Virus record (IMG/VR): IMGVR_UViG_2531839477_000015 | Coordinates: 1-18,808 of that record | Source: a virus | Taxonomy: Duplodnaviria; Heunggongvirae; Uroviricota; Caudoviricetes | DNA: 18,808 nt | Direction: 5' to 3' (one strand) | Shown here: in pieces, positions 1-18,808 of the stretch | How the letters are laid out: the number at the start of each line of letters is the position of its first letter | Numbering within the stretch: the stretch's first letter is position 1 | Notes under the pieces: model-generated | Databases searched by the model: none | Told to the model about the DNA's origin: nothing | What the model saw: only the letters and a program-made list of their open reading frames with translations | Translations under genes and position numbers: made by a program

Positions 1-1284
1 TTACTTCTTCGCCTCTGCAACCACTTTACTACCCACGCCGCGGTTATTGTATTCCCACATGCGGTTGTAGTTAGTGTCATTCAGATTGCGCTGTATTTCG
101 TCGTTATCATCTACGCTGCCGGTATTACCCGCAAACGGACGATTAGAGATCACCGCATCGGCCCACGGTTTAGCCGTGTTAAAACCTTCGTTGATGGCGC
201 TATCACGGATCACCACCTGACCGTTGGTATTGGCATCAACATCCAGCGAGCGGCCCAGTTGCGCCACACCATCACCGAAAGCATTGAAACGGCTGTTTAC
301 GGCGAGGAAACCGTAGTAAATGTTGGACAGCGTAGCCGGTGCAAACACATACGCTTCTTGCTGAGTACGTGAGTTCACCACGCGGAATTCGGTGTTATCG
401 AACACCACTGCGCCGCGACCAGAAACGATATCCACATCCCCTTCAATGTAGCTGTTGGTCACCAGCGTACGCGGCTGACGATTCGTTTCCAGACGGTTCT
501 GCACACCGCTGTTGGTGACAAAGAAGGTGTTCTGACGACCGAGAATGTTAACGTTGTTAATCTGTACCTGGTCACCATCAGTACGCAGTGCCACCGCCGG
601 ATGGTTACCTGCATCTACGCTATCGCCCAGCGTGTTTTCGATGGTCAGATTTTGCAGTTGCAGGCCATTGTTTTGTGACCAGAAGACCGCAGAGCAGAGA
701 ACACCGATACTGTCGCTGCGTTTGCTCTGGCAGCTATCGTACATATACCACGCTGGTTTACCTGGCATATATTTGCCGCGCGGGTTGACGTCGTGACGCC
801 AGTCGGCAGGGCTCATGCCACCATCAAGGGAAAGCCCAATCTTCACATCAATCGGTTTTTCACCTGTACCGTACAGAGTAATTCCACCCGGAGCGGCAGG
901 GACATATACCGTTCCCTGATACTCACCAGGCATCACGGCAATATACTGGCGCTTGTTGGTACGCTTGATAATTGCCGCATCTACCGCCGCCTGAATCGTG
1001 GTATGCGTTACACCTTGAGTGCCCGCCGGGCCGACAACAAAGTCAGGTTGCGCAGGCAGGGTAATCGGGGAAGGATTCCACGCTGCAGCACCTGGTGTCA
1101 GGGATGCAAAATAGTGTTGAGCATCGAAATTCTGCGCTTCTTTTGCCGACAGAATCGGGCGAGAAGAGGTACCAGGCGCGGTTTGATCAGAAGGACGTTG
1201 ATCGGGCGGGGTTGAGCTACAGGCGGTCAGCGTCACGCCAAAAGCCAATGCCAGCGCCAGACGGGAAACTGAAAATGTGTTCAC
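1..1284 (-). CDS. ybhC: YbhC outer-membrane lipoprotein (pectinesterase-fold acyl-CoA thioesterase); host gene flanking attB-lambda
   Basis: 427-aa ORF; GTG start at 1282-1284 with GGAG 6 nt upstream; signal peptide plus lipobox LTAC; recognised from memory as E. coli YbhC; stop TAA at 1-3. Confidence 0.9.
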   Translation of the reverse strand: MNTFSVSRLALALAFGVTLTACSSTPPDQRPSDQTAPGTSSRPILSAKEAQNFDAQHYFASLTPGAAAWNPSPITLPAQPDFVVGPAGTQGVTHTTIQAAVDAAIIKRTNKRQYIAVMPGEYQGTVYVPAAPGGITLYGTGEKPIDVKIGLSLDGGMSPADWRHDVNPRGKYMPGKPAWYMYDSCQSKRSDSIGVLCSAVFWSQNNGLQLQNLTIENTLGDSVDAGNHPAVALRTDGDQVQINNVNILGRQNTFFVTNSGVQNRLETNRQPRTLVTNSYIEGDVDIVSGRGAVVFDNTEFRVVNSRTQQEAYVFAPATLSNIYYGFLAVNSRFNAFGDGVAQLGRSLDVDANTNGQVVIRDSAINEGFNTAKPWADAVISNRPFAGNTGSVDDNDEIQRNLNDTNYNRMWEYNNRGVGSKVVAEAKK

Positions 1285-1330
1285 AGGTTGCTCCGGGCTA
1301 TGAAATAGAAAAATGAATCCGTTGAAGCCT

Positions 1331-1345
1331 GCTTTTTTATACTAA
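1331..1345. other. attL common core GCTTTTTTATACTAA
   Basis: Exact 15-bp lambda att core; left flank TTGAAGCCTGC matches the attB B arm, right flank GTTGGCATTATAAAAAAGCATTGCTTATCAATTTG matches the attP P' arm. Confidence 0.95.
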
Positions 1346-1418
1346 GTTGGCATTATAAAAAAGCATTGCTTATCAATTTGTTGCAACGAACAGGTCACTA
1401 TCAGTCAAAATAAAATCA
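1346..1418. promoter_or_regulatory. attL P' arm with Int arm-type binding sites
   Basis: Lambda P' arm sequence with tandem arm-type motifs CAGGTCACTAT / CAGTCAAAAT / AAAATCATTAT immediately before the int stop codon. Confidence 0.8.
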
Positions 1419-2489
1419 TTATTTGATTTCAATTTTGTCCCACTCCCTGCCTCTGTCATCACGATACTGTGATGCCATGGTGTCCGACTTATGCCCGAGA
1501 AGATGTTGAGCAAACTTATCGCTTATCTGCTTCTCATAGAGTCTTGCAGACAAACTGCGCAACTCGTGAAAGGTAGGCGGATCCCCTTCGAAGGAAAGAC
1601 CTGATGCTTTTCGTGCGCGCATAAAATACCTTGATACTGTGCCGGATGAAAGCGGTTCGCGACGAGTAGATGCAATTATGGTTTCTCCGCCAAGAATCTC
1701 TTTGCATTTATCAAGTGTTTCCTTCATTGATATTCCGAGAGCATCAACATGCAATGCTGTTGGGATGGCAATTTTTACGCCTGTTTTGCTTTGCTCGACA
1801 TAAAGATATCCATCTACGATATCAGACCACTTCATTTCGCATAAATCACCAACTCGTTGCCCGGTAACAACAGCCAGTTCCATTGCAAGTCTGAGCCAAC
1901 ATGGTGATGATTCTGCTGCTTGATAAATTTTCAGGTATTCGTCAGCCGTAAGTCTTGATCTCCTTACCTCTGATTTTGCTGCGCGAGTGGCAGCGACAGG
2001 GTTTGTTGTTATATGGCCTTCAGCTATTGCCTCTCGGAATGCATCGCTCAGTGTTGATCTGATTAACTTGGCTGACGCCGCCTTGCCCTCGTCTATGTAT
2101 CCATTGAGCATTGCCGCAATTTCTTTTGTGGTGATGTCTTCAAGTGGAGCATCAGGCAGACCCCTCCTTATTGCTTTAATTTTGCTCATGTAATTTATGA
2201 GTGTCTTCTGCTTGATTCCTCTGCTGGCCAGGATTTTTTCGTAGCGATCAAGCCATGAATGTAACGTAACGGAATTATCACTGTTGATTCTCGCTGTCAG
2301 AGGCTTGTGTTTGTGTCCTGAAAATAACTCAATGTTGGCCTGTATGGCTTCAGTGATTGCGATTCGCCTGTCTCTGCCTAATCCAAACTCTTTACCCGTC
2401 CTTGGGTCCCTGTAGCAGTAATATCCATTGTTTCTTATATAAAGGTTAGGGGGTAAATCCCGGCGCTCATGACTTCGCCTTCTTCCCAT
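1419..2489 (-). CDS. int: Lambda-type integrase (tyrosine recombinase)
   Basis: 356-aa ORF MGRRRSHERRDLPPNLYIRNNGYYCYRDPRTGKEFGLG...DKIEIK, recognised as lambda Int; adjacent to attL; 23-nt overlap with xis as in lambda. Confidence 0.97.
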   Translation of the reverse strand: MGRRRSHERRDLPPNLYIRNNGYYCYRDPRTGKEFGLGRDRRIAITEAIQANIELFSGHKHKPLTARINSDNSVTLHSWLDRYEKILASRGIKQKTLINYMSKIKAIRRGLPDAPLEDITTKEIAAMLNGYIDEGKAASAKLIRSTLSDAFREAIAEGHITTNPVAATRAAKSEVRRSRLTADEYLKIYQAAESSPCWLRLAMELAVVTGQRVGDLCEMKWSDIVDGYLYVEQSKTGVKIAIPTALHVDALGISMKETLDKCKEILGGETIIASTRREPLSSGTVSRYFMRARKASGLSFEGDPPTFHELRSLSARLYEKQISDKFAQHLLGHKSDTMASQYRDDRGREWDKIEIK

Positions 2490-2685
2490 TTCTGATCCTC
2501 TTCAAAAGGCTACCTGTTACTGGTCGATTTAAGTCAACCTTTACCGCTGATTCGTGGAACAGATACTCTCTTCCATCCTTAACCGGAGGAGGGAATATCC
2601 TGCACTCGCGTACCCATCGACGAACTGTTTCAAGGCTTCTTGGGCGTCGCTGGCGTGCGTTCCACTCCTGAAGTGTCAAGTACAT
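2467..2685 (-). CDS. xis: Excisionase
   Basis: 72-aa ORF MYLTLQEWNARQRRPRSLETVRRWVRECRIFPPPVKDGREYLFHESAVKV..., recognised as lambda Xis. Confidence 0.95.
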   Translation of the reverse strand: MYLTLQEWNARQRRPRSLETVRRWVRECRIFPPPVKDGREYLFHESAVKVDLNRPVTGSLLKRIRNGKKAKS

Positions 2686-2708
2686 CGCAAAGTCTCCGCA
2701 ATTACACG

Positions 2709-2733
2709 CAAGAAAAAACCGCCATCAGGCGGC
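2709..2733 (-). terminator. Intrinsic terminator on the minus strand, upstream of xis
   Basis: Minus-strand RNA AAGCCGCC-UGAU-GGCGG followed by UUUUUU (plus coordinates: stem 2719-2723/2728-2732, A-run 2712-2717). Confidence 0.5.
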
Positions 2734-2798
2734 TTGGTGTTCTTTCAGTTCTTCAATTCGAATATTGGTTACATTGTTTTCATATATGAATAAATAAA

Positions 2799-2978
2799 TT
2801 AGCTTTTTTCGTTGCCTTCGCGTTCTTTATTAATTTTGACAAAATCGTTTTTACCACGCTCTCCAAATGCGTCTTTAGAGTCGTTGTATCCGCAATCGCA
2901 GCACACATAATCATCAGACCATCCACGCATTGTTTTTTCTTTTGCAATATTTCCAGAACCGCATTTTGGACAAGACAT
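2799..2978 (-). CDS. Small zinc-ribbon protein (hypothetical)
   Basis: ATG at 2976-2978 preceded by GGAGG 7 nt upstream (the track's longer ORF begins at a TTG); two Cys pairs CPKCG...CCDCG; 59 aa. Confidence 0.55.
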   Translation of the reverse strand: MSCPKCGSGNIAKEKTMRGWSDDYVCCDCGYNDSKDAFGERGKNDFVKINKEREGNEKS

Positions 2979-3074
2979 ATCACTACCTCCAAAGCATGAG
3001 TGAGATGACAACGTAACATTGATTGGAGATTAACAATAGATTGCTGATGTAAAAGATATGTATAAGCTTCGCTT

Positions 3075-3707
3075 TCAAAGTGGAGGCTCTGGTAGCGGCA
3101 TCCAGTGTGACGGCTCACATACCCCCTCAACACCATTCATGTAAAAGAATTGAAATAACCCTTTACCTTTGTGAAACCCTACCATCTGCTCTTTTGTGTC
3201 TGAGCAATAAACCAAAACATCTTCTTCGCTTGGCATTCGCTCACTACAGCTTATCCAACCATCCGGAGTTACCGGAGAGTTGCCGGGTTCTTTAATGTGC
3301 AAGCGAGGCTCACCATCTTTTGGCTCAGGCCACTGGCGCTCCATGATAATCTTCAATTTATCTTCCATAGCAACGGTAATTTCAGCATCGCTGATGCCAG
3401 CACGGCGCTGTGCATCCCACAACAGAAACTGCATATCAGCCCACTCGCTAAGATCGTCTGGTTCGGCTGCGGCTTCCAGTGCCTCTTTTGAGAGATGTTT
3501 CAGCGGAACAATGGGGCCAACGCAGCCAAATGTGGAGTCAGACCATTTGGCATACTCGTGGCGAATCTGTTCGCGTTCCAGTGATGCCAGCGCAATTCGT
3601 GCCAGTTCTTCCGCTTCTTCTGCTGGCAGTACAACGTTGCTACCAGGTCCGTATGTTTCGCGCCACTGCTTGATTGTCAGTAGTCGCTCTTTGGTCATAG
3701 TGGTCAT
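3075..3707 (-). CDS. DUF551-like phage protein (hypothetical)
   Basis: Start trimmed to ATG 3705-3707 (MTTMTKERLL...) with AAGGAG upstream; C-terminus WISCSERMPSEEDVLVY...HWMPLPEPP resembles the DUF551 signature. Confidence 0.65.
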   Translation of the reverse strand: MTTMTKERLLTIKQWRETYGPGSNVVLPAEEAEELARIALASLEREQIRHEYAKWSDSTFGCVGPIVPLKHLSKEALEAAAEPDDLSEWADMQFLLWDAQRRAGISDAEITVAMEDKLKIIMERQWPEPKDGEPRLHIKEPGNSPVTPDGWISCSERMPSEEDVLVYCSDTKEQMVGFHKGKGLFQFFYMNGVEGVCEPSHWMPLPEPPL

Positions 3708-3708
3708 A

Positions 3709-4230
3709 TCACTCTCCTTTGATGCGAATGCCTGTTGCAATGCTGTTTATGATGCTGTCAGTGCATGGGGTAGAAAGCTGGGCATCTCCAGCAATTTTCA
3801 TGACCTCAACATCTGCATATCGAATACCGAGGTGTATCAGACCGGCTATGCCTGACTTAAGCCGAGCATTTTCCATAAATAGAACCTTTGCCCGCTGTTT
3901 TTCTGCTTCAAGCTCAACTCTCAGCTTCCCTACCGTTAGCGCAATCTCCTCGTTCTCCTGGTCGCGAGATTTGATGTATTGCTGGTTTCTTTCCCGTTCA
4001 TCCAGCAGCGCCTGCACTACTTCAGGGTTGAAAGCTGCGATATAACGAGCGTTGTTCTCTGCGTTGTTCTGTCCATCAAAGCCGGTCCATTTGATAACGT
4101 CTTCACATCGTTTATCACCAGGTGTATGCACCGCATATGTACCAGTACCAGACGAAATAAATGCGACCCATTCACCCTGTGTTGCCAGTTGCGCCGCCTC
4201 ACGCAGTGCCTGATAGTCAATCTTGCTCAC
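3709..4230 (-). CDS. Ead/Ea22-like protein
   Basis: GTG start at 4228-4230 with AAGGAGG 6 nt upstream; N-terminus SKIDYQALREAAQLATQGEW typical of Ead/Ea22-like prophage proteins; coiled-coil middle. Confidence 0.65.
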   Translation of the reverse strand: MSKIDYQALREAAQLATQGEWVAFISSGTGTYAVHTPGDKRCEDVIKWTGFDGQNNAENNARYIAAFNPEVVQALLDERERNQQYIKSRDQENEEIALTVGKLRVELEAEKQRAKVLFMENARLKSGIAGLIHLGIRYADVEVMKIAGDAQLSTPCTDSIINSIATGIRIKGE

Positions 4231-4522
4231 TGGTTGCCTCCTTTGCTGGGCTTTCGAATGTATCAAACTCAAACAACTTAACTACGTCATCAAACAGGAC
4301 ATAATCGCCATCAGAATCTTCAGTCATGTCAGCGCCACAATCCTGACCGAACGAGTCACAACCATCCATATCAAGCTCGTATCGCTTGAGTTTTGCGATA
4401 TTTGATAAATTCAGCGCCAGTACAGCAAGGTCATAAACCTCATCAGCGGTATACCCGGCACCATGCCCATACATTTCAATACGGGATATGATTTCTTCTA
4501 CACGTTGTTTTGTGATCGTCAT
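4217..4522 (-). CDS. Hypothetical acidic protein (101 aa)
   Basis: ATG at 4520-4522 with AGGAAGGTGAG upstream; co-oriented and tightly packed within the pL operon. Confidence 0.55.
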   Translation of the reverse strand: MTITKQRVEEIISRIEMYGHGAGYTADEVYDLAVLALNLSNIAKLKRYELDMDGCDSFGQDCGADMTEDSDGDYVLFDDVVKLFEFDTFESPAKEATSEQD

Positions 4523-4980
4523 TTTTGCTCACCTTCCTGTTCTTCCAGAAAAATACGCATAGCCTCAAGCATCTCTTCGGTGTCATACGGAGACAGCTTG
4601 TCACGCAGGATGTGTTCAATGCTGTTAATGAACTTGCGGATTGCTTTGCGTTCAATTTCAGCCAGGAAAGCGTCGGTGGCTTGGGTTTCAGTAACATCAT
4701 CTTCCCATTCGCTAAACTCCTCACGACAAAAGTCATTAAATTCCTTCTCAGATTGCTTAAGCGAGGTATTTTCAGCAGCCATCTTCGCGCATTTAGCCTC
4801 AAGGTTATCAATCGTGATTCCAGCAGAACGACACTCCCGCAACGCCGTTTCCAGTTTTGATTCAAGTTCGCCGAACTTACGGACAAGATATTCAGCGTTT
4901 GTTTCGTTAACCTTTAAATCACTTGGGATGCATTTACCTTTCAGAAAACCATCCATCTCAATTAGTGTCATTTGTTTCAT
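4519..4980 (-). CDS. Hypothetical coiled-coil protein (153 aa)
   Basis: ATG at 4978-4980; stop overlaps the next start; charged, helix-prone sequence. Confidence 0.55.
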
Positions 4981-5141
4981 TTCTTCCCACTCCGCAACAT
5001 CGCATTCAGATATTTGTTGTCGTTAACAGAACCGAAACTCTTTCTTTTAAGCAATTCCTCTCTCGATGGCATTGGCTTTACGCGTTGGCGAATAATCATT
5101 TCTGCCGGAAGAATGCCGGGATTGTATGCAAGTCCTCTCAT
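4979..5141 (-). CDS. Small ORF (53 aa), translationally coupled
   Basis: Not in the >=60-aa track. ATG 5139-5141 overlaps the upstream stop (ATGA) and its own stop overlaps the next ATG; translation [54 protein letters not shown]. Confidence 0.35.
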
Positions 5142-5428
5142 GATTTACTCTCCACGAACTGGTCAATAGCCATGCTAAGTGACATACCTAAAGCTTCGAT
5201 ATGCTGCTGAATATCCTGTAGCGTCCGCGCCTGAGATAACAGAATTTCACGGTTGCATAACTCTTTAACCAGATGCTCAAACTTGCTGTAATAACCGATA
5301 CGGCTTAGTGTTTCTTTCCCTGCATTCTCGCCTTCTTTGATAATTCCTCTTTCGCTAAGAATCAGATCGTGTTTGGTTCCGGTAATAACGTATTTTCCGA
5401 GGTCGATGTTTAGCTTCATTGTTTTCAT
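5138..5428 (-). CDS. Hypothetical protein (96 aa)
   Basis: Start trimmed to ATG 5426-5428 ([14 protein letters not shown]...) with GAGGAA 8 nt upstream; the track's longer ORF would overlap the upstream gene. Confidence 0.55.
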
Positions 5429-5438
5429 TGTTAATTCC

Positions 5439-5732
5439 TCAGTCATTACTGATAGCGCCATAGCGTGAGCGGTAATTACGCAGGCGCGGGTCAATTTCAG
5501 GGAAGTGGGTATATGTGGCTTTGCGGAATGGTCGGATTGATGTCTGGTAAATTCGCTCGCGTTCTTTTTTCTCTGCAAGCCATATACAGTGGCGAAATTC
5601 CTTTTCATCTTTCGTTTCCTGCGGTAGAGACATTATCCGATCGTAGTTTTTTCTGAATTTATCCAGCACCTCCGATACGGAATTGCCGGAACAGCGGCGC
5701 GCGTCGTCCGCACCATACAGAGGCGCTGGCAT
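5439..5732 (-). CDS. Hypothetical protein (97 aa)
   Basis: ATG 5730-5732 with GGAG 6 nt upstream. Confidence 0.55.
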   Translation of the reverse strand: MPAPLYGADDARRCSGNSVSEVLDKFRKNYDRIMSLPQETKDEKEFRHCIWLAEKKERERIYQTSIRPFRKATYTHFPEIDPRLRNYRSRYGAISND

Positions 5733-5745
5733 GATTTTCTCCTGA

Positions 5746-6225
5746 TTAAATTGCGTGAATAGCGTGACGAGGGAATGGGAGAGTTACTGGTTCCTCGTCT
5801 GGGTAGATAGGTTTGTTATGTTTGTGCCACTCGACATGACATGACTTGCAGAGCCACATCACATCGGTTGGTTTGCTGTAGTCGCAGTGGTGCGCCTGTG
5901 GTTTACATTCTGATCCGCAGCACTCACATTGTGGTGGTCGGATTAGCTTACCGTCGCGCAAAAAATTACCCACAATGATGTGGGCTTTTCTTTTCCATGG
6001 GTTGCTCTGAATGAACCGCTTTTTGGCTGCGTTACACCGTTCTCTTCCGCGTTCCGATGATTGATATTCTCTCCTTGCTGATACTCGATGTGGCAATCCA
6101 GCGCGTTCTTTGTCGTATTCAGCCAGGCAAGCCCGGCAAGCGGCAGTTAATCCATCTCTGGATGCTCTTCTGATTTGAAAGTCCCTTTCTTCCTTCTGTT
6201 GATGGCATCTTGAGCAGACTTTCAT
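5746..6225 (-). CDS. HNH-family endonuclease with extra Cys pairs
   Basis: C-terminal CECCGSECKPQAHHCDYSKPTDVMWLCKSCHVEWH fits the HNH/zinc-finger pattern; ATG 6223-6225 with GGAG upstream. Confidence 0.6.
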   Translation of the reverse strand: MKVCSRCHQQKEERDFQIRRASRDGLTAACRACLAEYDKERAGLPHRVSARREYQSSERGRERCNAAKKRFIQSNPWKRKAHIIVGNFLRDGKLIRPPQCECCGSECKPQAHHCDYSKPTDVMWLCKSCHVEWHKHNKPIYPDEEPVTLPFPRHAIHAI

Positions 6226-6234
6226 ATTCAGCTC

Positions 6235-6708
6235 CTAGAACGGAATATCCGAATCGTCAAAATCCATAGGTGGTTCGCTGTGATTCCCCTGCTGCTGAGA
6301 TTGCTGTCTTTGTTGCTGACCGTTATTTCGCTGAGGTGAAGACTGTTCATTGCCTCCTTGCTTGCCACCAAGCATTTTCATGGTTCCACCAACGCCCACG
6401 ATGACTTCGGTAGTGAACCTATCCTGTCCGCTTTGATCCTGCCATTTTCTTGTCCGTAATTTGCCTTCAAGATAAACCTCTGAGCCTTTTCGCAGATATT
6501 CGCTGGCAATTTCTGCCAGTTTCCCGCTCATTACCACGCGGTGCCACTCCGTCTGCTCCTTTTGCTCTCCAGTTTGCTTATCACGCCATTGTTCTGACGT
6601 AGCAACTGTAAGGTTTGCAAATGCCGTTCCTGATGGTGAATATCTGATTTCTGGATCATGCCCAAGGCGACCAATAATGATCACCTTATTTACGCCTCTA
6701 CTTCCCAT
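6235..6708 (-). CDS. ssb: Single-stranded DNA-binding protein
   Basis: N-terminus [23 protein letters not shown]...TEWHRVV, Gln/Gly-rich linker and C-terminal [12 protein letters not shown] tail, matching SSB. Confidence 0.93.
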
Positions 6709-7416
6709 TTATGCCGCCTGTTTTAGTTCGTTAACTCTGATGTTCATTACCTGAACGCATTTAGCCTGCGCCTCCTCGTTGCCAGCCATTAATTGCCAGT
6801 CACGCTGATAACGCTCGATGAGTTTTTTCTTGTCAGTTTCTGTTGATGCATAATCGCTGAAGTCTTTCAGGATTTGTTCGCAGTCAACCGATGGAGATTT
6901 CTGGTTGGTATTTTCTGGTGATGGTTTGTTATCTGATGCTGGGATTGCCCATCCCGGCAGCGATGGAGGGAGCCAGTAAAATCCTGTTCCATCCTTGAGT
7001 TTTGCCCTGTGCCATCCCTGCTTTTTATCGAGAGATGTTTGTGCGAAACCTTCCTCAAGGTTATACAGATACCGACCGATTCCCCACTGAACGGCAGCGC
7101 GCTTCATTGCACCGGAACGACCACCTTTGACGGCTTCTACCTGCGTGTTTTCAGCAGCATCCCATTTGGTTACCCATTCGGAATCAATCTTGATTGATAT
7201 GCCGCATTCAACTCCGCCGTTGTTGGGAATATCGCGGTATTCATTGCGCCATCCTGCTTTGCCGCAAACATCGTCCAGGCGTTTCATGATTGCCCTGTTC
7301 GTGACATAAGCCAGCACCATAGCCCACACCTTTCCATCGCGTGTTTTACCGCTTTGCTGTATTCGCCATTCGATATCTTCAGGGCTGAATGGCTCATCGA
7401 ATTTGTTCAAATCCAT
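6709..7416 (-). CDS. Rad52/22-type single-strand annealing protein (recombinase)
   Basis: Motifs NRAIMKRLDDVCGKAGW and GGRSGAMKRAAVQWGIGRYLY match the Rad52-family signature; sits directly upstream of ssb. Confidence 0.75.
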   Translation of the reverse strand: MDLNKFDEPFSPEDIEWRIQQSGKTRDGKVWAMVLAYVTNRAIMKRLDDVCGKAGWRNEYRDIPNNGGVECGISIKIDSEWVTKWDAAENTQVEAVKGGRSGAMKRAAVQWGIGRYLYNLEEGFAQTSLDKKQGWHRAKLKDGTGFYWLPPSLPGWAIPASDNKPSPENTNQKSPSVDCEQILKDFSDYASTETDKKKLIERYQRDWQLMAGNEEAQAKCVQVMNIRVNELKQAA

Positions 7417-7424
7417 AATTCACC

Positions 7425-7595
7425 TCAGAATGGACACGGCCCAAGGAAATAACGCTGATTTAATACTTCGACTCGTGACAAATTAAGGCATACCCGCATT
7501 CCTTCGCGGTCGCCATTATGGCGATACCAGAGAGCTTTCTGCGTGTACATGCGTCTCTGTAACTTGCTCTCCTTCACTGTGGTTGCAAGTGACAT
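7425..7595 (-). CDS. Small ORF (56 aa), alternative reading of the region
   Basis: ATG 7593-7595 with AAGGAG upstream; overlaps the 7516-7672 ORF in another frame, so at most one of the two is likely real. Confidence 0.2.
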   Translation of the reverse strand: MSLATTVKESKLQRRMYTQKALWYRHNGDREGMRVCLNLSRVEVLNQRYFLGPCPF

Positions 7596-7672
7596 GAATA
7601 TCTCCTTCGTTACCGATTAAATCTTTCATCTGACGAATGAATTCTTCGTCTGACCAGTTATCTGTAAAACTC
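7516..7672 (-). CDS. Small ORF (52 aa), coupled to the kil-like ORF
   Basis: ATG 7672-7674 overlaps the stop of the upstream ORF (ATGA); weak Shine-Dalgarno. Confidence 0.3.
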
Positions 7673-7823
7673 ATTTCCTGCGATACCACGGAAGGTTGAT
7701 AGCTGATTTCATCGCTTTATTTGCTTCAAGCCACATTTTTGAATCACCAATAAATCTGGCTATTACTGCTTTGTTTTGTGCAGCACGAAGCACCTGGTGA
7801 TTGATGGCTATTTCATTGCGCAT
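7671..7823 (-). CDS. kil: Kil-like small protein (putative FtsZ/cell-division inhibitor)
   Basis: 50-aa ORF; segment IARFIGDSKMWLEANKAM resembles the FIGDEKM core I recall from lambda Kil; lies between cIII-like and the recombination genes as in lambda; GGAGG upstream. Confidence 0.4.
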   Translation of the reverse strand: MRNEIAINHQVLRAAQNKAVIARFIGDSKMWLEANKAMKSAINLPWYRRK

Positions 7824-7942
7824 AACGCCTCCAGTTGTTTCTTTGCTGCTCTGATTAATTGTTTAACTCGGCGTGATAATTCAGATTCGTGCGGGTAGAA
7901 AGCGGACATGACGCCGCTACCCGCGAACTGAAAGTGCATCAT
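7808..7942 (-). CDS. cIII: CIII-like protein (putative FtsH inhibitor / CII stabiliser)
   Basis: 44-aa ORF MMHFQFAGSGVMSAFYPHESELSRRVKQLIRAAKKQLEALCAMK; pattern M-x-[FY]-x-[IF]-AG ... ESxLxRRxxxLxR resembles lambda CIII; GAAGGAG 6 nt upstream. Confidence 0.5.
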   Translation of the reverse strand: MMHFQFAGSGVMSAFYPHESELSRRVKQLIRAAKKQLEALCAMK

Positions 7943-8017
7943 GGGTAACTCCTTCTGTTTGATTGCATAACGAAAACGCCTCGAGTGAAGCGTTATTGGT
8001 ATGCGGTAAAGCCGCGC

Positions 8018-8329
8018 TTAGGCGGCTGATGTTTCTTCTTTCAGGCTTTCGAGATATTTACGTGGGTCGTCGTAACATTGGCATTCGCTATACCAATCCA
8101 CCCAGCGATCAGTAAGCCCCATATCTGATAAATCTTCATCGGTAAGGCTCTCATCCCACATCTCAAGGCCGTTAGCATTGCAGTAATCAGGCTTGATGTT
8201 GTTGTCATACTGAAAGGCGTCATAATCAGCCAGTGCGTCCATCAGGCGAACACCCTCTTCAACACTTGCCACTTCTACAATGAACGGCTTCATAGGTACT
8301 TGCGGGATATGCCAGACACGTAATTTCAT
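8018..8329 (-). CDS. Hypothetical acidic protein (103 aa)
   Basis: Start trimmed to ATG 8327-8329 (MKLRVWHIPQ...) with GGAGGA upstream. Confidence 0.55.
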   Translation of the reverse strand: MKLRVWHIPQVPMKPFIVEVASVEEGVRLMDALADYDAFQYDNNIKPDYCNANGLEMWDESLTDEDLSDMGLTDRWVDWYSECQCYDDPRKYLESLKEETSAA

Positions 8330-8341
8330 ATATCCTCCGTC

Positions 8342-8370
8342 AAAAAAATTGCCCTCACATTGGAGGGCAA
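8342..8370 (-). terminator. Intrinsic terminator (tL-type) on the minus strand
   Basis: Minus-strand RNA UUGCCCUC-CAAUGU-GAGGGCAA followed by UUUUUUU; stem 8351-8356/8363-8368, U-run from plus A-run 8342-8348. Confidence 0.6.
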
Positions 8371-8430
8371 AGAAGATTTCCAATAATCAGAACAAGTCGG
8401 CTCCTGTTTAGTTACGAGCGACATTGCTCC

Positions 8431-8458
8431 GTGTATTCACTCGTTGGAATGAATACAC
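8431..8458. repeat. Inverted repeat (9-bp arms GTGTATTCA/TGAATACAC, 10-nt spacer)
   Basis: Perfect 9-bp inverted repeat directly 3' of the 156-aa gene stop; no U-tract follows. Confidence 0.5.
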
Positions 8459-8472
8459 AGTGCTTATTCGTA

Positions 8473-8943
8473 CTAATAAAACACCCAGTTTTCTGTTTCT
8501 TGGTTGTGTCCAAAGTTATATTCAATATCTGGTGTTGATGTATCAATATTCTTAATCCCATCAACAAGAGTTGATACAACAGCCAAATCTTGTTTGATTC
8601 TCATCAAATGGTATTTCTTCCGGCGCAATAAACTTTCAATGGCAAGTTTCTTCGTCGGGAACGCAAAAGATCTTTCTGCATTTTTTGCTACTTTCTTAAT
8701 TGCATATCTATTTCTCCTTTGTTTCCATTCCTGTAACCACTGATTTGGTGCTGGTTTAAAATTAACAATCCAATGCGCAGGAACCAACCATGCATAATGC
8801 TCTGTCTGATGAAAAGCTATATATTGAAGTGCGCATATTTTTATCCCATCTTCTTCAACTGTCGCCTGGAATCTCCAGAAAACAGGCATTCCATCATGTT
8901 CAGTTTCTGATTCAGGAAAAGGTACGCTCCATGATTTTGTCAT
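8473..8943 (-). CDS. Hypothetical protein (156 aa), N-proximal moron
   Basis: ATG 8941-8943 with GAGGTGA upstream; no motif recognised; a 60-nt sample (8701-8760) counts 37% GC versus 55% in a 60-nt int sample (1441-1500). Confidence 0.6.
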   Translation of the reverse strand: MTKSWSVPFPESETEHDGMPVFWRFQATVEEDGIKICALQYIAFHQTEHYAWLVPAHWIVNFKPAPNQWLQEWKQRRNRYAIKKVAKNAERSFAFPTKKLAIESLLRRKKYHLMRIKQDLAVVSTLVDGIKNIDTSTPDIEYNFGHNQETENWVFY

Positions 8944-8997
8944 ATCTCACCTCAAATAAGTGGTTTGCTGCGAAAATAAATCCGCTTAAGTTACCTG

Positions 8998-9135
8998 TTA
9001 TTTATCCCACCAAGTTCCGGATCTATCTATCCAGTTACACCAATCATCGACACTCCATTTTGTTGTGTCGCATTTTGGCAACTGGCATGAATATCTACCT
9101 TCTTTGTAAAGTCGGCGTTTGACTTTCTTGAGCAT
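8998..9135 (-). CDS. Small Cys-containing ORF (45 aa)
   Basis: Not in the track. ATG 9133-9135 with GAGGTGA upstream; translation MLKKVKRRLYKEGRYSCQLPKCDTTKWSVDDWCNWIDRSGTWWDK. Confidence 0.3.
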   Translation of the reverse strand: MLKKVKRRLYKEGRYSCQLPKCDTTKWSVDDWCNWIDRSGTWWDK

Positions 9136-9143
9136 GGCTCACC

Positions 9144-9449
9144 TCAATCGTAATAAGCTGGAATTGATTTTCCGCGTTGCTTCTGGCGGCCTGAACAAGT
9201 CACACCCATTTCACTGCGTGGCTTGCGGTAGTAAATACGGTTCTGTTTACGCTCGACTTCTTCTGCCTTCTTGCAGCGAAGGCTTCCGAGTGATGCTGCT
9301 TTATCTGCTCTGACGCAACCAGAGAGCTTTAGCGCAATTTTTCGTGCCAGTCGCTGCTCTTGCATTGCCTGTTCACGTTGATCCTGTCTGCGTGCTCTGC
9401 GGCGATTTCTGGCGTTATCGTCAGCCAGATATGTAATGACTACTGTCAT
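9144..9449 (-). CDS. N: Antitermination protein N
   Basis: N-terminal arginine-rich motif NARNRRRARRQDQREQ and C-terminus KPRSEMGVTCSGRQKQRGKSIP matching lambda N (...KPGERGITCSGRQKIKGKSIP); GGAGG 5 nt upstream; nutL lies in its leader. Confidence 0.85.
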   Translation of the reverse strand: MTVVITYLADDNARNRRRARRQDQREQAMQEQRLARKIALKLSGCVRADKAASLGSLRCKKAEEVERKQNRIYYRKPRSEMGVTCSGRQKQRGKSIPAYYD

Positions 9450-9557
9450 GTTGACCTCCGATGATTGACTTTGGCGGTGACGCGCCGGGTGCTTATCTTC
9501 CGGTTGCCGTCGTGCAGCTGCACTTCACGTCACCCCAAAACCAACTACTCTTTGGTT

Positions 9558-9598
9558 CCCGCATTTCGGCGGGACAATCCCATCAATGTTAAAGAGCC
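9558..9598 (-). promoter_or_regulatory. nutL (boxA GCTCTTTAACA + boxB hairpin CCCGC-CGAAAT-GCGGG)
   Basis: Read on the minus strand: boxA at plus 9587-9597 and boxB at plus 9558-9573; the boxB 16-mer is identical to the one downstream of cro. Confidence 0.7.
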
Positions 9599-9644
9599 TG
9601 CCAATATGTTCCGTTTGGCTACCAAACGTCCTGCTGATGGCTAA

Positions 9645-9673
9645 AGAATACTGTAGGTATTTTATTGTGTAAA
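9645..9673 (-). promoter_or_regulatory. pL promoter (putative)
   Basis: On the minus strand: -35 TTTACA (plus 9668-9673), 17-bp spacer, -10 TATTCT (plus 9645-9650); overlaps the two operator palindromes. Confidence 0.5.
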
Positions 9674-9731
9674 TACCCAAGGTATTTATTTTTGATGAAA
9701 TAATGATAAGCAAATGAATACAAAGGATATT
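9646..9731. promoter_or_regulatory. OL operators (2 clear + 1 degenerate site)
   Basis: AATAC-N5-GTATT at 9647-9661 and 9672-9686 (the latter a perfect 17-bp palindrome AAATACC-CAA-GGTATTT); weaker AATAC-N5-ATATT at 9717-9731. Confidence 0.6.
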
Positions 9732-9817
9732 TATTTTTTCGGTGTCTGCTTGTTCAGTGCTTTTTATGCGGGATATGTGAAGTGGATCCCGATAGCTATT
9801 GCTGCCGGGATTATAGG

Positions 9818-10186
9818 TTAGTCAGCGAAGGTTAAGACGAGAATTACCTTAATGATATCTGCTACAACAGACACGGCCATAGATAAACCAAAGACAATCC
9901 AAGCCATATAGATGTCTTCACTACCATCGTATAGAGTTCCGTAATCACTGGTGTAAGGCGTAAATGTCGCGCCTTGATACAACAGGTATAAGCTTGAACC
10001 ATAGAGGATAAATGCAGATATCCCTTGTATTGCTATGATCACTAGAATCATGAAACGAGCTGATCTATGCGCCCAAGCCTGGCTTATTTTTTCTGATAGA
10101 GATTTCGCAATAAAAGCATGCGCTAAGCCGTAAATTGTCGAGATTGCCAACATCCCAAAAAAGCTTGCTATAGCGGTTCCAACCAT
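9818..10186 (-). CDS. Small polytopic membrane protein in the rex position (downstream of cI)
   Basis: Start trimmed to ATG 10184-10186 (MVGTAIASFFGML...) with AAGGGG upstream (the track start is TTG); three or four hydrophobic helices; no recognised family. Confidence 0.65.
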   Translation of the reverse strand: MVGTAIASFFGMLAISTIYGLAHAFIAKSLSEKISQAWAHRSARFMILVIIAIQGISAFILYGSSLYLLYQGATFTPYTSDYGTLYDGSEDIYMAWIVFGLSMAVSVVADIIKVILVLTFAD

Positions 10187-10203
10187 AATCGCCCCTTGCG
10201 TGA

Positions 10204-10920
10204 TCAAACCAGCCTTAGTTTTGTCTCAATTGCAACGCCTATAATCTTGCAGTTTCCATTGATTGGCACGAGAGGCCATGCAGGATTAAGTCCCTTGAGG
10301 TATTTATTTCCGCCGTCGATTATCAGCTTCTTGAATGTTGCTTCGTTAGAGTCAGAAAGTTTTGCTATGACCAAGCTGCCGTTGATCGCCTCCCTTCCGG
10401 TATCGAAAAGAACGAATGTTCCCTCTGGAATGCTTAACCCAACCGGTGCCGTCATTGAATCACCTTCCACTTTAAGCCAGAACGCATTACCTTGAATATG
10501 CGCGTCAGACTCAAGCCAAACATCTATGTCTTTAATGGTGTATGGTTCGCATGCTTCACACCACGAGCCAGCCTGGATACTGCTTAACACCGGATACCTC
10601 TTTCCTGCTCTGTATTCCCCTGCATACCTTACGTTGGCATCGCTCTTAAGGCTTTCTGCCTGTTCTGCAACCTTGGCAGCAATTGACTGGCTAAAATCAG
10701 CAATTGAGACTTGCAACAGTCGTGCAAAACCAGATGCAACCTCAACGTTTAGCGCGTTTCTGCCATTAAGATAATGCCCTACCGCTCCTTGGGTGATACC
10801 CAGTTCATCCGCGATTGAGTATTGGGTTATCCCCAATTCTTTCTTTTTTGACTCATACAAAGCCTTAAGCCGCTTAGCGTCTTCGAGCTGTTCTGTCGTC
10901 AGTGATTTTTTATTTTCCAT
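10204..10920 (-). CDS. cI: CI-type prophage repressor (HTH + LexA/S24-like autocleavage domain)
   Basis: N-terminus LTTEQLEDAKRLKALYESKKKELGITQYSIADELGITQGAVGHY parallels lambda CI; C-terminal domain with conserved Ser/Lys context (WLKVEGDSMTAP ... TFKKLI); divergent from cro across the operators. Confidence 0.93.
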   Translation of the reverse strand: MENKKSLTTEQLEDAKRLKALYESKKKELGITQYSIADELGITQGAVGHYLNGRNALNVEVASGFARLLQVSIADFSQSIAAKVAEQAESLKSDANVRYAGEYRAGKRYPVLSSIQAGSWCEACEPYTIKDIDVWLESDAHIQGNAFWLKVEGDSMTAPVGLSIPEGTFVLFDTGREAINGSLVIAKLSDSNEATFKKLIIDGGNKYLKGLNPAWPLVPINGNCKIIGVAIETKLRLV

Positions 10921-10931
10921 AGCTTAATTCT

Positions 10932-10996
10932 AATAGCTAAGGTACTTAAACTAAAAATACCCTGAGTATTGATTGCTTTGAATACCTGTAGTATTC
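10932..10996. promoter_or_regulatory. OR operators (OR3-OR2-OR1) with divergent pRM and pR
   Basis: AATAC-N5-GTATT at 10956-10970 and 10981-10995, degenerate AATAG-N5-GTACT at 10932-10946; centre spacing 24-25 bp; possible leaderless pRM with -10 TAGAAT (plus 10927-10932) about 7 nt before the cI ATG. Confidence 0.6.
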
Positions 10997-10997
10997 T
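10969..10997 (+). promoter_or_regulatory. pR promoter (putative)
   Basis: -35 TTGATT (10969-10974), 17-bp spacer, -10 TATTCT (10992-10997), the same -10 hexamer as pL; overlaps OR1/OR2. Confidence 0.55.
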
Positions 10998-11026
10998 TTG
11001 TTCATGGTTAATAACGGAGAGTGCAT

Positions 11027-11221
11027 ATGATTCGAATGACACTTGCCGATTACGCCAAAATCCATGGACAGGCTAAAGCAGCCAGTGACTTTGGTGTAAT
11101 CCAGTGCGCTATCAGCAAGGCCATTCTGGCAGGCCGTAACATTATGGTTACGGTAAAGCCTGATGGCAGTGTGATTGGAGAGGAGGTTCGTCCTTTCCCA
11201 AGCAACAAGAAAAACAAATAG
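11027..11221 (+). CDS. cro: Cro repressor
   Basis: [33 protein letters not shown]...[13 protein letters not shown] parallels lambda Cro (…YQSAINKAI…EEVKPFPSNKK); ATG 11027 with ACGGAGAG upstream. Confidence 0.85.
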
Positions 11222-11227
11222 TAACAC

Positions 11228-11270
11228 CGCTCTTTAACAGTCATGGTCCTCATTCCCGCCGAAATGCGGG
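11228..11270 (+). promoter_or_regulatory. nutR (boxA CGCTCTTTAACA + boxB CCCGC-CGAAAT-GCGGG)
   Basis: boxA 11228-11239 matches the boxA consensus; boxB hairpin 11255-11270; located 7 nt after the cro stop. Confidence 0.75.
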
Positions 11271-11329
11271 AATACAACGCGCATCAGTTGGTGCGCATAA
11301 CTTCTTATTTGTTAAGGAAATACTTACAT

Positions 11330-11608
11330 ATGCAACTTACAAGTACTCGCAAGAAAGCGAATGCAATTACAAGCAACATCCTAAATCGAATTGCTGTACG
11401 TGGTCAGCGAAAGGTTGCTGATGCATTAGGGATCAATGAATCACAAATTTCGCGATGGAAAGACAGCTTTATCCCAAAGATGGCCATGCTTCTGGCTGTT
11501 CTTGAATGGGGAGTTGTTGATGATGAGATGGCGAGACTTGCTCAGCAGGTGGCATCGATTCTCACAAAAGAAAAACGCCCAGCTGTTGGTAGCAGTCTGG
11601 ACGCTTAA
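11330..11608 (+). CDS. cII: CII transcriptional activator
   Basis: Start trimmed to ATG 11330 (upstream AAGGAAATACTTACATATG matches the lambda cII initiation region as recalled); ...SQISRWKDSFIPKMAMLLAVLEWGVVDDEMARLAQQVASILT parallels lambda CII. Confidence 0.9.
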   Translation: MQLTSTRKKANAITSNILNRIAVRGQRKVADALGINESQISRWKDSFIPKMAMLLAVLEWGVVDDEMARLAQQVASILTKEKRPAVGSSLDA

Positions 11609-11668
11609 GCACACTGTGTTACGCCAAGTAACAGGAGTAATTATGCCAGGACAAACCAAGCAAGTAAA
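11567..11668 (-). ncRNA. OOP-like antisense RNA (putative)
   Basis: Minus-strand hairpin CGUCCAG...CUGGGCG + UUUUUCUUUU inside the cII 3' end (plus about 11570-11600), analogous to the lambda oop terminator; possible promoter -35 TTGTCA (plus 11687-11692) and -10 TTTACT (plus 11663-11668). Confidence 0.3.
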
Positions 11669-12047
11669 CACCGGCATAAAGGCCGGTGACAAGTTCGAAA
11701 CCGTATATCCATTTATCTTCGTATGCACAGATTATCAGTCTTATGACGGCAACGTGCATACCGATGAGCGCTGGATTGGCGGTTGTCACAAAAATTATGA
11801 GCCAGCCGATTGTGGTTATGGTGATCAGTGTTTTTACACCGCTGATGCTGAAGGAAAGAGAATTCTTGAGGTTCTGGCAGTGGTGGAAATGCCAGGCAAC
11901 TGGCAGCGCAGAATCATTTATTCGTGCCACCTCATAGAGCCTGAAGGCAAGGAGAGGAAAGGAAGGAAGGCTTACACAGTCACCGAATCAAGGTTTTTAA
12001 AAATGTCTACTGGTTACTTCGCTGATTACGAAGTAGAGGAGGCTTAA
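11643..12047 (+). CDS. Hypothetical Cys-rich protein (134 aa) inserted between cII and O
   Basis: ATG 11643 with AGGAG 5 nt upstream (the track ORF is over-extended into cII); Cys/His-rich segment [40 protein letters not shown]; no family recognised. Confidence 0.6.
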
Positions 12048-12193
12048 TGACAAAACCACTCAGTCCTTACCAGGACAAAATTCACAAACACATACTACGT
12101 GATCGCTTCCTGTCCAGCTTCAAGCAGCCTGGTCGATTCCGGGCTGAGTTGGAAAAAGTGAAGCTGATGCAGAAGGAGAAAGGTCATGAGTAA
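12047..12193 (+). CDS. Small ORF (48 aa), translationally coupled
   Basis: Not in the track. ATG 12047 overlaps the upstream stop (TAATG) with GAGGAGG 5 nt upstream; translation [48 protein letters not shown]; 3' end overlaps the O-like start. Confidence 0.4.
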
Positions 12194-13046
12194 TCTTGCA
12201 ACCGTAACACATTTAAGGCCTTCACAACGGCCTGTGGAGCGTCGTGTGGCAGAAGTTGAAGATGGTTATACCCGTCTTGCAAATGCCCTGTATGAAGAGC
12301 TTATCGGCGCAGATTTAACGAAAAATCAGAGCAAGGTTGCCCACGCCATATGCCGTAAAACATACGGCTACGGTAAAAAGATGGATCGCATCTCTGATAG
12401 TCAGTTAGCTCAAATTACCAGGCTGCCAAGACAGAAGGTAAACAAGGCCAAGAATGAGCTTATCGCGATGAAGGTTATCCTTCGCGAAGGCCAGCAAATC
12501 GGGCCTAACAAGAACATCGAGGAATGGCAAATAGAAGGGTGTCACTACTCTGGTGATAATGTCACTGCATTGGTGACAAAAAGTGTCACCAAAACGGTGA
12601 CAGCGCTGTCACCAAAACAGGGACACACAAAAGAAACTATTACAAAAGAAAAAAGAAATAATAAAAACACTATGTCCGAAAGTGTTCGGACGGAGTGTGA
12701 AAAATCACATGACCGTCACGAAGAAACCGACAAGGCATTCGAGGAAATATTCTGGTGTGCAGGCATGCGGAAAGCCGGGAAGAAAAACGCAGCTTCGGCA
12801 TTCAGAACACAGTTCAGGGAATGGCGTAAAACTACCAGGGGTACGGCAAGCGAGTTTGCCACGATGCTGGCAGAAGACATCGCATGCAGGAATGGTAAGC
12901 AGTTCGGATTCGACAGGTTGTTACCATCGAGCTACCTGAACGGTCAACGCTGGAACGACGAGAAGCCAGAAACTATTCAACCACAATCCAAACCATCATC
13001 CGCAATCACCGTATCGAAAACTGGCTACGTGTTTTTCGACAGGTGA
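12186..13046 (+). CDS. Replication initiator, lambda O-like N-terminal domain with unrelated C-terminal domain
   Basis: N-terminal region [58 protein letters not shown]...GPNKNIEEW parallels lambda O; iterons inside the gene; C-terminal half not O-like. Confidence 0.85.
12551..12672. repeat. Putative ori: iteron cluster plus AT-rich tract inside the O-like gene
   Basis: Six alternating copies of GGTGACA/TGTCACC-type heptamers between 12551 and 12622 (tggtgataa, tgtcactgc, ttggtgacaaaaa, gtgtcaccaaaac, ggtgacagcgc, tgtcaccaaaac), followed by the A-rich tract 12628-12672. Confidence 0.6.
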
Positions 13047-13153
13047 ACCATGAAATCAAAAATCAAATCGCTACTGGTCGCTGGTTATAACCACGGCTGG
13101 TTAAGTATTTCGTTTGTCGATTTCTGGTTTAAAAATCTCAATCTGAGGGAATC

Positions 13154-13648
13154 ATGATGAGCCTTGAAGTTGGAGAATATATACCTGGTTATGAGGGTAA
13201 ATACTCTGTAACCAAAGACGGTCGTGTTTATTCACATTTAAGAGGCAGGTTTTTGAATCCATCTCCGGATAACAAGGGTTATCTAAGAGTCACTTTGTGT
13301 TCCGATGGGATTCAGAAGACGTTAAAAGTTCATCGTCTTGTAGCTCAATTATTTATCCCAAATCCGTATTGCAAGCCAGAAGTAAATCATATCAACGGCG
13401 ACAAATCGGATAACGCCATTTGGAACTTGGAATGGTGTACCTGCTCAGAGAATTTAAAACATGCTTTTAGCATCGGACTGAAAAGCGCAAAGGGAGTTTT
13501 TAATGGTAGGGCAAAACTATCTGAAACTGATGTGATTGATATCAGGAATTCTGTTGGTATGAAACTAAGCGAACTATCCACTAAATACGGAGTGAGTGAA
13601 ATGCAAATTTCCACAATCCGCAGAGGAAACGCATGGAGGCACCTTTGA
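13154..13648 (+). CDS. HNH homing-type endonuclease (NUMOD4-like N-terminus, HNH_3 core, C-terminal HTH)
   Basis: YIPGYEGKYSVTKDGRVYS...HRLVAQLFIPNP...VNHINGDKSDNAIWNLEWCTCSEN; by-eye AT-rich; sits between the O-like gene and the primase-helicase. Confidence 0.8.
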   Translation: MMSLEVGEYIPGYEGKYSVTKDGRVYSHLRGRFLNPSPDNKGYLRVTLCSDGIQKTLKVHRLVAQLFIPNPYCKPEVNHINGDKSDNAIWNLEWCTCSENLKHAFSIGLKSAKGVFNGRAKLSETDVIDIRNSVGMKLSELSTKYGVSEMQISTIRRGNAWRHL

Positions 13649-15525
13649 GTCCATCAGAACTTAGCGACCTGCTTTGGGCGCAGGTTGACAGGGTGGCTCC
13701 GCACCTGTTGCCAAACGGCAAGAAAGAGGGGCATGAGTGGGTTGCCGGTAACGTCAACGGTGACAAGGGAAACAGCCTTAAGGTCAACCTTAGCGGCAAG
13801 AAAAAATGGGCTGATTTCGCCGAGGGAGACGGCGGTGACATGCTTGATTTGTGGATGGCATGTCGTGGAATTAACCTGCATCAGGCTATGCAGGAAGCGA
13901 AAGCATTTCTCGGTATCAAGGATGACGATCACCATTTCGATGCCAAACGTGAGAAGAAATTCTCCAGACCTGATCGCAAGAAAATCGCCCGCTACGTTAC
14001 CAGGACAGAATCCCATCTTGAGTACCTGCAATCGCGTGGCATATCGCCAGAAGTCGTAAAGCGCTACGAGGTTGTCAGCGGCAAGGTGTGGAATGGAGAA
14101 CGAGAACTGGATGCTCTGGTGATTCCGTACAAACGCGATGGTGAGTTGTTGCAGGTCAAGCGAATCAGCACTGAGCGCTCGGACGGGAAGAAAGTCATTA
14201 TGGCAGAAGGTGATTGCGAACCTTGTCTGTTCGGATGGCAGGCTCTGGACGCTGGCGTGAGGGCGGTTGTACTTTGCGAAGGCGAAATTGATTGTATGAG
14301 CTATGCGCAATACGGCATCTCGGCGTTATCCGTGCCGTTTGGTGGCGGGAAAGGCGCTAAGCAACAGTGGATTGAGTTTGAGTATCACAACCTCGACAGG
14401 TTTGAGGAAATATTCATCTCGATGGACGTTGATGATGTTGGTCGTGAAGCCGCAAGGGAAATCGCAAGCCGACTCGGTGAACATCGTTGCCGTCTTGTTA
14501 CTCTGCCGTACAAGGACATCAACGAATGCCTGATGAACGGTGTTACCGAGGATGAAATCTGGCAGTACATCGGCACGGCATCCTACTTCGATCCTGAAGA
14601 ACTCTACAGCGCGCGAGAGTTTTACCAGGACACTATCAACGCTTTCTACGGCAAGCAGCAGTATCTGTTTAATCCACCGTGGGAATCTCTGGCAGATAAA
14701 TTCCAGTTCCGTGAGGCCGAGTTGACGCTGGTCAATGGTGTGAACGGTCACGGAAAAACGGAGGTTGTCGGGCATATGGCACTTGAGGCAATGCGTCAGG
14801 GGGTGAAGACGTGCATCGCGTCACTTGAGCTGAAGCCTGGTATTCTCCTTAAGCGCCTTACCCGTCAGGCAACGTGCTGCAAGATGCCGCCAGTGCTGGA
14901 AATTGACTCTGCATTTAAATTTTATGACGAAAGACTTTGGGTGTTTGGCCTGACCGGAACGGCGAAATCCGACAGGCTGATCGAAATATTCGACTACGCT
15001 CGCCGCCGATACGGGATCCAGTTATTCATCATCGACAGCCTGATGAAATGTGGCATAGGCGACGATGACTATAACGGGCAGAAGGCGTTTGTTGACTCGA
15101 TTTGCGACTTCAAAAACAAAACAAACTCCCACGTCATTCTCGTTACTCACTCGCGAAAAGGAGACAGCGAAGAAAAACCAACCGGGAAAATGGACGTAAA
15201 AGGCTCTGGAGCGATAACAGACCTGACAGACAACCTTTTCATCATCTGGCGTAACAAGGCTCGCGAGAGAGCGTTACAGAGAGTTCAGAGTGGTGAAAAG
15301 ATGTCAGAGAAGGACGAACAGCTACTGGCATCTCCGGCATCTGTTTTGATGCTTGAAAAACAACGTAACGGCGAAGGTTGGGAAGGTGGCGTCCCGTTGT
15401 TCCTTGACGAGCAATCGCACCAGTTCCTGCAACTTGAATCAGGATCGCCATATAGCTACATCGCCAATATGCCGAAATCGGAATATGACGAGGCGTGGCG
15501 ACAGGAAAACGTGACGGAGTATTAA
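13633..15525 (+). CDS. Bifunctional primase-helicase (Toprim primase + DnaB/SF4-like helicase)
   Basis: 630 aa; Toprim-like VVLCEGEIDCMS; Walker A LVNGVNGHGKTEV; Walker B-like LFIIDSLMK; occupies the lambda P position. Confidence 0.85.
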   Translation: MEAPLSPSELSDLLWAQVDRVAPHLLPNGKKEGHEWVAGNVNGDKGNSLKVNLSGKKKWADFAEGDGGDMLDLWMACRGINLHQAMQEAKAFLGIKDDDHHFDAKREKKFSRPDRKKIARYVTRTESHLEYLQSRGISPEVVKRYEVVSGKVWNGERELDALVIPYKRDGELLQVKRISTERSDGKKVIMAEGDCEPCLFGWQALDAGVRAVVLCEGEIDCMSYAQYGISALSVPFGGGKGAKQQWIEFEYHNLDRFEEIFISMDVDDVGREAAREIASRLGEHRCRLVTLPYKDINECLMNGVTEDEIWQYIGTASYFDPEELYSAREFYQDTINAFYGKQQYLFNPPWESLADKFQFREAELTLVNGVNGHGKTEVVGHMALEAMRQGVKTCIASLELKPGILLKRLTRQATCCKMPPVLEIDSAFKFYDERLWVFGLTGTAKSDRLIEIFDYARRRYGIQLFIIDSLMKCGIGDDDYNGQKAFVDSICDFKNKTNSHVILVTHSRKGDSEEKPTGKMDVKGSGAITDLTDNLFIIWRNKARERALQRVQSGEKMSEKDEQLLASPASVLMLEKQRNGEGWEGGVPLFLDEQSHQFLQLESGSPYSYIANMPKSEYDEAWRQENVTEY

Positions 15526-15554
15526 ATGACCATCTACATCACTGAGCTAATAAC

Positions 15555-15586
15555 AGGCCTGCAGGTAATCGCAGGCCTTTTTATTT
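15555..15586 (+). terminator. Intrinsic terminator (tR2-equivalent) after the replication genes
   Basis: Perfect 8-bp stem AGGCCTGC/GCAGGCCT (15555-15562 / 15571-15578), 8-nt loop, then TTTTTATTT. Confidence 0.8.
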
Positions 15587-15602
15587 GGGGGAGAGGGAAG
15601 TC

Positions 15603-16019
15603 ATGAAAAAACTAACCTTTGAAATTCGATCTCCAGCACATCAGCAAAACGCTATTCACGCAGTACAGCAAATTCTTCCAGACCCAACCAAACCAATCGT
15701 AGTAACTATTCAGGAACGCAACCGCAGCATTCGGCAAAATGCACGCCTTCACGCGATGCTATCTGAAATAAGTAAGAAGGCTACATATCATGGAAAAGCA
15801 AGAAATATTGAGTTTTGGAAGGGGTTATTCGTTTCTGGTTGGCAGATTGCAACCAACCAGCACCCTGAGATTATATCAGGGTTAGAAGGTGAGCTAATAA
15901 ACATCAGAGAGAGTACGGCGACTCTATCTGTAAAAAAAATATCCGAAATAATGGACTACATAGAAGCATATTGTGCCATGAACTCAATTCATCTTAGCGA
16001 ATGGAGGAATTATGATTGA
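15603..16019 (+). CDS. ninB: NinB (Orf-family recombination mediator)
   Basis: MKKLTFEIRSPAHQQNAIHAVQQILPDPTKPIVVTIQERNRS matches the lambda NinB N-terminus as recalled; remainder is a diverged homologue; the track start at 15585 is TTG. Confidence 0.85.
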   Translation: MKKLTFEIRSPAHQQNAIHAVQQILPDPTKPIVVTIQERNRSIRQNARLHAMLSEISKKATYHGKARNIEFWKGLFVSGWQIATNQHPEIISGLEGELINIRESTATLSVKKISEIMDYIEAYCAMNSIHLSEWRNYD

Positions 16020-16614
16020 GGTTTGGGTAGATATCGAAGGAATTCCATTTTATCAGGTTAGCAATAAAGGAAATTTCAGGTCTATTACGAGGGAAATTAC
16101 AGTAACATCAACCAGACAGAGGCCATATAAGAAAATAATTAATGGCACTAGCGTAAAACCATTCAAGTGCAAGTCGACAGGATATCTTCAAATAAAGGTA
16201 TACGGTAAGAAATACAGCGCCCACAGGATAGTTGCGAAAGCATTCTGTACAGGGTTCTGTGATGGCTTGGTAGTTAATCACAAAAATGGGCAAAGAGATG
16301 ACAATAGGGCTGAAAACCTTGAATGGGTATCTCATTCTGAAAACTCAAAGCACGGATATAAACAAAATGGAAGAATACCTATATCGCTAGGTAAATTTAG
16401 TGGTGATCATCCTGCCAGTAAAGCTGTTATTTCTACTGACATGAAAACTGGGGAGGAGGTTTATTATGAAGCAGCTATGGATGCTGTCAGAGAAGGATTT
16501 GATAGTTCGTCAATTAGTCGTTGCTGTAATGGCGAAAGCTCATATCACAAAGGAAGATTCTGGCGATTTGCAAATGAAACAATGAAAGCGAGATGGGGAG
16601 ATCGGGCTGCATGA
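16012..16614 (+). CDS. HNH homing-type endonuclease inserted at the ninB 3' end
   Basis: NUMOD4-like GIPFYQVSNKGNFRS and HNH_3 HRIVAKAF...VNHKNGQRDDNRAENLEWVSHSEN; AT-rich by eye; C-terminal KARWGDRAA equals the lambda NinB C-terminus as recalled. Confidence 0.8.
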   Translation: MIEVWVDIEGIPFYQVSNKGNFRSITREITVTSTRQRPYKKIINGTSVKPFKCKSTGYLQIKVYGKKYSAHRIVAKAFCTGFCDGLVVNHKNGQRDDNRAENLEWVSHSENSKHGYKQNGRIPISLGKFSGDHPASKAVISTDMKTGEEVYYEAAMDAVREGFDSSSISRCCNGESSYHKGRFWRFANETMKARWGDRAA

Positions 16615-17138
16615 CTATCAAATCAAATACGCCAGCACACGACAAGGACTGCTGGCAAACGCCGCTTTGGCTTTTTGATGCACTGGATATTGAGTTTGGA
16701 TTCTGGCTGGATTCGGCAGCGAGCGACAAAAATGCTCTGTGTGCTCACTGGCTAACTGAGGCCGACGACGCACTCAATTCTGAGTGGGTAAGCCACGGTG
16801 CAATCTGGAATAACCCACCGTACAGCAATATCAGGCCGTGGGTGGAAAAAGCTGCTGAGCAGTGCATACAACAGCGACAGACGGTAGTTATGCTTGTGCC
16901 AGAGGATATGTCAGTCGGATGGTTCAGCAAGGCTCTGGAGAGTGTCGACGAAGTTCGCATTATCACTGATGGACGGATTAATTTTATCGAACCATCGACA
17001 GGGCTGGAGAAGAAGGGAAACAGCAAAGGCTCCATGCTGCTGATTTGGCGACCGTTCATCAGTCCTCGACGGATGTTTACTACCGTATCCAAAGCGGCAT
17101 TGATGGCGATCGGGCAGGGCGTCAGGAGGGCGGCATGA
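16611..17138 (+). CDS. Phage Dam-family DNA N6-adenine methyltransferase
   Basis: Catalytic motif AIWNNPPYS; N-terminus [26 protein letters not shown] typical of phage Dam family; ATG 16611 overlaps the HNH stop (ATGA). Confidence 0.8.
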
Positions 17139-17311
17139 GGCGACAGCGACGAAGTTTCACCGACATCATCTGCGAAAACTGCAAATACCTTCCAACGAAA
17201 CGCTCCAGAAATAAACGCAAGCCAATCCCAAAAGAATCTGACGTAAAAACCTTCAATTACACAGCTCACCTGTGGGATATCCGGTGGCTAAGATATCGTG
17301 CGAGGAAATGA
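17135..17311 (+). CDS. ninE: NinE
   Basis: [58 protein letters not shown] matches lambda NinE as recalled; AGGAGG 5 nt upstream; ATGA overlap with the methyltransferase stop. Confidence 0.85.
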
Positions 17312-17313
17312 CA

Positions 17314-17655
17314 ATGGATTATTCACAGTTAAGTGATTTTGAAATTAACAGAATGGTAGGAGACATAATTTTTAAAGGCCTTTGGGCAAGTAAACCGGAA
17401 ACATCAGGGAATAACACCAACAAATGGTATTACGGAAATGCTGATACAACTTTTGAGCCATTAAATCATTTGCCTGACTACTGCAATGATCCGAGCGCTT
17501 CATGGCCGATTATTGAGAAATACAGGATTTCTATCTTAGACCAGTTAACTGAATGGTGTGTGGATGCAAAAGGCGTAAGCCCAATATTTGATACCAGACC
17601 TCTCCGCGCCGCCATGATTGTCTTTCTCCTGATGCAGGAGGCCAATAATGCTTAG
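17314..17655 (+). CDS. nin-region hypothetical protein (possibly NinX/DUF2591-like)
   Basis: ATG 17314 ([16 protein letters not shown]...) with GAGGA 7 nt upstream; family assignment is tentative. Confidence 0.55.
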
Positions 17656-17842
17656 CCCATCTCAATCCCTTCAATACCTGAAAGGAAGCATAGAGCGGGC
17701 TTCAATGTGCACAGAGTGGATTCTATCTAGGTTTAGCGCATACAGAAGATTGCCGGTAAAGGGCATGCCAAGCAAGTCGATGCTGCATATGCAAAAGAAT
17801 GCGCGCTGGAAGGTATGGCGAGAACACAGGTTATGTGGCTGA
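17648..17842 (+). pseudogene. Chimeric ninF-like 5' fragment fused to non-homologous sequence
   Basis: First ~19 residues [19 protein letters not shown] resemble the lambda NinF N-terminus as recalled; the rest lacks the NinF Cys motifs; another frame (17737-17865) encodes ...[26 protein letters not shown], resembling the YbcO C-terminus. Confidence 0.4.
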
Positions 17843-17861
17843 AAGAGGGGATTATTAAGGC

Positions 17862-18224
17862 GTGAATACCTACAGCATCACATTACCTTGGCCTCCGAGC
17901 AATAATCGCTATTACCGCCATAATCGCGGGCGCACGCACGTCAGCGCAGAGGGGCAGGCATACCGCGATAACGTCGCCCGAATCATTAAAAACGCAATGC
18001 TAGATATCGGCCTGGCTATGCCTGTGAAAATCCGCATTGAGTGCCACATGCCGGATCGCCGTCGCCGTGACCTGGATAATCTGCAAAAAGCCGCTTTTGA
18101 CGCACTCACTAAAGCAGGTTTCTGGCTGGATGATGCTCAGGTCGTTGATTACCGCGTTGTGAAGATGCCTGTTACCAAAGGTGGGAGGCTGGAACTGACC
18201 ATCACCGAAATGGGGAATGAATGA
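17862..18224 (+). CDS. rusA: RusA Holliday-junction resolvase
   Basis: 120-aa [40 protein letters not shown]...[15 protein letters not shown], recognised as RusA; GTG start. Confidence 0.9.
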
Positions 18225-18361
18225 TGTTTGAGTTTAATATGGCAGAACTTCTTCGCCACCGCTGGGGGCGTCTGCGCTTATATCGTTTCCCCGGTTCTGT
18301 TTTGACCGATTACCGAATACTGAAGAATTACGCCAAAACACTGACAGGAGCAGGAGTATGA
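18221..18361 (+). CDS. Small protein (46 aa), YlcG-like
   Basis: Not in the track. ATG 18221 overlaps the rusA stop (ATGA); translation [46 protein letters not shown]; same position as ylcG after rusA in the DLP12 prophage. Confidence 0.45.
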
Positions 18362-18445
18362 AGTCAGAGATAACAATCAACTAATACTGTTTTGTTGATT
18401 TTTGCTTGTAATTGGCGTTCTGGTCTGATTTTGTGGAGTAAGTTG

Positions 18446-18808
18446 ATGCGTGATATTCAGATGGTTCTGGATCGTTGGGGAGCATGGGCGGCGAGTGATA
18501 GTTCAGGAGTAGATTATTCTCCTATAGCTGCTGGGTTTAAAGGGCTTCTTCCCTATACAAGCAAAACACGTCAGGCTTGTTCAGATAGTGATGCATTAAT
18601 TATTGAAGGTTGTCTTGCACGTCTAAAGCAAAAAAGACCTGATGAGCATTCGCTTCTTGTGGCACATTATTTATACAGAATATCCAAGCGTAAGATTGCA
18701 AAGGCGCGTGGAAAGGATGAGAAACTAATACGCATTGAGATACAGATGGCTGAGGGGTTTATTGATGGATGCCTTTCAATTCTGGATGTTAAACTTGAAA
18801 TGGATTAG
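18446..18808 (+). CDS. Antitermination protein Q (phage 82 / QuuD-type family)
   Basis: MRDIQMVLDRWGAWAASDSSGVDYSPIAAGFKGLLPY... typical of this Q family; ATG 18446 with GGAG 7 nt upstream (track start is TTG); stop TAG at 18806-18808. Confidence 0.75.
   Translation: MRDIQMVLDRWGAWAASDSSGVDYSPIAAGFKGLLPYTSKTRQACSDSDALIIEGCLARLKQKRPDEHSLLVAHYLYRISKRKIAKARGKDEKLIRIEIQMAEGFIDGCLSILDVKLEMD

Follow-up and report, generated by a model that had tools for sequence, protein, structure and literature searches.

A lambda-O-type initiator combined with a T7-like primase-helicase in a lambdoid prophage replication cassette

How a lambda-type origin is supplied with a replicative helicase when lambda P is missing is the question raised by the replication region of an 18,808-nt stretch of viral DNA (IMGVR_UViG_2531839477_000015), referred to here as the window. 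A preliminary description had proposed a hybrid module, in which an O-type iteron binder with a non-O C-terminus is followed by a primase-helicase instead of P. The cassette is a lambda-like prophage replication module with lambda P replaced, combining a lambda-O-type origin-binding protein with a T7-like primase-helicase (Table 1). The novelty implied by the preliminary description does not stand, as this pairing is already known as a common lambdoid cassette, annotated since phage ES18 (2005). The ES18 GenBank record carries the same interpretation, describing gp59 as "similar to phage lambda gpO", the origin as "similar to lambda ori", and gp61 as "putative primase/helicase; similar to phage T7 gene 4". 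Isolated phages with the cassette include Sf101, mEp043, and ES18, and at least 80% of the stretch is present in 166 complete E. coli genomes, while no experiments on this cassette were found in the searchable literature. As it stands, describing the cassette is routine annotation of a common lambdoid module.

Table 1. Features of the replication cassette, with positions counted from the first nucleotide of the window.
Feature	Position	Strand	Basis or remark
48-aa DUF2740 gene, homologue of P22 orf48 and ES18 gp58	12047..12193	+	Pfam DUF2740, E = 9e-29
Replication initiator, 286 aa	12186..13046	+	lambda-O-type N-terminal domain, origin-encoded disordered linker, non-lambda C-terminal domain and tail
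Winged-helix origin-binding domain, coding region (aa 20-114)	12243..12527	+	Phage_rep_O match
Origin iterons, four 19-bp imperfect dyads TGTCAC-N6/7-GTGACA	12540..12625		inside the initiator gene
A-rich tract	12626..12666		83% A+T, 71% A; almost base-for-base the same as that of lambda
C-terminal helical core domain, coding region (aa 178-262; FExIFWxAGMRKxGKK...QFGFDxLxPxxYLNGxRWxDE)	12717..12971	+	phrog_33384, E = 6e-88
Conserved C-terminal tail, coding region (aa 273-286)	13002..13043	+	conserved in homologue alignment; candidate docking peptide
Conserved 35-aa gene, ES18 gp60 homologue	13050..13157	+	94% identical to ES18 gp60
HNH/NUMOD4 homing-endonuclease gene	13154..13648	+	Pfam NUMOD4 and HNH_3
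Bifunctional primase-helicase, 630 aa	13633..15525	+	Toprim and SF4 helicase matches
Terminator-like GC hairpin and T-run	15555..15588	+	consensus scan only; just past the primase-helicase stop, at the nin region boundary

The lambda O-like N-terminal DNA-binding domain noted earlier was recovered by domain and sequence comparison. Pfam Phage_rep_O (PF04492) scores 128.8 bits on the initiator (cutoff 28.7; E = 1e-37), TIGR01610 (phage_O_Nterm) scores 105.4 bits (cutoff 45.5), and BLASTP aligns aa 1-157 with lambda O residues 1-155 at 49% identity (E = 2e-42). P22 gp18 is 45% identical over aa 1-158. For the whole initiator, AF2 (mean pLDDT 56) predicts a winged helix (aa 20-115), a disordered segment (aa 117-175), and a helical part (aa 179-251). 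Foldseek with this model returned MarR/CRP-type winged helices, the PDB matches being generic only (E about 0.05), and neither the initiator nor a C-domain profile gave anything meaningful when searched against PDB sequences. By homology with lambda, the initiator would recognize the iterons through its N-terminal winged helix.

The iteron TGTCACnnnnnnGGTGACA occurs in four copies starting at 12540, 12560, 12584, and 12607, with 0-2 mismatches. The preliminary description had placed internal iterons and an A-rich tract at 12551-12672; both are present, but that start leaves out the copy at 12540, which is the first and weakest. The iterons begin 354 nt into the gene with a spacing of 20/24/23, compared with 348 nt and 20/24/23 for the annotated lambda iterons. 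None of 300 Markov-1 simulated windows contained more than one iteron site per 100 nt, whereas the real window has four within 100 nt; another iteron-like site, the fifth, at 13747, can be accounted for by chance. The window thus shares with the lambda O-ori region four dyad iterons, their place in the gene, identical spacing, a near-identical A-rich tract, and an origin-encoded disordered linker. The A-rich tract is probably the unwinding element. A lambda-like oop promoter/terminator arrangement was not found by consensus scan.

Detectable resemblance to O ends with the DNA-binding half, and the earlier claim that the C-terminal half is unrelated to O is borne out by four approaches. BLASTP found no similarity to lambda O past initiator residue 157, the PHROG families are disjoint (phrog_33384/270 for the window initiator and phrog_277/2357/391 for lambda), hhalign of the C-terminus against lambda O gave a probability of 0.1%, and lambda O was absent among the matches of the C-terminal domain in a BFVD fold search. 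Those BFVD matches were the C-termini of phage replisome organizers. The core domain is helical, spans about 85 residues (AF2 pLDDT 89.7), has 358 representatives at the cluster level, and is found fused behind N-terminal DNA-binding domains of at least five kinds; Pfam at E ≤ 10 gave no match in this half of the protein. A first homologue search with the C-terminal fragment had returned almost only truncated near-identical proteins. The "non-O" C-terminus is a widespread domain, one without a Pfam model and found in phage initiators adjoining helicase or loader genes, which had been missed at the first reading. More distant family members adjoin DnaB-type helicases or DnaC/IstB loaders, which fits the helicase-recruiting role proposed here for the core domain. 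For lambda O, P binding has been proposed to reside in the C-terminal region, and the Oam205 amber allele leaves 294 of the 299 residues of O (PMC6022878).

The candidate partner of this domain is the 630-aa protein. Its Pfam matches are to Toprim_2 over aa 213-300 (E = 3e-12) and to AAA_25/DnaB_C over aa 359-598, the DnaB_C score of 23.8 bits lying below the cutoff of 27, and no DnaB N-domain is present. PHROG 239 ("DNA primase/helicase") matches at E = 6e-171, solved T7 gp4 structures (5ikn, 6n7i, 1q57) align over aa 196-543 (E = 1.8e-23), and Twinkle matches at E = 5.5e-14. All matches of the helicase part are to SF4 proteins (T7 gp4, Twinkle, AAA_25/DnaB_C), with no SF3 domain of the P4 alpha/D5 type. 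Domain searches thus found both a primase and a helicase fold, and of the Toprim primase fused to a DnaB-like helicase proposed earlier, the fusion holds, with a helicase that belongs to the T7 gp4/Twinkle type and is not DnaB proper. As in T7 gp4 and Twinkle, a ZBD-like region, here zinc-less (aa ~30-75), precedes a DnaG-type RNA polymerase/Toprim primase (aa ~130-300), an SF4 helicase (aa ~355-585), and an acidic, aromatic-ended tail (aa 617-630). However, identity to these proteins is only about 25%, the Cys4 zinc site is missing, and an insertion of ~25 aa lies before the arginine finger. The Toprim acidic residues are kept in EGEID (E218), DVD (D265, D267), and KDINEC (D295), which align with the T7 motifs, and the SF4 motifs comprise Walker A GVNGHGKT (369-376, K375), E399, Walker B LFIIDS (464-469, D468), H506, and the arginine finger KQRNGE (576-581). 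Equivalents of T7 gp4 residues E157, D207, D209, D237, K318, E343, D424, and H465 are conserved together with the arginine finger. By analogy, the protein is proposed to be a hexameric, NTP-driven unwinding and priming enzyme.

Priming is the less certain of these two activities. A Cys4 zinc-binding domain is absent from the N-terminus, where aa 1-120 contain one Cys (C77); TIGR01391 (DnaG) matches aa 30-147 weakly, at 38 bits against a cutoff of 283, with DnaG-ZBD-like spacing but without the ligands, and Pfam at E ≤ 10 gave no match in the N-terminal 205 aa. Human Twinkle has likewise lost the zinc ligands as well as primase activity. By this parallel, priming may still need host DnaG, and self-priming is less certain than self-unwinding. 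The phage protein could then act at the origin as a helicase only, its primase part being inactive or auxiliary and host DnaG priming. An arrangement of this kind is reported for P22 gp12, the title of Wickner (1984), cited in PMC8022706, giving E. coli DnaG primase a part in oligonucleotide synthesis alongside the gene 12 protein. A helicase-only role for the window protein is judged unlikely, as E218, D265, D267, D295, and the motifs YLxxRGI and PYxRDGE are conserved in homologues down to 58% identity, and such conservation of Toprim/DnaG-type motifs argues for selection on catalysis.

The replication gene next to the initiator had also been described as something other than a DnaB loader, which agrees with the gene content of the window, where tblastn (E ≤ 0.01) found no lambda P, DnaC-like, or P22 gp12-like gene. 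The window likewise contains no DnaB-type gene; it encodes a phage SSB and no polymerase. An alternative is that the C-terminal domain recruits host DnaB, directly or via host DnaC, and that the primase-helicase serves, for example, late rolling-circle replication, restart, or anti-defence. The core domain also occurs in initiators that precede DnaC-like loaders and, in some Vibrio and marine phages, is paired with small proteins of unknown function; with several partner types, the domain alone does not specify a primase-helicase and is not tied to one. We nevertheless consider recruitment of host DnaB quite improbable, since the window lacks a loader gene, the primase-helicase is the only helicase-related gene between cII and ninB, where replication genes are positioned, and one inherited block, made up of the C-domain and its "VF" tail together with the 35-aa ORF and the primase-helicase, stands behind at least three different N-terminal domains. 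The primase-helicase lies downstream of the C-domain in 79 of 80 IMG/VR loci, the sole exception ending at a contig edge. The pairing also persists where identity is 69-74% (prophages of Pantoea, Klebsiella, and Citrobacter), 50-55% (phages Fraca and LMessi), and about 44% (Vibrio phage 1.135.O). Co-inheritance of neighbouring genes can also reflect linkage instead of physical contact.

Taken with the origin anatomy, these features point to a lambdoid (P22/Sf101-like) prophage cassette of the ES18 gp59-gp60-gp61 type that would work by a mechanism proposed from homology with lambda, which we regard as likely. In this mechanism, O-like initiator dimers would bind the four dyad iterons within their own gene through the N-terminal winged helix, and the resulting nucleoprotein complex would destabilize the adjacent A-rich tract. 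At the step where lambda O brings in P-DnaB by its C-terminal domain, the helical C-domain and short conserved tail would instead recruit the phage's hexameric, T7-gp4-like primase-helicase, and the 35-aa protein may assist. The phage enzyme would unwind the DNA and probably prime it too, with synthesis by the host Pol III holoenzyme. We infer that the initiator contacts the primase-helicase, that the latter is active as a primase, and that replication is independent of host DnaB, DnaC, and DnaG.

A broader proposal is that core and tail form a general helicase/loader-recruitment device of phage initiators, with the tail picking the partner, and that the 35-aa protein would be a new accessory factor in the loading of T7-gp4-type rings at origins of the lambda type; it is offered tentatively, as doubtful. 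The tail follows the pattern ...TVSKxGYVFxDR (...GYVFFDR in the window), and the "VF" tail co-occurs with a downstream primase-helicase gene in about 75 loci. Tails elsewhere include ...EVFISQ.. in Fraca-type phages and PDWMRG, IPxGFRG, and SSB-like DDDIPF/Y types in others; relatives of the initiator with an SSB-like tail (P0239) were not found in the viral contigs scanned. No simple rule connects the tail peptide with the type of partner, as PDWMRG-type tails accompany both a primase-helicase (Vibrio 1.135.O) and a DnaC-like loader (Skulduggery).

Comparison with known systems places the cassette among several related arrangements. Sf101 (gp43-gp45), mEp043, vB_EcoP-720R6, and SEN22 share with the window the DUF2740 gene, an initiator with the same iterons, the 35-aa ORF, and the primase-helicase; the whole cassette is 98.4-98.9% identical in nucleotides to the first three and 91.5% to SEN22, though all four lack the HNH gene at the primase-helicase start. 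ES18 gp59-gp60-gp61, like epsilon34 gp50-52, g341c, and vB_SosS_Oslo, matches the window from the last iteron (12613) onward, with 96% aa identity in the C-terminal domain, 94% in the 35-aa gene, and 86.5% nt identity in primase-helicase gene 61. Like other ES18-type cassettes, the window carries a phrog_33384 C-domain with its tail, the 35-aa gene, and a downstream phrog_239 protein (~625 aa in these cassettes); here the HNH insertion lies between the 35-aa gene and the gene for the phrog_239 protein. The N-terminal domains of ES18 and epsilon34 have lambda specificity, with 94% identity to lambda O aa 17-148 (PMC2629481). Given an N-terminus 49% identical to lambda O and TGTCAC/GTGACA iterons, the origin specificity of the window is predicted to differ from theirs. 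In "Eru5" Stx phages (Stx2a_F403, Min27, and phi24B; PMC8951638), the C-terminal domain is about 95% and the primase-helicase 97-98% identical to the window, but the N-terminal DNA-binding domain is HTH_36 instead of Phage_rep_O; in Min27, a Hint/LAGLIDADG intein interrupts the Walker A motif of the primase-helicase between K375 and T376. P22 genes 18 and 12 share the design of an O-like N-terminus, an origin inside the gene, a preceding orf48/DUF2740 gene, and a phage replicative helicase replacing P, yet the gp18 C-terminus differs and gp12, annotated as DnaB-like, has no primase and no significant match to the window protein (E = 0.59). Lambda encodes the loader P to borrow host DnaB, whereas the window has no P and the initiator's partner is itself an enzyme, helicase and primase; T7-type systems use a phage polymerase, whereas the window enzyme would work with a lambda-type origin, an initiator, and the host polymerase.

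One and the same block of C-domain, 35-aa ORF, and primase-helicase thus stands behind lambda-type, window-type, or HTH_36-type N-termini, and homology to ES18 and the Stx phages starts at 12613/12662. The mosaic joint between the modules lies within the origin, with the A-rich tract marking the recombination joint between the N- and C-terminal modules of the initiator. With the conserved tract as the joint, DNA-binding specificity (N-terminus and iterons) and partner choice (C-terminus and helicase gene) reassort independently, making the cassette a clear example of modular exchange at an origin. Practical relevance is modest. As Eru5, the same cassette drives replication of some Stx2a phages. 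If these phages are independent of host DnaB/DnaG, their replication control, and hence toxin gene dosage, would be unlike the lambda and 933W models.

Small genes accompany the two replication proteins. The DUF2740 product is 83% identical to P22 orf48, and its gene, whose end overlaps the initiator start, precedes the initiator in Sf101 and in Klebsiella and Citrobacter prophages and travels with the cassette. The 35-aa gene, missed at the first reading, encodes 35 aa in six of seven loci (window, ES18, Pantoea, Citrobacter, Fraca, and LMessi), the Klebsiella counterpart starting at a GTG further upstream and reaching 38 aa; identity drops to 49%, with substitutions clustering in the third position of codons. 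Where the endonuclease insertion is absent, the stop of the 35-aa gene overlaps the start codon of the primase-helicase. The HNH endonuclease gene, also missed, is a selfish insertion and no replication component, and is located exactly at the primase-helicase start codon, with 499 nt (13158-13656) in place of 8 nt of the empty site in Sf101. The insertion took over the original start codon and changed the N-terminus from MTPSEL to MEAPLSPSEL, and together with the partial primase-helicase matches in some related loci (L006, L032, L042, L053, and L054) this could indicate a decayed, nonfunctional prophage remnant in which expression of the primase-helicase was disturbed. Such decay is highly improbable, as every ORF is intact, with 98-99% identity to Sf101 and mEp043, both isolated phages, the insertion brings an in-frame ATG of its own, overlapping the stop codon of the endonuclease, and the same insertion occurs in 5 of the 80 related IMG/VR loci and several complete E. 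coli genomes. At the downstream edge of the cassette, homology to lambda resumes at 15526.

The window corresponds to a lambdoid prophage's early region, with the features collected in the table below. Rightward, the gene order is DUF2740 gene, O-like initiator, 35-aa ORF, HNH endonuclease, 630-aa protein, NinB, second HNH endonuclease and Dam. The phage SSB carries a canonical C-terminal tail and is encoded in the early-left operon (6235-7416, minus strand). The phage thus supplies its own SSB, initiator and helicase-primase, but no polymerase gene lies within the window. Homologues of lambda P, of a DnaC-type loader and of P22 gp12 are likewise absent from the window, in agreement with the preliminary description, in which no DnaB loader followed the initiator. 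The 134-aa ORF looks like a moron-like insertion, because Sf101 has a gap of only 34 nt at this place.

Features of the lambdoid early region, in window coordinates
Feature	Position	Strand	Remarks
Integrase	1419-2489		leftward part
Phage SSB	6235-6708	minus	C-terminal end DFDDSDIPF
Erf-like annealing protein	6709-7416	minus	adjoins SSB gene
cI	10204-10920	minus	immunity region, with cro and cII
134-aa ORF	11643-12047		between cII and DUF2740 gene; phrog_30464, no Pfam match
O-like initiator, 286 aa	12186-13046
Iterons	starts 12540, 12560, 12584, 12607		four imperfect 19-bp dyads, TGTCACnnnnnnGGTGACA
A-rich tract	12626-12666		83% A+T, after iterons
35-aa ORF	13050-13157		homologue of ES18 gp60
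NUMOD4/HNH endonuclease	13154-13648
Primase-helicase, 630 aa	13633-15525
Iteron-like site	13747-13765		GGTAACGTCAACGGTGACA, 2 mismatches; within primase-helicase gene
Primase-helicase C-terminal tail	15481-15522		aa 617-630, …EYDEAWRQENVTEY
Second NUMOD4/HNH endonuclease (I-HmuI-like)	16012-16614		between ninB and Dam methyltransferase gene
Dam	rightward part		basis: Pfam
RusA-like and Q-like ORFs	rightward part		basis: reading by eye

In place of a loader, the 630-aa protein joins a Toprim_2 domain (aa 213-300) to an AAA_25/DnaB_C domain (aa 359-598) and belongs to PHROG 239 'DNA primase/helicase' (E=6e-171). The solved T7 gp4 aligns with aa 196-543 (E=1.8e-23), and Twinkle also gives an alignment. 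Three homologues (58-76% identity) and T7 gp4 were aligned with the 630-aa protein; conserved in this alignment are E218, D265, D267 and D295, the acidic Toprim residues, together with the helicase residues of Walker A (GVNGHGKT, K375), E399, Walker B D468, the His sensor H506 and the DnaB/T7-type arginine-finger motif KQRNGE at 576-581. Given this alignment and these motifs, the protein can be assigned to the T7-gp4/Twinkle-type SF4 primase-helicases, which rules out both DnaB proper and the SF3 P4-alpha type. Thus, of the Toprim primase fused to a DnaB-like helicase that had been described initially, the fusion and both folds were recovered by Pfam, PHROG 239 and T7 gp4 structures, and the helicase type is revised. 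Helicase function is well supported by the sequence; primase function is less certain than this, though probable. In the first ~75 residues, zinc-ribbon spacing of the DnaG type is retained (weak match to TIGR01391), but there is just one cysteine, which means that the zinc site has been lost. The acidic C-terminal tail with its terminal aromatic residue is conserved in homologues and aligns with that of T7 gp4, in a window that has no polymerase gene. In T7, the gp4 C-terminal tail binds T7 DNA polymerase.

The N-terminal half of the initiator is lambda O-like, as first described, with matches to Phage_rep_O (aa 20-114, 128.8 bits against a cutoff of 28.7) and TIGR01610 and with 49% identity to lambda O over aa 1-157 and 45% to P22 gp18 over aa 1-158. 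The lambda O alignment stops at aa 157, which bears out the claim that the C-terminal half is unrelated to O. Four iteron sites clustered within 100 nt were never produced in 300 Markov-1 simulations, in which the maximum was one. Their spacing of 20, 24 and 23 equals that of lambda's annotated iterons, their offset within the gene is +354 nt (+348 nt in lambda), and the A-rich tract that follows is almost base-for-base that of lambda. Both elements were thus correctly recognized, and the coordinates first given, 12551-12672, miss no more than a single weak iteron. The iteron-like site inside the primase-helicase gene was rejected as a fifth iteron, as it is an isolated single site compatible with chance (simulated mean of 0.16 sites per window).

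Homology to ES18 and the Stx phages begins at 12613/12662, inside either the final iteron or the A-rich tract, which makes the conserved A-rich tract the recombination joint. To its left, the N-terminal domain and iterons vary together, in window, lambda and HTH_36 types. The lambda type occurs in three IMG/VR loci, with 93-94% identity to lambda O, and in ES18 and epsilon34 (PMC2629481), and Min27 has an HTH_36-type domain. To its right, the C-domain, 35-aa ORF and primase-helicase remain together. Every one of the 79 IMG/VR loci that extend far enough downstream has the primase-helicase, and the pairing recurs in Pantoea, Klebsiella and Citrobacter prophages, whose initiators are at 69-74% identity, in phages Fraca and LMessi (C-domain 50-55%), and in Vibrio phage 1.135.O. 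The 35-aa ORF, with the motif MK..hK.LLhAGYN+G.L..FV, spans 35 codons in six of seven compared loci, the Klebsiella locus having 38 aa from an upstream GTG. Across diverged cassettes, its identity is 49-94% and changes fall preferentially at third codon positions. In phages that lack the HNH insertion, its stop codon and the ATG of the primase-helicase overlap. It is a real gene and belongs to the cassette. Gene callers leave it unreported in the Pantoea, Klebsiella and Citrobacter loci.

An AF2 full-length model of the initiator places a winged helix at aa 20-115, a disordered stretch at aa 117-175, whose codons are formed by the iterons and A-rich tract, and then a helical C-terminal domain. 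The core of this domain (aa ~178-262, consensus FExFWxAGMRKxxKxKA…QFGFDKLHPTTYLNGERWxDE) has no model in a Pfam search and no solved relative by sequence, and it is shared by 358 cluster representatives at E<=1e-3. Among 80 sampled members, the N-terminal halves include HTH_36 (14), Phage_rep_O (10), DUF1376 (9), DnaD_N (5), Lin1244_N (4) and other winged helices. When the set is widened to 150 loci, each initiator with a post-core 'VF' tail (…TGYVFFDR, …SAEVFISQAAIDRMKRG… or …ANQVFVDYDAL…) has a large ORF downstream, of 623-648 aa where complete, which is a primase-helicase in the three loci checked (Fraca, the Pantoea locus and locus L132). Other core-family initiators lie upstream of DnaB-type helicases, DnaC/IstB-type loaders or small unannotated proteins; the core is therefore a general feature of initiators adjoining genes for helicases or loaders, with a tail that varies by group. 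Some core-sharing initiators end in SSB-like tails (…DDDIPY, …NIDIPF) and others in …IPxGFRG, which resembles the E. coli DnaT C-terminus. Still others end in …PDWMRG, the end of lambda O being …TDWIYGVDL (examples are proteins P0192/P0194/P0197, P0239/P0271/P0274/P0281 and P0216/P0220/P0235, and loci L096-L255). This variety suggests that the tails may be interchangeable docking peptides. A clean rule linking tail to partner fails, as PDWMRG tails are found with both primase-helicase and DnaC-like loader. Tails deserve weight as docking candidates because 294 of 299 residues remain with the lambda amber allele Oam205 and P binding has been proposed for the C-terminal region of O (PMC6022878).

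By homology with lambda, for which the model has been summarised (PMC6022878), initiator dimers would bind the iterons and the A-rich tract would be strained. Instead of P-DnaB, the C-terminal domain and tail would then recruit the phage-encoded primase-helicase, with the 35-aa protein possibly assisting its loading. A T7-type ring is able to self-load on single-stranded DNA. Since the window has no polymerase gene, DNA synthesis would fall to the host polymerase. What we infer is the contact between initiator and primase-helicase, the primase activity, and a replication that does not depend on host DnaB, DnaC or DnaG.

The cassette stretch shares 98.4-98.9% identity with Sf101, mEp043 and vB_EcoP-720R6; at least 80% of it occurs in 166 complete E. 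coli genomes and at least part in 2003 of 5426. In the 2005 record of ES18, gp59 is annotated 'similar to phage lambda gpO', the rep_origin 'similar to lambda ori' and gp61 'putative primase/helicase; similar to phage T7 gene 4'. In the Stx-phage literature, the same genes appear under replication type Eru5 (PMC8951638), whose reference phage Stx2a_F403 is among the window's sequence matches. Given these matches, the ES18 annotation and the Eru5 listing, the cassette reading is correct but already known. No experimental study of how the cassette fires was found in the searchable literature. The preliminary observation of a hybrid O-type initiator with a primase-helicase in place of P is confirmed, and its interpretation is supported by sequence comparison, with caveats on primase activity and host independence.

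The empty site is present in Sf101, where the stop of the 35-aa ORF and the start of the primase-helicase overlap (…GGGAATCATGACGCCAAGTGAACTTAGC…), and in ES18. Relative to Sf101, 8 nt are replaced in the window by 499 nt (13158-13656), so that the original primase-helicase ATG is now used by the NUMOD4/HNH gene, while the new ATG overlaps the endonuclease stop and the N-terminus reads MEAPLSPSEL instead of MTPSEL. This gene is a free-standing homing-endonuclease insertion with no role in replication, found at this place in 5 of 80 related loci and a few E. coli genomes. With the second NUMOD4/HNH gene, the early-right operon thus holds two free-standing homing endonucleases; Sf101 lacks the second, and its ninB overlaps the methyltransferase gene. 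The Min27 primase-helicase (locus L257, 1295-3877) is interrupted by an intein of ~330 aa that has Hint and LAGLIDADG domains and is located between Walker A K375 and T376 (~14757/14758 in the window). A split match pattern indicates that the same intein is probably present in other Stx2 phages. With the window's endonuclease insertion and the Min27 intein, selfish elements appear to have a hotspot in the primase-helicase gene. In five IMG/VR loci with near-identical cassettes (L006, L032, L042, L053 and L054), primase-helicase matches are partial or displaced (231-375 aa), which suggests further insertions or disruptions in this gene.

Follow-up and report, generated by a model that had tools for sequence, protein, structure and literature searches.

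A probable replication origin with its own iteron class inside the O gene of a lambdoid E. coli prophage, homologous to ori-lambda

The DNA analysed here, a stretch of 18,808 nucleotides that we refer to as the window, holds a lambdoid early-right operon in the order cI-cro-cII-O-helicase-nin (Table 1). At its left end (1-2489) lie the host gene ybhC and then a tyrosine integrase, and on these grounds we take the window to be an E. coli prophage. It sits at the ybhC locus, in the region that also contains lambda attB. No record covered more than 54% of the window, so that the prophage as a whole is a new mosaic, built around a replication module that is already known.

Table 1. Genes and sequence features in and around the initiator gene (positions in the window).
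Feature	Position	Strand	Details
CI-like repressor	10204-10920	-	
Cro	11021-11221	+	
CII	11243-11608	+	
DUF2740/orf48	12047-12193	+	
Initiator gene O, contains the origin	12186-13046	+	lambda O family, 286 aa; Pfam Phage_rep_O, E = 1.1e-37, aa 20-114
O N-terminal domain coding part (aa 1-118), presumed iteron-recognition module	12186-12539	+	Pfam match aa 20-114
Iteron 1	12540-12558		TGTCACTACTCTGGTGATA; 1 mismatch against the dyad consensus; aligns with lambda ITN1
Iteron 2	12560-12578		TGTCACTGCATTGGTGACA; arms perfect; aligns with lambda ITN2
Iteron 3	12584-12602		TGTCACCAAAACGGTGACA; perfect 7-bp arms, AAAAC centre; aligns with lambda ITN3
Iteron 4	12607-12625		TGTCACCAAAACAGGGACA; 1 mismatch; right half enters the A-rich tract; aligns with lambda ITN4
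Segment common to all mosaic partners, likely crossover zone	12613-12658		overlap of mosaic boundaries
A-rich tract, presumed DNA-unwinding element	12626-12672	+	40-47 bp; 32 A in 47 nt (68% A), 81% A+T
Imperfect inverted repeat I6	12667-12698		ACACTATGTCCGAA / TTCGGACGGAGTGT; 14-nt arms, 86% complementary; adjoins the A-rich tract on the right
O C-terminal domain coding part, presumed primase-helicase-recruiting module	12673-13046	+	near-identical to the ES18 gp59 C-terminus
HNH endonuclease	13154-13648	+	
Primase-helicase, presumed partner loaded at the origin	13633-15525	+	630 aa; Pfam Toprim_2, AAA_25, DnaB_C
NinB, second HNH, Dam, NinX, RusA	from 15585	+	

The initiator gene is, at the DNA level, 99.9% identical to the Sf101 gene annotated 'replication protein O', with the mEp043 gene next at 99.2%. 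Many E. coli chromosomes carry it at 100% identity, and it is present in full length in 170 of 5426 complete E. coli genomes. Its product shares 49% identity with lambda O over amino acids 1-157, and beyond that point no similarity is seen. When amino acids 1-118 were used in a tblastn search, the N-terminal domain emerged as a discrete class, with 13 phage records at 99% identity or more, followed by phiEt88 (59%) and lambda (53%).

Downstream, the primase-helicase gene is 98.5% identical to the Sf101 gene. An insertion of 499 bp (13158-13656), absent from Sf101 and present in 4 of the 120 related loci listed, falls exactly at codons 1-2 of this gene and carries an HNH/NUMOD4 ORF (region 13154-13656). 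The endonuclease, which looks like a free-standing homing endonuclease, takes over the old ATG, and the helicase restarts at 13633 with MEAPLSPSELS... as compared with MTPSELS... in Sf101. A second HNH/NUMOD4 ORF (I-HmuI-like, 16012-16614) lies between NinB and the Dam methylase, in a segment (15728-16584) with no counterpart in Sf101. Sf101 also lacks an extra ORF between cII and DUF2740/orf48 (∼11640-12047, ∼134 aa starting MPGQTK), for which no Pfam match was obtained. Where this ORF begins, the minus strand has an oop-like promoter at 11668-11640, and a terminator-like hairpin is present at 11688-11669.

Within the O gene, four dyad-symmetric iterons begin at codon 119, past the N-terminal and before the C-terminal domain, which is the place that the iterons occupy in lambda. 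A search of the 18.8 kb for TGTCAC-N7-GTGACA returned exactly four sites with at most one mismatch (1, 0, 0 and 1 in order), and the best score in the rest of the window was two mismatches. The repeat finder delimited units of 19-20 nt with start-to-start distances of 20, 24 and 23 nt, which places the iterons about two helical turns apart. The array is not uniform, in that the arms of iterons 1 and 4 each carry one mismatch and the A-tract centre is absent from iterons 1 and 2. None of 200 shuffles produced four sites in any 90-nt span, even when up to three mismatches were allowed, and GGTGACA is present in 8 copies when both strands of the window are counted, where 1.94 (sd 1.54) would be expected, with 4 of the 8 copies at 12572-12613. 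Chance clustering of the repeats is ruled out by the shuffles together with the excess of GGTGACA. A near-iteron with two mismatches, GGTAACGTCAACGGTGACA, was noted at 13747-13765 within the primase-helicase gene, with more GGTGACA copies at 13759 and 13834. We dismissed this site as an additional O target, since ∼0.7 such sites are expected by chance according to our own calculation, and it is probably without meaning.

An earlier note on this DNA, made from the letters alone, had proposed an origin inside the initiator gene, consisting of six heptamers in alternating orientation within ∼70 bp and a 45-bp A-rich tract following them. The repeats are real and lie far beyond chance, as judged by the repeat finder, the consensus search and the shuffles, and the ORF that holds them matches Phage_rep_O (E = 1e-37). 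The six heptamers are also present, as the half-sites of iterons 2-4 (12560-12625); the repeating unit, on the other hand, is a 19-bp dyad iteron, of which there are four. The start given in the earlier note, 12551, splits iteron 1, which had been missed, and the array begins at 12540. The A-rich tract lies where it had been described, directly after the last iteron.

This tract, A-rich on the coding strand, is the part of the window richest in A, the most A-rich 45-mers starting at 12623-12625, and is the second least stable duplex of the window at both 30 bp and 40 bp, more than 3 sd from the mean. It contains two direct repeats, ACAAAAGAAA / ACAAAAGA(A/C)A, ∼15 bp apart (12627-12651; D3 of the repeat finder). 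The same pair is seen in lambda, P22, mEp213, PhiR26_1 and the Yersinia phage, whatever their iteron or C-domain type. To the right of the tract, the imperfect inverted repeat at 12667-12698 travels with the C-terminal module and is kept in ES18, where the differences are not compensatory. It possibly belongs to the origin, an assignment in which we place low confidence. At the equivalent place lambda has an unrelated palindrome.

In lambda, O binds four iterons to form the O-some, and the adjoining AT-rich tract unwinds (PMC7466680, PMC3349717); it is in this tract that the two strands come apart and the helicase is loaded, the origin being activated by transcription from pR (PMC7466680, PMC3349717, PMC3985674). 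The lambda record annotates the four iterons (ITN1-4) at 39034-39118, inside gene O. Window and lambda agree in having four iterons of 18-19 bp with internal dyads, in the spacing of 20/24/23 bp, in AAAAC centres and in the order of the parts. The right half of iteron 4, CAAAACAGGG, is common to both, as is the tract CACAAAAGA.ACTATTACAAAAGAAAAAAGAAA, in which the window departs from lambda CACAAAAGAcACTATTACAAAAGAAAAAAGAAA by one substitution. The arms, in contrast, are TCCCTC/GAGGGA in lambda and TGTCAC/GTGACA in the window, so that 4 of the 6 positions in each half-site differ. The column-by-column alignment to ori-lambda and to the annotated rep_origin of ES18, collinear from the iteron centres through iteron 4 into the A-rich tract, bears out the proposal that the layout is that of lambda ori with another repeat sequence. 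That proposal understated the likeness, insofar as the A-rich tract is itself homologous to that of lambda and nearly identical to it in sequence. The correspondence stops at the C-terminal domain of O, which is unrelated in lambda, and at the downstream gene, which is P in lambda and a primase-helicase gene in the window. Lambda O/P-type initiation, with a P-type loader and a lambda-type C-domain, is thus not what the window encodes. We would accordingly liken the window to ori-lambda at the recognition step and not as an O/P system, and loading of host DnaB through P is presumably not used here.

Other phages combine the same parts differently. ES18, epsilon34 and g341c share with the window the C-terminal domain of O, the right-hand part of the origin (A-rich tract and inverted repeat) and the primase-helicase partner. 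ES18 differs in its lambda-type N-domain and TCCCTC iterons, and the window is the reciprocal module combination; in ES18 gene 59 a rep_origin is annotated as 'similar to lambda ori', and the gene is followed by gp61, annotated as a putative primase/helicase. The PhiR12-type phages share the N-domain, the four iterons and the A-rich tract, identical up to ∼12658, whereas a lambda C-domain, P and ren follow downstream (PhiR12_1 is the annotated example). Judged by its sequence, the PhiR12 type shows that the recognition module would work with another helicase-loading system. P22 gene 18 and its counterpart in phage L likewise encode an O-family initiator with class-specific repeats in its own gene, followed by the ACACAAAAGA tract (PMC8022706). 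Different iterons have been reported for P22 and L within gene 18 (PMC8022706), the half-site of P22 being TTTACC/GGTAAA and its partner the DnaB-like helicase gp12, and phage L having six 11-bp repeats (PMC8022706). The Stx phages 933W and P27 have the lambda-type layout inside gene O, with six lambda-type iterons and an O protein 13 aa longer (PMC7466680), as against four iterons of another sequence in the window.

Two comparisons bear on whether the iterons are matched to the N-domain of O. First, we read the DNA just 3' of the N-domain in 11 loci, representing 9 phage types and 8 distinct half-sites, and each N-domain class had its own dyad-symmetric repeat at the same position in the gene. 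The half-sites were TCCCTC (lambda, ES18), ATCCC(C/T) (Gifsy-1), TGTCACC (window, Sf101, PhiR12_1), TGTTACC (phiEt88), TTTACC (P22, from imperfect dyads picked out by eye), TTACC(T/C) (PhiR26_1), TTAGCC (mEp213 and Yersinia phage 21.09) and GTGCC (PAJU2). The phage with the closest N-domain, phiEt88 (59% identity), also has the closest iteron, one nucleotide off per half-site and symmetric in both arms. In all enterobacterial loci for which the retrieved sequence extends beyond the last repeat, this repeat enters the conserved ACACAAAAGA; PAJU2 has only the related ACACTATAAAGA in its place, and the Gifsy-1 excerpt ends before this point. Secondly, a scan of IMG/VR viral contigs for exact iteron 3 yielded at least 120 contigs, and in 117 of the 120 listed a window-type N-domain is encoded around the iteron, the other 3 being truncated or unrelated; these counts should be interpreted with some caution, as the survey was conditioned on exact iteron 3 and many of the loci are closely related and hence non-independent events. 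One IMG/VR contig showed two TGTCACC-like dyads (ATGTCACCAAAACGGTGACA ... TCGTCACCATAACGGTGACA) and no O-gene match; these may be an unrelated operator, or part of another replicon with a similar site.

Members of the O family bind DNA as winged-helix dimers, a mode of binding that the O protein of the window would be expected to share. Residues 79-92 of O are invariant in the 47 unique N-domains of the clade. N47 and H53 are common only to the clade and phiEt88, and Q83 and K87, both in the invariant block, occur in the clade alone (phiEt88 has S and I in their place). These would be candidate specificity residues. A single-sequence AlphaFold model of the N-domain had a pLDDT of 48.6, too low to use, and a sequence search found no solved structures of O relatives.

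The DNA itself appears to be what is conserved in the array. Over 46 unique array variants, conservation reaches 95-96% in the arms, compared with 75-80% in the centres and 78% in the spacers. The higher conservation of the arms persists when iteron 3, fixed by the search, is left out, and all four copies still have their arms in loci whose N-domain is only about 60-70% identical. It could be argued that the repeats are a by-product of a repeated linker peptide (VT..VTK..VTKTVT), selected at the protein level and with no role as DNA. The region is coding, and V-T dipeptides do recur in the translated linker. The four copies, however, lie in three reading frames (0, 2, 2 and 1) and encode unlike peptides (CH.., VT.., VT.. 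and SP..). It follows that selection acts on the DNA, and the explanation by peptide repeats is therefore excluded for practical purposes. The arm bases are moreover kept at any codon position while the centres vary, the copies in lambda fall in the same frames and encode an unrelated peptide, and the linker peptide is wholly different between classes in which the layout of the DNA dyads is constant. We assign this explanation next to no probability.

A second possibility is that the dyads serve as DNA or RNA hairpins or cruciforms (leftward intrinsic terminators, for instance, or structural elements), and not as protein-binding sites. The strand does fold strongly (-23.3 kcal/mol, z = -5.55), and a consensus scan placed terminator-like sites on the minus strand at 12614-12595 and 12602-12584. 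Such a fold does not discriminate, given that any array of palindromes would fold in this way, and the terminator-like sites number 5, which is within the shuffle expectation of 3.0 (sd 2.1). No known RNA families were found in the window. Hairpin formation would require neither one arm sequence in four copies nor that this sequence should track the class of the N-domain, and the homologous sites of lambda have been footprinted by O (PMC7466680). A purely structural role is, in our judgement, highly improbable, and we retain the reading of the array as a set of O-binding sites.

The type of helicase follows the other end of O. Among the matches listed in the same survey, the window C-domain was combined with the primase-helicase in 55 loci, and with that gene type only, the lambda C-domain with P in 17 loci and the P22 C-domain with gp12 in 13 loci. 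No cross-combinations of C-domain and helicase were seen among the at least 120 iteron-3 contigs. The DNA matches of the O gene locate the boundary between the exchanged parts: the PhiR12 phages match query positions 1-473 (window 12186-12658), and ES18, epsilon34 and g341c match positions 428-861 (window 12613-13046). The overlap at 12613-12658, made up of the right half of iteron 4 and the A-rich tract, is the sole segment common to all module types, and the mosaic partners part ways just past ...AAAAGAAAAAAGAAA. To go by these boundaries, the conserved A-rich unwinding element appears to double as a recombination joint between the recognition and helicase modules. A bolder proposal has two parts. 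The invariant A-rich element would be both the origin core and a selected, universal crossover joint, pairing one recognition module (N-domain and TGTCAC iterons) with at least three unrelated helicase-delivery systems, namely lambda P with host DnaB, the P22 gp12 helicase and the ES18-type primase-helicase. In addition, Q83 and K87 of O would set the single-base difference between TGTCAC and TGTTAC. We offer the two parts together as a tentative proposal, which we would sooner expect to fail than to hold. If true, the reading of Q83 and K87 would amount to a simple recognition code for O-family initiators.

We hypothesize that the locus is very probably the origin from which a lambdoid prophage of E. 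coli starts theta replication, homologous to ori-lambda and belonging to another iteron-specificity class. By homology with lambda, dimers of the N-terminal domain of O would bind the TGTCAC-N7-GTGACA iterons and assemble an O-some-like nucleoprotein complex. Iteron-bound O would then destabilize the adjoining A-rich tract, the predicted unwinding element. Because C-domain type and helicase type always travel together, we infer that, once the DNA is open, the C-terminal domain of O would recruit to it the primase-helicase of the phage itself, which is of the Toprim/DnaB type. This step would take the place of the loading of host DnaB by P in lambda. As in lambda, the origin is probably activated by transcription that runs from pR through cro, cII and O.

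The array might also bind O and yet be a relic, or serve mainly in regulation or incompatibility, through titration of O, autoregulation of O or exclusion of phages with the same origin, and not as a firing origin. Plasmid-borne iterons together with oop are indeed able to inhibit phages with a lambda-type replication region, and the AT-rich tract is not needed for this (PMC3349717). The window is, moreover, a prophage that may or may not be viable, with two HNH insertions in its replication and nin region. These considerations have to be set against the state of the module. The four iterons, the A-rich tract and the ORFs of O and the primase-helicase are all intact, the helicase gene regains a start codon through the HNH insertion, and the near-identity of the O gene and array extends to Sf101 and mEp043, both of which are deposited phage genomes. 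Since the genes are intact and nearly identical to those of sequenced phages, a relic or a purely regulatory role is unlikely, with a small chance of being right, and a regulatory role of this kind would add to origin function and not replace it. An active origin remains our preferred interpretation.

The kind of element, its layout and its modular exchange are textbook lambdoid biology, and no concept is changed by the origin of the window. The TGTCAC iteron class itself was not found in the searchable literature, where a search with the sequence gave only an unrelated schistosome paper, nor did the literature searched contain a biochemically characterized lambdoid origin that depends on a primase-helicase. 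The paper on the Sf101 genome contains no discussion of an origin, and we saw no origin feature in the records of Sf101 and PhiR12_1 or in the single E. coli record that we inspected.

In conclusion, the presented data allow the origin to be annotated with confidence across a common prophage family of E. coli, Shigella and Salmonella. To this family belong Sf101, mEp043, SEN22 and the PhiR12 phages, together with ∼170 of 5426 complete E. coli genomes, in which O is present in full length, and at least 120 viral contigs. Its members form a natural series of domain swaps, in which the iteron type tracks the N-domain of O and the helicase type tracks the C-domain. Such a series could guide work on the specificity of initiators, and on how O-type proteins recruit a self-contained primase-helicase.

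Follow-up and report, generated by a model that had tools for sequence, protein, structure and literature searches.

A gene for a small HNH endonuclease lies amid the replication genes of a lambdoid Escherichia coli prophage, and its position raises the question of whether it is a mobile element that invades the start of the primase-helicase gene, a factor that serves the phage, or a relic passed around by recombination. The stretch of DNA that was analyzed, referred to here as the window, is 18,808 nt long and comes from the early region of the prophage, the integration site of which adjoins ybhC. Its gene order runs through an integrase, ea-type genes, SSB and Erf, a repressor, CII, a lambda O-like initiator, the primase-helicase, NinB, Dam, and nin genes. 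Comparison with insert-free relatives indicates that the gene is very probably a free-standing element that encodes an active or recently active I-HmuI-type homing endonuclease and forms a selfish 491-bp insertion at the first codon of the primase-helicase.

Genomic Setting and Domain Structure of the Nuclease

The nuclease gene was originally predicted to sit between the initiator and the primase-helicase. Both neighbors are as described, but a conserved 35-aa open reading frame (ORF) had been overlooked (13050–13157, plus strand; translation MKSKIKSLLVAGYNHGWLSISFVDFWFKNLNLRES, equivalent to gp60 in the annotation of phage ES18). This small ORF, for which an NCBIfam search returned no family, lies directly 5′ of the primase-helicase in most related Enterobacterales loci (tblastn), where its stop codon usually overlaps the primase start. 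In the window, its TGA overlaps the ATG at 13154 in the sequence ATGA. Upstream of it is the initiator (12186–13046, plus strand; Pfam Phage_rep_O, E 1e-37), a neighbor that is outside the mobile unit. The primase-helicase (Toprim_2 and DnaB-like domains; Pfam, PHROG 239), which extends on the plus strand from 13633 or 13645 to 15525, directly follows the nuclease gene in every occupied locus and is the presumed target gene of the enzyme. The insert is AT-rich, with 40.1% GC (GC3 36%) compared to 51% for the primase and 46.7% for O, but it is not unique in this respect, as the 35-aa ORF (37%) and NinB (41%) have a similar composition.

The initiator gene itself contains a mosaic junction. In two related loci (L004 and L005) the O-like N-terminal part is replaced by that of an HTH_36-type initiator, while the nuclease gene and primase are unchanged. 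These initiators (L004 3117–3893 and L005 3096–3893) retain a C-terminal 127 aa that is 95% identical to the O-like protein, and the junction of the replication module is therefore placed inside the initiator gene. A module breakpoint at the insert was rejected, since the observed one is within the initiator. The earlier statement that the HNH genes of the window mark module boundaries thus applies to gene junctions and not to the breakpoint of the replication module.

The nuclease ORF (13154–13648, plus strand) begins with ATG, ends with TGA, and encodes 164 aa. Pfam identifies a NUMOD4 N-terminal DNA-binding domain (PF07463; 41.5 bits versus a cut-off of 23.4, E 1.6e-10) at aa 9–48 (13178–13297), which is formed by beta strands in the structural model, as well as an HNH_3 catalytic domain (PF13392; 37.2 bits versus a cut-off of 24.8, E 2.3e-9) at aa 58–101 (13325–13456). 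In addition, the protein matches PHROG 59, annotated "HNH endonuclease" (E 1e-56), and is named "NUMOD4 motif-containing HNH endonuclease" by PGAP; NCBIfam has no family for it, nor for the products of 16012–16614 and 5746–6225. A C-terminal helix-turn-helix (HTH) at aa 124–156 (13523–13621) yields sub-threshold matches only in Pfam (HTH_3, E 0.014; Sigma70_r4, E 0.026). An AlphaFold model based on 80 homologues (pLDDT 94.9) features three helices in this region (AF2; aa 124–132, 138–145, and 149–156), all with pLDDT above 90, and Foldseek aligns them in part with the HTH domains of SinR and ArdK. For the whole model, the top PDB match by Foldseek is the full length of I-HmuI (E 1.8e-9, TM 0.59), which is also the sole match in a PDB sequence search (1U3E; E 7e-14, 26% identity over aa 10–151). 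The combination of NUMOD4, HNH_3, the I-HmuI fold, and the HTH matches means that the protein had been described correctly as a NUMOD4/HNH_3-type nuclease with a C-terminal HTH. Judged by its sequence and predicted fold, it is an I-HmuI-like HNH endonuclease.

Residues H60, N78, H79, N91, and N100 are invariant in the alignment of the 80 homologues, and H79 and N100 align with the motif His and Asn of I-HmuI. In the HNH_3 core, of the beta-beta-alpha-metal type, the conserved His reportedly acts as the general base and the Asn residues as ligands (Shen et al., 2004). N78 is an Asn where I-HmuI features a metal-binding Asp; because this position is an invariant Asn throughout the subfamily, the substitution is probably normal. 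By analogy with its relatives, the 164-aa protein would be expected to nick a long asymmetric target in a site-specific manner.

Several other classes of nuclease-bearing element were considered. A group I intron-encoded ORF was rejected because no intron RNA family was matched (a search of 12800–14000 against Rfam, with E up to 1, found nothing) and because the 491-bp insert consists almost entirely of ORF and lies at a start codon, outside coding sequence. Pfam finds no Hint domain that would denote an intein, and the ORF lies between two other ORFs. Terminase-associated HNH proteins of the HK97 gp74 type are encoded next to cos and the terminase and feature a zinc-binding CxxC core, whereas this nuclease is encoded in the replication module, belongs to the HNH_3/NUMOD4 type, and has no CxxC pairs. 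A scan for a promoter or terminator belonging to the HNH gene found nothing above chance, which leaves an independent transcription unit unsupported. With neither an Rfam family nor such signals, the gene is thus a free-standing ORF in the early replication transcript, as had been proposed, and is transcribed with the early rightward replication operon.

Insertion Edges and the Primase-Helicase Start

Alignment with phage Sf101 defines a plus-strand insertion of 491 bp (13158–13648) relative to empty-site alleles, with ATGA at its left edge and TTGA at its right. The two sequences are identical through 13157, the end of ...GAGGGAATCATGA. In Sf101, this sequence places the TGA stop of the 35-aa ORF over the ATG of the primase-helicase, and in the window the same ATG (13154) starts the HNH gene instead. 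Homology resumes past the HNH stop, where the window reads ...CACCT TTG A/GT CCA TCA GAA CTT AGC and Sf101 reads ATG A/CG CCA AGT GAA CTT AGC (slash, right edge of the insertion). The comparison with insert-free relatives that had been suggested as a check thus yields an insertion with exact edges, and Sf101, mEp043, vB_EcoP-720R6, and SEN22 all carry the empty site. Since the insertion falls exactly after ATGA, the nuclease uses the ribosome-binding site (GAGGG, 13145–13149) and start codon (ATG, 13154–13156) that are native to the primase, as is evident from the Sf101 alignment, in which the primase starts at this ATG (13145–13156 in all, plus strand).

The primase is nevertheless supplied with a replacement initiation region within the insert (13633–13647, plus strand). 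The last codons of the nuclease (A-W-R-H-L) provide either an in-frame ATG or a GGAGG followed by a TTG or GTG start, so the primase is still made. Both the GGAGG (13635–13639) and the ATG (13633) fall inside the conserved A-W-R-H codons of the nuclease. The TTG at 13645 aligns with the native primase ATG and produces a 4-nt overlap (TTGA) with the HNH gene, while the in-frame ATG, 12 nt upstream of it, would produce an overlap of 16 nt. The 16-nt overlap that was first reported therefore applies only if translation starts at 13633; in each of the five complete E. coli genomes with the insert, PGAP selects the TTG, and the overlap is then 4 nt. Among the occupied copies, the primase start is TTG in E. 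coli and Enterobacter and GTG in Cronobacter and locus L021. The Pantoea orthologues end earlier, and a separate AAGGAGG and ATG serve the primase.

One copy departs from this arrangement. In E. coli elppa4 (L003 13990–14010, NZ_CP083512) the left junction contains four extra bases, ATGA[CGCC]TGAGCC, with a stop just upstream, so that the nuclease gene has no ATG start. Its coding sequence is annotated in shortened form by PGAP, and this copy is probably decaying.

Occupied and Empty Sites, Diversity, and the Predicted Target

Insert-free phages match the region from initiator to primase in two pieces that skip about 491 bp, with flanks that are approximately 98–99% identical in Sf101, mEp043, and vB_EcoP-720R6 and 91.5% identical in SEN22. 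A search of 50,697 phage records found no copy of the gene (the best tblastn protein identity was 49%), so the comparison relied on prophages. The exact 491 bp occur in five of 5426 complete E. coli genomes, in each case adjoining the primase, whereas the junction is uninterrupted, between flanks that are about 99% identical, in about 287 (roughly 287 of the 292 that have it). All 26 species-representative loci with a homologous primase in other Enterobacterales are likewise empty. A gene present at the same position in all relatives would speak against mobility; empty sites are instead the rule, and the reading of this gene as mobile is upheld.

Where the gene does occur, its slot is constant. 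The exact 164-aa protein is encoded on 221 contigs, and across ten different prophage backgrounds, two of them with the other initiator type, it always lies between the 35-aa ORF and the primase. The same slot is occupied by orthologues with 81% (Cronobacter), 75%, 73% (Enterobacter), and 62% (Pantoea) identity. The dN/dS between orthologues is 0.09–0.17, so the protein has been kept functional, and the window copy as well as four of the five copies in complete genomes are intact with all motif residues present.

Diversity within the insert is far lower than in the adjacent DNA. Among 12 occupied E. coli alleles, the 499 nt from 13158 to 13656 contain no variable site, while the primase of the same alleles features 21–39 variable sites per 400–500 nt, the first at 13662. 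Because ten of these 12 alleles had been selected for an identical protein, a choice that lowers the apparent non-synonymous diversity, the comparison was extended to two other samples. In the first, six additional IMG/VR alleles have one variable site in the insert and 6–13 differences each in about 700 nt of flank, nearly all in the 5′ part of the primase. The sample that corrects for the bias comprises the five complete E. coli genomes, which were found by DNA similarity alone. These have one variable site in the 499-nt insert compared to 46 in 1869 nt of primase, and a nucleotide diversity (pi) of 0.0008 and 0.0125, respectively, which is about 15-fold lower in the insert. If the insert varied at the flank rate, it would have 27 variable sites (Poisson P of one or fewer, 4e-11). 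This contrast points to a single sequence that has swept recently.

The flanks of this uniform insert are shared with alleles that lack it. When the full 1878 nt of the primase gene are compared, 18 occupied alleles share 42 polymorphic sites with 7 empty ones, and the only fixed differences between the two groups are the start codon and 13654–13656 (TCA versus AGT), with 13649–13650 nearly fixed. All four combinations of insert state and base are found at a site only 6 nt from insert-linked DNA. The left flank has no fixed difference, and polymorphism common to occupied and empty alleles begins 46 nt from the insert. A near-invariant insert flanked by polymorphisms that are also present in empty alleles therefore represents one gene copy on many recombined backgrounds, and this pattern in the alleles is exactly what homing predicts.

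The putative target is split by the insert, and the insert-linked junction at 13649–13656 (plus strand) is GTCCATCA, compared to CGCCAAGT in the common empty alleles, although the insert-type bases recur in rare alleles that are insert-free. The empty junction of the Sf101/mEp043 type, between the 35-aa ORF and the primase, reads …GGGAATCATGACGCCAAGTGAAC…, while a rare insert-free junction, typified by locus L086, reads …ATGAGTCCATCAGAAC…. Because AGT CCA TCA is also found in the latter, it may be a minimal co-converted flank that marks the allele family in which the gene first landed. For the same reason, the idea that AGT CCA TCA is a change conferring immunity was downgraded. In L086 itself (IMG/VR 2713897197_000003), ATG AGT CCA TCA directly follows the 35-aa ORF and there is no nuclease gene. 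In L079, L080, L082, L085 (7940–8093), and L087, the insert-type primase start follows about 140 nt of unrelated filler and the end of the 35-aa ORF is replaced. The filler of the L085 type was considered as a deletion remnant of the nuclease gene and discarded, as no similarity was found. All six loci are possible ancestral or loss alleles; insert-free alleles with AGT CCA TCA are essentially absent from complete E. coli genomes.

The nearest polymorphisms in common with empty alleles are 6 nt to the right of insert-linked DNA and 46 nt to its left, which makes a cut no more than about 15 nt away from the insertion point probable. As free-standing enzymes of phage T4 often cut far from their own genes, this predicted position is a best guess.

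Probable Homing, Rival Readings, and Related Elements

A homing cycle would begin when an insert-carrying phage meets an insert-free phage or a resident prophage. As in other members of the family, the enzyme would act as a monomer, binding along an asymmetric target, roughly 25 bp long, and nicking one strand. The likely site is the uninterrupted junction of the 35-aa ORF and primase in insert-free relatives, around ...GAGGGAATCATGACGCCAAGTGAAC.... The nick would be converted to a break, and repair by recombination, through phage Erf and SSB (both are encoded in the window) or host RecA, could then use the insert-carrying copy as template. Such repair would copy the nuclease gene and a few flanking bases into the insert-free allele. 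We infer cleavage, target site, and biased inheritance alike by analogy with characterized enzymes. It must also be considered that ordinary homologous recombination among prophages could move a 0.5-kb cassette without any endonuclease.

The gene could alternatively be a passive nuclease relic, reshuffled only by general recombination between prophages. Recombination is indeed rampant among these prophages, as seen from the 103 variable sites and shared haplotypes in the primase comparison, and decay does occur, given the elppa4 copy with its four extra bases and missing ATG start. However, the intact copies with their full set of motif residues, the low dN/dS across genera, and the sweep suggested by the reduced diversity of the insert do not fit a relic, and this explanation is considered improbable. 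A related argument concerns who benefits from the nuclease. It might be a weapon or exclusion factor of the phage that damages the primase-helicase region of insert-free lambdoid competitors or residents, with its own spread as a by-product. In favor of this, the gene is expressed from the early replication operon, and the protein is subject to strong purifying selection. Moreover, several prophages with this junction often coexist in one E. coli genome (in up to four places per genome), and HNH intron enzymes of Bacillus phages are known to cause marker exclusion (PMC2988022). Yet fewer than 2% of prophages with this primase carry the gene, which is unexpected for a generally useful trait, and the precise presence or absence of the insert, its near-zero diversity, and the minimal co-converted flanks are what homing predicts. 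Exclusion as the main role is thus unlikely, if somewhat less so than a relic, and the two functions are not exclusive.

The location between two replication genes, with which the HNH gene is co-transcribed, could also suggest an accessory nickase that assists the initiator and primase-helicase, either at the phage origin or during a switch to rolling-circle replication. This has very little to recommend it, since nearly all phages that share this initiator, origin, and primase lack the gene (the viable Sf101, mEp043, and ES18 among them), and a change of initiator type leaves it in place beside the primase. Furthermore, the protein belongs to a family of homing enzymes. A more speculative extension is that the insert is more than a passenger, in that it would both tie primase expression to its own presence, as a built-in anchor, and sabotage replication by nicking insert-free primase starts, as a weapon between temperate phages. 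The anchor follows from the layout of the junction: the insert takes over the ribosome-binding site and ATG of the primase and supplies a weaker TTG or GTG start, so only a base-perfect deletion would restore a working operon. This combined role is a doubtful proposition at present.

The closest characterized relatives are I-HmuI of Bacillus phage SPO1 (PDB 1U3E), I-HmuII, and I-BasI, which share the same domain order of NUMOD4, HNH_3 core, and C-terminal HTH. They are single-strand nickases that bring about homing and marker exclusion (PMC2988022). I-HmuI is encoded within a group I intron of a DNA polymerase gene, whereas the gene in the window is free-standing and occupies the start of a primase-helicase gene in a temperate enterobacterial phage. 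The two proteins share 26% identity, and the metal-binding Asp of I-HmuI is replaced by Asn in the window protein. Both nicking by HNH homing enzymes of phages and the "intronless homing" of free-standing genes are established (PMC2988022). With respect to its placement, the gene resembles mobA, mobE, and the seg genes of T4, which are likewise free-standing between essential phage genes and present or absent among close relatives. The free-standing nuclease genes of T4 are inherited with co-converted flanks, and MobA and MobE are HNH nickases (PMC2988022). The T4 enzymes usually cut hundreds to thousands of base pairs from their own genes, which forces long co-conversion tracts (PMC2988022). 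Unlike these, the window gene has shared polymorphisms 6 nt from insert-linked DNA, which points to a cut beside the insertion point and would make it more similar to intron-encoded enzymes than to the T4 seg genes. The window phage also differs from T4 in being temperate, so that resident prophages can be recipients.

This is an ordinary homing endonuclease gene of known type, and it leaves the understanding of such elements unchanged. Its value is as a precisely mapped natural example in temperate enterobacterial phages, as most of the detailed work concerns lytic T4-like and SPO1-like phages. Occupied and empty alleles are available, as are a decaying copy and alleles that are possibly ancestral, and the predicted target, the primase start junction of the Sf101/mEp043 type, belongs to a tractable E. 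coli system. The locus further illustrates how a homing endonuclease gene can be accommodated in a translationally coupled operon while the essential gene that follows is not silenced.

The same primase-helicase gene hosts another selfish nuclease element in Stx/O157 prophages, an intein with a LAGLIDADG endonuclease. It differs from the HNH insert in nuclease family and in site, as it lies in-frame in the helicase domain and is removed by protein splicing. The primase-helicase is about 340 aa longer in L056 (2649–5300, a prophage of E. coli O157:H7 WS4202) and in L002 (Stx2a phage Stx2_16002), where the intein-like insert matches Hom_end_hint and LAGLIDADG_3 at about aa 379–634, in the helicase domain.

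Phages such as ICP1 commonly carry nuclease genes beside essential or replisome genes and at exchange boundaries (Barth, Dunham and Seed, 2023, PMC10448857). That work deals with T5orf172 and AP2-linked HNH families in mostly lytic phages, and makes no mention of NUMOD4, HNH_3, or a primase (PMC10448857). In the window, three HNH nucleases had been counted within 19 kb. The gene discussed above and that at 16012–16614 (plus strand), a NUMOD4/HNH_3 gene between NinB and Dam, are confirmed by Pfam, while the gene at 5746–6225 (minus strand) is assigned through PHROG 2340 ("endonuclease") and a motif recognized by eye. This third gene, just downstream of SSB, is 99.4% identical to gene 26 (gp26) of Sf6, and its homologues are scattered through Vibrio, Staphylococcus, and Bacillus phages. 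The motif, CxxC..HH..CxxCHxxxH, is its sole HNH-specific basis: Pfam (up to E 5), NCBIfam, and the PDB sequence search gave no match, and neither a BLASTP comparison with an HNH protein named by PGAP nor an AlphaFold model from a single sequence (pLDDT 54) was informative. The gene at 16012–16614 is missing from Sf101, where NinB and Dam adjoin. Of the 5426 complete E. coli genomes, 77 have it; the window has no Sf101 alignment from 15729 to 16583, which spans the 3′ two-thirds of NinB and the HNH gene. Overall, these phages appear to have acquired nuclease genes repeatedly in their early replication and nin region. Other HNH_3 genes, some with a weak AP2 match, are found in L007 (7857–8375), L012 (6455–7066), L013 (6887–7414), L019 (6603–7151), and L005 (2452–2880), mostly between the primase and NinB or Dam, with the one in L005 just after CII.

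Follow-up and report, generated by a model that had tools for sequence, protein, structure and literature searches.

The ninB locus of the window (the whole stretch of DNA analysed, 18,808 nucleotides of a Caudoviricetes virus, IMG/VR record IMGVR_UViG_2531839477_000015) is shown by nucleotide comparison to be a replacement, in which codons 43–137 of ninB in an Sf101-like, lambda-type nin backbone have been swapped for a cassette from another lambdoid lineage. The cassette brings in the greater part of a different ninB along with the gene for an HNH endonuclease, and the nuclease gene ends in the last nine codons of the ninB that was displaced. For annotation this has the consequence that the ‘NUMOD4 domain-containing protein’ (200 aa) and the ‘NinB’ (138 aa) of these prophages are both chimeric products of the replacement. 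The anatomy and replacement history described here are held with high confidence, and the best explanation overall, which is somewhat favoured, is that of a replacement cassette spreading by homing. The parts of the locus are as follows.

15603–15728, plus strand: codons 1–42 of the resident lambda-type ninB, the putative left homology arm; 42 of 42 residues identical to lambda NinB
15729–16583, plus strand: imported 855-bp cassette, replacing 284 bp (ninB codons 43–137) of the HNH-less allele
15729–16019, plus strand: ninB codons 43–138 and stop, of a different NinB subfamily; Pfam NinB, relatives 55–86% identical
16003–16007, plus strand: GGAGG ribosome-binding site for the HNH gene, within the last ninB codons; read in the sequence as GGAGGAATTATG
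16012–16614, plus strand: HNH endonuclease ORF, 200 aa, I-HmuI type; core in codons 1–191, captured tail in codons 192–200
16584–16614, plus strand: relic of the resident lambda-type ninB, codons 138–146 (KARWGDRAA) and TGA, the putative right homology arm
16595–16601, plus strand: GGGGAGA ribosome-binding site for the downstream gene, within the relic tail, 9 nt ahead of the ATG at 16611
16611–17138, plus strand: dam-type DNA N6-adenine methyltransferase gene of the resident backbone, outside the cassette; Pfam Dam 218 bits

Alignment with lambda and with the HNH-less phage Sf101, a check that an earlier note on this DNA had proposed, places the breakpoints at 15728/15729 and 16583/16584. The left flank (15335–15728) is 98.2% identical to Sf101, with homology that stops exactly at 15728, and the right flank (16584–17300, 717 bp) is 99.2% identical to it, entire tail included; the dam gene of the window is likewise 99.2% identical to that of Sf101. 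Between them, 15729–16583 can be aligned to neither Sf101 nor lambda, and both breakpoints are sharp. The left joint falls within the most conserved segment of ninB (..VVTIQERNRS) and the right joint 27 nt upstream of the resident ninB stop. The block has a GC content of 38.8%, where the 1-kb flanks to either side have 48.9% and 47.5%, which bears out the AT-richness previously remarked upon for the HNH gene. Moreover, the proportion of synonymous differences (pS) between the window and SEN22 is 0.14 over ninB codons 1–42 and 0.73 over codons 43–138. This synonymous jump at codon 42/43, taken with the low GC, marks codons 43–138, and indeed the whole 855 bp, as imported DNA.

The earlier note had described a NinB that begins as lambda NinB for 42 residues, then diverges and ends at 16019, with an HNH gene overlapping it by 8 nt. 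Residues 1–42 are identical in alignment to the J02459 translation, the ninB ORF (15603–16019, 138 aa) does end in a stop codon at 16017–16019, and the HNH ORF (16012–16614), which starts at 16012 in the +1 frame relative to ninB, overlaps the ninB stop by 8 nt as described. What was taken for divergence is, instead, imported sequence. It is in this regard exceedingly improbable that an HNH gene alone was inserted near the 3′ end of ninB and that the upstream ninB then diverged in place, even though ..LSEW and KARW.. read together resemble the ..LALEW–KARWGDRAA of lambda. Such a history would not account for a divergence that is abrupt at codon 43, far from the insertion, nor for codons 43–138 being a separate, widespread NinB subfamily that is linked to HNH genes and has the same ending in other genera, and the synonymous jump and low GC over 855 bp speak for imported DNA. 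The notion of a free-standing homing endonuclease entering near the ninB 3′ end accordingly survives in part: the nuclease is of that type (by its matches to 1U3E and to PADLOC) and an HNH-less allele exists in the same backbone (Sf101), but it did not enter alone, since an 855-bp block with ninB codons 43–138 replaced 284 bp. Equally, an HNH gene ancestral at this position, which the earlier note had named as a refuting result, is what the donor lineage has (Yersinia, Pantoea, Salmonella and metagenomic loci), but not the lambda-type backbone.

The imported NinB is not a truncated lambda NinB, as its core is complete and ..WRNYD is the kind of short end typical of the subfamily to which it belongs. 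The whole 138-aa ORF matches Pfam NinB (PF05772) at 138.8 bits over profile positions 2–129 of 131, such that the upstream ORF has the whole NinB core, unlike ‘genes in pieces’, where a host gene split into two ORFs jointly supplies the protein. Codons 43–138 carry the subfamily motifs ..QNARLHAML..FWKGLFVSGWQIAT..PGLEGE.INIREST.. and this cassette part of the protein is ~38% identical to lambda NinB. The central-channel residues Q45, N46 and H50 are present, as read in the sequence, and R102 is invariant in the alignment; position 50 of the NinB/Orf family is Trp or His (PMC4118853). The end of the protein, ..LSEWRNYD, is encoded by the translation-start region of the HNH gene, and this short end is shared by relatives at 55–86% identity, with ..W/G.xY[DE] in other genera. 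The cassette NinB thus ends 8 residues past its core without the lambda-type C-terminal helix (R132, W137, R140, W141); its membership of the family nonetheless holds, because that helix falls outside the Pfam model. In every close subfamily member examined (Yersinia, Pantoea, Salmonella, metagenomes) an HNH gene follows ninB, and a search of 50,697 phage records gave no HNH-less copy of the variant ninB body at > 60% identity. For the codon 43–138 segment, the nearest relative in phages that is free of an HNH gene is 44% identical, and the nearest HNH-less relative found (P0021/L015) is 54% identical and has a lambda-like tail, ..KKWSARWGA.

At the other end of the cassette, only the 27-nt tail and the stop codon of the HNH ORF are evidently resident DNA. 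Positions 16585–16611 encode KARWGDRAA, the last nine residues of lambda NinB (J02459 40644–41084, translated), as the earlier note had it: over 16585–16614, 28 of 30 bases are those of lambda, and over 16584–16614 all 31 are those of Sf101, with DNA homology that is continuous from within the old gene into dam. Since the right joint lies 27 nt before the old stop, the nuclease ORF reads in frame through KARWGDRAA to that stop, and the old ninB tail now forms the endonuclease C-terminus, as had been supposed. A chance resemblance or ORF artefact is excluded by the 31/31 match to Sf101, continuous with 717 bp at 99.2%. The KARWGDR codons are absent from the HNH relatives in SEN22, MII_001 and Yersinia, from which it follows that the tail is a derived scar, foreign to the nuclease. 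The C-termini of these relatives read ..WRFADERMAA or ..GDKGKVAA, and the matches to I-HmuI and the PADLOC HEase profile run out at about residue 186–190, short of the tail. The motif W..RF[AG]D at the end of NUMOD4-type nucleases was also considered as an old NinB tail and rejected, as it aligns with ..YTFRY of I-HmuI and is hence native.

The tail holds the stop codon of the HNH gene together with the dam ribosome-binding site and an ATGA at which the dam start overlaps the HNH stop; the annotation of phi419 puts the dam start there too. Of the three frames through the tail, that of ninB is the sole one ending at the overlap TGA; one other fuses to dam, and the third, read by eye, stops ~29 codons into dam. 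The tail has presumably been retained for its ribosome-binding site and for the ATGA overlap, which would couple translation of the next nin gene. The same tail stands ahead of the dam, ninC, ninD and ninE starts in other phages. The tail is the one sequence that does not change ahead of variable downstream genes, and with the conserved 5′ block it would therefore provide the cassette with two portable homology arms within ninB.

The HNH protein is predicted to be a nuclease of the homing-endonuclease type and I-HmuI-like. Its ORF contains the Pfam domains NUMOD4 (51.2 bits, above the cut-off) and HNH_3 (45 bits against a cut-off of 24.8), with an I-HmuI_NUMOD-like profile at 19.3 bits against a cut-off of 27. 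Residues 55–186 match I-HmuI 1U3E (E = 4.7e-14; chain residues 36–170 of 174), and residues 5–190 match the PADLOC HEase (‘homing endonuclease’) profile at E = 2.3e-26; in a search of PADLOC for a known defence-system protein only ‘homing endonuclease’ profiles and a weak match to ZorE (E = 0.002) were returned. In the AlphaFold2 model of the protein, the mean pLDDT is 86.8 and that of the last ten residues 61. Residues H71, H90, N102 and N111 are invariant among six relatives and also among twenty. A NinB–HNH fusion by frameshifting at the A8 run was tried and set aside, as the shifted frame stops within a few codons (after ..KKYPK).

The gene is evidently under purifying selection, and most strongly so on the DNA-binding half. 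Against SEN22, pN (the non-synonymous counterpart of pS) is 0.13 and pS 0.79 (pN/pS ~ 0.17), and the DNA-binding half is the part under strongest constraint, with pN 0.07–0.08 and pS at least 0.79 against SEN22 and MII_001, and pN 0.185 against Yersinia. Of the cassette-bearing IMG/VR contigs read, all but one have an uninterrupted HNH ORF, the exception (L031/L227) carrying an IS element; decay elsewhere takes the form of ninB frameshifts in some IMG/VR loci. The GGAGG site ahead of the gene is kept in APC_JM3.2 and SEN22.

The cassette travels as a unit. Among 5,426 complete E. coli genomes, 77 (~1.4%) carry it whole, at 80 places in all, and it occurs in ~63 phage records and in many Stx2 phages; the lambda-type ninB body, by comparison, occurs in 1,307 complete E. 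coli genomes, and among a sample of tail-bearing IMG/VR loci the lambda-type body outnumbers the cassette by 109 to 4. Neither in phages nor at the 80 E. coli places were the variant ninB part and the HNH gene ever found apart. Cassettes that are at least 98.5% identical stand behind at least four NinB N-terminal types, to which a break after ..ERNRS is common, and precede dam, ninC, ninD or ninE, always with the tail present; the tail variants partly track the downstream gene.

Similar scars are found in other nucleases, the family loci having been taken from a scan of viral contigs (a scan of genome contigs yielded 5 loci). The HNH_3+AP2 nucleases of L009 and L010 have the C-terminus ..AIEWASRFGDKQRAAA, with tail-similarity scores of 47 and 38 where the null maximum among 587 tails is 30, and in-frame NinB C-terminal fragments occur in 11 of 50 family representatives, in a test that is biased towards in-frame matches. 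The NinB-tail scar is, on this evidence, recurrent among family members, where it appears with other NinB C-terminal fragments. No significant likeness to NinB (empirical p = 0.07–0.40) was found in the SEN22 and Yersinia tails or in the long extensions of L011, L012 and L014.

Presence in many backgrounds alone is not evidence of homing, as lambdoid phages constantly swap modules without nucleases. It could be argued, in this regard, that the cassette arose by ordinary module shuffling, its nuclease being passive or inactive and having no role in movement or in the life of the phage, and its tail joint being an accident of illegitimate recombination. Consistent with this, dam, ninC, ninD and ninE are equally shuffled behind the same tail in HNH-less phages, the cassette appears to have no signals of its own (there are zero Rfam matches, and hence no sign of an intron or RNA element, in the window, and no cassette-specific promoter or terminator beyond chance, the sole strong terminator-like hairpin being upstream of ninB), and there is the occasional decay noted above, by an IS within HNH in a single IMG/VR contig and by ninB frameshifts. 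Such shuffling is nevertheless improbable: the HNH ORF is intact in the other IMG/VR contigs read, its pN/pS is low and its catalytic residues are invariant, and in-frame capture inside ninB recurs with different nucleases and at different positions, which is unexpected for a single accident.

The explanation that is favoured, that of homing, would proceed as follows. The nuclease would nick or cut those ninB alleles that lack the HNH gene, in lambdoid phages that are either co-infecting or resident, whereupon recombinational repair would copy in the nuclease gene and, with it, the accompanying ninB body, which is presumably not cut. Spread would thus amount to homing in which flanking sequence is co-converted. 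Mobilisation by free-standing phage HNH endonucleases of their own genes and of flanking DNA is described in PMC2790892, and in PMC10448857 nuclease genes mark the boundaries of genetic exchange between phages. Nevertheless, that the cassette is actively homing at present, as its homology and distribution may suggest, is a claim for which the balance is even. Several features tell against it. The linkage of this NinB subfamily with HNH is old, with saturated synonymous sites and both genes under purifying selection, and old linkage with constraint resembles a working gene pair more than a selfish cycle of invasion, decay and loss. The right arm, at 30 nt, is barely long enough for homologous recombination to be efficient. 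Moreover, a nuclease whose DNA-binding half is ~93% identical to that of the window follows a DUF1367 gene rather than ninB in MII_001 and five IMG/VR loci, which is awkward for a strictly ninB-specific target.

The main alternative is that NinB, a recombination mediator, and the HNH protein form a working partnership, that is, a two-gene, translationally coupled recombination module which is not selfish, is the split counterpart of the Gram-positive NinB–HNH fusions and moves only by ordinary lambdoid mosaic recombination. The tail would then be a passive scar, or a helix that aids association of the nuclease with NinB or DNA. Fusions of this kind (DUF968) have been described (PMC2034487, PMC4118853); in all close subfamily members examined, ninB is followed by an HNH gene whose start overlaps the ninB stop; of 41 HNH-family loci that are more distant, 32 have a NinB-family gene upstream, drawn from very different NinB subfamilies; purifying selection acts on both genes at saturated synonymous divergence; the identities of ninB and HNH to those of the window fall roughly in parallel across lineages; and among the captured residues are R140 and W141, from the C-terminal helix of lambda Orf that contributes to DNA binding (PMC4118853). 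The partnership is, however, unlikely. The nuclease has what appears to be the full architecture of a free-standing or intron-encoded homing endonuclease, with I-HmuI homology, NUMOD4 and a putative NUMOD-like DNA-binding part, is unlike the small zinc-finger HNH of DUF968 and lacks a Pfam DUF968 match. Two DNA-binding architectures, NUMOD-like and AP2, fill the same slot, and the same nuclease is also found after DUF1367. Most lambda-type NinB genes work without an HNH gene, as the E. coli counts make clear, and SEN22 and Yersinia have a reduced tail or none, such that the tail is not required by the nuclease; its modelled pLDDT is low.

A more particular form of the homing explanation is put forward tentatively, and with rather less confidence than homing in general. 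The NUMOD4/HNH_3 nucleases beside ninB may be a lineage specialised to ride on ninB, carrying its own ninB body, entering resident ninB genes by recombination within that gene and being repeatedly translated through the leftover 3′ piece. In that case the tail would not be junk: it would supply a stop codon, coupling to the next gene and a universal right-hand homology arm, and it might let the nuclease dock on NinB or DNA via the old C-terminal helix.

Work on homing endonucleases has been extensive in virulent phages such as T4, with much less of it in temperate lambdoid phages, whose mosaicism is usually ascribed to general recombination alone. With base-exact joints in one conserved recombination gene and an HNH-less allele to hand, the question of whether a nuclease drives some lambdoid mosaic joints becomes a testable one. 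The locus is, furthermore, a clean example of a mobile gene without a stop codon of its own: its final codons, its stop and the translation signals for what lies downstream are all borrowed from the displaced gene. If the nucleases do ride on ninB, then the cassette would be a homing unit complete in itself, lodged within a recombination gene of temperate phages, many Shiga-toxin phages included.

Among known systems, the closest likeness in the protein itself is to I-HmuI of Bacillus phage SPO1 (PDB 1U3E), where homology spans the HNH core and the C-terminal DNA-binding part (..HKGRFWRF in the window, ..HKGYTFRY in I-HmuI). The gene for I-HmuI lies within a group I intron of a DNA polymerase gene, and the enzyme nicks a single strand. 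The predicted nuclease gene of the window, in contrast, is free-standing, has an extra N-terminal NUMOD4, lies after ninB and takes nine residues from NinB. HNH genes are marked in some ninR regions in Figure 1A of PMC4118853, and no description of an HNH cassette inside ninB or of a captured tail was found in the literature searched. The DUF968 fusions of Gram-positive lambdoid phages likewise combine a NinB-family protein with an HNH (PMC2034487, PMC4118853), yet they are single polypeptides with a small C-terminal zinc-finger HNH, whereas the window has two ORFs in different frames, an I-HmuI-type nuclease and a 9-residue NinB relic. The Seg and Mob proteins of T4-like phages (for example MobE) embody the same concept, a nuclease gene between or beside conserved genes which cuts genomes without it and is copied with its flanks, as set out in PMC2790892. 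In the window, by contrast, what is co-transferred as flank amounts to two thirds of the neighbouring gene, in a distant allele; both joints fall within a single host gene; the nuclease ORF, lacking its own stop codon, terminates in codons of that gene; and the host is a temperate lambdoid phage. Finally, the window ORF shares the whole core domain of lambda NinB/Orf (PF05772, a recombination mediator) but not its 18-residue C-terminal extension (the lambda core being residues 3–128 of 146). The helix residues R132, W137, R140 and W141 of lambda Orf add modestly to DNA binding (PMC4118853), and two of these, R140 and W141, are in the window encoded at the end of the nuclease.

The ninB and HNH open reading frames read from the window have the layout claimed in the earlier note, the HNH frame overlapping ninB by 8 nt; they are listed here with the genes that follow:

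15603-16019, ninB, 138 aa (Pfam NinB, 138.8 bits)
16012-16614, HNH nuclease gene, 200 aa (Pfam NUMOD4 and HNH_3)
16611 (ATG), dam-type methyltransferase gene (Pfam Dam), overlapping the HNH stop
17135-17311, NinE (Pfam, 142.6 bits), downstream of dam
17272-17655, NinX-family gene, downstream of dam
17862-18224, RusA, downstream of dam

Translation of J02459 confirms that the first 42 NinB residues are those of lambda NinB and that lambda NinB ends in KARWGDRAA, as the earlier note has it; at the nucleotide level, 16585-16614 matches the lambda ninB tail at 28 of 30 positions. The origin of the arrangement becomes evident from phage Sf101 (NC_027398), in which the order is primase/helicase, NinA, a 441-bp ninB, dam and NinE, the nuclease being absent. 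The left flank (15335-15728) is 98.2% and the right flank (16584-17300) 99.2% identical to Sf101, and between them 284 bp of Sf101 (ninB codons 43-137) are swapped for an 855-bp cassette (15729-16583) at a lower GC content, 38.8% vs 48.9% and 47.5% in the flanks, as the AT-richness first noticed would have it. In other words, the old tail was indeed kept as a scar at the ninB 3' end when the HNH gene arrived, but the event was a replacement and not the simple insertion first proposed. The left joint falls exactly behind ..CAGGAACGCAACCGCAGC, that is codon 42, and the right joint between ..GAAACAAT and GAAAGCGAGATGG...

Codons 43-138 are not, as had been supposed, a diverged lambda ninB. They belong to a separate NinB subfamily, marked by ..QNARLHAML..EFWKGLFVSGWQIAT..PGLEGEFINIREST, members of which (55-86% identity) occur in Salmonella, Yersinia, Pantoea, an Acinetobacter-labelled bin and metagenomes and share the short C-terminus (..WRNYD, ..WRKYD, ..GGRYE). 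The 138-aa product covers positions 2-129 of the 131 of the Pfam NinB profile, such that the cassette NinB has the entire core but stops soon after it, its short end being coded by the HNH ribosome-binding site and start region (GGAGGAATTATGATTGA); in lambda NinB an extension of 18 residues comes after the core (residues 3-128).

The nuclease itself is homologous to I-HmuI (1U3E, E = 4.7e-14). Since this alignment stops at residue 186 (..HKGRFWRF vs ..HKGYTFRY), four residues short of the I-HmuI end, and the PADLOC 'homing endonuclease' profile spans residues 5-190, the final 10-14 residues fall outside the family. Indeed, the seven codons KARWGDR are missing from the closest diverged relatives, those of SEN22 (78% protein identity, behind the same NinB subfamily), a Yersinia prophage (66%) and Enterobacter phage vB_Ecl_MII_001 (67-68%, behind a DUF1367 gene), which end in ..WRFADERMAA or ..WRFGDKGKVAA. 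By parsimony, these 21 bases were gained by the E. coli clade on cassette entry into a lambda-type ninB. The window tail is that of Sf101, is continuous with the downstream homology and, across 29 cassette-bearing loci, has small variants that track the downstream gene in part, all of which makes it part of the resident right flank. In an AlphaFold2 model of the nuclease (mean pLDDT 86.8) the tail is predicted, at low confidence (pLDDT 61), to be a terminal helix; among the residues captured are R140 and W141, from the C-terminal helix of lambda Orf (NinB), a helix that contributes modestly to DNA binding (PMC4118853). The nuclease is under purifying selection (pN 0.13 and pS 0.79 between the window and SEN22 genes).

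Retention of the tail may be due to the ribosome-binding site GGGGAGA (16595-16601) that it carries 9 nt ahead of the dam ATG, with an ATGA stop/start overlap, such that its loss would uncouple the next nin gene. The ninB frame alone ends at the TGA of this overlap; one other frame fuses into dam, and the third, read by eye, stops some 29 codons into it. Moreover, the tail and the conserved 5' block would provide homology on either side of the cassette, inside ninB and whatever the neighbours, which fits the occurrence of the cassette ahead of four different downstream genes. No cassette-specific promoter, terminator or RNA family was found, and expression is presumably therefore via the nin transcript and translational coupling. 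Two E. coli lambda-type NinB clusters (P0103 and P0111) vary only at the extreme tail, ending in ..EWKARWGDNLLN and ..EWKAR, respectively; the final ninB codons may thus serve as a joint in other rearrangements too.

The surrounding early region is a P22-like/lambdoid mosaic, as the best single phage record covers at most about one-third of the window. An 81-nt NinA-like frame (15527-15607; called NinA in Sf101) has an ATGA overlap with the ninB start and contains a strong terminator-like hairpin (15555-15578, AGGCCTGC..GCAGGCCT, then a T run), at what we take to be the place of lambda tR2. The Sf101 record (12545-13132 of that locus, L072) starts the DNA methyltransferase 64 nt inside ninB, a start unusable in the window since the cassette replaced that sequence; the phi419 record has the start at the ATGA overlap (16611), which the ribosome-binding site also favours.

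In every close subfamily member with surroundings read (loci L007, L009-L014 and IMG/VR loci L017-L047), the HNH_3 gene starts in the final ninB codons. Locus L015, a relative at 54% identity that has no HNH gene, ends in ..KKWSARWGA with ybcO directly next, and lambda-like tails are therefore found on HNH-less forms of the wider subfamily. The proportion of synonymous differences between window and SEN22 is 0.14 in ninB codons 1-42 and 0.73 in codons 43-138; the two cassettes parted long ago, while their lambda-type 5' segments are nearly identical and share the same joint. The ninB-HNH pair is thus old and its lambda-type flanks recent. The joint behind ..RNRS also recurs where the N-terminus ahead of the cassette is of 933W type, and again behind an unrelated one (P0006, locus L043); the conserved ..VVTIQERNRS.. 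segment is evidently a recurrent crossover point.

About 63 phage records have the cassette, among them those of Stx2 phage 86, vB_EcoS_P27, phi419, Lahn2 and APC_JM3.2. The cassette is polymorphic in complete E. coli genomes, occupying 80 places in 77 of 5,426, each whole and at least 95% identical, whereas the lambda-type ninB body occupies 1,491 places in 1,307; partial cassettes were never found in phage records or in these genomes. In 115 IMG/VR loci with the tail motif, ..EARLALEW or a one-residue variant precedes it in 109, the cassette in four and one is a chance match (five further matches lay too near a contig end to be read). The next gene in HNH-less loci is dam, ninE, ninD, ninC or another; the tail is thus a constant element ahead of a variable neighbour.

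Disrupted copies are seen as well. At L227 (871-1851) an IS element with a DDE_Tnp_1 transposase gene splits the HNH gene, leaving residues 47-200; this copy, the sole clearly broken HNH among IMG/VR cassette loci, lies on a contig (IMGVR_UViG_2713896798_000010) that also accounts for L031. The HNH is in two pieces in phage record LC616042 too. At an eight-A run in cassette ninB (window 15932-15939), two IMG/VR contigs, each represented by two loci (L042, L044, L221, L226), have a frameshift, after which ninB ends in ..SVKKYPK; the HNH gene, 60 nt further on, is intact. The frameshift may be genuine ninB decay or a homopolymer sequencing error.

Tail capture recurs within the nuclease family. 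At L009 (3410-3961) and L010 (3410-3958), HNH_3 plus AP2 nucleases without NUMOD4, only 22-23% identical to that of the window, hold the same slot behind the same NinB subfamily and have NinB-type C-termini, ..QDAKNQAIEWASRFGDKQRAAA (also given as ..AIEWASRFGDKQRAAA); these score 47 and 38 against NinB tails, the maximum in 587 unrelated C-termini being 30. Among 50 NUMOD4/HNH_3 representatives with extensions of at least nine residues past ..WRF, 11 match a ninB 3' end in frame and none in the other two frames, a test that leans to in-frame matches, since peptides read out of frame lose similarity more quickly. The junctions are ..AFGTQRGVEWS.. (NinB residue ~118), ..GTEHGVKWADEAKAA, ..SDASRLEIEWATRWGKS (~128) and KARWGDRAA (138). 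At L195 the 129-aa upstream NinB keeps its own copy of the segment, another version lying at the nuclease end, and at L193 the NinB frame terminates at ..INAW, the very point from which the captured fragment, of another NinB type, starts; both are consistent with an incoming ninB-HNH unit having displaced part of a resident ninB. The NinB likeness of the L011, L012 and L014 extensions is not individually significant. A weak 'Hom_end_hint' Pfam match in the downstream DnaB-type helicase gene of L193 (5041-5567) hints at an intein in this phage, which also has HNH beside ninB.

Upstream of the nuclease in 41 family loci outside the window clade are a clear NinB (22), a borderline NinB (10; Pfam 24.0 or 23.6 bits vs a cut-off of 23.8), DUF1367 (five) or something else (four). 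The nuclease found behind a DUF1367 gene in place of ninB (L005 1292-2333 in vB_Ecl_MII_001, L228, L230-L232, L238), at the same nin-region position, is ~67% identical to that of the window overall and ~93% in the DNA-binding half. The age and constancy of the ninB-HNH pairing speak for the main rival reading, a functional partnership of the two proteins, as do proteins of Gram-positive phages in which NinB and HNH are fused (PMC2034487, PMC4118853). Such a partnership sits less easily with the homing-type architecture of the nuclease, with two different DNA-binding architectures in one slot, with the same nuclease behind DUF1367 and with the loss of the tail in several lineages.

A homing-type cassette is the best-supported reading. 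The nuclease would nick or cut its putative target, ninB alleles without HNH, and repair would then copy the nuclease gene along with its own ninB body, giving biased inheritance. T4-like phages offer the described precedent, their free-standing HNH endonucleases mobilising flanking DNA (PMC2790892), and the reading also fits the placing of nuclease genes at exchange boundaries (PMC10448857). Existing database annotations read 'HNH endonuclease', 'NUMOD4 domain-containing protein' and 'NinB', and the ninR maps in PMC4118853 show HNH genes; our literature search turned up no account of the replacement, of the tail capture or of an association running through the family. It is to known free-standing homing endonucleases with a co-transferred flank that the cassette may be likened.

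Follow-up and report, generated by a model that had tools for sequence, protein, structure and literature searches.

Bacteriophage T1 reportedly encodes a GATC methylase (T1 Dam, described by Schneider-Scherzer et al. in 1990), and M.EcoVT2Dam is said to be a GATC enzyme that was cloned in 2001 by Radlinska and Bujnicki. M.EcoVT2Dam, which belongs to prophage VT2-Sa, has been tabulated as an orphan methyltransferase with a GATC specificity predicted from similarity in REBASE (PMC6602927, Table 3); for this enzyme, the same paper cites Radlinska & Bujnicki 2001 (its ref. 20). It has also been cited as a phage Dam-like protein (PMC7556043), in a work that names the Dam of phage HP1 as a known phage GATC methylase and that describes the role of phage Dam enzymes as not well understood. 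The dam coding sequence of phage Phi24B, for which 100% protein identity to VT2-Sakai is given, exhibits expression linked to the lytic cycle (PMC3342100). In the ST131 strain EC958, two prophage methyltransferases (one a predicted Dam homologue) were reported to be transcriptionally inactive in the lysogen (PMC4659465).

Adenine methyltransferases of other kinds have also been characterized. M.EcoGII is a beta-class enzyme without sequence specificity that was reported to be unexpressed in its native strain (PMC5778455). Hia5, also non-specific, features FxGxG and DPPY motifs and a putative recognition region of ~90 residues (PMC3299994). In the grouping of Iyer, Zhang & Aravind, PCIF1 and the methyltransferase domain of the DIRS1 retrotransposon were assigned to group 2 (M.TaqI/EcoKI-like), and the Dam proteins of E. 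coli and T4 to group 3 (PMC4738411).

Here, a dam-like gene was analyzed in a stretch of 18,808 nucleotides of viral DNA (IMG/VR record IMGVR_UViG_2531839477_000015; hereafter "the window"). The initial annotation had described the gene product as an orphan, Dam-family adenine methyltransferase encoded in the nin region. The features are compiled in Table 1.

Table 1. Coordinates of the features in the window (position 1 is its first nucleotide).
Feature	Coordinates	Strand	Basis or remark
ybhC-like pectinesterase-family host gene	1-1284	-	
Lambda-type integrase (Int)	1419-2489		
Excisionase (Xis)	2467-2685		
dATP/dGTP pyrophosphohydrolase (PF04447) + DUF551 ORF, early-left	3075-3740	-	DUF551 also in VT2-Sakai orf4
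NUMOD4 + HNH_3 homing-type gene, 164 aa	13154-13648		between O-type replication and Toprim/DnaB-like primase-helicase genes
Intrinsic terminator: hairpin (15555-15578) + T-run, AGGCCTGCAGGTAATCGCAGGCCT + TTTTATTT	15555..15588	+	between helicase gene and ninB
ninB (Orf-family recombination mediator), chimeric allele	15603..16019	+	Pfam, alignment
NUMOD4/HNH_3 homing-type endonuclease gene between ninB and dam	16012..16614	+	Pfam, PADLOC
dam-like gene, probable 175-aa phage orphan DNA N6-adenine methyltransferase	16611..17138	+	PF05869 / TIGR01712, AF2 model
Codons for N-terminal helix W-x-T-P (T17, P18) and strand-1 L-D-x-A-A (D34, A37)	16656..16721	+	alignment conservation, model secondary structure
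Catalytic motif IV codons (NPPY, residues 68-71)	16812..16823	+	AAC CCA CCG TAC
ninE, start overlaps dam stop	17135..17311	+	Pfam
ninX-like gene, probable ATG at 17308	17308..17655	+	Pfam; ATGA overlap with ninE stop (17308-17311)

Gene, protein family and prevalence

The dam ORF is intact, comprising 175 codons followed by a TGA stop, and the NPPY motif that had been noted in its product was located in catalytic motif IV. The ORF is far beyond chance, as judged from its match to PF05869 ("DNA N-6-adenine-methyltransferase (Dam)"; E 6.4e-65, 218.4 bits with the cut-off at 28.1, spanning positions 1-167 of the 169 in the profile) and to TIGR01712, an equivalog of NCBIfam ("phage N-6-adenine-methyltransferase"; 265.9 bits with the cut-off at 97.05, positions 1-165 of 165). 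PHROG 111 (phrog_111, DNA methyltransferase) was also matched (8.6e-88), as were the "orphan methyltransferase" models of PADLOC. A second possible ATG for dam is located at 16593; the homologues and both profiles begin at MTIKSNT. GGGGAG (16595-16600), a Shine-Dalgarno-like sequence, is located 5' of the dam ATG, and AGGAGG (17124-17129) precedes that of ninE. A GATC at 16600 overlaps the former; it is common to mEp332, absent in VT2-Sakai, and was treated as chance.

Conservation was assessed in a family alignment of 56-57 members, for which full-length proteins were picked, most of them ~160-200 residues in length. Six positions (T17, D34, N68, P70, R122 and F125) are invariant, and P18, A37, P69, Y71, N137 and S141 are at least 90% conserved. 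Every conserved position is present in the window protein, in the motifs W-x-T-P, D-x-A-A, NPPY, GR..F and GN.KGS. The W-x-T-P and L-D-x-A-A elements are presumed to serve in AdoMet binding and in positioning of the active site, an assignment inferred from the description of group-2 methyltransferases in PMC4738411.

The family is large. The nearest cluster in a collection of 5.8 billion proteins is 99% identical to the window protein; more than 2,300 proteins belong to it, and it already goes by the name "phage N-6-adenine-methyltransferase [Escherichia coli]". An exhaustive HMMER scan returned 8,784 clusters (at 50% identity) that match the family with E <= 0.001. Among 5426 complete E. coli genomes, 1579 (~29%) carry the dam gene, in up to 5 places per genome, under the PGAP name "phage N-6-adenine-methyltransferase". 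Matches were found by tblastn in 2134 phage records, including those of T1-like, Klebsiella, Vibrio and Gram-positive phages.

In relatives that are ~50% identical to the window protein (P0139, P0140, P0147, P0242 and P0195), PF05869 is fused to other domains. The partners are a C5-cytosine DNA methylase (PF00145, N-terminal) and, in one case, a PAPS-reductase domain. These fusions look like multi-specificity DNA-modification proteins. The presence of C5-cytosine DNA methylases in them speaks for a DNA substrate over an RNA one in this family, despite the fold likeness to PCIF1 that is described below.

Identity with the VT2-Sakai protein

The window protein was compared to orf32 of VT2-Sakai (BAA84315), and 175 of 175 residues were identical. 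In VT2-Sakai, orf32 is placed between nin146 (ninB) and nin60 (ninE). It is the sole VT2-Sakai ORF that is annotated as methylase-like, and, in a six-frame scan of that phage for ORFs of at least 100 residues, it alone featured a [DNS]PP[YFWH] motif. Another candidate for M.EcoVT2Dam, orf4, was rejected, as it is a DUF551 protein. By elimination, and from secondary citations, orf32 would thus be M.EcoVT2Dam. On the cited literature, methylation activity would then already have been tested on a protein that is, by this elimination, identical to that of the window.

Genomic context

The window covers the early genes of a lambdoid prophage that is a mosaic. The left part holds, in order, Int, Xis, the pyrophosphohydrolase-DUF551 ORF, Ea22-like, Abc2, SSB, a Rad52-family recombinase and gp17 (superinfection exclusion). 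In the middle are an S24 repressor, the O-type replication protein, a first NUMOD4-HNH gene and the Toprim/DnaB-like primase-helicase; the right part consists of ninB, a second HNH gene, dam, ninE, ninX and rusA. The placement of dam in the nin region, between ninB/HNH and ninE/ninX/rusA, was thereby corroborated. The succession of a ybhC-like gene and lambda-type Int and Xis indicates a prophage at att-lambda, which we take to be the ybhC-adjacent insertion site. No complete E. coli genome matched the window over its full length, the best coverage being 54%.

The stretch that bears the terminator, a strong one, is 97% identical to the ren-ninB intergenic region of lambda. The terminator is presumably tR2 of lambda, whose record is without such an annotation. 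The gene 5' of it differs: it is the primase-helicase in the window and P/ren in lambda. As dam is located downstream of tR2, its expression is expected to be delayed-early and probably dependent on N antitermination. The lytic-cycle-linked expression of the Phi24B gene is consistent with such control.

GATC is depleted in the window. The tetranucleotide was observed 43 times, where base composition predicts 72.5 and a Markov model 92.4 (ratio 0.47), and stretches of 1.5 kb (12384-13927) and 1.4 kb (6679-8107) are devoid of it. CTAG (0.36) and GGCC (0.57) are likewise low. Depletion of GATC is well known in enterobacterial phages and prophage regions.

The HNH neighbor and the ninB junction

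The gene between ninB and dam had been called a homing-type HNH gene, and its architecture (NUMOD4, HNH_3 and an I-HmuI NUMOD-like domain) agrees with this, as does its match to the "homing endonuclease" model of PADLOC. The ATGA overlaps that had been described on both flanks of dam were observed. Upstream, the dam ATG (16611-16613) runs into the HNH stop codon, TGA (16612-16614); downstream, the ninE ATG (17135-17137) overlaps the TGA of dam (17136-17138). The ninB and HNH genes overlap by 8 nucleotides, ATGATTGA (16012-16019).

The origin of the upstream overlap was examined by DNA alignment. The last ~9 codons of the HNH gene (KARWGDRAA*, ~30 nucleotides) constitute the 3' terminus of a lambda-type ninB, and, from ~16585 on, the DNA is identical to the 3' end of ninB and the start of dam in mEp332. 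In both mEp332 and VT2-Sakai, ninB directly overlaps dam. These alignments indicate that the HNH cassette was inserted into the 3' end of ninB and that its ORF took over the former overlap of the ninB stop with the dam start. Because the HNH ORF ends in the 3' end of ninB, the HNH-dam ATGA is the ancestral ninB-dam junction and denotes no special link between HNH and dam. The first ~43 residues of NinB are identical to those of lambda and mEp332, and the remainder is a different allele, ending in SEWRNYD*; this chimera suggests that flanking sequence was co-converted along with the cassette. HNH and dam were found as a pair in 62 of the 1579 dam-bearing complete E. coli genomes. Many Stx2a phages carry the block ninB-HNH-dam-ninE, with an identity of 97.5%.

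The other homing-type gene of the window (Table 1) encodes a protein that is 39% identical to the dam-adjacent HNH protein over the HNH core. With it, two free-standing homing endonucleases are found in one 18.8-kb early region.

As to orphan status, the neighbors of dam are ninB, the homing-type HNH gene, ninE, ninX and rusA. Restriction-endonuclease families had no match among the larger ORFs (>= ~70 residues) of the 18.8-kb window, which upholds the claim that no cognate restriction enzyme is nearby.

Structure modeling

A model of the protein was calculated with AF2 from 56 diverse relatives (pLDDT 95.7, pTM 0.91). It comprises one compact alpha/beta domain of the Rossmann type, and neither an inserted nor a separate target-recognition domain was present in the model of this 175-residue protein. 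Foldseek was used to compare the model to the PDB. The top matches were to PCIF1/CAPAM (6irx and 6irw; TMq 0.60-0.61, E ~2e-5), and E. coli Dam (2g1p/2ore) was matched with a TMq of 0.32-0.35 (E ~0.03; 0.026 for the TMq of 0.35) over ~113 aligned columns. That PCIF1 is ranked above E. coli Dam by fold fits the grouping of Iyer, Zhang & Aravind (PMC4738411). PF05869 is cited in few papers, one of which deals with fungal DIRS/Ngaro retrotransposons.

Neither a protein search nor a search with a 56-sequence profile identified a solved structure in the PDB that is related by sequence. The only matches, to SdiA and to Med31 (the latter through a coincidental "WCNPPYS"), were rejected as chance. The window protein had no match to PF02086 (MethyltransfD12, the family of E. 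coli and T4 Dam), and PF05869 alone was reported at E <= 0.01. There was also no Pfam match to MT-A70, and the motif is NPPY, not DPPW.

Discussion

The window carries an intact version of a phage gene that is both very common and already named; the finding is real but ordinary. Its value as a discovery is small, given that the protein is already annotated, abundant and identical to a protein of Stx phages.

In our assessment, the gene is best explained, with high likelihood, as that of an orphan phage DNA adenine-N6 methyltransferase that targets GATC, is expressed as an N-dependent delayed-early product and keeps the phage DNA methylated. By this mechanism, the NPPY active site would transfer a methyl group from AdoMet to the adenine of 5'-GATC-3' sites in duplex DNA. 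The gene would be transcribed from pR only under N antitermination, i.e. after infection or induction, and translated as a link in a chain of stop/start overlaps (ninB, HNH, dam, ninE and ninX). The enzyme would then keep the fast-replicating phage DNA fully methylated at GATC whatever the level of host Dam. Full methylation would protect the DNA from restriction of the MboI/DpnII type in new hosts, and it may possibly deprive MutH and SeqA of their substrate, GATC sites that are hemimethylated or unmethylated. The window protein very probably methylates GATC, a specificity that is taken from the literature on the identical VT2-Sakai protein; the biological role of dam is one that we infer. 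Some points speak against the explanation. E. coli already has its own Dam, and the gain from a second GATC methylase is unproven. The depletion of GATC in the window leaves fewer sites to protect. Finally, the nearest solved structure to the model is that of an RNA cap methyltransferase.

A DNA adenine methyltransferase of relaxed or non-GATC specificity, conferring broad anti-restriction cover as would M.EcoGII or Hia5, was also considered. Non-specific prophage adenine methyltransferases are known from E. coli and Haemophilus (PMC5778455; PMC3299994), and a protein of only 175 residues whose model features no separate target-recognition domain might be one of them. However, GATC is the specificity given for the identical protein of VT2-Sakai, and the relatives from T1 and HP1 are known as Dam enzymes. 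Further, M.EcoGII is of the beta class and Hia5 has FxGxG/DPPY motifs and a recognition region, whereas the window protein matches PF05869 only. Relaxed specificity is thus deemed unlikely. The physiological substrate could instead be RNA (rRNA, or the 5'-terminal or 5'-proximal part of an mRNA) or single-stranded DNA, the methylation of which would tune induction or translation. The rank of PCIF1/CAPAM, an RNA cap m6Am methyltransferase, at the top of the Foldseek results (TMq 0.60, E 1.8e-5) favors this idea, and there is a precedent in M.EcoPA8orf6770P, an MT-A70 protein of an Stx prophage that was annotated as a DNA methyltransferase and methylates 16S rRNA (PMC10810198). That enzyme, however, is of a different family (MT-A70, DPPW) and is encoded elsewhere in the prophage. 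The fusions of PF05869 members to C5 DNA methylases and the reports of the VT-2, T1 and HP1 members as GATC DNA methylases also oppose an RNA substrate, and the likeness to PCIF1 would reflect common group-2 ancestry, not a common substrate. We consider such a substrate very unlikely to be the physiological one.

The protein might also be the modification half of a restriction-modification or defense system, with a nuclease that is either the adjacent HNH protein or encoded beyond the window. Abutment and translational coupling of an HNH gene to dam are what such a system would have, but the HNH protein has the architecture of a homing endonuclease and matches the PADLOC model for one. It is missing from most dam loci (the pair being present in only 62 of 1579), with dam following ninB directly in mEp332 and VT2-Sakai, and a second, similar HNH gene is situated between the O and helicase genes of the same window. 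With no match to a restriction-enzyme family among the scanned ORFs of the window, a restriction-modification system is extremely unlikely.

A further candidate concerns the main job of the enzyme, which would not be anti-restriction; it would be either the blinding of MutH and SeqA or the methylation of an additional RNA or single-stranded DNA substrate. The latter is in line with PCIF1 as the nearest solved structural relative. We regard this candidate as improbable. If it were true, rapid and full methylation of nascent GATC would blind both MutH-directed mismatch repair and SeqA. Then ninB/Orf and rusA could recombine diverged lambdoid genomes, and dam would help to drive the mosaicism of prophages.

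Comparison with known systems

The designation "Dam-family" was only partially sustained. The name of PF05869 and the GATC target agree with it; the lack of a PF02086 match and the poor fit to the fold of E. coli Dam do not. The window protein shares with E. coli Dam, T4 Dam and DpnM the reported GATC target, AdoMet-dependent N6-adenine methylation and orphan status. These enzymes differ in having an inserted winged-helix recognition domain, which is absent from the model of the window protein. Their relation to the window protein is one of functional analogy and not of close homology.

PCIF1 is a eukaryotic RNA enzyme of ~700 residues with extra helical and WW domains. PCIF1/CAPAM, a cap-specific adenosine-N6 methyltransferase, has a sequence identity of 13-16% to the window protein, and its crystallized chains comprise 467-494 residues. 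M.EcoGII and Hia5 are, like the window protein, prophage-borne orphan adenine methyltransferases; they differ from it in that they are larger, belong to another class (beta for M.EcoGII) and have no Pfam family in common with it. The non-specific prophage methyltransferases (M.EcoGI/GII, Hia5 and M.EcoGIX) were rejected as counterparts, with M.EcoGII being beta-class, Hia5 having other motifs along with a recognition region of larger size, and M.EcoGIX being plasmid-borne. The Stx-prophage MT-A70 enzyme M.EcoPA8orf6770P was likewise rejected, as it has a DPPW motif and is encoded by gp5, a different gene (PMC10810198).

T1 Dam (AAP49979, 237 residues) is a member of PF05869 (E 1.7e-70) and is 33% identical to the window protein; orf13 of HP1 (173 residues) is 38% identical, aligned over 150 residues. 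Both share W-x-T-P, D-x-A-A, NPPY and GR..F..GN.KGS with it. T1 Dam is distinguished by an N-terminal extension of 48 residues and an insertion after strand 6. The phage types also differ from that of the window, T1 being virulent and HP1 P2-like.

The likeness to M.EcoVT2Dam/orf32 amounts to 100% identity over 175 residues and the same site between ninB and ninE, with the same stop/start overlap between the methylase gene and ninE. Stx2 phage II and Phi24B have the same protein as VT2-Sakai orf32. The loci differ 5' of dam: in VT2-Sakai, ninB directly precedes it, whereas in the window the HNH cassette is positioned between the two genes and ninB is another allele.
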